From an uncultured Acidobacteriota bacterium (GTDB lineage: Bacteria; Acidobacteriota; UBA6911), in contig CAWEJX010000020.1 in assembly GCA_963809485.1 (NCBI GenBank), positions 672,001-736,000 of the forward strand: DNA of 64,000 nt, in the 5' to 3' direction. The position numbers and the translations under genes were made by a program. The notes beneath the pieces are model-generated. The model did no database searches. It was not told the DNA's origin and saw only the letters and a list, made by a program, of their open reading frames with translations. How positions within the stretch are numbered: position 1 is the stretch's first letter; each line of letters starts with the position of its first letter. Below are positions 1 through 64,000 of this stretch, piece after piece.

Positions 1-2
1 TG

Positions 3-695
3 GCAGGCAGCTTGGACTCGCGGTTTCCAGCCTCGCCTCACTCCCATGATCCGGCCCGTATTTCAGACTGGTCTGTCGAACCGCTGCAGTACGGAAAGTT
101 TCTTTGCGCGGTATTTGACGATTGGGTGCGCCATGATGTCGGGAAGGTGTTTGTCCAGCTCTTTGACGTGACACTGGAAGCCTGGGTTGGCCGGGAGCCC
201 GGCGTTTGCGTATTTCAGCGCACCTGCGGATCTGCCCTGGTAATCGAACACAACGGCGATATCTATTCCTGCGACCATTACGTCTATCCCGAAAACAGGC
301 TGGGAAACCTCATGGACCAGCCCCTCGGGTCCATGCTCAATTCTCCGGCTCAGACGCAATTCGGCCGGAACAAACTGGAACGGCTGCCTCGTCGATGCCT
401 GGAGTGCGGCGTCCGCTTTGCCTGTAACGGCGAGTGCCCGAAACATCGTTTTGTATCAACGCCCGACGGCGAAAGCAACCTGAATTATCTCTGTCCCGCC
501 TACAAGCTGTTTTTCACACGCGTCAATCCCTGCATGGAATTCATGGCTGCGGAACTGCGCGCGCAGCGGCCTCCCTCAAATGTCATGGCGTGGATCAAGG
601 AAGGCCGCGCAGGCGGTCAAAAAAAGCCGGGAAGAAACGATCCCTGCCCGTGCGGTAGCGGTCTCAAATACAAGCGCTGCTGTGGAAAAAATTGA
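3..695 (+). CDS. Anaerobic sulfatase maturase (radical SAM, SPASM domain) with C-terminal SEC-C motif; 5'-truncated by window edge
   Basis: SPASM cysteine pattern CVFQRTCG...YSCDHYV...CLEC...CNGECPK...LCPAY; C-terminal [18 protein letters not shown] (SEC-C); frame open to the window start. Confidence 0.9.
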
Positions 696-710
696 ACTCC
701 CTGGTCCTGC

Positions 711-790
711 GCCGCGGAAATGCGCGGACAATTGACATTTGTGTTTCTCTCAGCGTTCTTCCGCGCTCTTGTCGGCGTTTGTCCGCGTTA
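711..790. repeat. Short-period (about 9-11 nt) CGCGGA/TCAGCG/TCGGCG inverted repeat between convergent genes
   Basis: CGCGGAAATGCGCGGACA ... TCAGCGTTCTTCCGCGCTCTTGTCGGCGTTTGTCCGCGTT; same motif family at 20157, 27747, 48055 and inside the MITEs. Confidence 0.6.
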
Positions 791-816
791 AGCAAAAACA
801 AGATGCTCCGCCGGAG

Positions 817-2223
817 CTACTTCATCTCGTTGCCGTAATGGTCGGCCAGCTGGTCCGCGGTAAAGGTCGCCGAGGAAGCTTTGGGATCCTCGGGCAGCAT
901 GGTTGTATTCCATGATTCGTAGTCCGCTTTGAGTTGTGCGAATATCGCCGGCTGTTTCTGCTTTAGATTCGCTCTTTCAAGCGGGTCATCGACAACGTTA
1001 AACAGGAATTCGTTTTTGCCGATCTTCAGATACTTCATGTCCCCGTCGCGCACCGCGCGCTGCCCGGCATATTTGTAGCGCCAGAACAGCTTGCGCGGGA
1101 CGGGAGCCGCGTTCCGCGTGAGGACCGAAGCAAGACTGGTCCCGTCCGGGGCATAGCCAGGCTGCGGTGAAACGCCCGCTAGCTCGAGGAGCGTCGGCAT
1201 CCAATCCATTGAAATCGCCACCTGGCCGTTGGACTTGCCCGCACGAATGCGGCCAGGCCAGCGCACCAGCGCCGGGACTCTCAACCCGCCCTCCAGAAGC
1301 TCGGTTTTCTTGCCCGTGAAAGGCCAGGTGTCGGAAAAACGCTCGCCTCCATTGTCGCTGGTAAAAATCACGATGGTATTTTGGGCGATACCGGCCGATT
1401 CCAGTGCTTTCAGGACTCTGCCCACCTGCAAGTCCAGCTGTCCGACCATACGCGCGAACGTTTTTATGGATCCCCCATCCAGGTGGTAGATAGACCCGAG
1501 ATTGCGCGCCACTTCCTCATCCCCGGGCGCTTCCCAGGGCCAATGAGGAGCGGTGAAGTGCAGGCTCAGGAAGAAAGGCCGTTTGCCTTTCGCGTAGGTG
1601 CCGATAGCTTTCACTGCCTGATCCCCAAGGAGGTCCGTCAGATAGCCCTCGCGCTGGATTCTTTCATCGTCCTCCCAGAGATCCACAGGGATGTTTGCAC
1701 CGGTGCCGAACTTGTGCGTGAAGTAATCCACTCCCCCGCCCCGTATGCCCCAGAAATGGTCGTAGCCGCTCTTGAGCGGGCCGTAATTGGGCGGATTCCC
1801 CAGATGCCATTTTCCAATCAGGGTAGTTGCGTAGCCGGCCTTTTTCAGCATGGAAGGCAGCGTGGAGTGTTCGGGAGGAAGGCCGACATCTCTCACGCCG
1901 AGAGGTTCCTCCAAGCCAACGGGCAGCCGGTATTGATAGCGGCCCGTTATAAGAGCCGCACGAGTGGCGGAGCACACCGAAGAGTTTGCATACGCCTGGG
2001 TGAATTTCATGCCTCCGGCGGCGATCCGGTCGATGTTGGGAGTGCTGAAATCGCGCCGCCCGTAGCAGGAAAGGTCCGCATAGCCCAGATCGTCGGCCAT
2101 GATGAATACAATATTGGGGCGAGAACCTTTTGCCCCGGCCAGAGTGTTTCCCAGAGCCAGGACAAAAGGGGCTGCGGATGCTTTGAGCAAATTCCTTCGA
2201 GTCACGCAAGACATGTCGGCCAT
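817..2223 (-). CDS. Tat-exported formylglycine-dependent sulfatase (arylsulfatase A family)
   Basis: TRRNLLK Tat motif; RPNIVFIMADDLG; CSATRAALITGRY signature; GKWHLG; FTSDNG; RBS GAGGAGG before ATG at 2223. Confidence 0.92.
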   Translation of the reverse strand: MADMSCVTRRNLLKASAAPFVLALGNTLAGAKGSRPNIVFIMADDLGYADLSCYGRRDFSTPNIDRIAAGGMKFTQAYANSSVCSATRAALITGRYQYRLPVGLEEPLGVRDVGLPPEHSTLPSMLKKAGYATTLIGKWHLGNPPNYGPLKSGYDHFWGIRGGGVDYFTHKFGTGANIPVDLWEDDERIQREGYLTDLLGDQAVKAIGTYAKGKRPFFLSLHFTAPHWPWEAPGDEEVARNLGSIYHLDGGSIKTFARMVGQLDLQVGRVLKALESAGIAQNTIVIFTSDNGGERFSDTWPFTGKKTELLEGGLRVPALVRWPGRIRAGKSNGQVAISMDWMPTLLELAGVSPQPGYAPDGTSLASVLTRNAAPVPRKLFWRYKYAGQRAVRDGDMKYLKIGKNEFLFNVVDDPLERANLKQKQPAIFAQLKADYESWNTTMLPEDPKASSATFTADQLADHYGNEMK

Positions 2224-2233
2224 AATCACCTCC

Positions 2234-3058
2234 TCATCCCTTTTTGCCATCTGCCGGATTCCCATCCAAATCCCTGCCGTGAATCCAGCGGAACACGGCG
2301 TCCCGGCCTTCCTCGTCCGGTTTCCTTCTGCTGCGCAGACTATCCAGGCTGCTTTCCATGATCTGATAGACATCCTGTATGAGCTTGTGCTTTTCCCCCT
2401 TCACATACGATGAAAGATCGATAGGACTGCCAATTTTGATCCGTATGACGACGCCCGGATTTACCTGCAGCGTTTTGGGCATGATCACACGATAGCTGCC
2501 CTCGAGCGTAATCGGGATCAGGGGGACGCCCGTGCGCAGCGCGAGTGAAAAGGCCCCGCTGTGGAACTTTCCCAGTCCTCCCGTCCGGCTGCGGGTTCCC
2601 TCAGGGAAAGCAATGGCATTCACTCCACCCTGAATTACCCGCGCAGCCTCAATGATGCTCCGGGCGGCCTCGCGGGGATTTTCGCGGTCGATGGCAATGT
2701 ACCCGGACCGATTCATATGCCAGCCCATGAAAGGCACCCGGAAAAGGGACTTCTTGGCAATCCAGCGAAACTGGATGGGCAGGAATGCCGATAGCGAGAG
2801 AATGTCGTGCAATCCGCTGTGGTTGGCGACAAAAATCTGAGGACGGCCCCGGTCAATGTGTTCCAGGTCCTCGATTTCGACTCGGGCGCGGCTCAACCAA
2901 AGATTATCCCTGGACCACCGGCGCATGCAATAATGCTGAAGCCTGCCGCTGCCTGAAACCAGGCTGCCAAGCAGTGACACAGTTGCCCAGAACGCTGTGC
3001 TCAGACCGCATCCCGTCCAGCACCAGATGGTAAAAAGCCTGGCTTTGAATCGTTCCAT
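2234..3058 (-). CDS. plsC: 1-acyl-sn-glycerol-3-phosphate acyltransferase (LPLAT family)
   Basis: NHSGLHD (HX4D), IDR, FPEGTRS and VPLIP motifs. Confidence 0.88.
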   Translation of the reverse strand: MERFKARLFTIWCWTGCGLSTAFWATVSLLGSLVSGSGRLQHYCMRRWSRDNLWLSRARVEIEDLEHIDRGRPQIFVANHSGLHDILSLSAFLPIQFRWIAKKSLFRVPFMGWHMNRSGYIAIDRENPREAARSIIEAARVIQGGVNAIAFPEGTRSRTGGLGKFHSGAFSLALRTGVPLIPITLEGSYRVIMPKTLQVNPGVVIRIKIGSPIDLSSYVKGEKHKLIQDVYQIMESSLDSLRSRRKPDEEGRDAVFRWIHGRDLDGNPADGKKG

Positions 3059-3229
3059 TCTGAAGAATTTATCACAAGCGGACAGACCGGAACCTCAGAA
3101 AAAACGGATGATGACTGCAGGGATTTTGCGGATGAAATATATCCTTCCTGATGCAATGACCGCTGCTTCGATGAAACAGGAAGACTACCCGCTGTTCCCC
3201 ATAAATATTTCGACAATTCCGCAGCGTAA

Positions 3230-3604
3230 GTCAGGCACCTCCGGCAAAGCCGGAGGCTTGAAAGATTGGAACCGCTCAAAGCGGTTGGAGGAGTTTCGCC
3301 GGTCTTGAACGCTGACTTACGCGGGCAAAAGTCGATGAGGCGCTTCCGATCCCCGCAGGGGCCAGCGCTCCGCGCTGGACAGTTTTCTGCGGCGGCACTG
3401 TGGCACGCGCCGTGCGGCAAGGAGATGAAGGATATGAGAAACCGGGCGTTTGCCACAGGGCCGCCGCAGAAAACTCCATCGGAAGCGCCTCATCGGCTTT
3501 TGCTCGCCGACCCTCGCCGAACCATCGGCGTTTCTCAGCGTTTCAAAATACGGAGCTGTCAAACTCTTTGAGTCCCCCGGCAGAGCCGTGGGTTTACCAA
3601 TGGA
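3230..3604 (-). mobile_element. Non-autonomous IS200/IS605-type miniature element (MITE/PATE), copy 1
   Basis: Near-identical to 35528-35925; subterminal hairpins CCTCCGGC-AAA-GCCGGAGG and CCCCCGGC-AGA-GCCGTGGG; ends at TGAC and follows TAAT on the minus strand; no TIR or TSD; no transposase. Confidence 0.8.
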
Positions 3605-3605
3605 A

Positions 3606-5024
3606 TTATTTGGGCACGATCCCGCCCCGGCTTGCGCGTTTTCGAACGTTCCAGAAGTAGAAGACCGGCATGCCCGTCATCACAATGATGAGGCCCGGCC
3701 ATGTATATTTTGGCTTTACCCAGAGGAGGTCCAGCATCACCAGTGATGCCATGATGATGTATATCCCGGGCAGCACCGGGTAGCCGAACGCTTTATAGGG
3801 CCGATCCAGGTCCGGCCGCTTCCTGCGCAGGACAAAGAGCCCGCATACCGTGAGAACATAAAACAGCAGTGCGGCGAAAATTACGTAATCCAGAAGATCG
3901 CTGTACGTGCCGCTGAGCACCAAAAGCGACGCCCAGACGGCCTGGAAAATGAGGGAAAAAACCGGAGTATGGGTTTTGGGTGAGATCCTTGCGGCCCGCT
4001 CGAAAAAAAGCCCGTCCGCCGCCATCGCGTAATAAACACGGGCGCCGGCCAGGATAAGGCCGTTCGCACATCCAAACGTTGAAACCAGAATGGCCAGATT
4101 GATGAAAGTCAATCCCCAGGGGCCCATCAGGCCCTGGGCGGCCAGCGTGCCCACACGGTCTTCAGGCGCCGATGCAATGGCGGCCAGAGGCAAAACTTTC
4201 AGGTAGACTATATTGGTGCAGATAAATATCAGGGATACAGCCGCCGTCCCGACAAACAACGACAAGGGCAGGTTTCGCTTCGGATTTACAACCTCACTGC
4301 CGGTGAAAGTAACATTGTTCCAGGCATCCGAGGAAAACAGCGAACCGACGAGCGTGCCGCCAAAAAGAGCGAGTATCGACAGGCTGATCGAACCGGGAAA
4401 CAAGGAACCGAAATTCCCCCGGACTGCCTCCGGATTTCCGGGGAGCATCAGCCCCAGAATTACGAGCACCAGCAATCCCCCCACCTTCGCGCTGGTGAAG
4501 ATGTTTTGCACGGTCGCGCCTTCCCGCAATCCCAGGCAATTCACCCAGGTGAGCAGGGCAACGACCAAAATTGCCGTGCAATGCTGGCTGGAGATTTGAA
4601 AGCCGAAGGGAAGGATCAAAATTATATTGGATGCGGACACCCAGGGCACAAAAATGCCTGTGAATTTTGCGAAGGCCACTACGACAGCCGCTATCGTGCC
4701 GGTTTGAATGACCAGGAACAGCGTCCAGCCGTACAGGAAACCAAACAGAGGGCCGAAGGCTTCACGGAGAAACACATATTGCCCGCCTGCCCGGGGCATC
4801 GCCGCCGCCAACTCTCCGTAACACAGCGCCGCCATCACGGTCATTACGGCGGCAACTACCCAGGACAGAAGCAGCAATCCGGGCGACATGGTCGTACGCG
4901 CCATATCCGCCGATACGATAAATATGCCGGATCCGATCATGCCGCCCGCGATGATGGCGATCGCATCAAAGAGCTTGAGCCCCTGCACGAGCTGGCCGGC
5001 TTCGCCGGTGTTACCGTCAGACAT
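3606..5024 (-). CDS. APC-family amino acid permease
   Basis: GGMIGSGIF, YGELAAAMPRAGGQYVFL, RPYKAFGYP; about 12 TM segments. Confidence 0.93.
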   Translation of the reverse strand: MSDGNTGEAGQLVQGLKLFDAIAIIAGGMIGSGIFIVSADMARTTMSPGLLLLSWVVAAVMTVMAALCYGELAAAMPRAGGQYVFLREAFGPLFGFLYGWTLFLVIQTGTIAAVVVAFAKFTGIFVPWVSASNIILILPFGFQISSQHCTAILVVALLTWVNCLGLREGATVQNIFTSAKVGGLLVLVILGLMLPGNPEAVRGNFGSLFPGSISLSILALFGGTLVGSLFSSDAWNNVTFTGSEVVNPKRNLPLSLFVGTAAVSLIFICTNIVYLKVLPLAAIASAPEDRVGTLAAQGLMGPWGLTFINLAILVSTFGCANGLILAGARVYYAMAADGLFFERAARISPKTHTPVFSLIFQAVWASLLVLSGTYSDLLDYVIFAALLFYVLTVCGLFVLRRKRPDLDRPYKAFGYPVLPGIYIIMASLVMLDLLWVKPKYTWPGLIIVMTGMPVFYFWNVRKRASRGGIVPK

Positions 5025-5132
5025 GAATTTGTCCCCTGAATGTACCGCGGTTCATCACCCGTGATCCGCGATATAAACGCGCAGTTCGTTGGGCAAATTT
5101 CTTAATTTGCCGCCGTTGCGTTACCCCGTTCT

Positions 5133-5339
5133 TTATTGCTCGATTTTAAAGCCGACCTTAAGGACGACCTGATACTCCACGACCTTCGCGTCTTTGACAT
5201 GGCCGCGCTGTTCAATGACCTCGAACCAGTCCATGTGGCGCACGGTTTTGGAGGCCTCCGCGATCGCGGATTGAACCGCTTCGGAAAATCCGGCCGGCGA
5301 GGTCCCAACGATTTCAATTTTCTTATAGGTTCCGGGCAT
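5133..5339 (-). CDS. Dodecin (flavin-binding)
   Basis: YKKIEIVGTS...AIAEASKTVRHMDWFEV...YQVVLKVGF; RBS GGAG. Confidence 0.92.
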   Translation of the reverse strand: MPGTYKKIEIVGTSPAGFSEAVQSAIAEASKTVRHMDWFEVIEQRGHVKDAKVVEYQVVLKVGFKIEQ

Positions 5340-5443
5340 GGGTATATCTCCTTGAATTGTGCCCATCATAAGCGAAAAGGGTGACAGGCGGCAATTATTC
5401 AGTATATAAAATAAGGAGATGGGTGCCAGGCACCGATTTCCCT

Positions 5444-6631
5444 ATGGAACTGATGCCGCGAAGTGAGGCCGAACATCGATTACGGCAGATCCAGGAGCGA
5501 ATGCAGGAATCCTCTGTGGACGCTGCCTTCATCCTGCAGAATGCGGACCTGTACTATTTTTCCGGGACAATTCAACGCGGCCTGCTCTGCCTTCCCCGTG
5601 AAGGGAAACCTTTGTACCTCGTGAACAAAAGCCTGAGCCGGGCCAGGTCGGAAGCCGCCTGGGACGATATTTTACCCATGCCCAGGCTGGAGGACGCCCC
5701 GCGCATCATGGAAACGGCCGGGATCAGCCGCCTTGGACGGGTGGGACTCGAAATGGATGTCCTGCCGGCAGCCCATTATTTCCGGCTGGCAAAGATGTTT
5801 CCCGGCACAGAATTCCTAGACATATCAAGCGATATAAGAAATATCCGGAGGATCAAGTCGTCCTATGAAGTCGGCCAGATCCGGAATGCCGCGCGGATGA
5901 TCCTTCATGCATGGAAGGAGCTGCCCACCTGGATACGCCCCGGCGTTTCCGAGCTTGAAGTGCTGGCCCGGATGGAGCAGTTTCTGCGTCTTCACGGGCA
6001 CCAGGGAATCCAGCGCACGCGCGGCTTTAACTTCGAGGTTGGCTACGGCGCATTTTCAGCAGGCGCCAGCGCCTGTTTCCCGACCTCCTTCCCGGGCGCC
6101 ACGGGATTCATGGGTTTATACCCGGCGATCTCCAATACGGGCAGCGAACACCGCCTGAAGCCGGGCGAACCTTTGCTGGTCGACATCTCCGGCGGCTACG
6201 GCGGCTACCTGGCGGACGCCGCGCGCACCTTCGTCCTGGGCGATCTCGAGCCCGATATGCGAAAAGCTCATGAGTTTATGATGGTGCTGAATGACGGGAT
6301 TGAATCGATGCTGATGCCCGGCGTCCAATGCCGTGAAATCTGCGAGCATGCTTTCAGGAAGGCGGAAGCCGGTCTGACCGCAGGCGCTTTCATGGGGACA
6401 GGCGACAACCATCTGCGCTATATCGGGCACGGCGTTGGATTGGAGTTGGACGAACTGCCGGTTCTGGCGTCCGGAAGCAACGCAATTCTGGAACCCGGCA
6501 TGACCCTGGCCATCGAACCCAAGGTTTTTTTCCCCGATCGCGGAGGGGTTGGGATCGAGAATATGTACCTGATCACGGAAACCGGATTCGAAAAGCTCAC
6601 TCCCTACAGCGAGGATGTGATCCTTATTTAA
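5444..6631 (+). CDS. Xaa-Pro peptidase, M24 family
   Basis: Creatinase-like N-terminus (DLYYFSG); metal ligands VD..., ADAART, GHGVG, IEPK, GIEN. Confidence 0.9.
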   Translation: MELMPRSEAEHRLRQIQERMQESSVDAAFILQNADLYYFSGTIQRGLLCLPREGKPLYLVNKSLSRARSEAAWDDILPMPRLEDAPRIMETAGISRLGRVGLEMDVLPAAHYFRLAKMFPGTEFLDISSDIRNIRRIKSSYEVGQIRNAARMILHAWKELPTWIRPGVSELEVLARMEQFLRLHGHQGIQRTRGFNFEVGYGAFSAGASACFPTSFPGATGFMGLYPAISNTGSEHRLKPGEPLLVDISGGYGGYLADAARTFVLGDLEPDMRKAHEFMMVLNDGIESMLMPGVQCREICEHAFRKAEAGLTAGAFMGTGDNHLRYIGHGVGLELDELPVLASGSNAILEPGMTLAIEPKVFFPDRGGVGIENMYLITETGFEKLTPYSEDVILI

Positions 6632-6685
6632 GGTTCTGCATTGGGAATCGCCGAATATATTTTTCAGGGCTCCTCGGAGCTTTTG

Positions 6686-7171
6686 TCAGCGCAATTCCGC
6701 GCTGCCTGTGCCTGAAGTCTCCCGCCGTTTTTTTTCGGCTTTCTCCAGCCAGCCCCGACGCGTTTTTTCGATGGGAACGCTCGAGGTGTAGGGCTTGATG
6801 TCAAGCACAGGCGTGCCGTCCAGCATGTCAATTCCTTTCAGGTGAAGCGAGGCTCCCTCCCGCCGAACGAGTTCGACGGTGGAGAGTCCTATGGCATTGG
6901 GACGCCGCGGAGACCGGGTGGCGAAAACTCCGTGGACCAGTCCGTCGGTAGGATTTATCCCCACAAGCTCGAAGTCCCGCGACTTGTGAAAAACCCAGAT
7001 AATCATCAAGTGAGAGAATCCCTCAATATCCTGAAGACCTGCCTCAAATTCAGGCAGAACCTCAAGAACCCCCTCCATCGTGTGGGTCGTACCGAGGCCT
7101 TTGGGCACTTCCTGAGTATCTTTGTAGGGGCTGCGTATATATCCGATCGGCTGCATTTTCCATTCTTTCAT
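6686..7171 (-). CDS. trmO: tRNA t6A37 N6-methyltransferase TrmO/TsaA
   Basis: PIGYIRSPY, GVFATRSPRRPNAIGLS, DMLDGTPVLDIKPY. Confidence 0.9.
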   Translation of the reverse strand: MKEWKMQPIGYIRSPYKDTQEVPKGLGTTHTMEGVLEVLPEFEAGLQDIEGFSHLMIIWVFHKSRDFELVGINPTDGLVHGVFATRSPRRPNAIGLSTVELVRREGASLHLKGIDMLDGTPVLDIKPYTSSVPIEKTRRGWLEKAEKKRRETSGTGSAELR

Positions 7172-7246
7172 GCTCCTGTTTTAGCAAAACAGGGCCACCG
7201 ATTGCACGCCTAATCGGCGGAACTGGCTGCGCTTATCCGGCAACGG

Positions 7247-7275
7247 TTGAAATGGGCGGTTGGATTCCCTATGAT
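7247..7275 (+). promoter_or_regulatory. Putative sigma70 promoter of top6B-top6A
   Basis: TTGAAA-17 nt-TATGAT, about 35 nt upstream of the top6B ATG. Confidence 0.55.
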
Positions 7276-7310
7276 GTGCCTTTTGAAAAACATCAGGAGT
7301 ATCAGCAGCC

Positions 7311-8930
7311 ATGCCATTGCCAGCCAGGGCGGAGCAGATCCGGGTTCATGAAAAGCCAAACAAGCGCGAGACTGCCGAATCTATGGCCGCGCGCCAGCGA
7401 GAGATCTCGATTTCCGAATTTTTCAGCAAAAACCGACACCTTCTCGGATTCGACAACCCTCAGAAAGCCCTCCTGACGGCTGTCAAGGAAGCGGTGGACA
7501 ACTCCCTGGACGCCTGCGAAGAGGCAGGGATCCTTCCGGTTCTCAAAGTGGATATCCAGCAGTTGGCCGAAGACCGCTTTCGAATAGCCGTTGAAGACAA
7601 CGGCCCCGGCATTGTGAAAGCTCAGATACCCAAGATATTCGGAAAACTCCTGTATGGATCGAAATTTCACACCCTGAAACAGGCAAGGGGGCAGCAAGGC
7701 ATAGGAATTTCGGCGGCAGGCATGTACGGCCTTCTGACCACCGGGAAATCGATCGCGGTGACTTCGCGCACCGGGCCGGATAAGCCGGCTCACTACTATG
7801 AAATCCAGATAGACACGCGCAAGAATGCACCGCAAATCATCACGGACAAGGTGGTCGAATGGGAGCCGGTACACGGAACCAGGGTCGAAATCGAGTTGAT
7901 CGGGACCTATAAAAAAGGCCGTCACTCCGTGGACGACTACATCCGCCAGACAGCCATTGCCAATCCCCACTGCGAGATTTTCTACACCGTTCCGGACTCG
8001 GAACAGCCCCTGCGCCTGCAGAGAGGCTCCAATCTGCTTCCTCCCGAGCCGCGGGAGATCAAGCCCCACCCTTATGGCGTCGAACTCGGGGTGCTCATAA
8101 GGATGATGAAAGAAACTCCGGCCCGGCAGCTCAGCGCTGCGCTGCAGAGGGATTTCTCGCGCGTAAGCAGCCGCGTGGCGATGGAGATCTGCAAAGCGGC
8201 CGCTTTGAGTCCCGGCGCGAACCCGCACACCATTGTGGTGAACGAGGCGGAGAGGCTTTATAAGGCGATCAACGGCGTGAAAATCATGAGTCCCGCCACA
8301 AATTGCCTGTCGCCCATCGGGGAAGAACAGATACTGTCGGGGCTTAAAAAAGAAATCGAGGCATCGTTTTACGTCGCCATCACAAGGGCGCCCGCGGTAT
8401 ATCGTGGAAACCCATTTCAGGTGGAGGTCGGTTTGGCCTATGGAGGCAGCCTGCCCGGTGATGAACTGGTCGATCTCCTTCGATTCGCGAACCGCGTGCC
8501 GCTTCAATATCAGCAATCGGGCTGCGCCATCACCAAAGCCGTGCTCGGGATAGACTGGCGCAGTTACGGGCTTTCTCAGTCCAAAGGCGCCTTGCCCATG
8601 GGGCCGGTTGCTTTGTTCGTGCATATCGCATCTGCCTGGGTGCCCTTTACATCGGAGAGCAAAGAAGCCGTCGCGGCATACCCGGAAATTATGCGCGAGC
8701 TCCGGCTCGCCCTGCAGGATTGCGGGCGCAGGCTGTCAACTCACATCCGGGCGCACCGCCGCGAAGTGGACGAAGAGAAGAAAAAATCGTACATCGAAAA
8801 ATATATTCCGCACATCGGGATTGCCCTGCGCGAAATCCTGGGGCTCACCGAAAAGGCGGAAAAAGAGCTGGTTATAACACTCAAACACATACTCGAACGT
8901 AGTCGGTCCAGGGATGCTATTGAGGATTGA
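7311..8930 (+). CDS. top6B: DNA topoisomerase VI subunit B
   Basis: [17 protein letters not shown]; GHKL motifs [22 protein letters not shown]...RGQQGIG; H2TH region; RFANRVPL and VPFTSESKE transducer motifs. Confidence 0.95.
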
Positions 8931-8988
8931 CGATTGCGGGAAACCGGCGGGAACGAACGCCAGGAATTTGGCTTTGGGAGATTGACTG

Positions 8989-10116
8989 ATGCCGAAAAAA
9001 AAGAGCGCCGGCCCTAAAACAAAGCAGGCTGCAGAGAAGAACGTTCTGAGCGCAATTCGCGCGTCCGCGGAAGACATTCACGGCAAGATCATGGCCCGTA
9101 AAAAGCCCACCATGAAGCTTCCGGTGCGCTCGCTGTCCAATGTCCGATATCAGCCTCAGCGCGGCTTTTTTGAAATGACAGGCCAGAAGAAAGAGCGCAC
9201 CCTCACGGTCAATACCGTGAAAACCTTCGCGCAGACGCTGCGCATGGTGGCGCTTTCCAAAGAGCTTGTCGAAAACGACGATATCGCCACGAAAAGAGAA
9301 GCGTACTACGTATCCAAAAACTGGGAGGATGCCCGTTTCAACGAACAACCGGAATCGGATACCGTCATGGATGATGTCGAAGCCTACTTCGGCGTCAACC
9401 GCGAGCAACTGGGCTTTATCCCCGAGGAGAAAGGGGGAGATGTGGCCGGACGCCTGTTCGTGGTCGATCACGACCGCGACACAGGGAAAGTGCTGCGCAT
9501 CGACTGCACCAAATTCGGCTCGGGCGCCTACAGCATCCCTATCTCGGTCGAGCAGCTGCAGTTCGAGACCAATGCCAGCTTCATTCTCGTGATCGAAACA
9601 GCCGGAATGTTCCAACGGCTGGTGAAGCACAACTACTGGAAAAAGGCCAATTGCATCCTCATCAGCATGGGGGGCGTGCCGACCAGGGCTTGCCGCCGCT
9701 TCATCCGGCGGCTTGCCGATTTTAAAAAGGTCCCAGTCTATGTTTTTGTTGACGGAGATCCTTACGGCATCACGAACATCTACCGGACACTGAAAGTGGG
9801 ATCCGGGAATGCCGCGCACCTGAATGAATTCTTCTGCGTGCCGCAGGCCAGATTTTTGGGAATTACGCCGCGGGATATCGTCGACTATAAACTGCCGACG
9901 CACCCGCTGAAGGACGTGGATATAAAGAGAGCCCGGGACGCCATCAAAAACGATCCTTTCATAAAGCATTACCGGGAGTGGGTGCATGCGATCGAGTACC
10001 TCCTCGAGATGGGTGTTCGCGCCGAGCAGCAGGCCCTGGCAAAACACGGCTTGAACTACGTCATCGACACCTATCTGCCCGAAAAGCTCGCTCATCCGGA
10101 GCGCTTTCTGCCGTAA
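8989..10116 (+). CDS. top6A: DNA topoisomerase VI subunit A (Spo11-like)
   Basis: REAYY catalytic Tyr motif; F.EQ.ESD; TOPRIM IET, GVP and DGDPYG; AEQQAL. Confidence 0.95.
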   Translation: MPKKKSAGPKTKQAAEKNVLSAIRASAEDIHGKIMARKKPTMKLPVRSLSNVRYQPQRGFFEMTGQKKERTLTVNTVKTFAQTLRMVALSKELVENDDIATKREAYYVSKNWEDARFNEQPESDTVMDDVEAYFGVNREQLGFIPEEKGGDVAGRLFVVDHDRDTGKVLRIDCTKFGSGAYSIPISVEQLQFETNASFILVIETAGMFQRLVKHNYWKKANCILISMGGVPTRACRRFIRRLADFKKVPVYVFVDGDPYGITNIYRTLKVGSGNAAHLNEFFCVPQARFLGITPRDIVDYKLPTHPLKDVDIKRARDAIKNDPFIKHYREWVHAIEYLLEMGVRAEQQALAKHGLNYVIDTYLPEKLAHPERFLP

Positions 10117-10342
10117 AAACGCCGAAAACCGGGAACCTTCCAAAGCTCCGTGCCGCCATGAGCAGGACATTCTTTTGCCGGGATTGGGCGGTAAGAAGCC
10201 GGGATCGGACCTGGATATAGAGCTATATCCCATCAAATCAGCCCCCGATTGACAACCGGCACACGGGACATTATCAAAGACCATGGGCTCAGGTCGCCAG
10301 GCCTCTGCGGCCAGGGCCATGGATTTGCGGAAAGGAGACAAT

Positions 10343-11294
10343 ATGGGAGAAAAGAAAATCATCGCCGTTGTGGGGGCCACCGGCTCACAGGGCGGAGGTC
10401 TGGTGCGCAGGATTCTAAGCGATCCGAACAACGAGTTCATCGCGCGAGCAATCACGAGAAACATAAACAGCGATAAAGCCAAAGAACTCGCGGAGCTGGG
10501 GGCCCAGGTCGTGGAAGCAGATCTGGACGACACCCCCGGGCTGGAAAGAGCATTCGCGGGAGCCTACGGAGTCTATTGCGTCACTTTTTATCTGGGAGCA
10601 TTTCTCGCCTGAAAAGGAACTGGCTCATGCGGCAGCAATGGCCAGGGCGGCGAAGAACACCGGCATTCAGCATGTGATCTGGTCCACGCTCGAGGATACG
10701 CGGAAATGGATTCCTTTGAGCGACAACCGGATGCCGACCCTGATGGGAAAATACAAAGTTCCCCACTTTGACGCAAAAGGAGAAGCCAACCACCTTTTCG
10801 CGGACCTTGGACTGCCGACAACCTTTATGCTGACTTCGTTCTACTGGGATAATCTTATCGGGTTTGGCATGGGTCCGCGGAAAAATCCGGACGGATCCTG
10901 GTCCATCACGCTGCCGATGGGGGATAAAAAGCTTCCCGGCATCGCAGCAGAAGACATTGGGGGCTGCGCCTTCGGAATCTTCAAAAAAGGAGCGGAATTC
11001 GTGGGCCGGACCGTGGGAATCGCGGGTGAGCACCTGACAGGCAGGCAGATGGCGGAAGCGCTGAGCCGTGCGCTGGGCCGGGAAGTGCGTTACAACGATG
11101 TCCCTCCGGAACTGTATCGAAGCTTCGCATTTCCAGGGGCCGAGGATCTCGGAAACATGTTCCAATTCAAGAGAGATTTTGAAGGTTACTTTTGCGGGGC
11201 GAGAGATATAGGATTTTCCCGTTCCCTGAATCCCGGACTGCAAACCTTTGAGGATTGGCTCAGACGAAATAAGGATCGCATACCCCTTGAGTAG
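10343..11294 (+). CDS. NmrA/HSCARG-family NAD(P)-binding protein; one +1 frameshift near 10590
   Basis: VVGATGSQGG Rossmann motif in one frame; KVPHFDAK in the next; removing one base near 10590 restores ...VTFFWEHFSPEKELAHA... Confidence 0.82.
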
Positions 11295-11420
11295 AGGACC
11301 GGCCGGGTCATAATTCAGGTATGAATATTTCTTGTCCGCATCGGTAGCAGGCGGCGGAAGCGAAAATCCGGCCGGCAGAATAGAAATGCTGCAGGTTCTC
11401 CGCAGCGGCAATATTAAACA

Positions 11421-11726
11421 ATGAGTTACTTCAATGATATTCAAAGAACTGTCCGGAGGATACCGCGGGGAAAAGTAGCAACCTATGGCAGTGTGGCTCG
11501 CGCCGCGGGACATCCTGGAACTGCCCGCCAGGTAGCCTGGGCGCTTCGCGCTTCAAATTCAGAGACAATGCCCTGGCATCGAGTCCTCGGCCGAGGCGGC
11601 AGGATTCTGCTCCCCGGAGAGGCCGGACTGAACCAGCGGTCGCTTCTCGAAGTTGAAGGCGTCCGCTTTAAGGGCAACCGAGTGGACGTCAGCGGCAGTG
11701 AATTTGACTTTGATGAATTGAAGTGA
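11421..11726 (+). CDS. Alkyltransferase-like (ATL/YbaZ) protein, MGMT family
   Basis: IPRGKVATYG...ARQVAWAL...PWHRV (Trp replaces the catalytic Cys of PCHRV). Confidence 0.9.
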   Translation: MSYFNDIQRTVRRIPRGKVATYGSVARAAGHPGTARQVAWALRASNSETMPWHRVLGRGGRILLPGEAGLNQRSLLEVEGVRFKGNRVDVSGSEFDFDELK

Positions 11727-11824
11727 GGTGTTAGCTTAGAGCACCCTAAAGGCGGTCGCCCAAATTCCCTATTGGCGCACTCCTTGCAGGCTGCTGTTAA
11801 TCCTGTACTTTAATGGGCAAAATT

Positions 11825-12085
11825 TTAATGCAAAACATCCAAGGTCCTCAAAATACCCACTACCCCAACCATAATCCAGAAAATATTCAATAGGGAATAG
11901 GCGGCATCCTTTTTCAAAATTGCGCACCATGAGAGTAAGACAGCGTCAATAGTATTGAAGATCCATACAAAAAGGAATGGGCTGGCGGGACCTAACCAGC
12001 TTACCAGTGAAAAGCTGAATATCCTCATCACTACGCCTATCATTTCGATAATTCGTATATTATTCAAAACTAAAGAATTCAGCAT
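11825..12085 (-). CDS. Small hydrophobic membrane protein, AT-rich
   Basis: 86 aa, about 3 TM stretches, RBS AGGGG; composition visibly more AT-rich than the flanks. Confidence 0.65.
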   Translation of the reverse strand: MLNSLVLNNIRIIEMIGVVMRIFSFSLVSWLGPASPFLFVWIFNTIDAVLLSWCAILKKDAAYSLLNIFWIMVGVVGILRTLDVLH

Positions 12086-12193
12086 AGTTTATTCCCCTGT
12101 TATACGTCACTCCTTTTGCCGCTCCATCTTATGCCACAACTCACCAGCTCCGTGAGTAGCAATCGCGATCCGCACCATAATGGTCAGCGTATA

Positions 12194-13774
12194 TCAGCGG
12201 TACCAATATCGTGGAACTGTCGTATTCCAGGAACTCCCCGGCAAAGTCGGGGAGTTATCGATGGGCCGGTATCGGGCATCCGGGACATTTTCGCTTTGAA
12301 TCCCTGCCGCCGGGTAAATCCGATAAAGCATGGGCGCAACCTGCTCCTGCTTGCAGTTTTTGAGCAGAAAATGCACATCAAGAAACTCGCCCTCGAAGTA
12401 GGACCAGCCCAGGGGATCTTTGCTGAGGTAAACCGGGATCCCCTCCGCCCAGGCGACTCGTATCGCTGTTTCTGCGTTCCCCGCATCCCAGTTCCAGCCC
12501 GACCAGAGAATTTGCCAGCCGGGACGCAATCCGATTCCGCGGTAGTAATCGAGCACAGGACTGTAGTTGCCGGCAATAAGCAAACCCTTATCCGGAATGG
12601 AATCACGCATGACGCGGGCAAATTCGATTTTCCGCGTCTGGGCTTGCCGATAGGGTGAAAGCACTGCGAGCGCAGCTCCGAAGACAAGGATCTGGACCGC
12701 CGCCCAGATAGCCGGACCTTTCCGGGAAGGCACCCAGCGCTGATACAGAGACGCGCATAATATGAGCGAAGCGGGCAGAGCCACGAGGGCATATCGGGGG
12801 TGCATCTGCACATCCGCATCGCGCCACAGCACCGATATCGGCAGGAGCAGGCAGGCGACGACTCCCCAGGCAGCATTCGGGATGGATCCGGGGCACTGCG
12901 AACGCTCGCCCGCGGCACTCAGGGGATTCGGTCGATGGAAGAGCCTGTAAAGGCCCGCGCCGGCTGCGGCAAACCAGGCGCCGGGACAAACGGCCAGTGT
13001 AAACAGGAGGCTCGCCTGGAAGTTGTTCCGGAACTGTATGGGACCGGTTGGAATCGCATGAAGCCAGGTCCGGGTTCGCTCAATGAATCCGGCCTGATCC
13101 CGGAAATAGAAAACCATCGCAGGCGCCAGGGCTACAGACGCTGCTGAAACCGCGAACAGAGCTGCTGATCGTATCCGGGATCGGGTGTTATCGCGCCGGC
13201 AGCAGATAATCCAAATCAGCGCTGCTGCCAGCGTCAGAGCCTGCTCCCTGATTCCGATTGCAAAGCCAAAAAAAACGCCTCCCAAAATATCGTTCAAGGA
13301 AGCTTTCTGGCTGCCGGATTTCCAAAGGATCAGCGCCGATGCAGTGAGAGCGGCAAGCATCGGGACTTCGGTCATGATAAATCCCGCATATAAAGCGTAC
13401 AACGGGGATATGGCCAAACCCAAGGCCGCCATCCGGCTTGCGGGAGAACGCAGGATTTTTCGGCCTAATCGATGGAAGAGTATAACGCCCAGAGTCCCCA
13501 GCAAAACTGCACCGGCCATCGTCACGGTTTCCACCTGTTGGGACTCGAGATGAAAGAGGGTCTTCGCCGATTCCCAAAGCAGGATGTTGTAACCGAGGAA
13601 TACCGGTCTTCCAATTCCAAGCGCCGAAACCTGATGGGAGACAATCTGTTTGAGATAGTCAAAACTATCCCATTGCCCGAGAAAAGGCGCGCTATATGCG
13701 ACGTAGAGATAAAATGCAGCGATGGGCAGAATTATTGAAGATTTCGGAATTTTCAGTGCTCTCTCCCCATCCAT
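12194..13774 (-). CDS. GT-C fold (PMT/GT39-like) membrane glycosyltransferase
   Basis: N-terminal TM followed by WDS.DY loop and RP motif; many TMs; MTEVP, IREQ, HPRY. Confidence 0.6.
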   Translation of the reverse strand: MDGERALKIPKSSIILPIAAFYLYVAYSAPFLGQWDSFDYLKQIVSHQVSALGIGRPVFLGYNILLWESAKTLFHLESQQVETVTMAGAVLLGTLGVILFHRLGRKILRSPASRMAALGLAISPLYALYAGFIMTEVPMLAALTASALILWKSGSQKASLNDILGGVFFGFAIGIREQALTLAAALIWIICCRRDNTRSRIRSAALFAVSAASVALAPAMVFYFRDQAGFIERTRTWLHAIPTGPIQFRNNFQASLLFTLAVCPGAWFAAAGAGLYRLFHRPNPLSAAGERSQCPGSIPNAAWGVVACLLLPISVLWRDADVQMHPRYALVALPASLILCASLYQRWVPSRKGPAIWAAVQILVFGAALAVLSPYRQAQTRKIEFARVMRDSIPDKGLLIAGNYSPVLDYYRGIGLRPGWQILWSGWNWDAGNAETAIRVAWAEGIPVYLSKDPLGWSYFEGEFLDVHFLLKNCKQEQVAPMLYRIYPAAGIQSENVPDARYRPIDNSPTLPGSSWNTTVPRYWYR

Positions 13775-13838
13775 CGATACAAAGGATTATCCAATTGACA
13801 GGTCAGTCTCCGGCATTGGAGGAATAATTGCACGGGGA

Positions 13839-14837
13839 CTAAACGGTCCGGCGCCGGGAGGAAACGTAGTCTTTGGCAGCCGGGTACGGGCCCCACGATT
13901 CGGCTTTCAGGACCCCCCGGACAATGGCAGTTGCCAGAGCGTCTGCAGCCAAGGCCCCTATCAATCCTGCATCCGTCCCGCCTTCTGCCGGCCAGGTTCC
14001 CGTACTGAGCGCAAAAACCGTGTCTCCGTCCCACGGCATATGGGAAGGGCTTATGGACCGCGCCAGTCCGTCATGGGCCATTGCGGCAACCCGGGCGCAT
14101 TGCATTTTGGAAAGGCTCGCATTGGTTGCCACGACTGCAAGAACTGTGTTCCCGTGAAAAGAGGTATCCGGCCTGCAACCCCTGCGCAACTCCTCCATGG
14201 CGCCGGCAAATCCCTTGTTGTCTGCCGAGCGGGCGCCTGCAACGATTCTGCCGGTTGACGGATCGACCACGTCCCCGATCGAATTGACCGCGACCAGCGC
14301 CCCCACCTTGAGTCCATCGGGTCGCGACAGCGCCCACGAACCCAGTCCTCCCTTCATGGCCCGCCCGGCGCCCAGCATTTTGCCCACGGTAGCGCCGGCG
14401 CCGGCGCCCGCATTCCCTTCAGGAACCGGATTGCTGCTTGCGGCGCTTATCGCTTCGTAACCGGCCGAGGCATCCGGCCGGATACTGGAATTTCCCAGCG
14501 TGAGGTCGAAGAGAATGGCGCCGCACACAATAGGGATTTTGATTCCCTGGGCATCGAAGCCTCTTCCCTGCTCTTCCAGGTATCGGACAACGCCCGATCC
14601 GGTATCGAGACCAAATGCGCTTCCGCCCGAAAGCACAATCGCGTCGATTTCCTCCACACTGTTTCCCGGCTTCAGCAGTTCGGCTTCGCGTGTGCCCGGC
14701 GCCCCGCCGCGCACATCGACGGACGCCACGAATGGCCTCGGTGCGGTGATGACCGTGCAACCTGTGGGACGCTCCGGCGAAGTATAATGTCCTACCAGAA
14801 CCGGTTCGACATCGGTGAGTGATGGCGTTCGCGTCAT
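13839..14837 (-). CDS. P1/S58-family peptidase (DmpA-like Ntn hydrolase)
   Basis: TGCTV, VDVRGGAPGTRE, LSGGSAFGL, KGGLG, GN/TV cleavage site, HDGLAR, DGDTVF. Confidence 0.9.
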   Translation of the reverse strand: MTRTPSLTDVEPVLVGHYTSPERPTGCTVITAPRPFVASVDVRGGAPGTREAELLKPGNSVEEIDAIVLSGGSAFGLDTGSGVVRYLEEQGRGFDAQGIKIPIVCGAILFDLTLGNSSIRPDASAGYEAISAASSNPVPEGNAGAGAGATVGKMLGAGRAMKGGLGSWALSRPDGLKVGALVAVNSIGDVVDPSTGRIVAGARSADNKGFAGAMEELRRGCRPDTSFHGNTVLAVVATNASLSKMQCARVAAMAHDGLARSISPSHMPWDGDTVFALSTGTWPAEGGTDAGLIGALAADALATAIVRGVLKAESWGPYPAAKDYVSSRRRTV

Positions 14838-15268
14838 AATTTATCCTGACAGAAGTTAAGGGATCGCCCGGAAACCGGCGTATCCCTGAGATTCCATGCA
14901 GAGTGTTTCAAAATTTGGCGGCATCCGCAACTGCTTATTGGAATGCCTCCAGGCTTTTTGCTTTCAGATCCCAGATCCGGTGAATAGGGGATTTCTCCGG
15001 ATTATTTGGGATTCAATATTCCGTGAATTTTGTGTATTTCGTGTTAAAAACTACAGGAGGCAGGCATTTCTATGGAATTCCGTGAACCCGGCTTCTGGAT
15101 TTCCCTTCTGATCGGCCTGTGCTGTCTTGGGATTTTCATTGCCTGGTTGCGCAAAGGAGGCAGGAAACCCCCGTCGCAATGAAAGAGGGTACTCAGAGGT
15201 AGTGTATTACTCCCGGGATTTTGATAGATTACTCGCGGCTTCTTTTGCCGGGGCGAAAGCTGGGATCC

Positions 15269-17299
15269 ATGCAGACAATCAAACGCATTTTGTTGACCGG
15301 GGGCGGCACGGCGGGTCACGTCAACCCGGCGCTGGCAATCGGCTCGGCTCTGGCATCTGAGGGAACACGGTTCCTTTTCGTCGGTGTTCGAGGCAGAGTC
15401 GAGGAGGAGGTCGTGCCTCGCGAAGGCATCCCGATCCGATACGTGCGGGCATCGGGATTTCCTGCCGGATTTACCCCCGCGCTCGCCAAATTCCTGCTAA
15501 ACCTGCTCATAGGCACAGGCCAATCCGTCTACATTTTGCTCAGATTCCGGCCCGATATAATCGTGGGAACCGGCGGCTATGTTTCGGCGCCCGTCATCAT
15601 GGCAGCCTCCTTTCTGCGCAAAATCCGTTTGTGCAAGGCGCGCGTGTTCATACACGAACAGAATGCCGTTCCGGGAAAGCTGAACCGGTTGATGGGACGG
15701 GCAGCGGACCGGGTCCTGGTCACTTTCCCCGAGACCCTGACTTATTTCCCCAAAAACGGAGCGCTCGTAGGGTATCCGCTGCGCAGGCGCATAGCCAGAG
15801 TCAGCCGTGAAGAGGCGCGGCAGAAGCTGGATTTTATAATTCCGGAGGGGAGAAAAATCGTCCTGGTATTCGGGGGATCCCAGGGATCGCGGATCATCAA
15901 CCGCGCCCTGGTCGACGCGCTGGGCAGCCTCCTTCCCGCGCGCGACCGATTGTTTGTCATCCACGGAGTCGGCCTTTTCAGGAGCCGCGAGTACAATGCC
16001 ATCGAAGATACCGAAGAGAGGCTGCGCGGGTCCTACAGCGCCGAGCAGCTCAAATCCATCGGGGGCTTTTATGCCTACCGTGCATTCTTTCACAATATCG
16101 AGCTCCTGTACGCCTTGAGCGACCTGGCTGTGGCACGGGCCGGAGCCGGAAGCCTGAGCGAAATCTCGGCTATGGGGCTTCCTGCCCTGATAATTCCGAA
16201 ATCCAATCTTCCGGGCGATCACCAGGTAATGAACGCCCGCGCCATGGAAAGGGCCGGAGGCGCGGAAATTCTATACGAACAGGTAGCCATCCTGAACGGC
16301 AGGCTTTCGGAATATATCGATGGAAATGTTCTGGCAGAGAAAATACTCTCGTTGCTTCAGGACGATGACCGGCTGCTTGAAATGAGCCGGCACAATCGCT
16401 CTTTTCTGAACCAGAATGCCCTCGCCCTCATTGAGCAGCAGATACTGGGAAACGGGGCGGTACAGGTTCCTGCTCCCGCCGTGCAGCCGCCTGAGGCCGT
16501 TCCCCTTCCGGGGAACGCCGCTCTTTTGGCCAGGCTCGAGAGGGCTCATGCAAAACTCCGATCCGCCTATAAGCCCGAACGCGTTATTTCACGCCCGCAG
16601 GACCTGGAGTACCTAAAAAATCGGGCGAGCTCCCTGCTTCTGCACCCCGACTGGCAGGAGCGGAATGTCGGTGTCAAGCTTCTTGGATTGCTCGATGCAA
16701 GGGAAAAGGTGACATCTCTGGTCACGCTTTTTTTCGACCGGGAACCAGCCCCATTTTTAAAACGGCTACTGGGAGGGGACTTCAAGCAGGTCGGATTCAT
16801 CCGGCGCAACATCATAATGGCGCTCGTCCGGCTTAACGAATGCACTCCGGAGGTGGGAAAAGCGCTTCTTACGGGATTGGGGGATCCTTATTATGAGGTA
16901 AGGGTTGAGTCCGCCCATGCAGCGGCGTTTTTCGGTGACAGGCTCTCTTCTCCGGAGCCTTTGATTGCAGCATTAATAAAGCTGTTGTCCGATCCGATTA
17001 TCGATGTGGCAGCAGCCGCGGCCGAAGCTCTCGGGAAGATCGGGAGCAGGGAGAATGCCCTGCCGGTTCTTCTCAACCTGTGGGACACAAAGTTCTGGAG
17101 GGTAAGGGCTGCCGTACTGCGCGGAATCCTTCACCTCGTGGAGCGCGGGGAAGCAACCGACTATGAAACGCTTGAGAAACAGGTGCCTCAGTTCATTTTG
17201 ACGTCCACCGATTTCAAACCGCAGTTTGAAATCAGGTCTGCCTACCGTCAGCTCATGGAATCCGTTTCCAGGAAAAAAGCCGGGGGAAGCGTGCAATGA
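15269..17299 (+). CDS. murG: MurG glycosyltransferase fused to a C-terminal HEAT-repeat domain
   Basis: GGGTAGH, GGYVS, HEQN, GGSQG, RAGA...E, DHQ..NA; about 270-aa extension with L.DP..EVR..A / L.DP..DV..AA.ALG / WRVRAA HEAT motifs. Confidence 0.88.
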   Translation: MQTIKRILLTGGGTAGHVNPALAIGSALASEGTRFLFVGVRGRVEEEVVPREGIPIRYVRASGFPAGFTPALAKFLLNLLIGTGQSVYILLRFRPDIIVGTGGYVSAPVIMAASFLRKIRLCKARVFIHEQNAVPGKLNRLMGRAADRVLVTFPETLTYFPKNGALVGYPLRRRIARVSREEARQKLDFIIPEGRKIVLVFGGSQGSRIINRALVDALGSLLPARDRLFVIHGVGLFRSREYNAIEDTEERLRGSYSAEQLKSIGGFYAYRAFFHNIELLYALSDLAVARAGAGSLSEISAMGLPALIIPKSNLPGDHQVMNARAMERAGGAEILYEQVAILNGRLSEYIDGNVLAEKILSLLQDDDRLLEMSRHNRSFLNQNALALIEQQILGNGAVQVPAPAVQPPEAVPLPGNAALLARLERAHAKLRSAYKPERVISRPQDLEYLKNRASSLLLHPDWQERNVGVKLLGLLDAREKVTSLVTLFFDREPAPFLKRLLGGDFKQVGFIRRNIIMALVRLNECTPEVGKALLTGLGDPYYEVRVESAHAAAFFGDRLSSPEPLIAALIKLLSDPIIDVAAAAAEALGKIGSRENALPVLLNLWDTKFWRVRAAVLRGILHLVERGEATDYETLEKQVPQFILTSTDFKPQFEIRSAYRQLMESVSRKKAGGSVQ

Positions 17300-18402
17300 T
17301 CTATTTTCTCGGAAAATACCTCCACCCGCATTTCGATACGTTTTCTTTTCTGCGGCTCGTCGATTATCTTTCGGCAAGATCCATCGGCGCAGCCCTGACC
17401 GCCATAGTGCTTACACTGTTCTTCACCCCGATCTTCATTCGCTATCTCCACCGGCATGGATATGTGGATCAGTCGCGGGATACCGGCATCGCTTCCTCAT
17501 CCGACAAGGCGGGGACTCCCTCAATCGGGGGCGCCATAATGACAGGGTGCGTGCTGGTATCGTGTCTGCTCTGGTGCAATCTTTCCAATGTATACCTGCT
17601 GGTTGTATTGCTGGGGATGGTCTGGTTCGGCGGGATCGGGCTGATCGATGACCTTGCCAAGACGAAGGCGGGATCCGGAGACCGGGGGCTTTCGGAAACC
17701 AAGAAGCTCCTGTTTCAGGCTTTGTTTGCGGCCGCTCTTTCGATTTTTCTGGTAAGCCCATTCTCACCGCTCCCGTCCGGCCAGCTTGGAGCCTTTTATC
17801 TTCCGTTTCTAAAATCCCCGCTGTTCAATTCCATATGGATCTATATCCCGATCATGTTTTTCTTCGTACTCGTAGTCGGCAATTCCGTGAATATCACCGA
17901 CGGGCTGGACGGGCTTGCCATCGTGCCTTCCGTATTTGTCGTGGGGGTCCTCGGTGTGTTCGGATATCTGCTGGGTAACACCATCTGGGCTCGATACCTG
18001 AATTATCCATTTCTTCCCGGGACCGGCGAACTAGCAATCTTCTGTTCCGCATTCGCCGGCGCGGGAATCGGCTTCCTCTGGTTTAACGCTTACCCGGCGC
18101 AGGTTTTTATGGGCGATACCGGATCCCTGGCTATCGGCGGATGCATGGCGGTTCTCTCGATTGTTCTAAAGCAGGAAGCCCTTTTTCTGATCCTTGGAGG
18201 CCTTTTTGTAGCCGAGGCTGCCAGCTCGCAGATCCAGGATAAAATCGGGATCCGCTGGCTGGGCAGAAGGATTTTCCTCCGCGCTCCGCTGCATCACCGG
18301 ATGCAGCATAAGGGGCTTGCGGAAACGAAAGTCGTCATACGGCTCTGGATAGCCTCCGGGATATTGGCCCTTGCCGCGCTGGCCACCTTGAAGCTGCGTT
18401 GA
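17296..18402 (+). CDS. mraY: Phospho-N-acetylmuramoyl-pentapeptide transferase (divergent MraY)
   Basis: KAGTPSIGG, GLIDD, NSVNITDGLDGLA, FNAYPAQVFMGDTGS, APLHHR; ATGA overlap with murG. Confidence 0.92.
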   Translation: MIYFLGKYLHPHFDTFSFLRLVDYLSARSIGAALTAIVLTLFFTPIFIRYLHRHGYVDQSRDTGIASSSDKAGTPSIGGAIMTGCVLVSCLLWCNLSNVYLLVVLLGMVWFGGIGLIDDLAKTKAGSGDRGLSETKKLLFQALFAAALSIFLVSPFSPLPSGQLGAFYLPFLKSPLFNSIWIYIPIMFFFVLVVGNSVNITDGLDGLAIVPSVFVVGVLGVFGYLLGNTIWARYLNYPFLPGTGELAIFCSAFAGAGIGFLWFNAYPAQVFMGDTGSLAIGGCMAVLSIVLKQEALFLILGGLFVAEAASSQIQDKIGIRWLGRRIFLRAPLHHRMQHKGLAETKVVIRLWIASGILALAALATLKLR

Positions 18403-18557
18403 CCATCGTTTATCACGCAGGCAGTCTTGACCCGGGTTTCCAATAGTCTTTCGCGGCGAAACGGCGAACAGTGAATGGACACGGGGTGCGCGACAGATGA
18501 AGACGGCCCCGGTTCTGGCCACAATCCCGCAAACCCGTAATTCTTGAGGACGGATCA

Positions 18558-20135
18558 TTGAATCGGAGGAGTTCCAGCCGGAATGCGGTTTTCGTGGGGG
18601 CGGGCATCCTGCTCAGCCGCATCATCGGGCTGGTGAGGGAGCGCCTGTTCGCCCACTACTTCGGGAATACGGACGCAGCCGACGCCTTCAAGGCCGCCTT
18701 GAAAATTCCGAACCTGCTTCAAAACCTCTTCGGCGAGGGAGCCCTGTCCTCCTCCTTCATCCCGGTCTACGCCAACCTTCTGGCATCCGGCAAGGAACAG
18801 GAAGCAAACCGCGTAGCCAAGGTCATCGGGTCCATTCTGGCCCTGGCGATGTCGGTCCTGGTTCTCGCGGGAGTGCTCGCGACACCGTTTCTGATAGATT
18901 TCATTGCTCCCGGATTTTCCGGTGTCAAGCGTGATTTTACCGTCCGGATGGTGCGGATCCTCTTCCCGGGCGTCGGGATCCTTGTTCTTTCCGCATGGTG
19001 CCTGGGAATCCTGAACAGCCATCGGCGCTTTTTTCTGCCGTATGCCGCTCCGGTGCTTTGGAACCTGGCCATGATCGGCGCGCTTCTTGGCTTTGGCGCA
19101 AGCCTTCAATCATACCCGCTGGCCGAAATCGTTGCCTGGGGATCGGTCGCGGGAAGCGTTCTTCAGTTCGGAGTGCAAATTCCGTCGGTTCTAAAGCTGG
19201 CGGGGCGCATGCGTTTTCAGGTCGAAATCGCCTCCCAGAACACCCGGACAGTCATACGGAATTTTTTGCCGGGGGTTGCGGGCCGGGGCGTGAACCAGGT
19301 AAGCAGTTATATAGATGCCATCCTGTGCAGTTTCCTTCCCACGGGGGCGGTGGCTGCGCTTGCGTATGTCCAGACGCTATATCTTCTGCCCGTCAGCCTC
19401 TTCGGCATGTCCGTTTCGAACGCCGAGTTGCCCGAGATGGCGGGCCAGACGGGTTCGGCGGATGCCGTGTCGGAAGCTCTCCGCCGGCGCCTCAATGCGG
19501 CGCTGGAGCGCATTTCATTCTTCATTGTCCCCTCGGTGGCCGCATTTCTGGCGCTGGGCGACAGCATCGTTGCGCTTGTTTACCAGACAGGCAAGTTCAC
19601 AAGAGGCGATGTGGAATATGTCTGGGCAGCGCTGGCAGGATACACCCTAGGGCTTCTGGCCGCCACTTTGGGACGTTTATACACTTCCGCATTCTGGGCA
19701 CTGAGAGATACCCGCACTCCGCTGCGCTTTGCCAGTCTGAGAGTGGGACTGGCGTCAGCCTTGGGTTGGCTGCTGGCCTTCCCGTTGCCTGAATGGCTCG
19801 GGATATCTCCCCGCCTGGGCCTGGTTGGCTTGACGATGGCTGCGGGTCTCGCAGCCTGGACCGAATTTTGCCTCCTGCGCTCCTCGATGAACCGAAGGAT
19901 CGGCAAAACAGGTTTGAATTCTCGCTACCTGGCGAAACTGTGGATCATCTCGATCGGCGCGGCCGGTGCAGCGTTTGTGGTAAAACTGCTGATGGGGGGA
20001 CTGCCCCCGTTGCTGTCGGGACCCACGGTGCTGGCCGTCTTCGGATTCGCATTTTTCCTGGGTTCGGCCGCCCTGCGCATACCGTACGCGCTCGATCTGC
20101 TTCAGTCGATCCATGCCAGGATGAGAAGAAATTAG
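18558..20135 (+). CDS. murJ: Lipid II flippase MurJ (MviN)
   Basis: LSRIIGLVRE, ADAF..ALKIPNLLQNLFGEGALS..FIP, F.AL.DTRTP; 14-TM MOP pattern. Confidence 0.92.
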   Translation: MNRRSSSRNAVFVGAGILLSRIIGLVRERLFAHYFGNTDAADAFKAALKIPNLLQNLFGEGALSSSFIPVYANLLASGKEQEANRVAKVIGSILALAMSVLVLAGVLATPFLIDFIAPGFSGVKRDFTVRMVRILFPGVGILVLSAWCLGILNSHRRFFLPYAAPVLWNLAMIGALLGFGASLQSYPLAEIVAWGSVAGSVLQFGVQIPSVLKLAGRMRFQVEIASQNTRTVIRNFLPGVAGRGVNQVSSYIDAILCSFLPTGAVAALAYVQTLYLLPVSLFGMSVSNAELPEMAGQTGSADAVSEALRRRLNAALERISFFIVPSVAAFLALGDSIVALVYQTGKFTRGDVEYVWAALAGYTLGLLAATLGRLYTSAFWALRDTRTPLRFASLRVGLASALGWLLAFPLPEWLGISPRLGLVGLTMAAGLAAWTEFCLLRSSMNRRIGKTGLNSRYLAKLWIISIGAAGAAFVVKLLMGGLPPLLSGPTVLAVFGFAFFLGSAALRIPYALDLLQSIHARMRRN

Positions 20136-20156
20136 CAGCCTGATATACCCTTGATG

Positions 20157-20240
20157 AAACGCCGACGCACGCGGACAGTCGCGCCGACAATCGCCGAAAA
20201 AGCCACTTCGTCAGCGCTCCGGTCGGCGCATATCAGCGTT
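20157..20240. repeat. Short-period ACGCCGA/TCAGCG inverted repeat between convergent genes
   Basis: AACGCCGACGCACGCGGACAGTCGCGCCGACAATCGCCGA ... GTCAGCGCTCCGGTCGGCGCATATCAGCGTT; the right arm overlaps the stop of the isochorismatase gene. Confidence 0.6.
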
Positions 20241-20811
20241 GTTCAAAAAAGGCAGACAGAGCTTTGATCTTCGGCTGCAGCGCTTTGAACTCTTCGGTCC
20301 CGGCGCGGCGCAGCCATTCGAAAACAACCGCTTCTGTCGTGGTAAGAACCAATCCGGCCTGGCTCAGTCTTTGAAGGGCAATCTGCGCGTCCAATGGTCT
20401 CCGGGACGAGGTTGCATCGGCAATGACGAAAACTCTCTTTGCGCCGGCGGCGAGATCCATGGCCGTCTGTGCGACACAGATGTGAGTTTCAATGCCTGCC
20501 AGCAAAATCTGATCGCGCTCGAGCGATGCCAGACTTTCTTCAAAGCCGGGCGCGGGGAAGCACGAGAAGTCCATTTTGGCAAGAGGTTGAACCTCGGGTA
20601 TAAGCCGGCGGATTTCCCCGATGGTAGGACCCAGCCCTCGCGGATTCTGCTCCGTCAGAAGTATGGGAACGCCGAGGAGCTTCGCAGCAGTCAACAACAG
20701 GTCCGTATTCGCGAGCATTCGTTGGTGTTCGTGGATGTTAGGGAACAACCGCTCCTGGACATCAATAAGCACCACTGCACTGCGGCCTCGATCCAATAGC
20801 TCAGCATTCAT
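20233..20811 (-). CDS. Isochorismatase-family (YcaC-like) hydrolase
   Basis: [28 protein letters not shown]. Confidence 0.9.
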
Positions 20812-20921
20812 TGCATTTTCCCCCGGTCTTTATAAGTAACACAGGAACCACACTTCCTACGATAGAATTTGTGGCCATGAATGGATCAAATGGATTAATC
20901 TATTGGAATTCCCAAAGGAGA

Positions 20922-21677
20922 ATGAAAGTGAAAAAGATTGTACTTCTAAGGCACGGAGAGAGCGTCTGGAATAAAGAAAACCTGTTTACAGGCTGGACCG
21001 ACGTGGACCTCAGTGAAAAAGGGACTCAGGAAGCCATCGATGCCGGACGGCTTCTGCGCTCCGAGGGATACGTTTTCGATGTTGCATTCACGTCGGTGTT
21101 GAAGCGGGCGATCAAGACCTTGTGGCTCACACTGGAGCAAATGGACCTCATGTGGATCCCTGTTTATAACAGCTGGCGTCTGAACGAGAGGCATTACGGC
21201 GCGCTTCAGGGCCTCAACAAGGTCGCCATGGTGGATCGTTTCGGCGCTGAACAGGTCCAGCTCTGGCGCCGGAGCTACGACATCCGCCCGCCCGATCTCA
21301 GTCTGGACGACGAACGCTCGCCGGCAAGAGATCCCCGTTACGCACAGCTGAAGAAGGAGGAGATCCCCCTGGCCGAGTGTCTCAAGGACACGGTTGCGCG
21401 CGTCCTTCCCTATTGGCTGGACACCATAGCCCCGGTTGTCCGATCCGGGCAGCGCGTCATCGTATCGGCGCACGGCAACAGTATGAGAGCCCTGGTGAAG
21501 TATCTCGACAAAATGCCGGATCAGGAGATCGTTGCGCTGAACATACCCACGGGCATTCCCATGGTCTATGAATTCAATGACGAAATGCAGCCGGTCCGGC
21601 GCTATTACCTCGGGGATCCGGAAGCCGTCAAAAAGGCGGAGCAGGCGGTCGCCAATCAGACGAGCAAGAAAAAGTAG
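20922..21677 (+). CDS. gpmA: 2,3-bisphosphoglycerate-dependent phosphoglycerate mutase
   Basis: [10 protein letters not shown]...[18 protein letters not shown]; RBS AAGGAG (the start could be GTG at 20928). Confidence 0.97.
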
Positions 21678-21744
21678 GGGCAGGCGGAAGGCTGCCCGTT
21701 GGAGGGATTCCCCTGACTCTCGCGGGGGGGCATCCCAGCTGCCG

Positions 21745-23505
21745 CTAGGCATTGACAGCTTCGGGCACGTCCCCTGTGTCCGCACGCAGGTATTTTTGAA
21801 GCTGAGGCCGGATCGTGGCCAGGAGCTCTTTGCGGCTTTTTATTTTGAGCGGAGTTCCCGGATATATCTTTCCCATGCGTGCCATCCATTTTTCGGGCAG
21901 TGCGCCTGCGAACAACAACAGAGGCCAGGTGAACTTCGGTCCGTTCAGCTTACGCAAGCGGAAGAGCCATAATCCAAATGCGCCCAGCTTCCAGATCGCG
22001 GGCGCCCACCACTTGAACTGTGCGCCGCGCAGGTTCATCTCCCAGCACTTCATCATTAGTTGCCACTGCAGGGACGTAAGCTGCCGAGTCTCGGCAACTC
22101 CTTCCTGTTCGGCCATCCGGGTATCGTGCAGAGGCGTGAATATCGACGGGATGAAAAAAGCAAAAAGATTTCTGCGTTCGGCTTCATATACAAGATCCAG
22201 CGTGGCCCGCGTATCTTCATCCGTCTCTCCGGGGCTTCCGATGATCAGAGTCGCCACGGGAAACCAGTTATTCCGGTTCATGATCGTCAATCCCTGAATG
22301 AACACGCTCGGCCACTCCTCGATAGGAAACGGCGCGGATTTGCCCGGCATAATTTCTTTCGCCAGGCGAACCGATCCAGTCTCGAGGCCTATCAACGGCG
22401 AAAGCATCTTCTTATCAGGATGAGTGCTGACGCTTGGCAGATGTATCGGGCTTTTCTTCAGCAGGATGCCCGACAGCTTCTCGATGAGAAGGGGATCCAC
22501 AACAGCCGGAGCCATGGTGCTGTGGCTGAGAACGATCTGCTCGACTCCCGGCACATTCGCAATTTCCGCATACAGGTCTAACAGTGCTTCCCGGTTCGGG
22601 AAATAAAAGGGCGTGTCTGTATGTATCTGCCCCCAGATAAACATGTCTTCGGTCGCAAGCGAGATTTGCCTGTTTCCATTCCGGACATTGGCTTGGAGCG
22701 CGGTCATGATGCTTTCCTTGGGCAAATCCAGCTGCGGGCTCAAATCAGGCAGGCAGAAACGGCACCTTCTACCGCATCCAGTGGTCATTTCCACAACGCC
22801 AAAGGTGGTGCGTTTGGCGGGCTGAAGGATGCCGCCTGCATCCTTCGGATGGGCAACTTCAACCCTCTGAGGCAGGTTTTCACCGGCGATAGCCTTCCGG
22901 AACAGATCCAGAGTTTCCGTCGATTCACTTCTCCCTTCGACGACACAGTCGATGCCAAGTTCCTCGTGGCTGTTCGTTTCTGCTATCTGCCAGGATCCGG
23001 ACCCTCCCACGATCACTTTGAAGTTTTTGTGCCAGGGGTTTTCCTTGAGGCTCAGGAACAGCTGCCGGGAGTAATGGGAGTTGATCGGGAGCTTGGACGT
23101 GCCGAACACGGAAGTGTACACGCCTGCGGCAAAAGTAACTCCCAGGGGATTATGGGTGGAAACGGCCACCACACGAGTATTGGGGCCGATATACCTGTGC
23201 AGATCGTCGGGGTAACAGGCGAGGATGTCTTCCGGGGGGCAAATGCGAAGCAGCGATGCTTCCAGGACCCTTATGCCGGCCGGCATCGATCGCGCCGATC
23301 CATCCGCTTCGCGTTCGAGTTCGCGCCATCGGGGATACCTGCGATTCATGACCCCTTCCATCCAGACAGGCATCGATGCCATGGCCATTTGAATGAAAAA
23401 GCCCGCATGATCGATGATCTCCGTCAGCGGCGCCGTCAAAACAATAAGTTTGCCCCCATCGGACGGGGAGGACGAGGAAATTTCTTTGGCCTGAGTGTCC
23501 TGCAT
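21745..23505 (-). CDS. Radical SAM protein with an N-terminal B12-binding-like region
   Basis: VEMTTGCGRRCRFC (CxxxCxxC); VIVGGSG, VVEG, IGLETGS, G.PGET.ED. Confidence 0.8.
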   Translation of the reverse strand: MQDTQAKEISSSSPSDGGKLIVLTAPLTEIIDHAGFFIQMAMASMPVWMEGVMNRRYPRWRELEREADGSARSMPAGIRVLEASLLRICPPEDILACYPDDLHRYIGPNTRVVAVSTHNPLGVTFAAGVYTSVFGTSKLPINSHYSRQLFLSLKENPWHKNFKVIVGGSGSWQIAETNSHEELGIDCVVEGRSESTETLDLFRKAIAGENLPQRVEVAHPKDAGGILQPAKRTTFGVVEMTTGCGRRCRFCLPDLSPQLDLPKESIMTALQANVRNGNRQISLATEDMFIWGQIHTDTPFYFPNREALLDLYAEIANVPGVEQIVLSHSTMAPAVVDPLLIEKLSGILLKKSPIHLPSVSTHPDKKMLSPLIGLETGSVRLAKEIMPGKSAPFPIEEWPSVFIQGLTIMNRNNWFPVATLIIGSPGETDEDTRATLDLVYEAERRNLFAFFIPSIFTPLHDTRMAEQEGVAETRQLTSLQWQLMMKCWEMNLRGAQFKWWAPAIWKLGAFGLWLFRLRKLNGPKFTWPLLLFAGALPEKWMARMGKIYPGTPLKIKSRKELLATIRPQLQKYLRADTGDVPEAVNA

Positions 23506-23520
23506 GGAATGAGATGTCCT

Positions 23521-23976
23521 TTATCGCTCGCCTGCACTGCGCCGTGGGGGCAGTGAAAAAAACTTTCTATAGTGGTCGGGCAGCCGGGCCGGGCGGTATT
23601 GCGCATTGGCTACCACATGAGCCGTCTCCCCCGTAGCGAGCAGACGGCCGCTGCCCTTTTCGCATATTTCGTATCGATAGCGGATAACCTTTTCCGTAGC
23701 TCTTGCCAGCGACGTCCTTATCAGAATATCCTCCGCAAAATGAGCGGGGGCCTTGTAGCGGCAGCTTGCTTCCGCAACCATCAGGAACCGCTGGTCCCTG
23801 GATTCCATTTCGGCATAACGAAATCCCTTTGCCTTGCACCACGCTACTCTGCCGACTTCGAACCAGACCAGGTAGTTGGCATAATAGACAATTCCCATCT
23901 GGTCGGTTTCCGCATAGCGGACACTCACGACAGTATCGACAAAATCGGTTTTCGCCGCATCTCTGTTCATCTGCAA
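23521..23976 (-). CDS. Acyl-CoA thioesterase (4HBT/YbgC family)
   Basis: VRYAETDQMGIVYYANYLVWFEVGR. Confidence 0.92.
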   Translation of the reverse strand: MQMNRDAAKTDFVDTVVSVRYAETDQMGIVYYANYLVWFEVGRVAWCKAKGFRYAEMESRDQRFLMVAEASCRYKAPAHFAEDILIRTSLARATEKVIRYRYEICEKGSGRLLATGETAHVVANAQYRPARLPDHYRKFFSLPPRRSAGER

Positions 23977-24169
23977 TTATTCCGGGGAGGCATCATACCA
24001 CCTTCTCGCAGGATTTTTACAGGTTTTGCATAGTGCGCCTGCAAGCCTCCATGCCTCCAGAACTCCAGGGTGCCTCGGCGCGGAGATGCAATCACTTCCC
24101 TGGCAAATTTCGAATGGAGTGTCTAGAATGTAGCGGTTTCAGGAGCAGTATCTTTAAGGGTTCAAAGTC

Positions 24170-25363
24170 ATGTTCTCAGGGATTACGGCGAAACTTCATG
24201 GCGAGGCGAATGCCCTTTACCGGCTGCGGGACACTCTTAGGGCTCAGGGGCGCGCCATTCGCGATTTCGTTTCAGGCAATATCAACGAACACGGATTTGC
24301 TTTTCCCCAATACCTCCTTGAAGAAATCCTGGTCCAGGCATCCCGCCGTTGCCGGATATATCGTCCGGATTCCTTTGGCCAAAAGCATGCGCGCGAGGCC
24401 GTGGCCGGCTATTACCGTGCCGGCGGCCATGAGGTGGACCCCGGGTGCATACTGATCACGCCCGGTACCAGCCTGTCTTACTGGTATTGTTTTAAGCTTC
24501 TGGCGGACGAGGGGGACGAGATTCTTTGCCCCTGCCCCTCCTACCCCCTCTTTGATTACATCGCCCTTCTGAGCGGGATCAAACTCATTCCCTATCGGCT
24601 CGATGAAACCCGGAACTGGGCCATAGACATCGATCAACTGGAAGCCTGCATATCCACCCGGACGCGGGCTCTGGTTTTGATTTCTCCGCATAATCCAACG
24701 GGGCATGTCGCTTCGGCCGGTGAGATTGACGGATTGGCCGATGTGGCGCGCCGCCATGAACTGGCGATCATCAGCGACGAAGTTTTCAGCGATTTCCTTC
24801 TTCAGAGCGGATCCTTGCCTCGTCCCGCCGGCTGCGCGGCGCCGCTGGTTTTCACCCTCAACGGTTTTTCAAAAATGTTCGCCCTGCCTGGACTCAAATT
24901 CGGGTGGATGGCCGTGACGGGAGATCCGGAGCCGGTCCGGCGTGCCATGCGTTCTTTGGAACTGATTTCCGACACATTTCTCCCCGTGAACGAAATCGTT
25001 CAGGCCGCAGCGCCCGAAATCATGAAACGCGGCAGGGACATCCGAATGGAATTTGCCCGGCGGATACGCGCATCCTGGGAATGCGTCGAAGAATTCCTCC
25101 CGCTCTGCCTTCATTGCAGTTGTGTAAAACCCCAGGGCGGCTTTTACACGACTCTCCGCCTTGACGGGATTCATGAAGAGAGGGCAGCGGAAGCCATTTT
25201 GTGCGATAGGAATATACTTGTGCACCCGGGTTACTTCTATGACATGAGTCCCGACCACCTCGTCCTGAGTTTTGTGCAGGAGTTGGAGGTACTTAGGGAT
25301 TCTCTCCCGGGAATAATGGAAACCCTCAACAGATTGGCCAGCAGGCCGGAGGCACTCAGATGA
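24170..25363 (+). CDS. PLP-dependent aminotransferase class I/II
   Basis: SPHNPTG, ISDEVF, GFSKMFALPGLK.GW. Confidence 0.9.
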   Translation: MFSGITAKLHGEANALYRLRDTLRAQGRAIRDFVSGNINEHGFAFPQYLLEEILVQASRRCRIYRPDSFGQKHAREAVAGYYRAGGHEVDPGCILITPGTSLSYWYCFKLLADEGDEILCPCPSYPLFDYIALLSGIKLIPYRLDETRNWAIDIDQLEACISTRTRALVLISPHNPTGHVASAGEIDGLADVARRHELAIISDEVFSDFLLQSGSLPRPAGCAAPLVFTLNGFSKMFALPGLKFGWMAVTGDPEPVRRAMRSLELISDTFLPVNEIVQAAAPEIMKRGRDIRMEFARRIRASWECVEEFLPLCLHCSCVKPQGGFYTTLRLDGIHEERAAEAILCDRNILVHPGYFYDMSPDHLVLSFVQELEVLRDSLPGIMETLNRLASRPEALR

Positions 25364-26151
25364 CCACAGAAAACGGGGGGCAGAAATCCTCCAAATACAT
25401 ACGCTATCGATATCAGGGCAGGGATTGCTACGGGATTCTGGATGGAGAAACTGTAAGAGAGATTCGCGGCGGCTTATTTGGAGACTGTGCCGAAACAGGT
25501 GCTTCCATGGCATTGAACTCGGTTCAGCCGTTATGGCCTTGTGAACCGTCCAAAATAATGGCTGTAGGTTTGAATTACAGAAGCCATATTCCCGACCGGC
25601 CGATCCCCAAAAATCCCGAATTCTTCTTTGTCCCGACTTCAGCCCTGCTGGAGCCCGAAGGCAAAATCGTGCTTCCTGCGGATGCCCGGCAGGTTCACTA
25701 CGAGGGCGAACTGGTGATCGTCATCGGCCGGGTAACACGCCGTGTAACAGCGTCCGAGGCGAATGAGTGCATTTTCGGATTTACCTGCGGGCATGACGTC
25801 AGCGAACGCGGCTGGCAGAAAAACGACCTCCAGTGGTGGCGAGCCAAGGGCTGCGACACCTTCTCGCCCATGGGGCCCGTCATCGCCAAAGGCTTCGACT
25901 GGCGCCAGGGCCGCGTCGAAACCCGCGTCAACGGAACAGTCGTCCAGTCGGGGCATTTTACCGAGTTGATTTACGATCCGCCTGCTCTGGTGAGTTTCGC
26001 AAGCCAGTATCTGACGCTTCTGCCCGGGGACGTGATTTACACGGGCACGCCCGGCAGCACCAGTGAACTGCGGCCGGGAGATTGCGTAGAAGTTGAGATC
26101 CCCGGCATAGGGATTCTGCGCAACACCGTTTCCGCATCCGGGGCCGTATGA
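25360..26151 (+). CDS. Fumarylacetoacetate hydrolase family protein
   Basis: VGLNY, HYEGEL, DVSER, AKGCDTF.P.GP, PGDVI.TGTP. Confidence 0.92.
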   Translation: MTTENGGQKSSKYIRYRYQGRDCYGILDGETVREIRGGLFGDCAETGASMALNSVQPLWPCEPSKIMAVGLNYRSHIPDRPIPKNPEFFFVPTSALLEPEGKIVLPADARQVHYEGELVIVIGRVTRRVTASEANECIFGFTCGHDVSERGWQKNDLQWWRAKGCDTFSPMGPVIAKGFDWRQGRVETRVNGTVVQSGHFTELIYDPPALVSFASQYLTLLPGDVIYTGTPGSTSELRPGDCVEVEIPGIGILRNTVSASGAV

Positions 26152-26235
26152 GTCAAAAAGCAGAATCAGCCCCCTGAGATCGATATCGGCACAGGTCTTT
26201 CGACGGCGATCCGGCTAGTCCCGGGCCTGCCCGGG

Positions 26236-27630
26236 CTATTCCTCAAACTTGAACGCGGCGCCCAGTTTCCTGGCGATCCGGTCCTTGATCCAGTGACCGT
26301 CCCACCATTCCACCGGATCCACCGGGAGCCCCTGGAGAAGGGTGCAGAAGTGCAGGTGATCGCCTCCGGCCAGGCCGGTTTCCCCCGTCCTCCCTATGAT
26401 GTCTCCCCGGGCGACGTTTTGTCCCTCGGTCACCGCGATAGAAGAAAGATGGCCGTAAATCGACTGCAGCCCGTATCCGTGATCGATCACGACGGCGTTG
26501 CCGTAAATGCCGAAAAATTTGGCATAGGCGACGATGCCGCTGTTGGCAGCGGGAATCGGCGCCTGTTTGGTGACAGCGAGATCATATCCGAGGTGAACCT
26601 GGTGATCGATTGTCCGTCCCTGATACTGGTAAGTTCTTCGTTCCGCAAAGGCGGCCATTACCTTGCCGTTGGGCATCATGACAAAAGGCCGGTTCCACAA
26701 AAATTCTGACTTCGATTTTGCGGCAAGAGATTTAAGCGTTTCGTCATTTAAACGGCGCAGGTCCCTGTTGATGGCCAGGTAGTTCTCCAGGGGATTCCCT
26801 CGGTCTTTGATTTCAGGAGTTTGCGACAGGATTTCCGGTACAACCTTTGCGAAAAAAGCATCGCTGACGTCAAGAGTGTCCGATTTGATCGGCTTCGGGA
26901 AAAACTTCTCGATGAAACCGATTTCGGCCCGGTTCCCCGCCGCATCTTCGGCTGCCAGCCGCACGTCAGGCTGCCCCATATCGTAAGGAACCGCGAAAAT
27001 GGCGAAACGGTCCTGCTTTCCTCCCCCGGGCAAAGGGTATCCCGGAAACCACCGGTTGCCGGATCGAACCCCGTCCCGCGTTGCGGTATTTCCAACACGG
27101 TAGGTAACAGCTTCACACCCGCCTTGAGCCACGTATGTCTGGATGGAGGTCAATTGAATGGATGGCGGAGTAAGCTGGACCGGCAAACTGATTTCCTCGA
27201 TTGTAGGACTGGGATGCCTGAGCCAGGTGCCCGCCCTGTCGGCAGTCACACGGATTGTGGCGGTTCCTCCGGTCAAGCTCGAGACGGCATCGCGCCCTGC
27301 TTCGACCTGCAGCACATCATTGGGTGTCTTGGGACCCCAGAAAGCAAGATGGGAACCGTAGAGGTAGCTCTTCTCCGCTAGCGTCGATACCTTGCCGTCC
27401 TGAACCAGCTCGACTTTTACGTGCGTCAATCCCCTCCGGGATTCGGAGACCTCAATTCCGACCGGCGTACGCTTCCCGATCACGGGCGTGCGCGGCTCGA
27501 TTTTGATGTCGACGGAACCTCCAGCACGGAAAATTTCTATTCCGAGGAAAACCAGCAAAATTGCAAGCACAACAATCGATGCTATCCTGAGTGAACATCC
27601 AGTATGAAATCTATCCTCAGCCATTTTCAT
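26236..27630 (-). CDS. M23 family metallopeptidase, membrane-anchored
   Basis: HLGYD (HxxxD), YGNAVVIDHG, YGHLS, HLHF (HxH). Confidence 0.92.
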   Translation of the reverse strand: MKMAEDRFHTGCSLRIASIVVLAILLVFLGIEIFRAGGSVDIKIEPRTPVIGKRTPVGIEVSESRRGLTHVKVELVQDGKVSTLAEKSYLYGSHLAFWGPKTPNDVLQVEAGRDAVSSLTGGTATIRVTADRAGTWLRHPSPTIEEISLPVQLTPPSIQLTSIQTYVAQGGCEAVTYRVGNTATRDGVRSGNRWFPGYPLPGGGKQDRFAIFAVPYDMGQPDVRLAAEDAAGNRAEIGFIEKFFPKPIKSDTLDVSDAFFAKVVPEILSQTPEIKDRGNPLENYLAINRDLRRLNDETLKSLAAKSKSEFLWNRPFVMMPNGKVMAAFAERRTYQYQGRTIDHQVHLGYDLAVTKQAPIPAANSGIVAYAKFFGIYGNAVVIDHGYGLQSIYGHLSSIAVTEGQNVARGDIIGRTGETGLAGGDHLHFCTLLQGLPVDPVEWWDGHWIKDRIARKLGAAFKFEE

Positions 27631-27746
27631 CCCATCGCCTCTTTTGAATTTCACCCGGCAGTTTACCATCCCGCAAGCTCATTTTGTCCAACCAAGTTTC
27701 GATAGCCGGATCGATTTGGAAAGGCGAAAGAGCAAGCTTATCCCAC

Positions 27747-27823
27747 TGAACGCTGACGAACGTCTATGAAAGAAATATTATTTTCAGCGTTCGTCGACGT
27801 TTTTGTCAGCGTGTGTCAGCGTT
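27747..27823. repeat. AACGCTGAC / GTCAGCGT inverted short-period repeat
   Basis: TGAACGCTGACGAACG ... TTCAGCGTTCGTCGACGTTTTTGTCAGCGTGTGTCAGCGTT. Confidence 0.65.
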
Positions 27824-28113
27824 ACAGGGCAAAGGCCAGTCCCCCGAACCACGAGCCCTGATATGGAAATGCCACTGTTATTTTGGACCAGTGCGCAAAA
27901 GCGGGCGGAACACCTGCCCCGCCAAATCCGAACATGCCCATGCCCGAGGTGCTGAGGTTGCCTTGCGGGTTTGCCTGGTGATGCACCCAGAGGTCCAGGT
28001 AGTCGTTCCTCAATTGCGCCACGCAGACCATAGCTTCGACGCCGGCAGGCGAGTTCATGGCACGGTGGATAGTGTATTCAATGATCTGATCAGCTTCGGC
28101 AAAACCTTTTTCA
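27822..28113 (-). pseudogene. Probable 3' gene fragment of unknown function
   Basis: Protein-like open frame without a credible start or RBS; its 5' end runs into the palindromic repeat at 28114-28168. Confidence 0.3.
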
Positions 28114-28168
28114 ACAGCCACGAATTGCACGAACGCCGGGATCCGAATCCGCGCTGATTCGTGGCTGT
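28114..28168. repeat. CCACGAAT-type palindromic repeat
   Basis: Perfect 12-bp arms ACAGCCACGAAT / ATTCGTGGCTGT with an internal CACGAA repeat; related half-motifs near 15018 and 48179. Confidence 0.65.
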
Positions 28169-28191
28169 ATTGCTATTTTAAATGCTAGCCC

Positions 28192-28420
28192 TTATTTTCT
28201 ATGCCGCGGCACGGGGTCAATATCATTTGCTACCGCAAAATCGGCACTGTAATTCACGACGGCCCAGGCGGTCTTGGTGCTGGGATCGACGCCGTAGGTC
28301 CCAAGTCCATATTTCGCCTTATACGGACCAACAACGAATTTCCTGGTGCCGCTGAAATTCCTATCGACGGCGTTAATCCATTTGCCTTCGGAATAGTGGG
28401 CATACGGGCTTCCTGCGACA
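28192..28420 (-). pseudogene. C-terminal remnant of a large secreted protein
   Basis: WINAVDRNF.GT..FV.GPY...YGLGTYGVD....TAWAVVNY..DFAV resembles a C-terminal beta domain I recall from secreted phosphoesterase/PEP-CTERM-type proteins; upstream part missing. Confidence 0.45.
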
Positions 28421-28568
28421 AAGAAGCCCCTGTCCCAATATTTTCCGAGCTTCAAACAGCGGTAGAAGAACGAAACAGAAGCCACCAGCCAAATGTTATA
28501 ATGGTTTAATATCATTGGACGCGGCAGGAAATCATGCAACTATAGTGCAATTTCGGTGTAATTGGGCA

Positions 28569-31538
28569 ATGATGGTAGGCCGAAAACAGATCACCTTCGA
28601 CGTCTTTACCCTGGACCCCGAGAACGAGCTTCTCTGGAAGGGACCGGAAAGAATCCACCTGCGGCCCAAGACCTTTGCCCTGCTTCAGTATCTGGCAGCG
28701 CACCCCGGCCAGCTCGTCACCAAGAACGAATTGCTCAACGCGGTCTGGCAGGACCTCCACGTAGGAGACGAAGCCCTGAAGCACTGCGTGGCTGAAATAC
28801 GCAGAGTCCTGGCCGACAACGCCGAAGCGCCACGGTTCGTGGAAACGGTGCATCGCAGGGGATACCGGTTTCTCGGCAAAACGGGCGCTTCGCGCGCATC
28901 AACCGCCGACCGGACGGCCAAGGCCAAAACTCCGGACCAGCAGCCAACCCCCGATAGCCTCCAGCTTGTAGGCAGATCAACCGAGCTTGCGCAGCTGCAT
29001 CTTTGCCTGTCCAAGGCTATGTCGGGAGTCCGCCAGGTGGTATTTATTTCCGGCGATCAGGGAATCGGCAAAACCAGCCTGGTGGATGTGTTTCTTGAAA
29101 TTGTGAGTCGCAATCAGCCTGGCCAGCCGAGTGAGGAGGCCCTGGTCCGGCCATCGGTCGCCAGAGGGCAATGCATAAAGTCTCATGGCGCCGGCGAAGC
29201 ATTCATGCCCGTTATGGAAGCCATCACCGGACTGTGCCACACTCCCCTTCGCAAACGCACCATCGCCGTGCTTCGCCACTATGCTCCCCTGTGGCTGATG
29301 CAAATGCCTTCCCTGATCAGCGACACCCAGCTGCAGAGTTTGCAGCGCGCCAACACCGGCGCCTCCCGCGAACGAATGCTCCGGGAGATGGCCGAAGCGT
29401 TGGATGCGCTCACCGAGGATATCCCGCTGGTCCTGGTCCTGGAGGACCTGCACTGGAGCGATTACTCCACGCTGGACCTGATTTCCTATTGGGCCCGGCG
29501 GCGAGCCCGGTCGCAGCTCCTGCTGATAGGGACCTATCGAAAGGAAGAAATCCTGGTTGCCGACCATCCTCTGAAAACTCTCGAGCAGGAACTGTGCGCG
29601 CACCAGCGATGCCATGAACTGCCGCTCTCCTTCCTTGATGAAGCTGCCGTCGGAGAATACTTGTCCCGGCGTTTCCACTCGCATAAATTACTCCCTGAAA
29701 TCGCGTCTTGGGTTCACCAGTGGACGGGCGGCAACCCTCTGTTCATGGTCAATGTTCTGGATCACCTCTTGGCCCGTGGATTGATTTCCCACCACAAAGG
29801 GCATTGGCGCTTCGAATCCACCCTGGAGGAAGCTGAGAAGACGGTTCCGCCGACCATCCAGCAGATCATCGAGCGGCAGTTCGAACGTTGCACTCCGGAG
29901 GAACAAAGCCTGCTTCAGGCGGCGAGCGTTGAGGGTGTGGAGTTTACGGTTGCCGGGGCAGCAGCCGCACTGGGCGAAGAAGCCGATCGCGTGGAGAAGC
30001 TGTGCCGGGCGCTCACAGACCGGAACCAGTTCCTGCATCCGGCGGGCACCCGCCAATCCGCAGGCGGACACCAGACGGCCTTTTACAGGTTCATCCACGC
30101 CATGTATCAGAGCATCTGCTACCAGCTCTTGCCCGAGGAGCTGCGTTCGCGATACCACCGGAGCGTGGCCGAATACATCGAAAGCATCCGTCATCCAAAT
30201 CCTGGCGAAATGGCCGCCCGGCTGGCCATGCACTTTGACCACGGGCATGAGCATAGCCGCGCAATCAGGTATTACCAGCGGGCTGCCGACAATGCCAACC
30301 TGCGCTATGCCGGGCGTGAGGCCCTGGAACTGGCCACGCGCGGAATGCAGCTGCTCGAAACGGAGCCCGCATCGCCCGAGCGCACCGAGCGCGAAATGTG
30401 CCTGCAGATTGCGCGCGGCACGGCACTGATGTCCGCCCGGGGCCTGGGCGCGCAGGAGGTCAGCCATGCTTTCGGCCGCGCCCGCGAGTTGTTCCAGGAA
30501 TTGACCAAGAGCCAGAGGTCCGGGAAGAAGACGCTGCTCTTTTCCGCTCTTTACGGGCTGTGGTCCTATCACTGGGTCCGCGCGGAATACGATGTGGCTC
30601 GCGCGCTGGCGGATCAGCTGCTGCAGATGGCCACGGACGAACGGGACGCATATCTGCTCAGCCAGGCCCATCGTGCTCTTGGCATTATCCTGATGGACCA
30701 TGGGGATTTCGTTGGAGCCCTGGAGCACCTGGAACAAAGCACAGACGTAGTCAGCCGTTTCTGTGCCGCCATAGCTCAGTGGCACCTCGGCTATCCCGAT
30801 CGGGCATTGAAAAACTGCGAGGAGACTCTCGCGTTCGCCCTGCAAACCCGCAATCCGGAAAACTGCATCTTCGCGCAACTGGGAAAGGCCAGGGTACACA
30901 TGGCCCGCAGGGAAAGCCGGGAGGCATTGGATTGCGCCCAGGCTGCACTGGCGCTCGCTCACGATCAAGGGCTGGTGGAACAATGGCTCGCTCCCATGAA
31001 GTGCATCCGCGGGTGGGCTATTGCCAAGCTTGGGCAGGTGAACAACGGGTTGGAACAGGTTCTCCAGGCCTTGGCCGTTTTCCAGGCAATCGGTTCCAGC
31101 AACCTGACTCCCCTGCTGTCAGCCATGGCCGCGGAAATTTTACTGGATGCAGAACAGATCGACCAGGGACTTGCCATCGTCGAAGATGCTCAGAACATCG
31201 CCCGCAACACGGGCATGAATCATTGCGATGCGGAGATCTGCCGCCTTAAAGGTGAGCTGTTGCGCCAGCAGCCAAACAGACACACACCGTCAGAAAAGAA
31301 CGGCCGGCAGTTCCGGGAAGCCGAAAGATGCTTTGAACAGGCCATTGAAACCGCCCGCAAACAAAATGCCAGGTCGTTTGAACTGCGTGCCACAACAAGC
31401 CTGGCCAAGCTTTTGGGAAAGGAAAACCGTCAGGCTGAGGCCCGACAATACCTGGCGAAGATCTGCCATTGGTTCACGGAAGGCCACAACACTCCGGATA
31501 TGATGGAAGCCCAGGCCCTACTTCGCGAGCTTTCTTGA
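28569..31538 (+). CDS. OmpR-type winged-helix + STAND/AAA ATPase + TPR transcriptional regulator
   Basis: LRPKTFALL.YL...LVTK.ELL..VW...TVHRRGYRF; Walker A GDQGIGKT; Walker B LVLEDLHW; GGNPLF; C-terminal ELRATTSLA...WFTEG. Confidence 0.9.
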   Translation: MMVGRKQITFDVFTLDPENELLWKGPERIHLRPKTFALLQYLAAHPGQLVTKNELLNAVWQDLHVGDEALKHCVAEIRRVLADNAEAPRFVETVHRRGYRFLGKTGASRASTADRTAKAKTPDQQPTPDSLQLVGRSTELAQLHLCLSKAMSGVRQVVFISGDQGIGKTSLVDVFLEIVSRNQPGQPSEEALVRPSVARGQCIKSHGAGEAFMPVMEAITGLCHTPLRKRTIAVLRHYAPLWLMQMPSLISDTQLQSLQRANTGASRERMLREMAEALDALTEDIPLVLVLEDLHWSDYSTLDLISYWARRRARSQLLLIGTYRKEEILVADHPLKTLEQELCAHQRCHELPLSFLDEAAVGEYLSRRFHSHKLLPEIASWVHQWTGGNPLFMVNVLDHLLARGLISHHKGHWRFESTLEEAEKTVPPTIQQIIERQFERCTPEEQSLLQAASVEGVEFTVAGAAAALGEEADRVEKLCRALTDRNQFLHPAGTRQSAGGHQTAFYRFIHAMYQSICYQLLPEELRSRYHRSVAEYIESIRHPNPGEMAARLAMHFDHGHEHSRAIRYYQRAADNANLRYAGREALELATRGMQLLETEPASPERTEREMCLQIARGTALMSARGLGAQEVSHAFGRARELFQELTKSQRSGKKTLLFSALYGLWSYHWVRAEYDVARALADQLLQMATDERDAYLLSQAHRALGIILMDHGDFVGALEHLEQSTDVVSRFCAAIAQWHLGYPDRALKNCEETLAFALQTRNPENCIFAQLGKARVHMARRESREALDCAQAALALAHDQGLVEQWLAPMKCIRGWAIAKLGQVNNGLEQVLQALAVFQAIGSSNLTPLLSAMAAEILLDAEQIDQGLAIVEDAQNIARNTGMNHCDAEICRLKGELLRQQPNRHTPSEKNGRQFREAERCFEQAIETARKQNARSFELRATTSLAKLLGKENRQAEARQYLAKICHWFTEGHNTPDMMEAQALLRELS

Positions 31539-31764
31539 ATCATTCATCCATCATTCATTCAGTCGCGCAGATCTCCCCGCAGTAATATAGGTTTGCTTGT
31601 TACACTTTTGCAGGGCCGGCCTTCCGGCCGCCCTTACGGGAGATCGAGAGGATACGTACCGATAGCGCAGTACGGGATTGCTCTACCCCGTTTCTCAAGG
31701 TAGAATCGGATTGCTGGGAGTTGTAAGAGTATTTCCTCGAGAAACCAAGCATAAGGAGACAGTG

Positions 31765-32118
31765 ATGACCAGACTCTACACGGCTATTTTTCTCGTTCTG
31801 TCGCTCCTGCTTACTTTCGGCTGCTCTTCCATCCCTTCCGGTACCGAACGGATTACCGACCTCCAGAAGAATGGGGCAGCACAGATCGGCCAGAGTGTCG
31901 TAGTTGTCGGGATGGCGGATAACAAATCCCCTCTCTCCTCGTTCAGAATTATCAAGGTTTACCAGAATGAGGACTTCATCTGGGTTGTGCTTCCGGAAGG
32001 GGCCGAAGAGCCTCCCCAGGGAATGAATATACGTGTTGCCGGGACTTTTCAGCAGAAGGAATTCAACGTCATCGGGAAAGTCTTTTGCATCGAGGCGACA
32101 AAAATCACAATGGAGTAG
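31765..32118 (+). CDS. Small lipoprotein, probable OB fold
   Basis: RBS AAGGAG; signal peptide with lipobox LTFGC; V.V.G...IWV...G..IRV.G beta pattern. Confidence 0.75.
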   Translation: MTRLYTAIFLVLSLLLTFGCSSIPSGTERITDLQKNGAAQIGQSVVVVGMADNKSPLSSFRIIKVYQNEDFIWVVLPEGAEEPPQGMNIRVAGTFQQKEFNVIGKVFCIEATKITME

Positions 32119-32166
32119 CAGCCCTTCGATGTGCGGACAGGGCACTGCGGGTCCGATAAGGGATTT

Positions 32167-32946
32167 TCATTCCGGCATTTGATACGAAGCGACGAACGAT
32201 ATTTCCCCCAGGTAGTGCGAGAGAAAGCGGGAAAGGCTTTCTCTAGCCACGGAGGCATGCTCCTTCCACTCACGGAAGGTTCGTATCATTCCTTCATCCA
32301 TGAGGCTCCTGGCCCGATCCCGCATGCCGGTTGAGGGATCTGTGGAAAAGGGTGCGAGGAATGTGTCCTCCGCTTCATCGCTGATCACCCGCACACAACT
32401 GATGGGAAGCTTTCTGGATTCTGCTATACGGGCCAGTGCGGCCGTTTCCATATCCACGACCGAGGCACCGAATTTGCGGCGGAGCAGGCGTTTATGCACC
32501 GGATCTCCCAGCACGTATCGGGATGTCAGTCCATCTCCCCTATGGGCTGTGAGGCCGATGGACAGCGCCGCTCGGGCAAGTTCCTCGCAATCTGCCAAAT
32601 CGTATACGCCATCCAATTGGACGTGGTCCCAGTCGGGATTTTCCTTGTCCAGACTGAATGCCAGTGCCCGTCTGACTGCGACCAGGTTGCCGAGTTTCAG
32701 ACTGGCGTCCAGGGCGCCCGCGTAGCCGATGACGAGGATACGGGAGGGCGTGACCAATTCCAGAGCCTGATCAAGACTCTCAGCGGATCGCCTCGGTCCC
32801 ACGCCCGATTTCAGGAAAAGGAATGACCGGTCGCCCCTCTCTGCCTGCCACAAGTTAAGGCCCTGGCTGCGGATCCTCTTCGGATTCCGGCAAAGCTCCA
32901 TTCCGGCTTCCAGTTCCTCTTTCATTGCTGCAGCAACCAATAGCAT
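32167..32946 (-). CDS. Nucleoside phosphorylase / MTA-SAH nucleosidase family (HpnG-like)
   Basis: AAM.EE, SGVG, GYAGAL, VDMETAA, RVISD. Confidence 0.85.
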   Translation of the reverse strand: MLLVAAAMKEELEAGMELCRNPKRIRSQGLNLWQAERGDRSFLFLKSGVGPRRSAESLDQALELVTPSRILVIGYAGALDASLKLGNLVAVRRALAFSLDKENPDWDHVQLDGVYDLADCEELARAALSIGLTAHRGDGLTSRYVLGDPVHKRLLRRKFGASVVDMETAALARIAESRKLPISCVRVISDEAEDTFLAPFSTDPSTGMRDRARSLMDEGMIRTFREWKEHASVARESLSRFLSHYLGEISFVASYQMPE

Positions 32947-33147
32947 AGGCCATCCAGCTTAGGGCGATTTGCCATCATAGTAAAGCCGGGGATGCCAATA
33001 AATTCTCTGGCGGGATTCAGAGTTTAAGTTTTTTTGAACGCACTCCGCTGCCGTTCGGCTCTATAGTCTTGTCGAGGATAAAGTTGAAGGAACAGCAATC
33101 CATCGGCTATATTGGGCATCCAATGATTCCCTGGAAGCGACATTAAG

Positions 33148-34116
33148 ATGCTGGCGTCGATATTGATCTTCCTGCTTTTGCTCTGCCCCGGATTTCAGCC
33201 TTCCGCAAAACTCGACGAGGCTATCCGGCTCTACTACAAAGGGGATTTCAAACAGGCTGCCCAATTGCTGTCCCAGTTGAGCGGCTCGTCCCCCGAAAAT
33301 CCCGATTTGAGGCTTTGGCTGGGAAAATCCTACCTCAAGACACGCCAATGGAGCAGCGCGGTCCGGGAGATGGAAAAAGCAGTCGAACTGGCTCCGTCCA
33401 AGGCCCAATACCACCTATGGCTGGGCCGTGCCTTAGGCGCCCGAGCGTCTCATACTGTATTTTTTAAGGCCCTCGGCTTGGCTCGCCGTGTTGTTAAGGA
33501 ATTCGAAACTGCCTCAAAGCTTGCGCCGGAAGATCTCGACATACGGTTTGACCTGCTCGACTATTACATCAGTGCTCCGGGCATTGTGGGCGGGAGCAAA
33601 GGGAAAGCGGAAGCTCAGGCTAAGGCTATTGCCAAACTCGATCCGAAAAAGGGTTACGTAGCCCGGGCAATGATCTTCGAAGACAGCAAAAATCCGGACC
33701 TTGCACGAAAAGAGCTTCTTCAGGCAACCATCGATTATCCGGGCGATGCCGACGCGCACAAGGACCTGGCCGATTTCCTCCTTGCCAGGAAGGATTTTGA
33801 AGGCGCGCTGGTTCATGCTCAGAGGGCGCTGGCATTGGACAGCGGCTCGAAGCGCACGAGGCTCTTGCTGGCTGCAGCCAGGATCCGGCTGCGCTCGAAT
33901 CTGGAGGAAGCCGGTAAAGCCTTGCAGGAACTTGTTGCGGAGCCGCTGCGCGACGAGGATCCGGCATTTGAGGAGGTTTACGGCTGGCTGGGAGAATTTT
34001 TTCTCGCCAAAAGCGACAACACAAAAGCGCGCGAGGCGTTCAAATCGGCACTTGCCTTCAATCCTGAATACGAGCCGGCTAAGGATGGGATCTCCAGACT
34101 GCGGCAGAGTCCTTAA
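33148..34116 (+). CDS. Secreted tetratricopeptide repeat protein
   Basis: Signal peptide; repeated TPR consensus; APGIVGG motif. Confidence 0.85.
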   Translation: MLASILIFLLLLCPGFQPSAKLDEAIRLYYKGDFKQAAQLLSQLSGSSPENPDLRLWLGKSYLKTRQWSSAVREMEKAVELAPSKAQYHLWLGRALGARASHTVFFKALGLARRVVKEFETASKLAPEDLDIRFDLLDYYISAPGIVGGSKGKAEAQAKAIAKLDPKKGYVARAMIFEDSKNPDLARKELLQATIDYPGDADAHKDLADFLLARKDFEGALVHAQRALALDSGSKRTRLLLAAARIRLRSNLEEAGKALQELVAEPLRDEDPAFEEVYGWLGEFFLAKSDNTKAREAFKSALAFNPEYEPAKDGISRLRQSP

Positions 34117-34136
34117 ACCGGCTGAGGGTTTCTCCT

Positions 34137-35462
34137 ATGATCACACCATTGCGATTGTTCACCGTAATCTTCACCCTTTTATATCCCTGTGCCGGAATCG
34201 TTTTTGCGTCCGATCCGGCAGGGATGGCTCCCGAATCCAGAAGGTTGACGGTTCAGGAAGCGGTGCAAATGACGCTGTCCCGTTCTCCCGATGTGTTGCT
34301 GGCCGAAGCCCAGACGATTCGGGCCGCTGAGGCTTTGCGCGAGAGCCGCTCGCTGAAAAAGCCCCAGTTGGTTACCGGAACCGGGCTCGCATACAACAAC
34401 GGCTACCCGCTGAGCATGGAAGGGGCCGCTCCGTCGATTTTCCAAATTGGCGCGAGCCAGTCCATTTTCAGCAAACGAAATAACAATCTCATCCGTGAAG
34501 CCGAGGAATCCGGGAAAGCCAGCCGCCTGGGCATGGAATCCATTCGCAACGAAATGGCTTCGAAAACCGCCATGGTGTATTGTGAATTGTACAAAGCCCG
34601 CAAACTCGGCATGCTCGCATCGGCGCGATTGATTGCGGCCAGGAAAGAGCAGGAGCGTCTGGAAATTCTGCTCGCGGCCGGTAAAGTGCGCCCCGTTGAT
34701 GTGACGCTGGCCAGGGCGGGTACATACTCAGCACAACAGCAACTCCTGGTTGCGCGTGAGGACGCCGGTGTGGCCGAGGCCGAGCTTAAGTCTCTGACCG
34801 GTTTGGAGGAAACCGTCTCGATCGACCCTGCCGAGCCGAGGATCGAAAGCCCAGTCTTCAAATCGTCCGCGGAGGCGCTCTATCAGCAGGCTTTGGAGCG
34901 CTCGCCGGAGATCCTCCAGGCTGAATCCAGCATCCGTGCGAAGGAATTCCGCCATGAAGCCGAAAGAGGCGGAAGGCTGCCTCAGATGGACATCATCGGC
35001 CAGTATGCCCTTTTCAGCAAAGCCAACAATTACGACGACTTTTTCACCCGCTTCACGAGAAACAATTTCCTGATCGGGCTTTCCCTGCAGGTGCCCATTT
35101 TCGACGGATCGCGTGTCAGCGCAAGGGTGGCCCAGAGCCGGCAGGAAATCTCCGAGGCGCGCTATCGGCTGCAGCGCTTGCAGTCGGACCTGAAGATGAA
35201 CATACAGCGCAGCCTGAGCGCCCTGCGCATTGCCCTCGGGGCATTCGATCTTGCGCTCCAGGACTTGGAAGCCTCGCGGGAAATGGTCCGGGTCAGCGAA
35301 ACAATGATGGAAGCAGGCCGGATGGAATCCAGAGAGCTGGAAGAATCCCGTGTTCAGATGCAGCAAAGGGAGCATGCGCTGATCGAAGCCGATCTTTCCG
35401 TCATCGGGCGCAAGCTGGAACTGCTTCGCGCCATCGGATCCGTCGAGCTAGCACTCCGATAG
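34137..35462 (+). CDS. TolC-family outer membrane efflux protein
   Basis: Signal peptide; LT..EAV..., P.L, SLQVPIFDG; two-repeat OEP helical pattern. Confidence 0.85.
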   Translation: MITPLRLFTVIFTLLYPCAGIVFASDPAGMAPESRRLTVQEAVQMTLSRSPDVLLAEAQTIRAAEALRESRSLKKPQLVTGTGLAYNNGYPLSMEGAAPSIFQIGASQSIFSKRNNNLIREAEESGKASRLGMESIRNEMASKTAMVYCELYKARKLGMLASARLIAARKEQERLEILLAAGKVRPVDVTLARAGTYSAQQQLLVAREDAGVAEAELKSLTGLEETVSIDPAEPRIESPVFKSSAEALYQQALERSPEILQAESSIRAKEFRHEAERGGRLPQMDIIGQYALFSKANNYDDFFTRFTRNNFLIGLSLQVPIFDGSRVSARVAQSRQEISEARYRLQRLQSDLKMNIQRSLSALRIALGAFDLALQDLEASREMVRVSETMMEAGRMESRELEESRVQMQQREHALIEADLSVIGRKLELLRAIGSVELALR

Positions 35463-35527
35463 CATGCGCTTGGAGGCACTCTTTCGCAGCGAAGCAGCGA
35501 GGACGGCCGCGAATAAAAGTTCGCGCA

Positions 35528-35925
35528 GTCAGGTACCTCCGGCAAAGCCGGAGGCTTGAAAGATTTGAACCGCTCAAAGCGGTTGGACTAGTTACGCCGG
35601 TCTTGAACGCTGACTTACGCGGGCAAAAGCCGATGAGGCGCTTCCGATCCCTGCAGGGGTCAGCGCTCCGCGCTGGACAGTTTTCTGCGGCGGCACTGTG
35701 GCAAGCGCCGTGCGTCAAGGAGATGAAGGGTATGAGAAACCAGGCGTTTGCCACAGTGCCGCCGCAGAAAACTCCATCGGAAGCGCCTCATCGGCTTTTG
35801 CTCGCCGACCCTCGCCGAACAAAACGGCGTTTGTCAGCGCTTTTGTCAGCGTTTCTCAGCGTTTCAAAATACGGAGCTGTCAAACTCTTTGAGTCCCCCG
35901 GCAGAACCGGGAGTTTACCAATGTA
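35528..35925 (-). mobile_element. Non-autonomous IS200/IS605-type miniature element, copy 2
   Basis: Near-identical to 3230-3604 with extra GTCAGCG units; follows TAGT on the minus strand and ends at TGAC. Confidence 0.8.
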
Positions 35926-36006
35926 ACTAATCGGTGTATATCATCGGCAATCAATCAAGGTCAGGCCCCCGGCTTGCCCAGGCAGCCTGAATCGGGGAGC
36001 TTCGGC

Positions 36007-36648
36007 CTAAACGGACAGCTTACGCAGAAAAGCTTTCGCTTTTCTTGCTGTGGCCGCGCGCGTGTTGCCCGTCTGGCGCCGGACAAATTCAACCACCGAA
36101 GCGCCGGCGTTGCCGGGATCGACAAACATTTCCAGAGCCAAAATCGCTTTGCCGACTGCAATGTTCCGGCATTCAGCTGTCGGAAATCTACAGCCCTCAA
36201 CCGCGATAAGTTGAGAGGCAATCAGTCCCCTCTTGTCCGGGATCGCGCGCCCGATCTTGCCAAGCGCGAGGATGGCATTGTTGGCGGTTATCAATTCACC
36301 GCCCGATATGAATTTAAATAATTTATCCAGGCATCCCCGAACCTGATTCCTTCGATCCACCGCGGCCAGATTTCCCACCATCGCGATCGCATTCCATCTC
36401 AGGATCCGGTTCTCGCTATCAAGCAGCTCCACTATCTTGTCGATTTTCCCGCAAAGCAGACCCGGCCGCTTGATTGACAGAAGCAGCAATGCCTTGGAAC
36501 ATCCGAATTTTACATGCGCAATTCCGCTCGAGGTCCCGCGAAAAACCGATTCGAGCAAACGGATATTGACGGTAACATTTGCCAGGATCGTCTCGGCGTC
36601 GGCTGTTCCGGCCGCAAGCGCCGCGTGAAGGCTGTCCTCATGAGTCAT
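36007..36648 (-). CDS. Hypothetical HEAT/ARM-like helical repeat protein
   Basis: LLDSEN..LRWNA..MVGNLA; ITANNAI.ALGKI; RBS GAGGA. Confidence 0.65.
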   Translation of the reverse strand: MTHEDSLHAALAAGTADAETILANVTVNIRLLESVFRGTSSGIAHVKFGCSKALLLLSIKRPGLLCGKIDKIVELLDSENRILRWNAIAMVGNLAAVDRRNQVRGCLDKLFKFISGGELITANNAILALGKIGRAIPDKRGLIASQLIAVEGCRFPTAECRNIAVGKAILALEMFVDPGNAGASVVEFVRRQTGNTRAATARKAKAFLRKLSV

Positions 36649-36674
36649 CTCGGATCCTCGACGATGGGGAGGCG

Positions 36675-37133
36675 CTATTCCTCTGCCGCTTGAGGCTTTG
36701 CGGAAGCGCCGGCCCAAGCCTGGATGCGGTCCCTCTCCGATGGGCTCAATTTCGCATCGGAGTGTGCCAGGGTATAGTACCAGGGAGGCATTCCCCCTTC
36801 TCGAATTTCCTCCGCAATATCCGCCAGCTTGTGCGATTGAATTGGGTCGCTGTAAGAAGCCCATTCCGAGAAGTTTAGATTGCGCCGCCCCTCGTTAACG
36901 TCGCTGGCGATCAGCCAGGAAGCCGGAGCCACGCTGGAATACCAGGGCCAGACGGTTTCATTGGAGTGGCAATTGTAGCAGGTGCGGCGCAGCAATGATT
37001 TGACCTCAGGATCCGCCGTGAGGTCCGATTGGACCGGAGGATTAAACCTTTCAGGCCGTATCGCCTGCAATAGGAGAAATGCCACCACAAGAATTAGAAC
37101 CGTGATCCCGGCCTTTTTGCGAAGACTGTTCAT
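36675..37133 (-). CDS. Haem-binding domain (cytochrome c-type) protein
   Basis: CYNCHS.ET.WPWYS.VAP.SW...GR..LNFSEW...MPP..Y. Confidence 0.9.
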   Translation of the reverse strand: MNSLRKKAGITVLILVVAFLLLQAIRPERFNPPVQSDLTADPEVKSLLRRTCYNCHSNETVWPWYSSVAPASWLIASDVNEGRRNLNFSEWASYSDPIQSHKLADIAEEIREGGMPPWYYTLAHSDAKLSPSERDRIQAWAGASAKPQAAEE

Positions 37134-37332
37134 GTCCCCTCCCCTGAAGCATGCCTTGACAAACATCATTTAAATCAGGATGTGTCCATAGGGTACCTTC
37201 CCGCGCATAATTCTGTAAATCTTTCTTTGAGCCTCCAGTCTCACTGCAAATACCATCCAAATTCAGGCTTCCGTCTTCGAATGCCCAGCGCATCGATATA
37301 TACTAAATTCTGTGTATTCCGGGAGAAACGCT

Positions 37333-39060
37333 ATGGATGCAAAACAAAAAAAAATCCTGACCGGCGTTGCTTTACTCATAATCCTTGCCGGGTTGATTTC
37401 TCCTTTGCTCTTTTCCAGCCGTGAGCCGGCTCTCCCTCTGAGCCGGGAGCCTCTTGCATTCGATGCATCTCAGGCCTTTCAAGCTACGGAGAAATTCGTC
37501 ACTCAAAATCCCCGGAGACTTCTCGGCAGCCTCGAATCCCGTCAATCCACCGGTTTCCTTCACGACCGCCTCCAGGAGCTGGGGTACCAGGTCGACTATT
37601 CCCATTTTGATGCACGCATAGGCAGGCGCAAAGAGGCCGGCAGGAACATCCTGGCTTACAGGCAGGGCATGCATCCTGAAATCCTGGCCCTGGCAGCCCA
37701 TTTCGACACTGCCAGAACAACAGTTCAGGGGGCGATGAAAAACGGCGCCGCCGTGGGTGTGCTCCTGGAAATGGCTCGGGTGCTGGCCGCAAAGCCGACG
37801 CGCAGAAGTCTGTTGCTCATTCTCAGCGATGGCGGCGAATGGGGGATGGCAGGAGCACAGGACATCGCCGTGAACTATCCACAACGAGACCGAATCGCGG
37901 CCGTTCTCTCTCTGGATTATGTGGCGGCCGGAGACCTGGCGGCGTTCAGCCTGGAGGAATCCGGTCAGCTGAAAGGATATTCCCCTCCCTGGCTGCGCAC
38001 GCTTGCCCGGCATGCCGCCGAATCCCGGGGTTTGCCGGTTCTCGAGCCTTCGGGATTACGAGAACACTTCGAACGCGCGCTGCTTATCTCAAAAGCGGAC
38101 CAGGGTCCATTCTTGAGAGTGGGCATCCCAGCTATCAATCTGGGAAGCCGATCCGCCAATCGGGCAAGAGAACGCGCCATATACCACACGGAACAGGATA
38201 CGATTGAAAACCTGAAAACCGGCAGCATCCAGAAATACGGGGAAGTCGCCGAAAAGATAATGAAATCGATGGACGAGAGTCCGTCCATCCCGCGCGAATC
38301 CATGGAACCCCTCAGGCTCTGGGACCGATTGTTCCTGGCTCCGAGAGCCATCGGTGCGTTTCACTGGCTCTCCTTTTTGCCCCTTCCGATCGTTTTCTTT
38401 TTTCTATTGATAAACCATCTAAAGCGGCTGAGCTTGATCCTGATCGCGCGGGAGTTGCTTGCAGCACTGGGGACAGCCGTGCCATTTCTGATCGTTTACT
38501 TCTCCATAGGCCTGTTCCGCGCGGCCCGACGGCTTCCCCTGTACAACCTCTATCCGGCGACAGCCAGGGATCCCGTGCTCGAAAATCCTTCCTGGGGCAT
38601 TCTGGGAGGCATTTTGGGAACAGCTCTGTTTGTGGCGATCCTATGCTACATCGTGGCGAAGCTCTCATCTCGAAACCTGCCCAAACCCGACTTTCATGTT
38701 TCCAAACTCGCATTAATGGGTCTGCTGATCATCACTGCAGCTCTGGCTCTGGCGCACAACGCCTATTGGGCATTCTCCTTTCTCGTTCTTCCCGCATGGA
38801 TTTGGGCGCTTGTCGGCTGGAGCGGACAAATCAAAAGACGGGCGGTGAACTGGATCCTGCTGCTGGCGGCGGGAATTCCCTGCTATGCTGGTTTGTCGGC
38901 ACTGGCCTCCGGGCTATTTCTGAAATGGAACTTTGTCTGGTATCACGTGCTTGCTTTACACACGGGGCTTTTCACGACGGTGGGCTATTTCCTGGCGGTG
39001 GGAGCCACAGCCATCGGTTTGCGATTCATGGCCATCCAAAATCATGGCACCGAAACATAG
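37333..39060 (+). CDS. Membrane M28-peptidase-like protein with degenerate active site
   Basis: N-terminal TM; AHFDT, GAMKNG, DGGEWG, SLD, ADQ.PF, YHTEQD; C-terminal multi-TM domain. Confidence 0.8.
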   Translation: MDAKQKKILTGVALLIILAGLISPLLFSSREPALPLSREPLAFDASQAFQATEKFVTQNPRRLLGSLESRQSTGFLHDRLQELGYQVDYSHFDARIGRRKEAGRNILAYRQGMHPEILALAAHFDTARTTVQGAMKNGAAVGVLLEMARVLAAKPTRRSLLLILSDGGEWGMAGAQDIAVNYPQRDRIAAVLSLDYVAAGDLAAFSLEESGQLKGYSPPWLRTLARHAAESRGLPVLEPSGLREHFERALLISKADQGPFLRVGIPAINLGSRSANRARERAIYHTEQDTIENLKTGSIQKYGEVAEKIMKSMDESPSIPRESMEPLRLWDRLFLAPRAIGAFHWLSFLPLPIVFFFLLINHLKRLSLILIARELLAALGTAVPFLIVYFSIGLFRAARRLPLYNLYPATARDPVLENPSWGILGGILGTALFVAILCYIVAKLSSRNLPKPDFHVSKLALMGLLIITAALALAHNAYWAFSFLVLPAWIWALVGWSGQIKRRAVNWILLLAAGIPCYAGLSALASGLFLKWNFVWYHVLALHTGLFTTVGYFLAVGATAIGLRFMAIQNHGTET

Positions 39061-39198
39061 CGGCTGCACGGAATCCGCCAGCCTCGATTTTATCTGCGAC
39101 TGAACCATCGGTATTGGCAGGTATCCTAAGGCAGAGCCGGCGGATCTCTCAACGAATCGGCGCGGACGGTCTCTGGAGAGCCGTCCGCACCAAACCGG

Positions 39199-40041
39199 TC
39201 AGTTGGGGGCGGAGACGATGCCGCGGAGCATCTTGATGTGATTGCGAATGTAGGCGACGTCTTCGGGAGCCGCCGCATGCTCCAGGTAATACTCGAGATC
39301 GGCCAAAGCTTTGGCAAAAAGGCTTGTCTGCATATACAGCATCCCACGATCGCGAATTTCTGAACCCGTCCCGGGATTGAGCATGAGAATTCTGTCTATT
39401 ACGGAGATGGCCTTGTGATAGTACTCCCGCTGCATATAAATGCCCTTTAGGTTATACAGCATCCGCGTGAGGATCGCTCTTTTGCCCATGGGCTGAAACA
39501 ACGCCGGGGTTACGGAGACAGTGCCATCGGAGGTTTTGTCCAGAATTTCCTGGCACTCGTTGGGCGTTACAATCCGGCCAAGCCCGAACGGATCGATTAT
39601 GATTTCGCGATCGCTGGAAACGTGTTTTACCAGGAAGTGTCCCGGGAATCCTATTCCCTCGATTTCGAATCCGACGCGTCTGGCAATTTCCATATAGATG
39701 ACGGAAAGCGAAATCGGGATTCCCATTTTGCGATCCAGGACCTCATTCAGATAGCTGTTCCTGGGATCGTAGTAATCTTCAGTGTTGCCGCGCAATCCTT
39801 CCTGTACAAAAATCACATTGTTGATGCTTTCTATGACATTAGCAGGCCTTCGATCAATTCCTGCGAGCGCCCCGGCCCGGGCGGCAAACGTATCGAGCCG
39901 GCGCACGTAATCCGCGATATCCAGATCCGGGTACTCTTCCAATCCCATCGTCAGCGCAGCCCGGTCAAGGAACATGGCGTCTTCGTCCAGGGCGGCTATC
40001 TCGGAAAAGGATTGTCGGGCTTTAATGGTTTCGAGTATCAC
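39199..40041 (-). CDS. SirB1-like transglutaminase-core/TPR protein
   Basis: GN..DYYDPRNSYLN.VLDR..GIPISL, FPGHF, RMLYNLK, E.RDRG; GTGA overlap with the upstream gene. Confidence 0.9.
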   Translation of the reverse strand: MILETIKARQSFSEIAALDEDAMFLDRAALTMGLEEYPDLDIADYVRRLDTFAARAGALAGIDRRPANVIESINNVIFVQEGLRGNTEDYYDPRNSYLNEVLDRKMGIPISLSVIYMEIARRVGFEIEGIGFPGHFLVKHVSSDREIIIDPFGLGRIVTPNECQEILDKTSDGTVSVTPALFQPMGKRAILTRMLYNLKGIYMQREYYHKAISVIDRILMLNPGTGSEIRDRGMLYMQTSLFAKALADLEYYLEHAAAPEDVAYIRNHIKMLRGIVSAPN

Positions 40042-40751
40042 GCTGGTTCCCCGAAAAGGGCTCGCAAGCTGTCCGCCTGAACTTCTTCCAGAGATGCCGC
40101 AATTCTATCCGCTGCGCTCAGCATGGGACCGGGATAGCTGTTGCTGATGGCTAGACAAACCATTCCCGCAGCCTGAGCGCCCTTAATGCCGGCGACAGAA
40201 TCCTCGATTACCAGACATTCACCCGGCAGTATGGGCGGCGACTGCCTGATTTTGGCGTTCAGCCGTTCTAATGCCAGGAGGTAACTCTCCGGGTGAGGTT
40301 TTCCCCGAGTGAAATCCTCCGCGGCCACGATAACGGTAAAAAGGCTATCCAATCCTGCCGCATTCAGTGTTGCCTCGATCTCTTCTCTGCGTGCGCCTGA
40401 GGCGATAGCCAGGGGATAGCGCTGCGCTGCAGCCCTAATAAATCGGGCAGCGCCGGGAAATAACGGGAATCGATTCTGGAGCAGCCGATCGTAGGCCGCG
40501 ACCTTTTTCGCCAGTGCGTTTTTTCTTTGTTTATCGCTCAGCCGGAAAGCATGGTCCCGGCAGATGGCTTCGAGGCATCCGGCGTCATCCATCGGCAGAT
40601 ATCTATCCCAGTACGCCTCGCGTGTAAGATCGATGCCGAATTCAGCCACAGCGTCCCGCATTGCGGCAAAGTGAAGCGGCTCATCATCGAGAATGACGCC
40701 GTTAAAATCGAAAATAATGGCTTTGAGCATAGGTCTCATGCCTGGGAGCAA
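40038..40751 (-). CDS. HAD-superfamily phosphatase (beta-PGM-like)
   Basis: FDFNGVILDDE, ASGA, KPHPE, IEDS..GI. Confidence 0.9.
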   Translation of the reverse strand: MLPGMRPMLKAIIFDFNGVILDDEPLHFAAMRDAVAEFGIDLTREAYWDRYLPMDDAGCLEAICRDHAFRLSDKQRKNALAKKVAAYDRLLQNRFPLFPGAARFIRAAAQRYPLAIASGARREEIEATLNAAGLDSLFTVIVAAEDFTRGKPHPESYLLALERLNAKIRQSPPILPGECLVIEDSVAGIKGAQAAGMVCLAISNSYPGPMLSAADRIAASLEEVQADSLRALFGEPA

Positions 40752-40792
40752 GGAAATCCCTTCTCATGACGCGATCGAAGTGTGAATGGAGT

Positions 40793-41281
40793 CTAGGGGA
40801 TTTCAGCCTTCAGGACCGATTCCAGTTTGAATTCAAGGATGGTCTCCGCCGGAATTCTCAGAACTTCCCCTTTCGTCAACACCTGGACTCCTGTTCCGAC
40901 TGCGGCACCCGATGCAGCTCCAACGGCTGCGCCTGTTCCGCCCCCGGCGATAGCCCCGATAATGGCGCCCAGGGCAGCCGTGCCGCCCACGGTCGCTGCG
41001 GTTCGCCTTCCCCGGGATGCGCCCACCTCCTGGTAGTCCGACGTGCGCACCATAAAGGACCGGCCGTCTGCAACCAGATCTGTAAGCTCAAGGATCAATT
41101 GAGGTTGCCCGGAGATTCTGCCCAGAATCCGAAAATCGATCATCCCCGAATCCCCGCGCACAAACTTGCCCGAATATACGGTGCCGTCTTTGAGTATGAT
41201 CTGGTCGGCCCAGGCAGTTGCCGAAAAAAGGCCGACCAATATGCAGGCTAAAGATATATAAAGATAAGGCTTAGACCTCAT
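40793..41281 (-). CDS. Secreted protein with glycine zipper, possibly internally deleted
   Basis: Signal peptide ending AWA; D...LKDG....G; [22 protein letters not shown] glycine zipper; IPAET.L.F.L. Confidence 0.7.
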
Positions 41282-41386
41282 TGCAGTCCTCCCTCCATCG
41301 GGCGGATGCACACAAAAAATCGGATCCGCCGGGAAAATGACAATGATTAAAGTTAGCGCCGATAGGGGAAAAATTCAAACTCCGAA

Positions 41387-41878
41387 TCAACGTCCATTAT
41401 CTTCTTCGGTTTTTGAGGGAGGGTAGCCGAGAAATCCGTAGCGAAGGACCTTGACCTTTACCATTCGTCTGCCGAATTCCTTGCACATGTCGTAGTTTGG
41501 TATGAAGATGTCGATGATTTTGCCTTTGATCAACTCGCCGGTATCGAGGACCTGATAGATCCCGCCCATGAGCGGTGAATCCACATAGATCAATGAGCCC
41601 AGTGGTATGACTTTCGGGTCGGAGGCAACCCGTCCGGGAGCGGTCGCTGCACCCGATTTGGTAATTCCGGTAACGCAATATGCCGTTGCCTGGAACTCCT
41701 CCTGGCCGCTGGAAGTAGACGATGGTCTTTTTATATCGTTGTAATAAAATGGTTTATCGGATATTCTGTAGCACTCGCGATGCGCAAAATGGATGATTCC
41801 GGCAAAGCCGGCTAATATAAGCGCGGTCCTCAGAAGCGAGATTCGCTTTCGGAATATTATCTGCTTTTCTTTCGACAT
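41387..41878 (-). CDS. 3D-domain (MltA-like) cell-wall protein
   Basis: ATAY...G.T.SG...A.DP.VIPLGS...DTG..IKG..IDIF; N-terminal TM; RBS GAGGAGG. Confidence 0.9.
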   Translation of the reverse strand: MSKEKQIIFRKRISLLRTALILAGFAGIIHFAHRECYRISDKPFYYNDIKRPSSTSSGQEEFQATAYCVTGITKSGAATAPGRVASDPKVIPLGSLIYVDSPLMGGIYQVLDTGELIKGKIIDIFIPNYDMCKEFGRRMVKVKVLRYGFLGYPPSKTEEDNGR

Positions 41879-42038
41879 GGATCCTCCTCACGCAAAACAG
41901 TACTTCCCATTCCGGGCAGAAGATTAACGACAGATTTCAAGTAAGGCTAAAAAGGCGGGGAAGAAGAGACGTCTGCGCAATCAGCACACAGGGGATCGGG
42001 AATAAAAACGTCTCTCGCGTGTCGCTCGGCATGCAAAA

Positions 42039-42068
42039 AGGCTAGCAATTCAGAACCGCTCGGGTCAA
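42039..42068 (-). promoter_or_regulatory. Putative extended -10 sigma70 promoter upstream of the 3D-domain gene
   Basis: TTGACC-18 nt-(TGC)TAGCCT on the minus strand. Confidence 0.4.
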
Positions 42069-42202
42069 TAGTTTTTTTTCAGGGAGAGGATGGCTCAAAA
42101 ATGGGCTCGAGCGATCCCAGCCTTTCATAGGGGAAAGCCAGACTCTGGCTCAGGGAAGTATTCAATACGCTTCTATGGTATCCTCTAAAAGAGAGCCATG
42201 TT

Positions 42203-42565
42203 ATGCATGAATTGGGTATCGCGCAGAACATCCTTGAGATCGTCCAGCAGGCCGTACCGGACGGGCAGAAGGCTGCGGTCCGTAAGGTCCATATCAGGGT
42301 AGGTCAGCTTTCGGGAGTCGTCCCCGATTCGCTGGACTTCTGTTTCAGCGTCATCCTGAATGAATCGCGGATGCCGGAGGCGAGGCTTGCCATTGAACAG
42401 GTGCCGACCATTTCCCAGTGCAGGGATTGCGCGCACCGATTCCCGATCGAGGATCTGGCCTTTGTGTGTCCGGCATGCAAAAGCACGAATCTTGAGCTCA
42501 TTTCCGGCAAGGAACTGGAGGTTGTGGGAATCGAGCTCGCGGACGACCGCGACGAGGCTATATGA
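42203..42565 (+). CDS. hypA: Hydrogenase nickel metallochaperone HypA
   Basis: MHEL; two CxxC motifs; SGKEL. Confidence 0.95.
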   Translation: MHELGIAQNILEIVQQAVPDGQKAAVRKVHIRVGQLSGVVPDSLDFCFSVILNESRMPEARLAIEQVPTISQCRDCAHRFPIEDLAFVCPACKSTNLELISGKELEVVGIELADDRDEAI

Positions 42566-43218
42566 GCATAATCACCATCGAGCGTAAGGTGTTGGAAAAG
42601 AACGATGAAATCGCCCAGCGGAACCGTACGTTTTTCCGTGACCGCGGGATCTTTGTATTGAATCTCGTCAGTTCGCCGGGGGCGGGGAAAACCAGCATTC
42701 TGGAGAAAACTTTCCAGCAACTCAGAAATTCTTCGAACATCGCCGTCATAGAGGGCGACGTTCAAACCGATCTCGATGCCCAACGCGTGGCACAATACGG
42801 GGTTCCGGTTGTGCAGATCGTCACCATGGGGGGCTGCCACCTGGAGGCAAAGCTTGTCCAGGATGCCATGAAAAGCCTGAATTTGGAGAAAGTAGACCTG
42901 CTTTTCATCGAGAATGTGGGTAATTTGGTTTGCCCTGCCAGTTATGACCTCGGCGAAGCAATCAAAGTGGTGGTTCTGAGCACAACCGAAGGGGATGACA
43001 AACCACTGAAATATCCCGGCATGTTCCGCAATTCGTCCGTATTGATCATCAATAAAACGGATTTGATACCCTATGTGAACTGCAATCTGGACGAACTGAA
43101 AAGAAACGCTCTGCAGATCAACCCGGCGCTTCGGATCTTCGAAATCTCATGCTTCACCGGAGCCGGAATTCCGGAATGGTGTGACTGGCTCAGGAAAAAG
43201 GATGCCTCAGGACTGTGA
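42562..43218 (+). CDS. hypB: Hydrogenase nickel incorporation GTPase HypB
   Basis: SSPGAGKT, GCHL, ENVGNLVCP, EGDDKPLKYP, NKTD. Confidence 0.96.
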   Translation: MSIITIERKVLEKNDEIAQRNRTFFRDRGIFVLNLVSSPGAGKTSILEKTFQQLRNSSNIAVIEGDVQTDLDAQRVAQYGVPVVQIVTMGGCHLEAKLVQDAMKSLNLEKVDLLFIENVGNLVCPASYDLGEAIKVVVLSTTEGDDKPLKYPGMFRNSSVLIINKTDLIPYVNCNLDELKRNALQINPALRIFEISCFTGAGIPEWCDWLRKKDASGL

Positions 43219-45551
43219 CCCAAAGAATGCACATCACCATCCGAGGAGCCGTCCAGGGGGTCGGATTCAGGCCTTTTGTGTACAGGCTGGCCACGGAAAT
43301 GAAGCTTCCGGGCTGGGTGCTCAATTCGCCGCAGGGGGTTTTCATCGAAGTCGAGGGCGAAGCAGACGCTCTGAAGTCCTTTCTGCTGAGATTGCAGCAT
43401 GAGAAACCTTCGCCTTCCTTTATTCAAAGCCTGGAATTTTCGTACCTGGATCCGGTTCCTTTCGGCAATTTCGAGATACGGACCAGTGATCAGACAGGGA
43501 CAGCCGACGCGCTGATCCTGCCCGACATTGCCACCTGTGCAGAATGCATGTCGGAAGTACTCAATCCTTCCAATCGGCGCTACCGCTATCCGTTCACAAA
43601 CTGTACTCATTGCGGCCCCCGTTTTTCGATCGTGGAATCGCTTCCCTACGATCGCCCCAACACCTCGATGAAATCGTTCGAAATGTGCGCGGAATGCCGG
43701 AGTGAATACGAAAGCCCCGAAGACCGACGCTTCCATGCACAGCCCAATGCATGCCCGGTCTGCGGGCCTGTTTTGGAGCTGTGGGACCCGTCAGGCAGAG
43801 CCATTGCCAGTCGAGATGACGCCCTGGTACAGGCGGCCGTATCTATTCGAGAGGGAAAAATTCTCGCGCTGAAGGGGATTGGAGGCTTTCAGCTGCTGGC
43901 CGACGCACGCAATTCCGAAGCCGTGGAAACACTGCGTCTCAGAAAACACCGCGAGGAAAAGCCTTTTGCACTGATGTACCCTTCCATTGAAGCTGCATGC
44001 GCCGACTGCGCGGTCTCTGAACTTGAAACCAGATTGTTGGGTGCGCCCGAGTCTCCCATCGTCCTCCTCAGTCGAAGGCAGGACGGTTCGCGGCCGACTG
44101 TTTCCACTGCAGTTGCGCCCGGCAATCCCTGCCTGGGTGTGATGCTCCCTTACACTCCCCTGCACCATCTGCTGATGAGAGAGACCGGTTTCCCGGTGAT
44201 CGCAACCAGCGGCAACCGCGCCGACGAGCCGATCTGCATTGATGAGCGCGAAGCGCTGACCAGGCTGAAGGGCATGGCGGATCTTTTCCTCGTCCACAAC
44301 CGGCCAATTGTCCGGCACGTGGACGATTCCATAGTCAGAATAGTCCGGGACCGGGAGCTCGTCCTGAGGCGGGCGCGCGGATATGCCCCGCTGCCGATTC
44401 ATTGCGAACAGGCAGCGTCCGGAATCCTGGCTGTCGGCGCGCATCTAAAGAACACCGTGGCATTGACGGTGGGAAAGAACATATTTGTCAGCCAGCATAT
44501 CGGGGATCTGGAAAACCGGGAGGCCAGCGGCGCGTTTCAACGGGTTATCACGGATTTCCGCCGCCTGTATCCGATAAAGCCTGCTCATATCGCCGCCGAT
44601 CTGCATCCGGACTATCTTTCGACCAGATTCGCCGGCGAAAGCGGATTGCCGCTGATTTCGGTTCAGCACCACTATGCCCACGTTGCCGCCTGCATGGCCG
44701 AAAACAGGATCGAGGGCAAAGTGCTGGGCGTGTCCTGGGACGGGACCGGCTACGGGCCCGATGGAACTGTCTGGGGAGGGGAGTTCCTTTTGACCGATGA
44801 CACAAGCTTTCGTCGTGCGGCCACCTTCCGCAGATTCAGGCTGCCGGGCAGCGCATCTGCGATCAGAGAACCCCGAAGGACTGCTCTCGGACTACTCTTT
44901 GAAATGATGGGAGAAGGCATTTTCCGGGAAAAGGATTCCGATCCTGTCCGCGCTTTCAGCGACTCCGAAATCCCCGTACTTTTGCGGATGCTGCAAAATG
45001 GGATCCATTCCCCCTGGACCACGAGCGCCGGCCGTCTGTTCGATGCAATTGCTTCCATTGCAGGTCTGCGGCAGCGGAACCGATTTGAAGGGCAGGCAGC
45101 CATGGAACTGGAGTTCGCCATTGGCACCGAAAAGACCGGGGAGTCCTATCCTTTTGCCGTCTTAAAAAAGGCAGATCCGGAGCCGGGGAGCTTTCAGGCC
45201 GGTCTGATAGTGGACTGGGAACCCATGATACGCGCAATTCTGCGGGAAGTCCGGGACGAAATTCCCCTGGCACGTATATCCGGAAAATTCCACAATACTC
45301 TTGTGGAGATCATCGTGGAGGTCGCCCGGCGAATCGCGGAAAATCGAGTGATCCTTTCGGGAGGATGTTTTCAGAACAGGTTTTTGATCGAGCATTCGGT
45401 CGAGAGGCTGGAGGCGGAGGGATTCAGGCCTTATTGGCACCAGAGGATTCCGCCGAACGACGGCGGCATTGCTCTGGGCCAGGTCGTCGCAGCCGCCCGT
45501 TTTCTGGGAAAAGTGGCAGAGGATCGATGGACTAAAGGAGCAAAGGGATAA
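43215..45551 (+). CDS. hypF: Carbamoyltransferase HypF
   Basis: GAVQGVGFRP acylphosphatase domain, two Zn fingers, KGIGGF, QHH.AH, DGTGYG, NDGGIALGQ. Confidence 0.96.
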   Translation: MTQRMHITIRGAVQGVGFRPFVYRLATEMKLPGWVLNSPQGVFIEVEGEADALKSFLLRLQHEKPSPSFIQSLEFSYLDPVPFGNFEIRTSDQTGTADALILPDIATCAECMSEVLNPSNRRYRYPFTNCTHCGPRFSIVESLPYDRPNTSMKSFEMCAECRSEYESPEDRRFHAQPNACPVCGPVLELWDPSGRAIASRDDALVQAAVSIREGKILALKGIGGFQLLADARNSEAVETLRLRKHREEKPFALMYPSIEAACADCAVSELETRLLGAPESPIVLLSRRQDGSRPTVSTAVAPGNPCLGVMLPYTPLHHLLMRETGFPVIATSGNRADEPICIDEREALTRLKGMADLFLVHNRPIVRHVDDSIVRIVRDRELVLRRARGYAPLPIHCEQAASGILAVGAHLKNTVALTVGKNIFVSQHIGDLENREASGAFQRVITDFRRLYPIKPAHIAADLHPDYLSTRFAGESGLPLISVQHHYAHVAACMAENRIEGKVLGVSWDGTGYGPDGTVWGGEFLLTDDTSFRRAATFRRFRLPGSASAIREPRRTALGLLFEMMGEGIFREKDSDPVRAFSDSEIPVLLRMLQNGIHSPWTTSAGRLFDAIASIAGLRQRNRFEGQAAMELEFAIGTEKTGESYPFAVLKKADPEPGSFQAGLIVDWEPMIRAILREVRDEIPLARISGKFHNTLVEIIVEVARRIAENRVILSGGCFQNRFLIEHSVERLEAEGFRPYWHQRIPPNDGGIALGQVVAAARFLGKVAEDRWTKGAKG

Positions 45552-45599
45552 GCGAGTTGATTTCCCTTTGATCCTTTGCCCCTTTGATCCTTTGATCCT
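45530..45599. repeat. 8-9-nt AAAGG/CCTTTG short-period inverted repeat at the hypF-hypC junction
   Basis: GGACTAAAGGAGCAAAGGGA ... TCCCTTTGATCCTTTGCCCCTTTGATCCTTTGATCC. Confidence 0.65.
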
Positions 45600-45640
45600 A
45601 ATCTGAGGTTTCTGTTAAAAGCAAAAGGGGGGAATGAAAC

Positions 45641-45898
45641 ATGTGTCTGGCCGTTCCGGGAAAAATCATGAGCATCGAGGGTGAGGACCCCATTTTCCGC
45701 ACCGGGAAAGTCAATTTCGGCGGGATCGTCAAACAGATCAATCTCGCCTATGTGCCCGAGGCCAAGATCGGCGATTACGTTCTCGTCCACGTGGGTTTCG
45801 CCATCAGCACGATCGACGAGGCGGAAGCACAGGAGGTATTTGAATACCTGCGGCAGATCGGGGAGCTCGCGGAGCTGGAAGAGAACCACACGCCATGA
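45641..45898 (+). CDS. hypC: Hydrogenase assembly chaperone HypC
   Basis: MCLAVPG...[12 protein letters not shown]. Confidence 0.96.
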
Positions 45899-46987
45899 GA
45901 TTCATTGACGAATATCGCGACGCGCAGGCGGCTCAGCAATATGCCCGAGCCCTCAAGCGCATCACGACGAAACCCTGGACCATTATGGAGGTATGCGGCG
46001 GCCAGACACATGCGATCGTGAAGTTCGGGGTCGACGAGCTTTTGCCGTCCGAGGTGACTCTGGTTCACGGACCCGGCTGTCCCGTTTGCGTCACACCGGT
46101 GGAGCTGATCGAAAAGGCGATTGAGATCGCATCCCGTCCGAATGTTTTATTCTGTTCGTTCGGGGACATGCTGCGCGTCCCGGGCCTGTCGAAGGATCTG
46201 CTGTCGGTGAAAGCCGCGGGCGGCGATGTGCGCATCGTTTATTCACCCCTCGACGCCCTCAAGCTTGCCGTGGATAATCCCGAGCGCGAAGTCGTTTTTT
46301 TTGCGGTCGGGTTCGAAACCACTGCGCCCGCCAATGCCATGGCTGTGTTTCAGGCCAGCCGGAGTTCGGTGCGCAACTTCTCGCTCCTGGTCTCTCATGT
46401 TCTGGTGCCTCCGGCCATGGAGGCAATTCTGTCTTTCCCCGACACCCGGGTGCAGGGCTTTCTGGCCGCCGGCCATGTCTGCGCGGTAATGGGATACACC
46501 GAATATGAGCCGATCGCCCAAAAGTATCGCGTGCCGGTCGTGGTAACGGGATTCGAACCGCTGGACATTCTGCAGGGCATATATATGTGCATTCGCCAGC
46601 TGGAGGAAGGACGCGCCGAGGTTGAAAATCAGTACTCCCGCTCGGTGCGCAGGGAAGGGAATCTCCCCGCCCAGAAACTGATTCGCGAAGTGTTCCGGGT
46701 TGTGCCGCGCAAGTGGCGTGGAGTCGGGGAAATTCCGCAAAGCGGGCTGGGCCTGCAGGAAAAATACGCCGCATACGATGCCGAGACGCGCTTCGGCATT
46801 GCTCATCACACGGCGGAAGAACCTGCGGAATGCATGAGCGGACTGATCCTGCAGGGCATCAGAAAGCCCCATGGAATGCCCTGCCTTCGGCGTCCGCTGC
46901 ACACCGGAGCATCCTCTCGGGGCAACCATGGTTTCGTCCGAGGGCGCCTGCGCGGCCTATTATCAATATCGAAGAAGAAAAAACTGA
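45895..46987 (+). CDS. hypD: Hydrogenase formation protein HypD; +1 frameshift near 46873
   Basis: [21 protein letters not shown]; removing one G restores [33 protein letters not shown], ending at TGA 46985-46987. Confidence 0.93.
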
Positions 46988-47001
46988 CACGAGTTAGACA
47001 C

Positions 47002-48059
47002 ATGGAATCCAAAATCCGGCCCTGCGTTTGTCTGTCCTATCCCGATCGAGCAATATCCCCATGTGCTTCTGGCACATGGCGGAGGGGGCAAGCTGACCAA
47101 CCAGCTGATCGAAAAGATGTTTCTCCCCGCGTTCGGCAACCCGATGCTGGGCGCAAGGCATGACGGCGCGACATTCAGCCTGCCCTCCGGGAAGCTCGCT
47201 TTCACAACCGACTCCTATGTGGTTCGCCCGCTATTTTTTCCGGGCGGAGACATCGGTACCCTTGCCGTCAACGGCACGGTGAACGATCTGGCAATGTGCG
47301 GAGCGCGACCCTTTTACCTGAGCGCAGGATTTATTCTCGAGGAAGGCCTCCCCATGGACACGCTTTGGCGCGTGGTTCAGTCGATGACGCAGGCGGCAAG
47401 CCAGGCCGGCGTCCAGCTGGTCACGGGCGACACCAAGGTCGTGGACCGGGGGAAAGGAGACGGGATCTTCATCAATACGGCCGGGATCGGCGTTGTTGAA
47501 TCCGGGCGCGCCATATCACCCGCCGCAGTCCGGGCGGGAGACTCCATTTTGTTGAGCGGCGATATAGGTCGCCATGGAATTGCGATCATGGCCGTACGTG
47601 AGGGGCTGGAGTTCGAAAGCACAATTCGAAAGCGACTGTGCGGCTCTTTCCGGGATCGTGATGGATTTGCTGGCGGCGGGGATTGAAGTGCACTGCCTGC
47701 GGGATCTCACTCGCGGGGGACTGGCCGGAGCGCTGGTTGAAATCGCAGAAGCAGCCCGACTGCATTTTGAAATCGAGGAGATCGCAATCCCGGTGCTGGA
47801 GGAAGTCCAGGGCGCCTGCGAAATCCTGGGCTTCGACCCCCTGTATGTGGCCAACGAAGGTCGGTTTATCAGCTTTGTGCCCGCCCGGGAAGCGGAGCGC
47901 GCGCTGCAGAGGATGCGTGCGCACCCGCTGGGCGCGCAGGCTCGAATCATCGGGACCGTCGCCGAAGACAATCCCGGCCTGGTGACGATGCGCAGCAGCA
48001 TAGGCGCTACCCGAATCGTCGACATGCTCAGCGGCGAACAACTGCCTCGCATCTGCTGA
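47002..48059 (+). CDS. hypE: Hydrogenase maturation protein HypE; +1 frameshifts near 47012 and 47625
   Basis: [41 protein letters not shown]-terminal PRIC. Confidence 0.93.
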
Positions 48060-48122
48060 CAGGCGCATGCGGCGCCGATTGCCGGGTTTCATCTGCCGCC
48101 CGGTCAGCGTCACTCAGCGTTA
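48055..48122. repeat. GCTGAC / GTCAGCG-type short inverted repeat
   Basis: GCTGACAGGCGC ... GGTCAGCGTCACTCAGCGTT; same family as 27747. Confidence 0.45.
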
Positions 48123-48262
48123 CCCAATACCGGTGCCTCCGCGATTTCTTCGATTGAAGCCCGGATTCCATTTGTTAAATTCGTGGCATTCATGGCAATC
48201 TTCTTCACCGAAGGCCCGATCCTTTTGCGCGCCATGGGATGATCGACTCAAAGGAGACCGTC

Positions 48263-49597
48263 GTGCAGCTTTTGCAGCGTTTCCAGGAAATCCGCGAAGG
48301 TTTTCAGCCGGCATTCTGGGTAGCCAACATCACCGAATTGTTTGAACGCCTGTCGTATTACGGCGTCAACGCGGTCCTCGCCATTTACCTGCACGAGACG
48401 CTCAAATTCTCACAACAGCAGACAGGAGAGTTGATCGGATTTTTCGGCGGCGTCGTCTGGTTCCTGCCGATCATCGGCGGAACCCTTGCCGATCGTCTCG
48501 GATTCCGCCGTTCGCTTGCCGGCGCCTACCTCGTCCTTGCCTTCGGCTATTTTCTGCTCGGATCCCTCTCCGCTGCATGGATGGCGCCTCTGAGGGATGC
48601 GTTGCCGCTGGCGGTGGTTGTGCAGTTGATCCTGTGCGTGCCCGGCGCTTGGCCCGGCAATCGTGAAACCTTGCGTGGTCGGGACTACCGCGCGCGCATC
48701 GACCGAAAATGTCCGTTCGCTCGGGTATTCCATCTATTACACGCTCGTGAATATCGGGGGCACACTGGGTCCGATCGTGGCGTTCGCGGTCCGGCGCACC
48801 ATCGGCATCGAAAATGTTTTCCGGGTATCTGCCGTCAGCGTGCTCCTGATGTTTTTCGCAACGATCTTCTTCTTCAAAGAACCGGATCGTCTCATCGAGA
48901 AACAGGTTGCGAGTTTCGCCCAGGCATTCAAAAACATGTTCGTCGTCCTGGCGAACGTGCGTTTCATGACTTTTCTGCTGATTTTTTCCGGATTCTGGAT
49001 CATGTTCTGGCAGGAGTTTATTGCCCTTCCGCTCTTCATTCGCGGCTATGTGAATCCGAATGCCGATGTGGATCTGCTGACGACCGTGGATCCGCTGGCG
49101 GTCATTCTCTTTCAGATTCTGATCAGCTATCTTACGCGCAAAATCCGGCCATTCGGCGCCATGACCGCCGGGATACTCATCACGAGCCTTTCGTGGCTGA
49201 TCCTGGCGGTCTGCGACCTCAGCCTGGCAAATCAATACCACCCTGCGGATCGGCTCATGGGATTTGCCGGTTCAGGGGCTTGCCGGTATACGCGGTGCTT
49301 GCACTCGTGGTGCTGGCTATTCGGCGAGATGGTGCAATCGCCGAGATATTACGAATATGTTTCACGGCTTGCGCCGCCCGGCCAGCAGGGCACTTTCATG
49401 GGATTTTCGTTTTTGCCGATCGCAATCGGTTTCGTTATTGCCGGCCAAATCGGCGGCCGGCTCGTGAATTATTTCGGGAAGTGCTGCATCGGCCGAATCA
49501 GCTCTGGTATGTCATCGCGGGCATCGGGGTCGCTGACGACGTTGCTGATGTGGATTTATGACAAGCTGGTGAAACCGCGGCCGGACCAGGAGCATAG
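48263..49597 (+). CDS. POT/PTR-like MFS peptide transporter; several apparent indels
   Basis: ELFERLSYYG motif, ADRLG.R, YSIYY..VNIGG, GEM..SPRYYEY; coding alternates between two frames near 48641, 49270, 49320, 49478 and 49528; 3' end approximate. Confidence 0.8.
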
Positions 49598-49693
49598 GGA
49601 AGCAGGTTGGGCAGATGGCACGGATCCCGCCCCGGATTCCGGTGTTTCCGGTGGGATTCGCTTTATTCGTTGTCGTTTTTCAGGGAGGCAGTC

Positions 49694-50411
49694 ATGCAAT
49701 TTTGCGTTGAGGAGAGCGTGTTTCAGATGTTTCCGCAGATTCTGCCGGGGAGTTGTGATGGCTGCCGGCATCGACAACAGCCGTCCATGCCCGGAATTGG
49801 AGGCGCTGCTGAAGGAACAGGAAGAGAAAATGAGGCAGGATCCGGCAATCGACCTGGCAACCCATCCGCGGCTTCTGGTCTGGAAGGACGCGTATCGCCA
49901 GTTCGGCTCCAATCCGAACAAATTCACACCATCCATCGTGTTTCTGGCCAAGCAGGTGAAGTCGGGCAAATCGGTGCGTTCCATTTCACCGGCCGTGGAT
50001 GCGTTCAATCTCATCAGCATCAAACACATCATTCCCTGCGGCGGCGACGACATGGACAGCGTCGAGGGCGATGTGACGCTGGGACGGGCCGTATCGGATG
50101 AAACCTTCGCCCCCATCTTCAAGCCTGAAGAGGTCGAGCATCCGGATGCCGGCGAAGTCATTTATGTGAATCGCCGGACAAGGCGGATGCTCTGCAGGCG
50201 CTGGAACTGGAGGAATGCGGATTTTTCAAAGCTCGCTCCGGAAACCAGAAATCTCGCAATCAACGTCGACGGAATGATGCCCTCCATCAGCCGGGAGGAA
50301 ATCGAAGAGGCGGCGGAAGGTTTGAAGCAGCTCCTGCTTCGCTACTGCGGGGGGAATATCGCCATCCATTACCTGGACATTCAGACCCGCGAAGTGGATT
50401 TCCAGTTTTAG
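49694..50411 (+). CDS. B3/B4-domain (PheRS-beta editing-like) protein; +1 frameshift near 49740
   Basis: RBS GGAGG + MQFCVEESVFQMFP; W..AYR.FG.NP..F..S, I.P.VD..N..S, CRRWNWR. Confidence 0.8.
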
Positions 50412-50555
50412 CCAGCATCGGAATCCGGCGAAGCATTGTCCCTAGCCTCCGGCCAAGCCAAGGACTTTGCGGTTCATAGCCCCTTAAGGGGCCCGAATGC
50501 AACCGATTGAAGCAAAAGCAGGTCCATGCGCAATAAATTGCTTTGCGGATATTGG

Positions 50556-50632
50556 AACCGCAGAATGTCGAATATCAAAAGATGAATTTTGAAGTGCAAA
50601 CCTGACTTGTACGGTTCGATATTCGATATTTC
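50556..50632. repeat. Heptameric (CGAATAT/ATATTCG-type) inverted short repeat
   Basis: AACCGCAGAATGTCGAATATC...GAAGT ... ACTT..CGGTTCGATATTCGATATT. Confidence 0.55.
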
Positions 50633-50754
50633 CGTGTCCCTGGTTTCTGTGAGAGCATTCAAAAAGCACTCTTCGTGAGTTCACCTTTTGCTGCCTCATC
50701 GGCAGAGCCGGTGAATCTCCCAACGGATTGGCAGATAGCTGGAGTGCGTGGCGC

Positions 50755-51075
50755 CTACCGTGCGAGATAGCTCCTGAAGATCTTCCGGATGTTCCTGATA
50801 TCCTGGATCCCGATCAGCAGGTCGGCGATGCCCAGCCCGAGGACGGCGCCTTTAAAATAGGAATTGGTGATTACGGGCTGCAGCTGCGGATATTGGTACA
50901 GGAGATAGTTGTTCTCCCATATCCCCATCCACGGGAGATAAAGCAGCAGAATTCCAGCAGCAAAAGGATACAGGATGCGAACGGTTGTTTTGGCCCAAGC
51001 CAGGCCTCGTTCGAGCTGCTTGATCAAACCCGCCGGATTCAGGTTTGCCGGCTGAAGTGAAATGCGGTAGAGCAT
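50755..51075 (-). CDS. Hypothetical small membrane protein
   Basis: Two TMs; GILLLYLPW..IWENNY...KGAVLGLG. Confidence 0.65.
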   Translation of the reverse strand: MLYRISLQPANLNPAGLIKQLERGLAWAKTTVRILYPFAAGILLLYLPWMGIWENNYLLYQYPQLQPVITNSYFKGAVLGLGIADLLIGIQDIRNIRKIFRSYLAR

Positions 51076-51169
51076 GCCGTTGGGAACCGCCCTTCAAGCC
51101 CTGTCTGCGGCCAACAATGGCACTCCGGCACCCGACGGCATAGAACCGGGCTTTGCAGTGCAACGTTTT

Positions 51170-54010
51170 TCACGGACAGGCTCTCAACTCATCAATTCTC
51201 TGCGCGACATCTCGATAGCTCGGGTCCATTCCGAAAATCCGGTCAAAGCACTCGAGCGCCTGCTCGCTGCTTCCGGCCATCGAATGCGCAACACCCATAT
51301 CATAGCGGAGAGCCATCGCTTCGTGGGAAGAAATATCTGCGACACTCAATCCTGTCTGGCACCATCGAACCGCAGATCGAGGCATGCCCTTCTTGAGGAA
51401 GCAGGTGCTCAGCATACCGCAGCACTGAACGACTTTTTTTGCGTCTTTACGCAAATCAAGGGTTTTCAAGGCACTCTGGAACTCCCGGATCGATTCCTCG
51501 ATCAAGTCCATCTCCCGATACGCCGTCCCGAGGCTGAAGTGTTCTTCAAAATCCTCTTTTGCAATATCCTGGTCCGAGAGGGAGCTGACTTCGTCGAGAA
51601 GATCGGCAAACATTTCGTTGACCTTGAAATCCGATCGGGCGGGTGCAGAAGGGGCATGAGATTGCGTCGATACAGGGAGATCATGATACTGCACGGGCTC
51701 AGGCGGAGCATTGTAAGTCGCGAATGCCGGGGAGGCATCATAATGCGTCTGCAGCGGCTCCCCGAAATCGCCGGCGGAAAGCGCCGATGCCTCGAATGCT
51801 TCCATGGCCGGCTTTTCCGTCTCAGGCTCGGTTTTCGCCCATATCTCCGGACGCTTCCAGCTATTTATATCGTCGGTCGGCTTTTCCGATTCCGGCAACT
51901 GCAGGGTTTGCGCCGGCCCGACATGGTTCTGCACGAAATCGTCCAGGGCATCGCTGGATTCCAGTTCCTGGAAAATCCCGGATCCTCCCAGCGCTATCGG
52001 CTCCGATGGCTCAGTGAAAACGGGCGCTTCGGGCACCGGAATTTCTTCGGGCGGCTGCGCAACAAGTGGCGGTGTTTCGCCCAGCTTGCGGTACCGCTGT
52101 AATATCTCGGGGTGCTCCGGATAAATCCTGCCGATGTCGTTGAGTTTGGCAAGCGCTTCGTCATGGAACCCGAGCCTGATGTAGAAATCCACCTCCTGCA
52201 GCTGTTCCTGGACCGGTTTCGCGGGTGACTTGGGATCGAGGTTTTGGGGATACGCCTCGATCATGGGATCCTGAATCGCCTGGTGCTCAGGCACATCGTA
52301 AGGCTCGTGGCTCTCGTCACCGGTGAAAAACATATCCAGCAGATCGCCCGACAAATCGACTTCTGCGCCTGATTTGAGCTCATCGGATCCTGCTGAGCCG
52401 CTCAGAGTCGATTCGAACCCGATTCCATTCTGGCGCGCAAAGTCATCCAGCTCCTGTTCATGGCTTGAAACCTCCGGAGACAGCTGCCTGGCTTCGGCCA
52501 AATAGCCCAGGGCGGCTTCCCCGTTATTGGCTTTGCGGTTCAGGGCAGCCAGCAGGAGGCATTGTTCGGCAGCTTCGTCGTATCTCTTCTCCTCTTTAAG
52601 TGCGGCAAGCAGCCGGACACGCACTTCCTTATCGGATGGGTCGCGCGTTTCCAGGCCCCGAAGAATGCCCAGGGCTTTCTCGCGCAAACCGTAATTCAAC
52701 AGCAGATCCACCTCAACGATTTCCGAGGAACTTTCCCCTCCCGGGACCGTCATGCCGCCCCGCAGCGACGCGGGAACGGATTCCGCATCGATTTCCGCGG
52801 CAGGAGCCGGGGCTATGTAGGGAACATCCGGATACGCTTCGGAGAAGGCCTGTCGGTGCAGCTGCCGGTGTTTCTCGCTTTCCGGGTTCATCTTGAGTAT
52901 TTTTTCAAGATACTCGGCCGCCTCGGCCGGGCATTTTTTGCTCAAATAATACTCCGAGATCCTTTCCAATGCGTCCAGGTAACGATCCCGGTCGTCGGTT
53001 GCCGAAAAGATGGAAGCCAGCCGGGTCATGGTCAGAATTTGGCCGGGGCAGCGCTGTAAAATCGCCTCGTACATCTTTACCGCACGCTCGGTTTCGCGGC
53101 GTGTTATCAGGATTGGAACGATCGAGTCCAGGCACTCGGCAGCCCGGTCGGATAATTCAGCATCCAGGAAGGCATGGGAAAGGGCGAAAAACTCCTGGTA
53201 CCTGGAGCTATCCATCGAAACGGCCATCTCCAGGGCCCGGGCAGCCGCTTCCGGGTTCTTTATTGCCAGGTAGCCGCGGCCCAGCATCTCGCGCAGATCA
53301 AGATTATCGGGAGCCGCCGAAAGCGATTTTTCCAACAGATCAAGCGCAGGGGCGGCATTCCCCATCTGCAGGCAACAGTCGAAATATCCCTGCATGGCCT
53401 GCACGTTTATGGGATTGAACTGCAATGCCCGTCCGAACGAATCCTTCGCTCCGCTGAGATTGCCGGCTTTTGCCTGGGCGCGCGCTGCGCCGATCCAGTA
53501 TTGATGGGCTTTATCCTCCGCACCCTGCGCGAGATAAAGCTCCGCAAGTTTCCTCTGGATCTCGGCGTTCGCCGGATCCAGCTCGGCGACTTTCTCGTAA
53601 GCGTCCAGAGATTCCTTAGCCTTGCCTTCCTTTTCGTAAAGCGCTGCAACCCGCAGATATTGATTCCGGGCATCGACACTGATTCCCTGCCTCGAGTAGA
53701 GCGAGGCCACGATCAGGTTGATCCCGATGTTGCCGGGATCGGCGCTCAGAATTTTTTTGTATACGGCGATGGCTTTTGAAAGAAAATTGTCGCGGACGTA
53801 GCTTTCGGCGACCTGGGAGAAGCACTTGTTGGCCTCGATCACGTTACCCTGCCGAAGGTACAGATCGCCGATTGTATTCAGTATCAAAACATCGTTGGGA
53901 TCGAATTTGATTATCTTCAGATATTCGCCGATAGCCTGCGGGACTTTTCCCTGCAGCACGAATCTTTCGGCGTCATGAAGAAACCTTGCCTTGCTATCAG
54001 CGGCCACCAT
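51170..54010 (-). CDS. Large TPR scaffold protein, SgmX-like
   Basis: About 10 N-terminal TPRs; EVD.....G...A helical motifs; acidic Pro-rich linker; C-terminal TPRs HFSLG.AYREM...RYDMG...YRDV. Confidence 0.85.
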   Translation of the reverse strand: MVAADSKARFLHDAERFVLQGKVPQAIGEYLKIIKFDPNDVLILNTIGDLYLRQGNVIEANKCFSQVAESYVRDNFLSKAIAVYKKILSADPGNIGINLIVASLYSRQGISVDARNQYLRVAALYEKEGKAKESLDAYEKVAELDPANAEIQRKLAELYLAQGAEDKAHQYWIGAARAQAKAGNLSGAKDSFGRALQFNPINVQAMQGYFDCCLQMGNAAPALDLLEKSLSAAPDNLDLREMLGRGYLAIKNPEAAARALEMAVSMDSSRYQEFFALSHAFLDAELSDRAAECLDSIVPILITRRETERAVKMYEAILQRCPGQILTMTRLASIFSATDDRDRYLDALERISEYYLSKKCPAEAAEYLEKILKMNPESEKHRQLHRQAFSEAYPDVPYIAPAPAAEIDAESVPASLRGGMTVPGGESSSEIVEVDLLLNYGLREKALGILRGLETRDPSDKEVRVRLLAALKEEKRYDEAAEQCLLLAALNRKANNGEAALGYLAEARQLSPEVSSHEQELDDFARQNGIGFESTLSGSAGSDELKSGAEVDLSGDLLDMFFTGDESHEPYDVPEHQAIQDPMIEAYPQNLDPKSPAKPVQEQLQEVDFYIRLGFHDEALAKLNDIGRIYPEHPEILQRYRKLGETPPLVAQPPEEIPVPEAPVFTEPSEPIALGGSGIFQELESSDALDDFVQNHVGPAQTLQLPESEKPTDDINSWKRPEIWAKTEPETEKPAMEAFEASALSAGDFGEPLQTHYDASPAFATYNAPPEPVQYHDLPVSTQSHAPSAPARSDFKVNEMFADLLDEVSSLSDQDIAKEDFEEHFSLGTAYREMDLIEESIREFQSALKTLDLRKDAKKVVQCCGMLSTCFLKKGMPRSAVRWCQTGLSVADISSHEAMALRYDMGVAHSMAGSSEQALECFDRIFGMDPSYRDVAQRIDELRACP

Positions 54011-54093
54011 AACCTCCTGAAGCTAATGCCTTACCAATACTCCGAGGGTCCGCCGATGATGGGGCCAGAATCGTGCTGCTTGCCGGGTGTCCT

Positions 54094-54471
54094 TTATGCG
54101 TTCGGGACACTTTCAGGAGCGCGCTCGATTCTCCCTGCTTCCTTCAAACGGGCAGCTTTGCCGCGGCGGCCACGGAGATAATACAGTCTTGCCCGGCGCA
54201 CTTTCCCGCCCTTCACCACTTCCAACTTTTCGATGATGGGTGAGTGCGAAGGGAAAATGCGCTCGATGCCATACCCAAACGAAACCTTCCGAACCGTAAA
54301 AGTCGATGAAATACCGTTGTTTTTCCGAGCGATTACCACGCCTTCAAAAACCTGGATACGGTACTTGTCCCCTTCCTTTATCTTCACATGAACTCGCACC
54401 GTGTCTCCTGGACGAAAGCGGGGAAGATCGGTCCGTAATTGAGAGTTATCGACTGCCCGAAGCAAATCCAT
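54094..54471 (-). CDS. rplS: 50S ribosomal protein L19
   Basis: [10 protein letters not shown]...RIQVFEG...[12 protein letters not shown]. Confidence 0.98.
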
Positions 54472-54483
54472 GACAAAGACTCC

Positions 54484-55182
54484 TTAATTTTGGGCTAAAA
54501 TCTTGTTTACCAGCTCCGGCCGGGCCTTTTGGGTCTTTTCCAGAGCCTGTTCTTTACGCCATTTTTCAATTTTGGCATGATCTCCCGAGAGAAGCACTTC
54601 CGGGACAGCCTGCCCTCGAAATTCAGCCGGCCGCGTGTATTGCGGATAGTCCAACAATCCCGTCGAAAAGCTTTCGTTGACCGCGGAATCCGAACAACCC
54701 AGAGCGCCGGGAATCAGCCGAACAACCGAATCAAGAATAACCATCGCCGGGATTTCTCCTCCGGTCAGGACAAAATCCCCAATGGAGATTTCCCTGTCTA
54801 CGAGACAATCTATTACCCGCTGGTCCACTCCTTCGTATCGGCCGCAAATCAGTATAAGATGCGAAATCGTAGCAAATTCAACAGCCATTTCCTGGGACCA
54901 TGTCTTGCCCTGGGGAGTTAGCAGCACCACCTGGCCTTCGCTCCCTCCCTCCGTGCTCCGGCAAAACTCGATCGCCTCAAAAAGCGGGCCAGGCATAAAC
55001 ACCATCCCTTCCCCGCCGCCGTAGGGACGATCGTCCACGGATTTGTGTTTGTCCCTGGTGAAATCCCGCAGATTCACGATGCGGACATCCACCAGCCCCG
55101 ACTGCCTGGCCCGGCGCAGTATTCCGCACTCCAGCACGCCCGAAAACAGCTCGGGAAAAATTGTTATAATATCAAACCTCAT
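54484..55182 (-). CDS. trmD: tRNA (guanine37-N1)-methyltransferase
   Basis: VDDRPYGGG.GM, CGRYEGVD, SIGDFVLTGGE, PQYTRP. Confidence 0.98.
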   Translation of the reverse strand: MRFDIITIFPELFSGVLECGILRRARQSGLVDVRIVNLRDFTRDKHKSVDDRPYGGGEGMVFMPGPLFEAIEFCRSTEGGSEGQVVLLTPQGKTWSQEMAVEFATISHLILICGRYEGVDQRVIDCLVDREISIGDFVLTGGEIPAMVILDSVVRLIPGALGCSDSAVNESFSTGLLDYPQYTRPAEFRGQAVPEVLLSGDHAKIEKWRKEQALEKTQKARPELVNKILAQN

Positions 55183-55712
55183 TTGTCCAGGTCCATTAAT
55201 CCTTCAGGAGGATCCACCATTATCAGCTTCTCCTTAACGGAGATCCGTATGCATATATCCTCAACCGCGGGGATTAGGTGTTCCCGGCCGGCCTCCTGAA
55301 CAACCAGCTGGCTGTTTCCGGCTAATCGAAGGACATCCACTACGACCCCCAGCCGGGCACCTCGAACATCATTGACGGTGCAACCGACCAGATCGTGATC
55401 GAAATAGGTGCCCTCGGGGAGTTGTACTGCCTGATCGGCCGGAACCTCGACCCAGCATCCCGCAAGAGCTTCGGCCGAGCTGATCGAATCGACTCCGGCA
55501 AATTTCAATACTCTGCGGCCCCTGTATTCCCAGGAATCCTCGAGGGTCATGCGCTGGCGTCGGCCGTCTGCAAATTCCAGCCATACTTCTTCAAGCGCAT
55601 CGAAGCGATCAGGAAAATCCGTGTACAAGTCGGCCAGGACTTCGCCCCTATTCCCTCGAGTCCTGGCGATTCGGGCGATTGCTATAAAGGAAGGCTGCGC
55701 GTCCAGCGCCAC
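55179..55712 (-). CDS. rimM: Ribosome maturation factor RimM
   Basis: IARI..TRG.RGEV, YFDHDLVG, LIP, PPEGL; GTG start overlapping the khpA stop; operon context. Confidence 0.92.
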   Translation of the reverse strand: MALDAQPSFIAIARIARTRGNRGEVLADLYTDFPDRFDALEEVWLEFADGRRQRMTLEDSWEYRGRRVLKFAGVDSISSAEALAGCWVEVPADQAVQLPEGTYFDHDLVGCTVNDVRGARLGVVVDVLRLAGNSQLVVQEAGREHLIPAVEDICIRISVKEKLIMVDPPEGLMDLDK

Positions 55713-55942
55713 TATTCCAGGATTTCCAGGACAAACCGCTTTTTGAGCTTCATGCCTGCCGCGCCGAGAAGGGTTCGGATGCACCGGGCGGTCCGCCCCT
55801 GCTTCCCGATAACCTTGCCAAGATCGCTCGGCGCCACTCGGAGTTCCAGCACAGTGGTTTGTTCTCCCTCAACCTCGGTTACAGCGACTTGCTCGGGATT
55901 GTCCACAAGCGCTTTCGCAATCATTTCAACCAGATCTTTCAT
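55712..55942 (-). CDS. khpA: KH-domain RNA-binding protein KhpA
   Basis: MKDLVE.IAKALVD.P...[13 protein letters not shown]. Confidence 0.95.
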
Positions 55943-56022
55943 ATCCGCCTCTCCTCCGAGACCACTCGAAGTAAAACTCGGGAGCTCACTGGGACACCAA
56001 TGCGAAAACGGAAAGGCGACCC

Positions 56023-56280
56023 TTAGCTGGCGGCGACCGATGTGGGAGGAGTGGCCTTTTTCAGCAGGGAGTGCACTGTATCTGAAGGTTGCGCACCGCA
56101 TTCCAGCCAATGACGAACTCTATCCATTTTCAGCTCAATCAACGGGGGATTCGTTGTCGGATTATAATGTCCAACAATCTCCACGAAACTTCCGTCGCGA
56201 GTCTGTCTTCGCTCCATCACCACAACTCGATAAAAGGGCTTCTTTTTTGCGCCCATGCGTGTCAGACGTATTCTAAGCAA
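56023..56280 (-). CDS. rpsP: 30S ribosomal protein S16
   Basis: TTG start after GAGGAGG; [14 protein letters not shown]...RDG..VE.VG.YNP...GAQPSDTV. Confidence 0.97.
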
Positions 56281-56513
56281 AATTCCTCCTCGTAATAAAA
56301 GCCTCAAAACCCTACAATTCTGGCATATAACGAGATCAGATTCAACTACCGGCGACGGGGCGGAAGCCCACGGACTCGTTTCCAAAGGATACTAGTATTA
56401 GGGGTAAGGAGCTGATTTAATATCTCCCCTTAACCCCAAACCATTGAATATATAAATAATAGCAGAATTCTCCAAAAAAATCCCCATAATTTGGATTTGG
56501 AAGCCTTTTCTTA

Positions 56514-56593
56514 TCAGCGTTTCTCAGCGTTTCAAAATACGGAACTGTCAAACTCTTTGAGTCCCCCGTCAGAGCCGGGGGTTTACCAATGTA
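56514..56593 (-). mobile_element. Left-end fragment of the IS200/IS605-type miniature element (copy 3)
   Basis: Matches the last 80 bp or so of copies 1 and 2; follows TAAT on the minus strand. Confidence 0.75.
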
Positions 56594-56670
56594 ATTACCA
56601 GTTTATTTATGCCGGTCTGCGACACTTCGCCACGGAATTCTCCGAGAAATACGGATTAGGCTGTGCGGAA

Positions 56671-58008
56671 TCATGGCACCGGAAATTTCATGCCGCGCAG
56701 CATGCGCGGCATGATGCCCCGGCTCAGGCTTTTCATCATTTTCCGCATTTCAACATATTGTTTCAGAAGCTTATTGATTTCAGGAACCGGGCGCCCGCTG
56801 CCTCGGGCAATTCTCTTTCGCCGGCTGCCGTTCAGAATCTGATGATTGCGCCGTTCCTCGGCCGTCATCGAATTGATGATGGCTTCGATGTGAATCAGTT
56901 CCTTTTCGTCCACCTTCATCTGGTTGATTCCGCGCAGGGGGCCCATATTGGGCAGCATTCCCAGGATCTGGTCCAGGGGCCCCATCTGGCGAATCTGTTT
57001 CAACTGATCGCGGAAATCGTCCAGGGTGAACTCGTCCTTGCGGATTTTTTCCGCCATCTCGGCGGCTTGCTCCTGGTCCACCGTTTCCTCGGCCTTCTCG
57101 ATGAGAGACAGCACATCCCCCATCCCGAGAATGCGGCCAGCCAGCCGGTCCGGGAAAAAGGGCTCCAGGGCCTCTACCTTTTCTCCCGTTCCGACGAATT
57201 TGATGGGCTGCCCGGTTACGGTCTTGATCGAGAGGGCCGCGCCTCCCCGGGCATCTCCGTCCATTTTTGTCAGAATGACGCCCGTCAATCCCAACCGGTC
57301 GTGAAATTCCTTGGCGCTGCGGACGGCGTCCTGACCGGTCATGGCATCGGCAACGAGAAGGATTTCGACCGGCGGCGTCGCCTTCCGGATATGTTCGAGC
57401 TCCAGCATCATTTCATCGTCAATGTGGAGGCGGCCGGCTGTATCTATCAAGACGACGTCGTAGCCGCTGTTCCGGGCATGACGCAATCCGCGCTCCGCCC
57501 TGGAGACTGGGTCCTGATCCTCGGGAGCATCAAAATAGCCCAGCTGGTGGCTTTCGCACAGCAGCCGCAACTGTTCAACGGCGGCCGGACGATAGACATC
57601 TACCGACAAAAGCAGGGGCGTATGATTGTTCTTTGTAAGCCACAGGGCCAGCTTTGCGCTGCTGGTGGTTTTCCCGGATCCCTGCAGCCCAACCATCAGG
57701 AAGACGCTCGGGGGTTGTTTCGAAAAATGCAGCTCGGTCTGGGAACCTCCCAACAGTTCGATCAGCTCGTCTCGAACAACCTTGATAACCTGCTGCCCCG
57801 GTGTCAGGGACTCCAGGACGTCCTGTCCAAGCGCGCGCTGCTTGACGCGCTCGACAAACTCCTTGGCGATTTTGAAGTGAACATCCGCATCGAGCAATGC
57901 ATTGCGTATTTCGCGTGCGGTCTCCTCGATATGACGCCCGGAGACTCTTCCCTGTCCGGATAAGTTCCGGAGGATCTTTTGCAGTTTGTTGGATAAATTA
58001 TCGAGCAT
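56671..58008 (-). CDS. ffh: Signal recognition particle protein Ffh
   Basis: GLQGSGKTT, DTAGR, TKMDGDARGG, RILGMGD, Met-rich M domain. Confidence 0.98.
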   Translation of the reverse strand: MLDNLSNKLQKILRNLSGQGRVSGRHIEETAREIRNALLDADVHFKIAKEFVERVKQRALGQDVLESLTPGQQVIKVVRDELIELLGGSQTELHFSKQPPSVFLMVGLQGSGKTTSSAKLALWLTKNNHTPLLLSVDVYRPAAVEQLRLLCESHQLGYFDAPEDQDPVSRAERGLRHARNSGYDVVLIDTAGRLHIDDEMMLELEHIRKATPPVEILLVADAMTGQDAVRSAKEFHDRLGLTGVILTKMDGDARGGAALSIKTVTGQPIKFVGTGEKVEALEPFFPDRLAGRILGMGDVLSLIEKAEETVDQEQAAEMAEKIRKDEFTLDDFRDQLKQIRQMGPLDQILGMLPNMGPLRGINQMKVDEKELIHIEAIINSMTAEERRNHQILNGSRRKRIARGSGRPVPEINKLLKQYVEMRKMMKSLSRGIMPRMLRGMKFPVP

Positions 58009-58077
58009 ATCAGCACCCTTGTAACAAAATATTTATGATACCCGATCTGCCGGAGCAAAATGGATGAAAAATAAAAA

Positions 58078-58130
58078 GGAAGCCCGGAGCCGGAAGCCGG
58101 ACCCAATTCTGGCTTCTTGCTTCCCGCCTC
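58078..58130. repeat. Heptameric GAAGCCG/CTGGCTT inverted short repeat in the ffh-selB divergent spacer
   Basis: GGAAGCCCGGAGCCGGAAGCCGG ... TTCTGGCTTCTTGCTTCC. Confidence 0.5.
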
Positions 58131-58195
58131 ATCCTCATGCATTCTTGCTTCCGGAAAGAATTGTGCATTAAGATTGGATATCCGGTATACCAGAT

Positions 58196-60094
58196 ATGAA
58201 GCATGTAATTGTCGGCACAGCGGGACATATCGACCACGGCAAAAGCGCATTGGTTCGGGCTTTAACAGGGATTGATCCAGACCGCCTGAAGGAAGAGCAG
58301 CTCCGGGGCATTACGATTGACCTGGGATTCGCTCATCTGGACCTCGGCGATGTGCAGGTTGGATTCGTGGACGTACCCGGCCACGAAAAGTTCGTCAAAA
58401 ACATGCTGGCCGGCGTGGGTGGCATCGATTTCGTCCTGCTCGTGGTTGCCGCCGACGAATCGGTCATGCCTCAAACCCGCGAGCATTTCGACATATGCCG
58501 GCTTCTCGGCGTCAGCAACGGCATCATCATCATCAACAAGGCCGATCTTGTCGATTCGGAAATGATCGAGCTGGTCCGCGACGAATTGGTCGAGACGACG
58601 GCAGGATCATTCCTCGAGAATGCCGAAATAATCGCCGTCAGCGCCAAAACCGGCGAAGGCATCGACCGGCTGAAAAAATCCATCCATGACCTCGCCCTGA
58701 CCATGCGCCCGCGGCCGACCAACAAGATGCTCCGTCTTCCGATCGACCGGGCTTTCAGCATCCGCGGTTTCGGCACCGTGCTCACCGGAACTCTGACTTC
58801 CGGCGAAATTCAGAAGGATCAGGAAATCGAGCTCATCCCGGGCGGGCTGACGGCAAAGGTCCGCGGGATCCAGGTCCACGGCGTCATGACCGGTCACGCG
58901 GTTGCGGGACAGCGAACGGCGGTGAACCTCCAGGGCATCGACCTGGCACAGGTTGAGCGCGGTATGGTGGTCACTGTGCCCCACGTCTTCCATTCCACCC
59001 AGATACTGGATGTGCGCCTGCTGCTTCTGCCCGGGGCAAAACCGCTCAAGAACATGGTCAAGGTGCGATTTCACCAGGGGACCCTGGAAGTTCTCGCGCG
59101 CGTTGCGCTCATGGGACAGGACACTCTTGCGCCGGGCGAATCGGCCTACGCTCAACTCCGGCTGGATTCACCGGTATTCTGCCTTCACGGCGACGCTTTT
59201 ATTCTCCGTCAGTTTTCCCCCACCATCACGATCGGCGGAGGCACTATCCTCCACCCCGATCCCCCCAAGCATAAATCCACCGACAAGCAAACGCTTCTCG
59301 CGCTTCAGCAATTGGATCATGGGGATCTCGCGGAAAAAATTCCCGTCCTGCTGGCCACAGATGCCAAGAGGGCCATGAATCTCAGCGAGCTCAATTCGCT
59401 GCTGGGCCTTCCCGGGCCCGATCTCACGAAAATTTGTACGCAACTTGCGCAGTCCGGGAAGCTCGTAATGCTGCCGGCACCGGCTCCTATCCTGGTTTTG
59501 CCGCATATCGTGGAGGCGCTGAAGAAGGAAACTCTGGCGCAGGTAGGCGCCTTCCACAGGGAAAATCCACTGCAAAAGGGCATTTCCAAAGAGGAACTGC
59601 GCAAGCGGTTCTACGACGGCCTGCCTCTGGAAGTGTTCCGACATTGCCTGGATGGATTGGCGGAAAGCCGGAAAATATCCTTCCAGGAAGAGGCGGTTTC
59701 GCTTCACGGCCGGGCTGTCCAGCTCACTGCCGAAGGACAGCAGATACGGGAAATGATCGAGGCTTACTTCCGGAGGTCCGGCTATCAACCCCCTTCACCC
59801 TCGGAACTGCAGCATTCCATCGCCGCGGACCCCGAAGAGATCCGCCGGATATTTTTCTGGATGATCAAGGAAAAAATTCTGGTCAAGCTCTCCGAGGACC
59901 TCGTTTATCACCGGACAACGCTGGAAGAAATCAGAGGCCAGATCAAGGCCAGGTTTGCGCCCGGAACAAAATTCGGGGTTGCCGAATTCAAAGACCTTTT
60001 CGACATCACACGCAAACATGCAATCCCTTTGCTGGAGTACCTTGACCGTGAAAAATTCACCCGCCGCCTGGGCAATGACCGCATCCTGCTTTAG
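58196..60094 (+). CDS. selB: Selenocysteine-specific elongation factor SelB
   Basis: [29 protein letters not shown]-terminal winged helices [13 protein letters not shown]. Confidence 0.97.
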
Positions 60095-60237
60095 CGTGCG
60101 TCGCATTTCGGAGATCCGGTGGCCGCGCGGAGTCGGCATCGGGAAGCCGAAAAAGCAAAGGTAGCCTCTCCTGTATCCCCGGGATGACGCCCGATGGTTG
60201 AAGTACGGTCTGTATAGGAAATTTTCGGAGTTAAAAT

Positions 60238-60429
60238 ATGGCTGGATCTTTCGGACTTTCAGAACTGCTGATCATCCTGCTTATCGTTATCGTAATTTTC
60301 GGAGGGAGCAGGATTCCTCAGCTGGGCAAGGGCTTGGGAGAGGCTATCCGTAATTTCAAATCGGCCATCAAAGCCGTGAACGAAAATCCGGAGGAAAAGG
60401 CCAAAGACGACAAAATCGATAGAGCCTGA
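60238..60429 (+). CDS. tatA: Twin-arginine translocase TatA/E
   Basis: G..ELLIILLIV..IFG..RIPQLGKGLGEAIRNFK. Confidence 0.93.
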   Translation: MAGSFGLSELLIILLIVIVIFGGSRIPQLGKGLGEAIRNFKSAIKAVNENPEEKAKDDKIDRA

Positions 60430-60445
60430 CCGGATCGCATCCAGG

Positions 60446-61963
60446 TCATCCTGCTTTGCCTCCCTGATAGCGGATACGGCGCACTACGCGGACACCGCAG
60501 CGCCAGTCCTCGTTTATGGATACTTTCCATACCTCCAGAGCCGGATCCAGATAACCAAGCATCGATTCCGTAGAATCGTGGAAGGAAAAAACCGGAGACA
60601 CCAGGTAAATCCTGGGATGATTCCGGTTCAGGCGTATTTCGGAAAAATACCCGCGGCGTTCAAAGTCTCCATTTTCGTTGTGCTGTATCACACGTCCCCA
60701 GTAATCCAGAGCCTGCAGCGGAAGATCCGGATCGGCGTCGACTTTTAGCTCCAGGACGATAAGGGTTCCCTGGCGATCCGCACTCAGGATATCTACCCGG
60801 CCCGGATTTGCCCCCAGATAAACGGGGATCTGGGAATAGACGGATTCACTCGCTATCTCAGGAAAAAGTCGCGGCATATCCTCAAGAATCATCGCTTCGA
60901 GCCACCTCTCCGCCTGCAGCCGGTAATAGGGATGCCTCATATCGGGACTGTCCGCCCTGCGGAAATAAATTATCGAACGGACCAGAGAGCTGAGGCCATC
61001 AAAACTGCCGTCTGTCAGCTCTTCCCGCTGATCCCCGACCCCAAAGAATATCCGGTCCCGTTGGGGGCCCATCACCTGGGCGAATTCCAGCCCCCAGAGC
61101 CGGAGCGAATCATAATCCTGGAAACGGGGATACCGACGGATGAGAGAAGGCGCCAGGTTCAGCACCTTTTCCAGCAGCGGACTCCATCGAAAGGGACCCA
61201 GCACGGGCCAGCGGAAATCTTTGTTCTCCTCGGCCCGGAGAGGCACCGGAGCTTTGCGGATGTCCGGCGCTTCCCCTGCCGCATCCCGATACTCCCAAAC
61301 TTCCGTACGGACTTTTCCCCCATCCAGATACCGGCACCGGTGCCAGACAATGGCGGAACCGCCAACAGGTACGAGAAGATGCATGCCTGGCGGAGTTTTG
61401 AGACGTTTCGCGGAGTTCAAATAACTGAGCCACAAGAGCGCCTGCCCAAGAATCAACGGAGCGGATCCGCTGTCATCCGCCGCGACCAGCAGCCAGTCTT
61501 TTCCCCGGTGACGAAAGTGGATGCGCAGGAAAAGGCCGGACAGCGTTCGGGCCAGGTCCGCCCTCCTGCTCCTATGCACAATTTGATGCCCGGCAAACTT
61601 CCCTCTCAGCCAGGATTGGACCAGGCTCCATAATGCAGCAGAATCCACCCGGAGCGGCACCGCAAAGGATTGCCAGCAAACATCGAATGGGGCCGGCACG
61701 GGATTTTGGGCGCTGGAAAGGAGTATGCGCAGGCCCCACGGTTTTGGTATTGCGGACAGTACGGTAAAATTCTCTCTCTCCCCCTGAAACCGGAAATAAA
61801 TCTTGCTTCCCGACTGCTTCCACCGGGGATCCACCGACTGCCAGCAGCCCAGGTCCTGCGAGCGCCATCGAATATGAGCCATTTCCGCTTTATCTTTGGC
61901 AATTTCCATGAGCGCCAGCGTTTTCTGCAGGCGTATCCCGATCCCCATGCCTTTGCCCCCCAT
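60446..61963 (-). CDS. Hypothetical protein with a C-terminal PD-(D/E)XK (NucS-like) nuclease motif
   Basis: ERWLE...YSQIP...RVDIL..D..G.L.VLELK...LQALDYW; start codon uncertain (61963, 61948 or 61910). Confidence 0.7.
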   Translation of the reverse strand: MGGKGMGIGIRLQKTLALMEIAKDKAEMAHIRWRSQDLGCWQSVDPRWKQSGSKIYFRFQGERENFTVLSAIPKPWGLRILLSSAQNPVPAPFDVCWQSFAVPLRVDSAALWSLVQSWLRGKFAGHQIVHRSRRADLARTLSGLFLRIHFRHRGKDWLLVAADDSGSAPLILGQALLWLSYLNSAKRLKTPPGMHLLVPVGGSAIVWHRCRYLDGGKVRTEVWEYRDAAGEAPDIRKAPVPLRAEENKDFRWPVLGPFRWSPLLEKVLNLAPSLIRRYPRFQDYDSLRLWGLEFAQVMGPQRDRIFFGVGDQREELTDGSFDGLSSLVRSIIYFRRADSPDMRHPYYRLQAERWLEAMILEDMPRLFPEIASESVYSQIPVYLGANPGRVDILSADRQGTLIVLELKVDADPDLPLQALDYWGRVIQHNENGDFERRGYFSEIRLNRNHPRIYLVSPVFSFHDSTESMLGYLDPALEVWKVSINEDWRCGVRVVRRIRYQGGKAG

Positions 61964-62072
61964 CGGTTGTGTAGTTTTGAGCGAAGGCTGCTTATTTCAG
62001 CAAAAATGCCGCAAGGTCAATGACAGTCGATTCTTTCGAGCAGAAATAGGGGATTACCAGTTTATTTATGGC

Positions 62073-62396
62073 TTATCCGGCTTCCTTAAGTGAGGAGCGG
62101 ATCCAGGCCAGATAGTCGGCATCGCCGTTTGAGATCGGCAGCGCGATCACCTCCGGAACCCGGTAAGTGTGCAGCAGGCGGATTCTGGCACGGACCGTTT
62201 CAAATTTTTCCGATGTGGATTTTATGAGGATCAGGAATTCCCCCTCGTTGCACACTTTGCCTTCCCAGCGGTAGATGGAGCGGATTCCGGGCACGATATT
62301 GACACATGCAGCTTCCCGCGCCTCAACCAGCGCCAACGCGATTTCCTGCGCCAGACTGAGCGTGTCAGCAGTGCTCAGAACCAGTATCTCATTCAT
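62073..62396 (-). CDS. cutA: Divalent-cation tolerance protein CutA
   Basis: AACVNI.PGI.SIY.WEG...E..LIK...H.Y.VPE.I. Confidence 0.95.
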   Translation of the reverse strand: MNEILVLSTADTLSLAQEIALALVEAREAACVNIVPGIRSIYRWEGKVCNEGEFLILIKSTSEKFETVRARIRLLHTYRVPEVIALPISNGDADYLAWIRSSLKEAG

Positions 62397-62507
62397 ATTT
62401 GCATCCCCGGTGATAATTGTTTGCATCCAATGGCGGCCAAAAGTATTATGCCGGAGTACGGCCAAATCAGACAGCGGTTATCAAAGCATCGGCGTCAGGA
62501 GAGGATC

Positions 62508-62807
62508 ATGGCGGCCCCCCAACGGATATCGCACAAAAAGGAACTCTATTACATACTTTGCATTGCTGCCGTTGTGCTCATTCTTCTCTTCAGCTTCCTG
62601 GGTCCCGGGGGATATGTCGAGCTGCGCAAGGCGCGCCTGGAATTGCAGGAGCAGAGTGACCGCGTCGAGGACATTAAGCGACGCAACAACGAGCACCGAA
62701 AAACCATCGAGGAATTGAGGTCCAACAAGGATGCGCTGGAAAAGCATGCCCGCCGGAAAGGCTACGCCCGGGAGGATGAGATCATTCAGCAGCTTCCCGA
62801 GGAATGA
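62508..62807 (+). CDS. ftsB: Septum formation initiator (FtsB/DivIC family)
   Basis: Single TM, coiled coil, LE..AR..GY....E; RBS AGGAG. Confidence 0.85.
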   Translation: MAAPQRISHKKELYYILCIAAVVLILLFSFLGPGGYVELRKARLELQEQSDRVEDIKRRNNEHRKTIEELRSNKDALEKHARRKGYAREDEIIQQLPEE

Positions 62808-62827
62808 TTCTGCTGATTTCCTGATCG

Positions 62828-62855
62828 CGAATCTCGAATTTTGAATCCCGAATTC
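62828..62855. repeat. Heptameric CGAATYY tandem repeat
   Basis: CGAATCT CGAATTT TGAATCC CGAATTC. Confidence 0.55.
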
Positions 62856-62861
62856 GCCCTA

Positions 62862-62900
62862 GTCAAGCACCTCCGGCAAAGCCGGAGGCTTACCAATGTA
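62862..62900 (-). mobile_element. 39-bp minimal form of the IS200-type element (both tips, one hairpin), copy 4
   Basis: GTCAAGCACCTCCGGCAAAGCCGGAGGCTTACCAATGTA = right-end tip and hairpin fused to the left-end tip; adjacent ATTA holds the pyrC stop. Confidence 0.75.
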
Positions 62901-62901
62901 A

Positions 62902-64000
62902 TTACAGGCTCCAGACAACCTTCCCCTTCACCACGGTCATCGCCGGGCCGCCTACCAGCTTCCAGCCTTCAAAAGGGGTATTGCGGCTGCGTGAGCAGAA
63001 TTCGCCGGCATGCACTTCCCAGCTGAGCTCGGGATCAAGGACGGTAATGTCGGCCCAGGAGCCTTTGGCCAGAGTCCCCCGCTGCAGTTTGAGTATGCGG
63101 GCCGGATTGGTTGAGAAAAGCTGCACGAAACGCTCCAGGGTGAGGGTCCCCGGCCGCACGAAACGGTCGTAGATCAGGCTGACGGCTGTCTCGAGGCCAA
63201 CGATGCCGAAGGGAGCGCGGTCGTACTCGAGCATTTTGTCATTGATGTTGTGAGGCGCGTGGTCGGTGGCGATGACATCGATATCCCCGGAGGCGATTCC
63301 CTTCACCAGGGCGTCCACATCGTCCCGCGAGCGGAGAGGCGGATTTATCTTGGTGTTGGTGTCATAGGTCGACACCATGGCATCCGTCAAAAGAAGGTGA
63401 TGCGGCGTTGCTTCGCACGTAAGGGGGATCCGGTCTTCCTTCCTGGCTCGCACGACCGCATTGAGGGAGCGCCGCGTGGACAAATGGGCGATATGCACCT
63501 GGGCACCGGTCTGTTGAGCAAGGATGGCGTCCCGGATGACGTGCAGTTCCTCCGCGGCCGGATTCATTCCCCGCAACCCGAGCACGGTCGAGTAATACCC
63601 CTCGTGCATCACGCCGCCGGCCGCCAGGTCCCTGTCCTCACAATGATCGATGACAGGCAGGCCGAACAGCCGCGAATATTCCATGGCGCGCCGCATGACC
63701 TGGCTGTCCTGCACGGGGTGACCATCGTCGCTGACCGCGACGATTCCCGCCCGGTACATCTCCCCGATCTCCGCGAGGGTTTTGCCCTGGCTGCCTTTGG
63801 TGATGGCCCCGACCGGATACACAGCGGACTTGGAAACATCCCGGGCCCTGTCCAGGATGAAGGCAGTGACGGCCTCGGAATCGTTCACGGGCTGTGTGTT
63901 CGGCATGCAGGCGACGCCGGTATAGCCTCCGCGGGCCGCGGCGTTGACGCCTGTTTCAATCGTTTCGGCGTCTTCGCGCCCGGGCTCTCGCAGGTGGGCG
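62902..64000 (-). CDS. pyrC: Dihydroorotase (multifunctional-complex type); 5'-truncated by window edge
   Basis: HLREPG (window edge), MPNT.PV.D, SDDG, HCED, HIAH.S, E.TPHH, K.NPPLR, ATDHAPH, S.NTPF. Confidence 0.95.
   Translation of the reverse strand, partial: AHLREPGREDAETIETGVNAAARGGYTGVACMPNTQPVNDSEAVTAFILDRARDVSKSAVYPVGAITKGSQGKTLAEIGEMYRAGIVAVSDDGHPVQDSQVMRRAMEYSRLFGLPVIDHCEDRDLAAGGVMHEGYYSTVLGLRGMNPAAEELHVIRDAILAQQTGAQVHIAHLSTRRSLNAVVRARKEDRIPLTCEATPHHLLLTDAMVSTYDTNTKINPPLRSRDDVDALVKGIASGDIDVIATDHAPHNINDKMLEYDRAPFGIVGLETAVSLIYDRFVRPGTLTLERFVQLFSTNPARILKLQRGTLAKGSWADITVLDPELSWEVHAGEFCSRSRNTPFEGWKLVGGPAMTVVKGKVVWSL

Follow-up and report, generated by a model that had tools for sequence, protein, structure and literature searches.

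The repeat family analysed in the current study very probably consists of non-autonomous IS200-type derivatives, that is, palindrome-associated transposable elements (PATEs), the IS200/IS605 counterpart of MITEs. This conclusion is based on exact boundaries, a defined target, the absence of duplication, a strand flip at dnaA, ends homologous to those of IS200 and covariation of guide and cleavage sequences; every PATE-defining feature of the IS200/IS605 family that could be tested was found. PATEs, as the account of Haloquadratum walsbyi in which they were first named describes them, belong to the IS200/IS605 family (PMC3119063). The kind of element is already known and knowledge of its mechanism is unchanged; the family is real and ordinary in kind, and what goes beyond the ordinary is the dnaA flip, the natural covariation of guide and target, and the orphan state of the family.

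Copies in the window and across the genome

The window is a 64-kb stretch of DNA (positions 672001-736000 of contig C20 of the genome under study, G000), in which a preliminary description had reported four related minus-strand copies with subterminal hairpins. All four are present where they had been placed, the third extending over about 56511-56593, and the genome-wide BLAST lists of left ends (LE) and right ends (RE) contain no further copy for that part of C20. The flanks were also read as described, with TAAT preceding the copies three times and TAGT once, and with TGAC closing three right ends.

Copy 1 (3230..3604) is a 375-bp long form of the TCC subfamily that lacks 23 internal bp present in the 398-bp consensus, and its minus-strand reading is TAAT^TCCATTGG...CCTGAC^T, where the caret marks an element boundary. 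Its target tetramer TAAT (3605..3608, minus strand) provides, through its TAA (3606-3608), the stop codon of a 472-aa minus-strand ORF (3606..5024). On the same strand the left guide TAAA (3593..3596) lies directly 5' of the left subterminal hairpin (3574..3592; CCCACGGC-TCT-GCCGGGGG), and the right guide CAAG (3257..3260) and right subterminal hairpin (3238..3256; CCTCCGGC-TTT-GCCGGAGG) precede the right cleavage tetramer TGAC (3230..3233), which forms the final four nucleotides of the copy. The orthologous site is also occupied in G006, a congener in which family copies are approximately 93% identical and flanking DNA is 85-91% identical; a single 8-kb alignment (89%) passes through the copy, which is therefore older than the species split.

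Copy 2 (35528..35925, minus strand) is a full 398-bp element of the TAC subfamily, flanked by TAGT (35926-35929) and reading TAGT^TACATTGG...CCTGAC^T. Its left subterminal hairpin (35895..35913), with guide TAAA at 35914-35917, carries substitutions that weaken the stem, and its right subterminal hairpin (35536..35554) is accompanied by guide CAAG (35555-35558) and cleavage tetramer TGAC (35528-35531); at its centre is a long imperfect palindrome, a rod-like hairpin at 35621..35801 that is not IS200-derived. Copy 2 is missing from its locus in G006, where the right boundary alone of the empty site is clean because the locus is rearranged, and a 1,923-nt contig of metagenome run X3 matches both flanks of the copy, which are joined in it by 63 other letters and not by the element.

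Copy 3 (about 56511..56593, minus strand) is a left-end fragment only of approximately 83 nt, flanked by TAAT (56594-56597), and the LE and RE BLAST lists hold no right end near it. Copy 4 (62862..62900, minus strand; TAAT^...TTGAC^T) is a 39-nt terminal-only remnant in which the first 11 nt of a left end are joined to the right hairpin and TTGAC, and the TAA of its target TAAT (62901-62904) is the stop codon of ORF 62902..63906. It had been counted as an element copy in its own right, a status that it loses on comparison with the orthologous G006 site (L098), which carries a whole 237-bp copy: judged by this comparison, copy 4 is a core deletion that occurred in place between the two similar hairpins of the 237-bp copy, and not a transposed mini-element. 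Terminal-only fusions like copy 4 are also found at C16:120642, C20:213139 and C4:66701.

The family was searched by local BLAST in the whole genome (6,035,645 bases in 21 contigs), in which copy 2 as query gave 106 alignments longer than 300 nt, while 60-nt end probes found 267 left ends and 279 right ends, seven of the latter being opposite-strand matches of the palindromic hairpin. When each left end was joined to the right end that follows it on its strand, 225 pairs of less than 450 bp resulted, namely 96 of 370-399 bp, 128 of 160-290 bp and one spurious 39-nt pair; nine further pairs of more than 2 kb represent adjoining partial copies, and 33 left and 53 right ends are unpaired. Various deletions inside the central palindrome of the long form account for the short forms, and the same deletion joints are present in metagenome contigs. 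Two subfamilies (TAC... and TCT...) are distinguished by inversion of the central loop (51 A / 2 B versus 2 A / 15 B), and twelve copies, in several subfamilies, have a 4-nt deletion that turns the right guide into CTTG.

The left end is composed of a 12-nt linker, the 4-nt guide TAAA and an 8-bp hairpin that begins 12 nt from the left tip, and the right end of the guide CAAG, an 8-bp hairpin, a 4-nt linker and TGAC, the hairpin stopping 8 nt from the right tip; the stems at both ends are 8-bp G+C stems with 3-nt loops, conserved across the LE and RE lists. The whole element is predicted to fold into a left hairpin, a long central rod and two right hairpins, with a DNA fold of -133.6 kcal/mol (z = -14.2 against 100 shuffles) that is equally good for both strands. 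At no more than 399 bp the element encodes no transposase and is too short for one. An internal bottom-strand ORF of approximately 120 codons keeps at least 100 codons in 56 of 91 long copies, and was rejected as a gene since such survival is, by a rough estimate, about that expected from neutral decay.

Target, boundaries and strand placement

Across the genome the left flanks fall into one tetramer class and are not random, as the preliminary description had anticipated: the four nucleotides that precede the left end are TAAT in 152, TGAT in 36 and CAAT in 12 of 267 cases. Among the 201 well-aligned left ends, position -4 is T in 182, position -3 is A in 158 and G in 37, position -2 is A in 195 and position -1 is T in 196, with positions -5 to -10 unbiased in the same set. 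The right end terminates in TGAC in 227 of 279 cases, and T is the next base in 184 of 228; the target tetramer is found at the left flank only, insertion being exactly 3' of T(A/G)AT.

The flanks of 24 G006 copies were searched in G000 and both were located on one G000 contig for 17 of them. Most of these copies are occupied at the same G000 site, two sites are roughly empty but diverged, and one (L095) is cleanly empty, the sequence ...TGAT^TACGAC... being contiguous in G000 (C4:324631) as opposed to TGAT^element^TACGAG in G006. A 17.5-kb stretch of G000 with five copies has one in common with G006, and three (C20:576601, 581887 and 587445) have empty sites on G006 C18. At these four empty sites the flanks are contiguous and of unchanged length, the T(A/G)AT tetramer keeps its position and nothing has been gained or lost, so that no target-site duplication is present. 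Boundaries and empty sites together therefore define the element as TACATTGG...CCTGAC, and T(A/G)AT and the following T as its target. Terminal inverted repeats are also absent, the left end TACATTGGTAAAC and the reverse complement of the right end GTCAGGTACCTCC having nothing in common, and with neither inverted repeats nor duplication, as had been claimed, a classical MITE dependent on a DDE transposase is ruled out.

Since excision is seamless, an empty site cannot tell gain from loss and signifies movement either way; the absence from G006 of three of the five copies in the 17.5-kb stretch therefore indicates movement after the species split. The same boundaries are evident in metagenome data, which are assembled contigs (24 runs listed, with shares of at most 0.30): contigs from four runs part from the reference at precisely 35527/35528 and 35925/35926 and continue in a wide variety of flanks. 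Of 188 copies, 33 (17.6%) are positioned right at the stop codon of an ORF that has 100 or more codons, as against 5.7% of control T(A/G)AT sites, an excess that may reflect only the survival of intergenic insertions and for which no target preference is claimed.

Copies are strongly oriented by contig, with 55 minus and 3 plus on C20, 14 plus and 0 minus on C6, 19 minus and 1 plus on C1, and 9 minus and 0 plus on C16; contig C8 is mixed (13 plus, 19 minus). On C7 the orientation flips at dnaA (C7:454563-455039, plus strand), from 9 minus and 2 plus on its left to 9 plus and 2 minus on its right (Fisher p = 0.009). As dnaA points away from the origin, both arms have the element's top strand on the lagging-strand template. 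The top strand coincides with the G-rich strand in 161 of 225 copies, and in 60 of 75 where the absolute skew exceeds 0.02; GC skew is weak in G000, yet it agrees with lagging-strand-template placement. The original paper on strand bias in IS608 and ISDra2 is reportedly that of Ton-Hoang and colleagues. A bias towards the lagging-strand template is described for both elements in the sources cited here (PMC3597680; PMC6006769).

Guide pairing and the parent insertion sequence

According to the accounts of IS608 available in two sources (PMC3201880, PMC3597680), its left cleavage tetramer is TTAC, 19 nt 5' of the left hairpin foot, its right one is TCAA, 10 nt 3' of the right foot, and the guide at either end is the tetramer directly 5' of the foot, AAAG on the left and GAAT on the right. 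As deduced from those four sequences, pairing of cleavage (C) with guide (G) bases as C1:G2, C2:G1 and C4:G4 is the sole canonical scheme that fits both ends. This is the rule that the preliminary description had applied, and it is borne out here: TAAA with TAAT and CAAG with TGAC both conform to it, and it covaries among IS200 relatives. Among the variant targets, TGAT would contain one G-T wobble, and in CAAT one pair would be mismatched. The same description had treated position 3 of the cleavage tetramer as a free N, which does not stand. In IS608 the third cleavage base is described as unpaired but touching the first, in a T-4/A-2 contact (PMC3201880), and the A found at position 3 in 195 of 201 left flanks, and in TGAC, fits such a contact and not a free N.

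The right-end rule was assessed in 84 related IS200 loci, of which 12 lacked a hairpin and two lacked TNAC, leaving 70 that were scored. The guide and the first TNAC past the foot were AAAG with TTAC in 49, GAAG with TCAC in 10, CAAG with TGAC in eight and register-shifted in three; all 67 register-clean loci thus fall into three matching classes, with zero off-diagonal pairs, and since the covariation classes at either end are few and phylogenetically linked, these counts overstate independence. The two loci without TNAC read AATC...TTAG and AAAT...TTAA, and when inspected by eye these single copies also conform to the rule.

At the left end the rule failed when a strict Watson-Crick foot was imposed (8 of 74 loci); in most related IS200 lineages the left hairpin is mismatched at its eighth pair. 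When the foot was instead placed 8 nt ahead of the loop, its position in the right hairpin, 64 of 70 loci had the predicted tetramer 4-16 nt upstream; this register was chosen after the strict-foot failure and is the only one in which the left-end fit holds. For comparison, guides of the wrong class gave 9.3, and arm lengths of 6, 7, 9 and 10 gave 11, 4, 19 and 9. The left-end classes are AGTT, AGAT or AGGT with CTAA, AGAC, AGGC or AGTC with CTAG, TAAA with TAAT, and TAAG with TAAC, and in multi-copy genomes homology begins at the predicted left-end tetramers. Within the family itself, covariation of guide position 1 with flank position 2 was not significant (guide C, 3 G and 6 A; guide T, 32 G and 139 A; Fisher p = 0.38). 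These sequence comparisons support a guide/cleavage rule that fits the ends of the family and covaries across related IS200 lineages.

The profile of the Y1 transposase (PF01797) has four matches in G000. One is an IS200-type gene on C6, of another lineage, with an in-frame TAG stop and a truncated 3' part; its left end, TAAT^TCGCATTAGGGTAAAC-hairpin-GACTCGAAAAG, has the same architecture and a different hairpin, and its target and guide (TAAT^...GGTAAAC-hairpin) are those of the family. This lineage occupies different sites in G000 and G006, and has therefore also moved after the split. Of the other three matches, the one at C20:492 kb is a fragment of an IS200 and another is a conserved Y1-like gene of 279 aa; the third, at C15:225.6 kb, is a RAYT-like Y1 gene of 150 aa with short hairpin repeats arrayed on either side. 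No LE or RE was found within 6 kb of these four genes, bar one unrelated LE at 3.2 kb from the C6 pseudogene, and tblastn with three TnpA queries returned no additional tnpA in G000. Nor does any G000 contig end inside an element or a tnpA. The search for an intact cognate tnpA in G000 was thus negative in an assembly that is 95.67% complete, and a missed copy is therefore possible. TnpB is equally lacking, with 0 matches to PF07282 in G000; PATEs bearing an omega-RNA (TnpB/IscB) were considered and set aside on this TnpB result and on the lack of an Rfam match at gathering score in the window.

Y1 matches occur in 25 of 30 genomes of the genus, two of which carry an IS200 with the family's ends. 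In G007 (C580) an LE, a tnpA and an RE follow each other in this order on one strand, the LE reading TAAT^TTAATCAGGTAAAC-hairpin-GACTCACAGAGTTTGACA; this tnpA has an in-frame TGA and the RE is truncated. The locus in G002 (C286) is arranged likewise; its tnpA carries a 5' deletion, and the contig ends within the locus. When 29 tnpA loci from the genus were scanned by regular expression, G007 and G002 were the only genuine matches, a match at L048 being spurious and due to the right-end hairpin of another IS200 lineage. When a collection of species-representative genomes was scanned with the G002 TnpA, no closer intact parent was found among the best 80 loci, which have 66-73% TnpA identity. 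One locus (L128), from an unrelated MAG with the label Burkholderiales, encodes a TnpA whose reading frame is uninterrupted (150 aa when read from GTG), and its ends resemble those of the family (LE 93% identical over 42 nt, RE 92% over 61 nt), with which it shares TAAT, TAAA, CAAG and TGAC. The expectation that a tnpA with matching ends would exist was thus borne out by two broken loci in congeners and an intact one in an unrelated MAG; in G000 no cognate one was found.

The IS200 copies of L128, G007 and G002 agree with the family in LE and RE sequence, guides, cleavage tetramers, leader motif and a CCGCTTTGAGCGG hairpin before the RE; unlike the family they carry tnpA (about 0.6-0.7 kb), where the family has the palindrome instead. 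Since both of its ends are homologous to those of IS200, the family is therefore regarded as IS200 without tnpA and with a palindrome in its place.

Mechanism, alternatives and meaning

Each copy retains solely what a Y1 (HUH) TnpA requires, with a long palindrome unrelated to tnpA between the ends. By analogy with IS608, a TnpA from elsewhere would bind both hairpins on the top strand, single-stranded at the replication fork, and the guides would pair with the cleavage tetramers as C1:G2, C2:G1 and C4:G4. Cuts would be made after the flanking T(A/G)AT and after TGAC, the strand would exit as a circle, and the circle would integrate, without duplication, into a lagging-strand template 3' of a new T(A/G)AT, after which a T usually comes. 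We infer TnpA catalysis, the circular intermediate and the TnpA that acted from this analogy. Mobilisation in trans by a Y1 TnpA, as the preliminary description proposed, would hold for the past and not demonstrably for the present, since both IS copies of the lineage are broken and no cognate tnpA is found in G000. The 91 long copies (385-400 bp) have a median identity of 97% to the consensus, with no pair above 99.0%, and such identities would fit a burst after the G006 split followed by silence. Given that no contig ends in an element or tnpA and that tblastn was negative, the family looks orphaned at present, without a cognate transposase, within the 95.67% completeness of the assembly.

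It is conversely conceivable, if unlikely, that the family is still mobile in G000 through a non-cognate Y1 or through a tnpA copy that the incomplete assembly lacks. The three copies absent from G006 attest to post-split movement, the C6 IS200 pseudogene, with the same target and guide, is at different sites in the two genomes, and strain-specific PATE insertions are described in Haloquadratum even though all IS200-type genes there are pseudogenes (PMC3119063). The lack of any long-copy pair above 99.0% argues against very recent copying, however, the sole IS200-type tnpA genes of G000 are broken and no contig ends in an element. A speculative extension, to which we would attach only a slim chance, is that a non-cognate Y1 (the RAYT-like 150-aa protein, the 279-aa protein or read-through of the TAG-interrupted IS200) may still move the family, which, if true, would represent natural cross-mobilisation between IS200 ends and a domesticated transposase and, separately, that the palindrome of approximately 180 nt, whose two inverted-loop states go with subfamily, could be a selected cargo promoting single-strand extrusion and hence mobility.

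It is very improbable that the copies are REP/REPIN-type repeats kept by the single-copy domesticated Y1 (RAYT) of G000 rather than IS200 relics. The RAYT-like gene amid short hairpin arrays and the conserved 279-aa gene might suggest it, as might the abundance and intergenic location of the family, which resemble those of REPs, and its REP-like 39-nt terminal-only forms. The hairpins around the C15 gene are, however, of different sequence, no LE or RE of the family lies within 6 kb of that gene, and the 279-aa type is also found in congeners that lack the family. REP/BIME-RAYT systems are indeed alike in being high-copy, Y1-transposase-related hairpin repeats with hairpins like IS200/IS605 ends; as the cited account presents them, REPs are single hairpins of 20-40 nt, tagged at the 5' side and often in inverted pairs, around one RAYT gene (PMC3333891). 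The family instead has two distinct ends, homologous to the IS200 LE and RE and including the IS200 5' leader motif GAGTTTGACA, which enclose elements of 200-400 bp that are not inverted REP doublets, carry no GTAG/CGTC tag and have no tie to the RAYT-like gene of G000; this class was consequently rejected. The very stable fold, the location of copies downstream of genes and their excess on stop codons could also recall structured ncRNA genes or regulatory hairpins such as terminators, in which any likeness to transposon ends would be incidental, an explanation which we regard as the most improbable of all. Its difficulties are that both strands fold equally, as expected for DNA palindromes, that copies are polymorphic for presence, with exact boundaries and at a fixed target, that orientation flips at dnaA, that internal ORF survival is roughly neutral and that no T-run follows the hairpins. 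Rfam searches pointed the same way, with 0 matches at gathering score in the whole window and, in a permissive search of copy 2 (E up to 10), only chance-level miRNA and other matches.

Regarded as PATEs of IS200 origin, the copies compare closely with those of Haloquadratum, as the cited account describes them, in that loss of the core between two similar hairpins produces the terminal-only forms (52 bp in Haloquadratum, 39 nt in G000) and copies outnumber and outlive transposase genes. They differ in that the host is here bacterial, the parent is of the tnpA-only IS200 type rather than the tnpB-bearing IS1341/IS605 type, a central palindrome of approximately 180 nt forms the cargo, strand bias relative to replication was measured and TnpB is lacking. 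With IS608 of Helicobacter pylori, as portrayed in the cited sources, they have in common subterminal hairpins, a 4-nt guide 5' of each foot, T-N-A-N cleavage tetramers, duplication-free insertion 3' of the left tetramer, and a bias towards the lagging-strand template. Unlike IS608, the family has tetramers TAAT and TGAC rather than TTAC and TCAA, linkers from cleavage site to foot of 12 and 8 nt rather than 19 and 10, and neither tnpA nor tnpB. A limited search of the PATE literature yielded haloarchaea, Halanaerobium and Geobacillus-type systems, and none in Acidobacteriota-like hosts.

The natural comparison of IS200 lineages supports the rule that was set biochemically for IS608, and the rule offers a simple sequence-based prediction of targets for IS200-group elements. 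The copies mark the direction of replication across the contigs of a draft genome, and in annotation the family should be masked and its internal ORF not called as a gene. By a very rough estimate the 225 paired copies amount to approximately 70 kb, or about 1% of the 6-Mb genome of a soil or wetland bacterium, and four metagenome runs from soil, wetland and sediment contain the family in very high abundance.

Target site and right flank

Concerning the insertion sites of the gene-less, IS200-derived PATE family, the upstream gene uses the TAA of the TAAT target as its stop codon at two of the window's four copies (3605-3608 and 62901-62904). Genome-wide, and considering ORFs of at least 100 codons, this was the case for 33 of 188 copies versus 5.7% of control sites, an excess which may reflect only the survival of harmless insertions. 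A T stands immediately 3' of the right end in approximately 81% of the copies in this family and likewise in most related IS200 copies, so that the preferred target is in effect a pentanucleotide, T(A/G)AT^T.

Structural variation among family copies

Twelve copies genome-wide lack the 4 nt directly 5' of the right hairpin, examples being those at C20:616313, C20:1190751 and C5:40276 (C numbers denoting contigs of the source genome, G000). This deletion converts the right guide from CAAG to CTTG, with the loss of one of the three predicted pairs, and it is spread over several subfamilies and both size classes. Recurrent deletion, gene conversion and a tolerated mismatch are candidate explanations for the CTTG-guide copies.

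The loop of the central palindrome (window 35690-35740 in one long copy) lies in opposite orientation in the TAC and TCT subfamilies, the two orientations being represented by 51 and 2 long copies in the former versus 2 and 15 in the latter; this inversion is flip-flop-like. Copy 3 (window 56511-56593), of which only a left-end fragment is present, is directly followed by an A+T-rich stretch (window 56400-56510) that may mark the event which removed the remainder of the element.

Other Y1 and IS200 elements

A RAYT-like Y1 transposase gene of 150 aa was located at C15:225606-225986 (1100-2200 of extracted locus L032). Arrays built from three short hairpin repeats border it on either side (examples being GGCCGCGTAGCGGCC, CCCGGCCTTTCAAGGCCGGG and CCGTCGCGTGAGCGACGG); these repeats are distinct from the PATE hairpins, and the gene and its arrays together look like a separate REP-RAYT system within this genome. 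Locus L184, which comes from a MAG labelled Alphaproteobacteria, contains at approximately 1000-1030 the left end of an IS200 element placed directly against a second copy's right end (TTAC), and this tandem or circle-junction-like arrangement is at odds with its own left guide.

A second IS200 lineage is represented by a pseudogene at C6:298400-299000 (locus L031, 1340-1960), which carries an in-frame TAG and an integrase-like ORF in place of its 3' part. It shares the TAAT target and GGTAAAC guide region with the PATE family, while its hairpin differs. Since the copy in the congener G006 occupies another site, this lineage also moved after the two species split.
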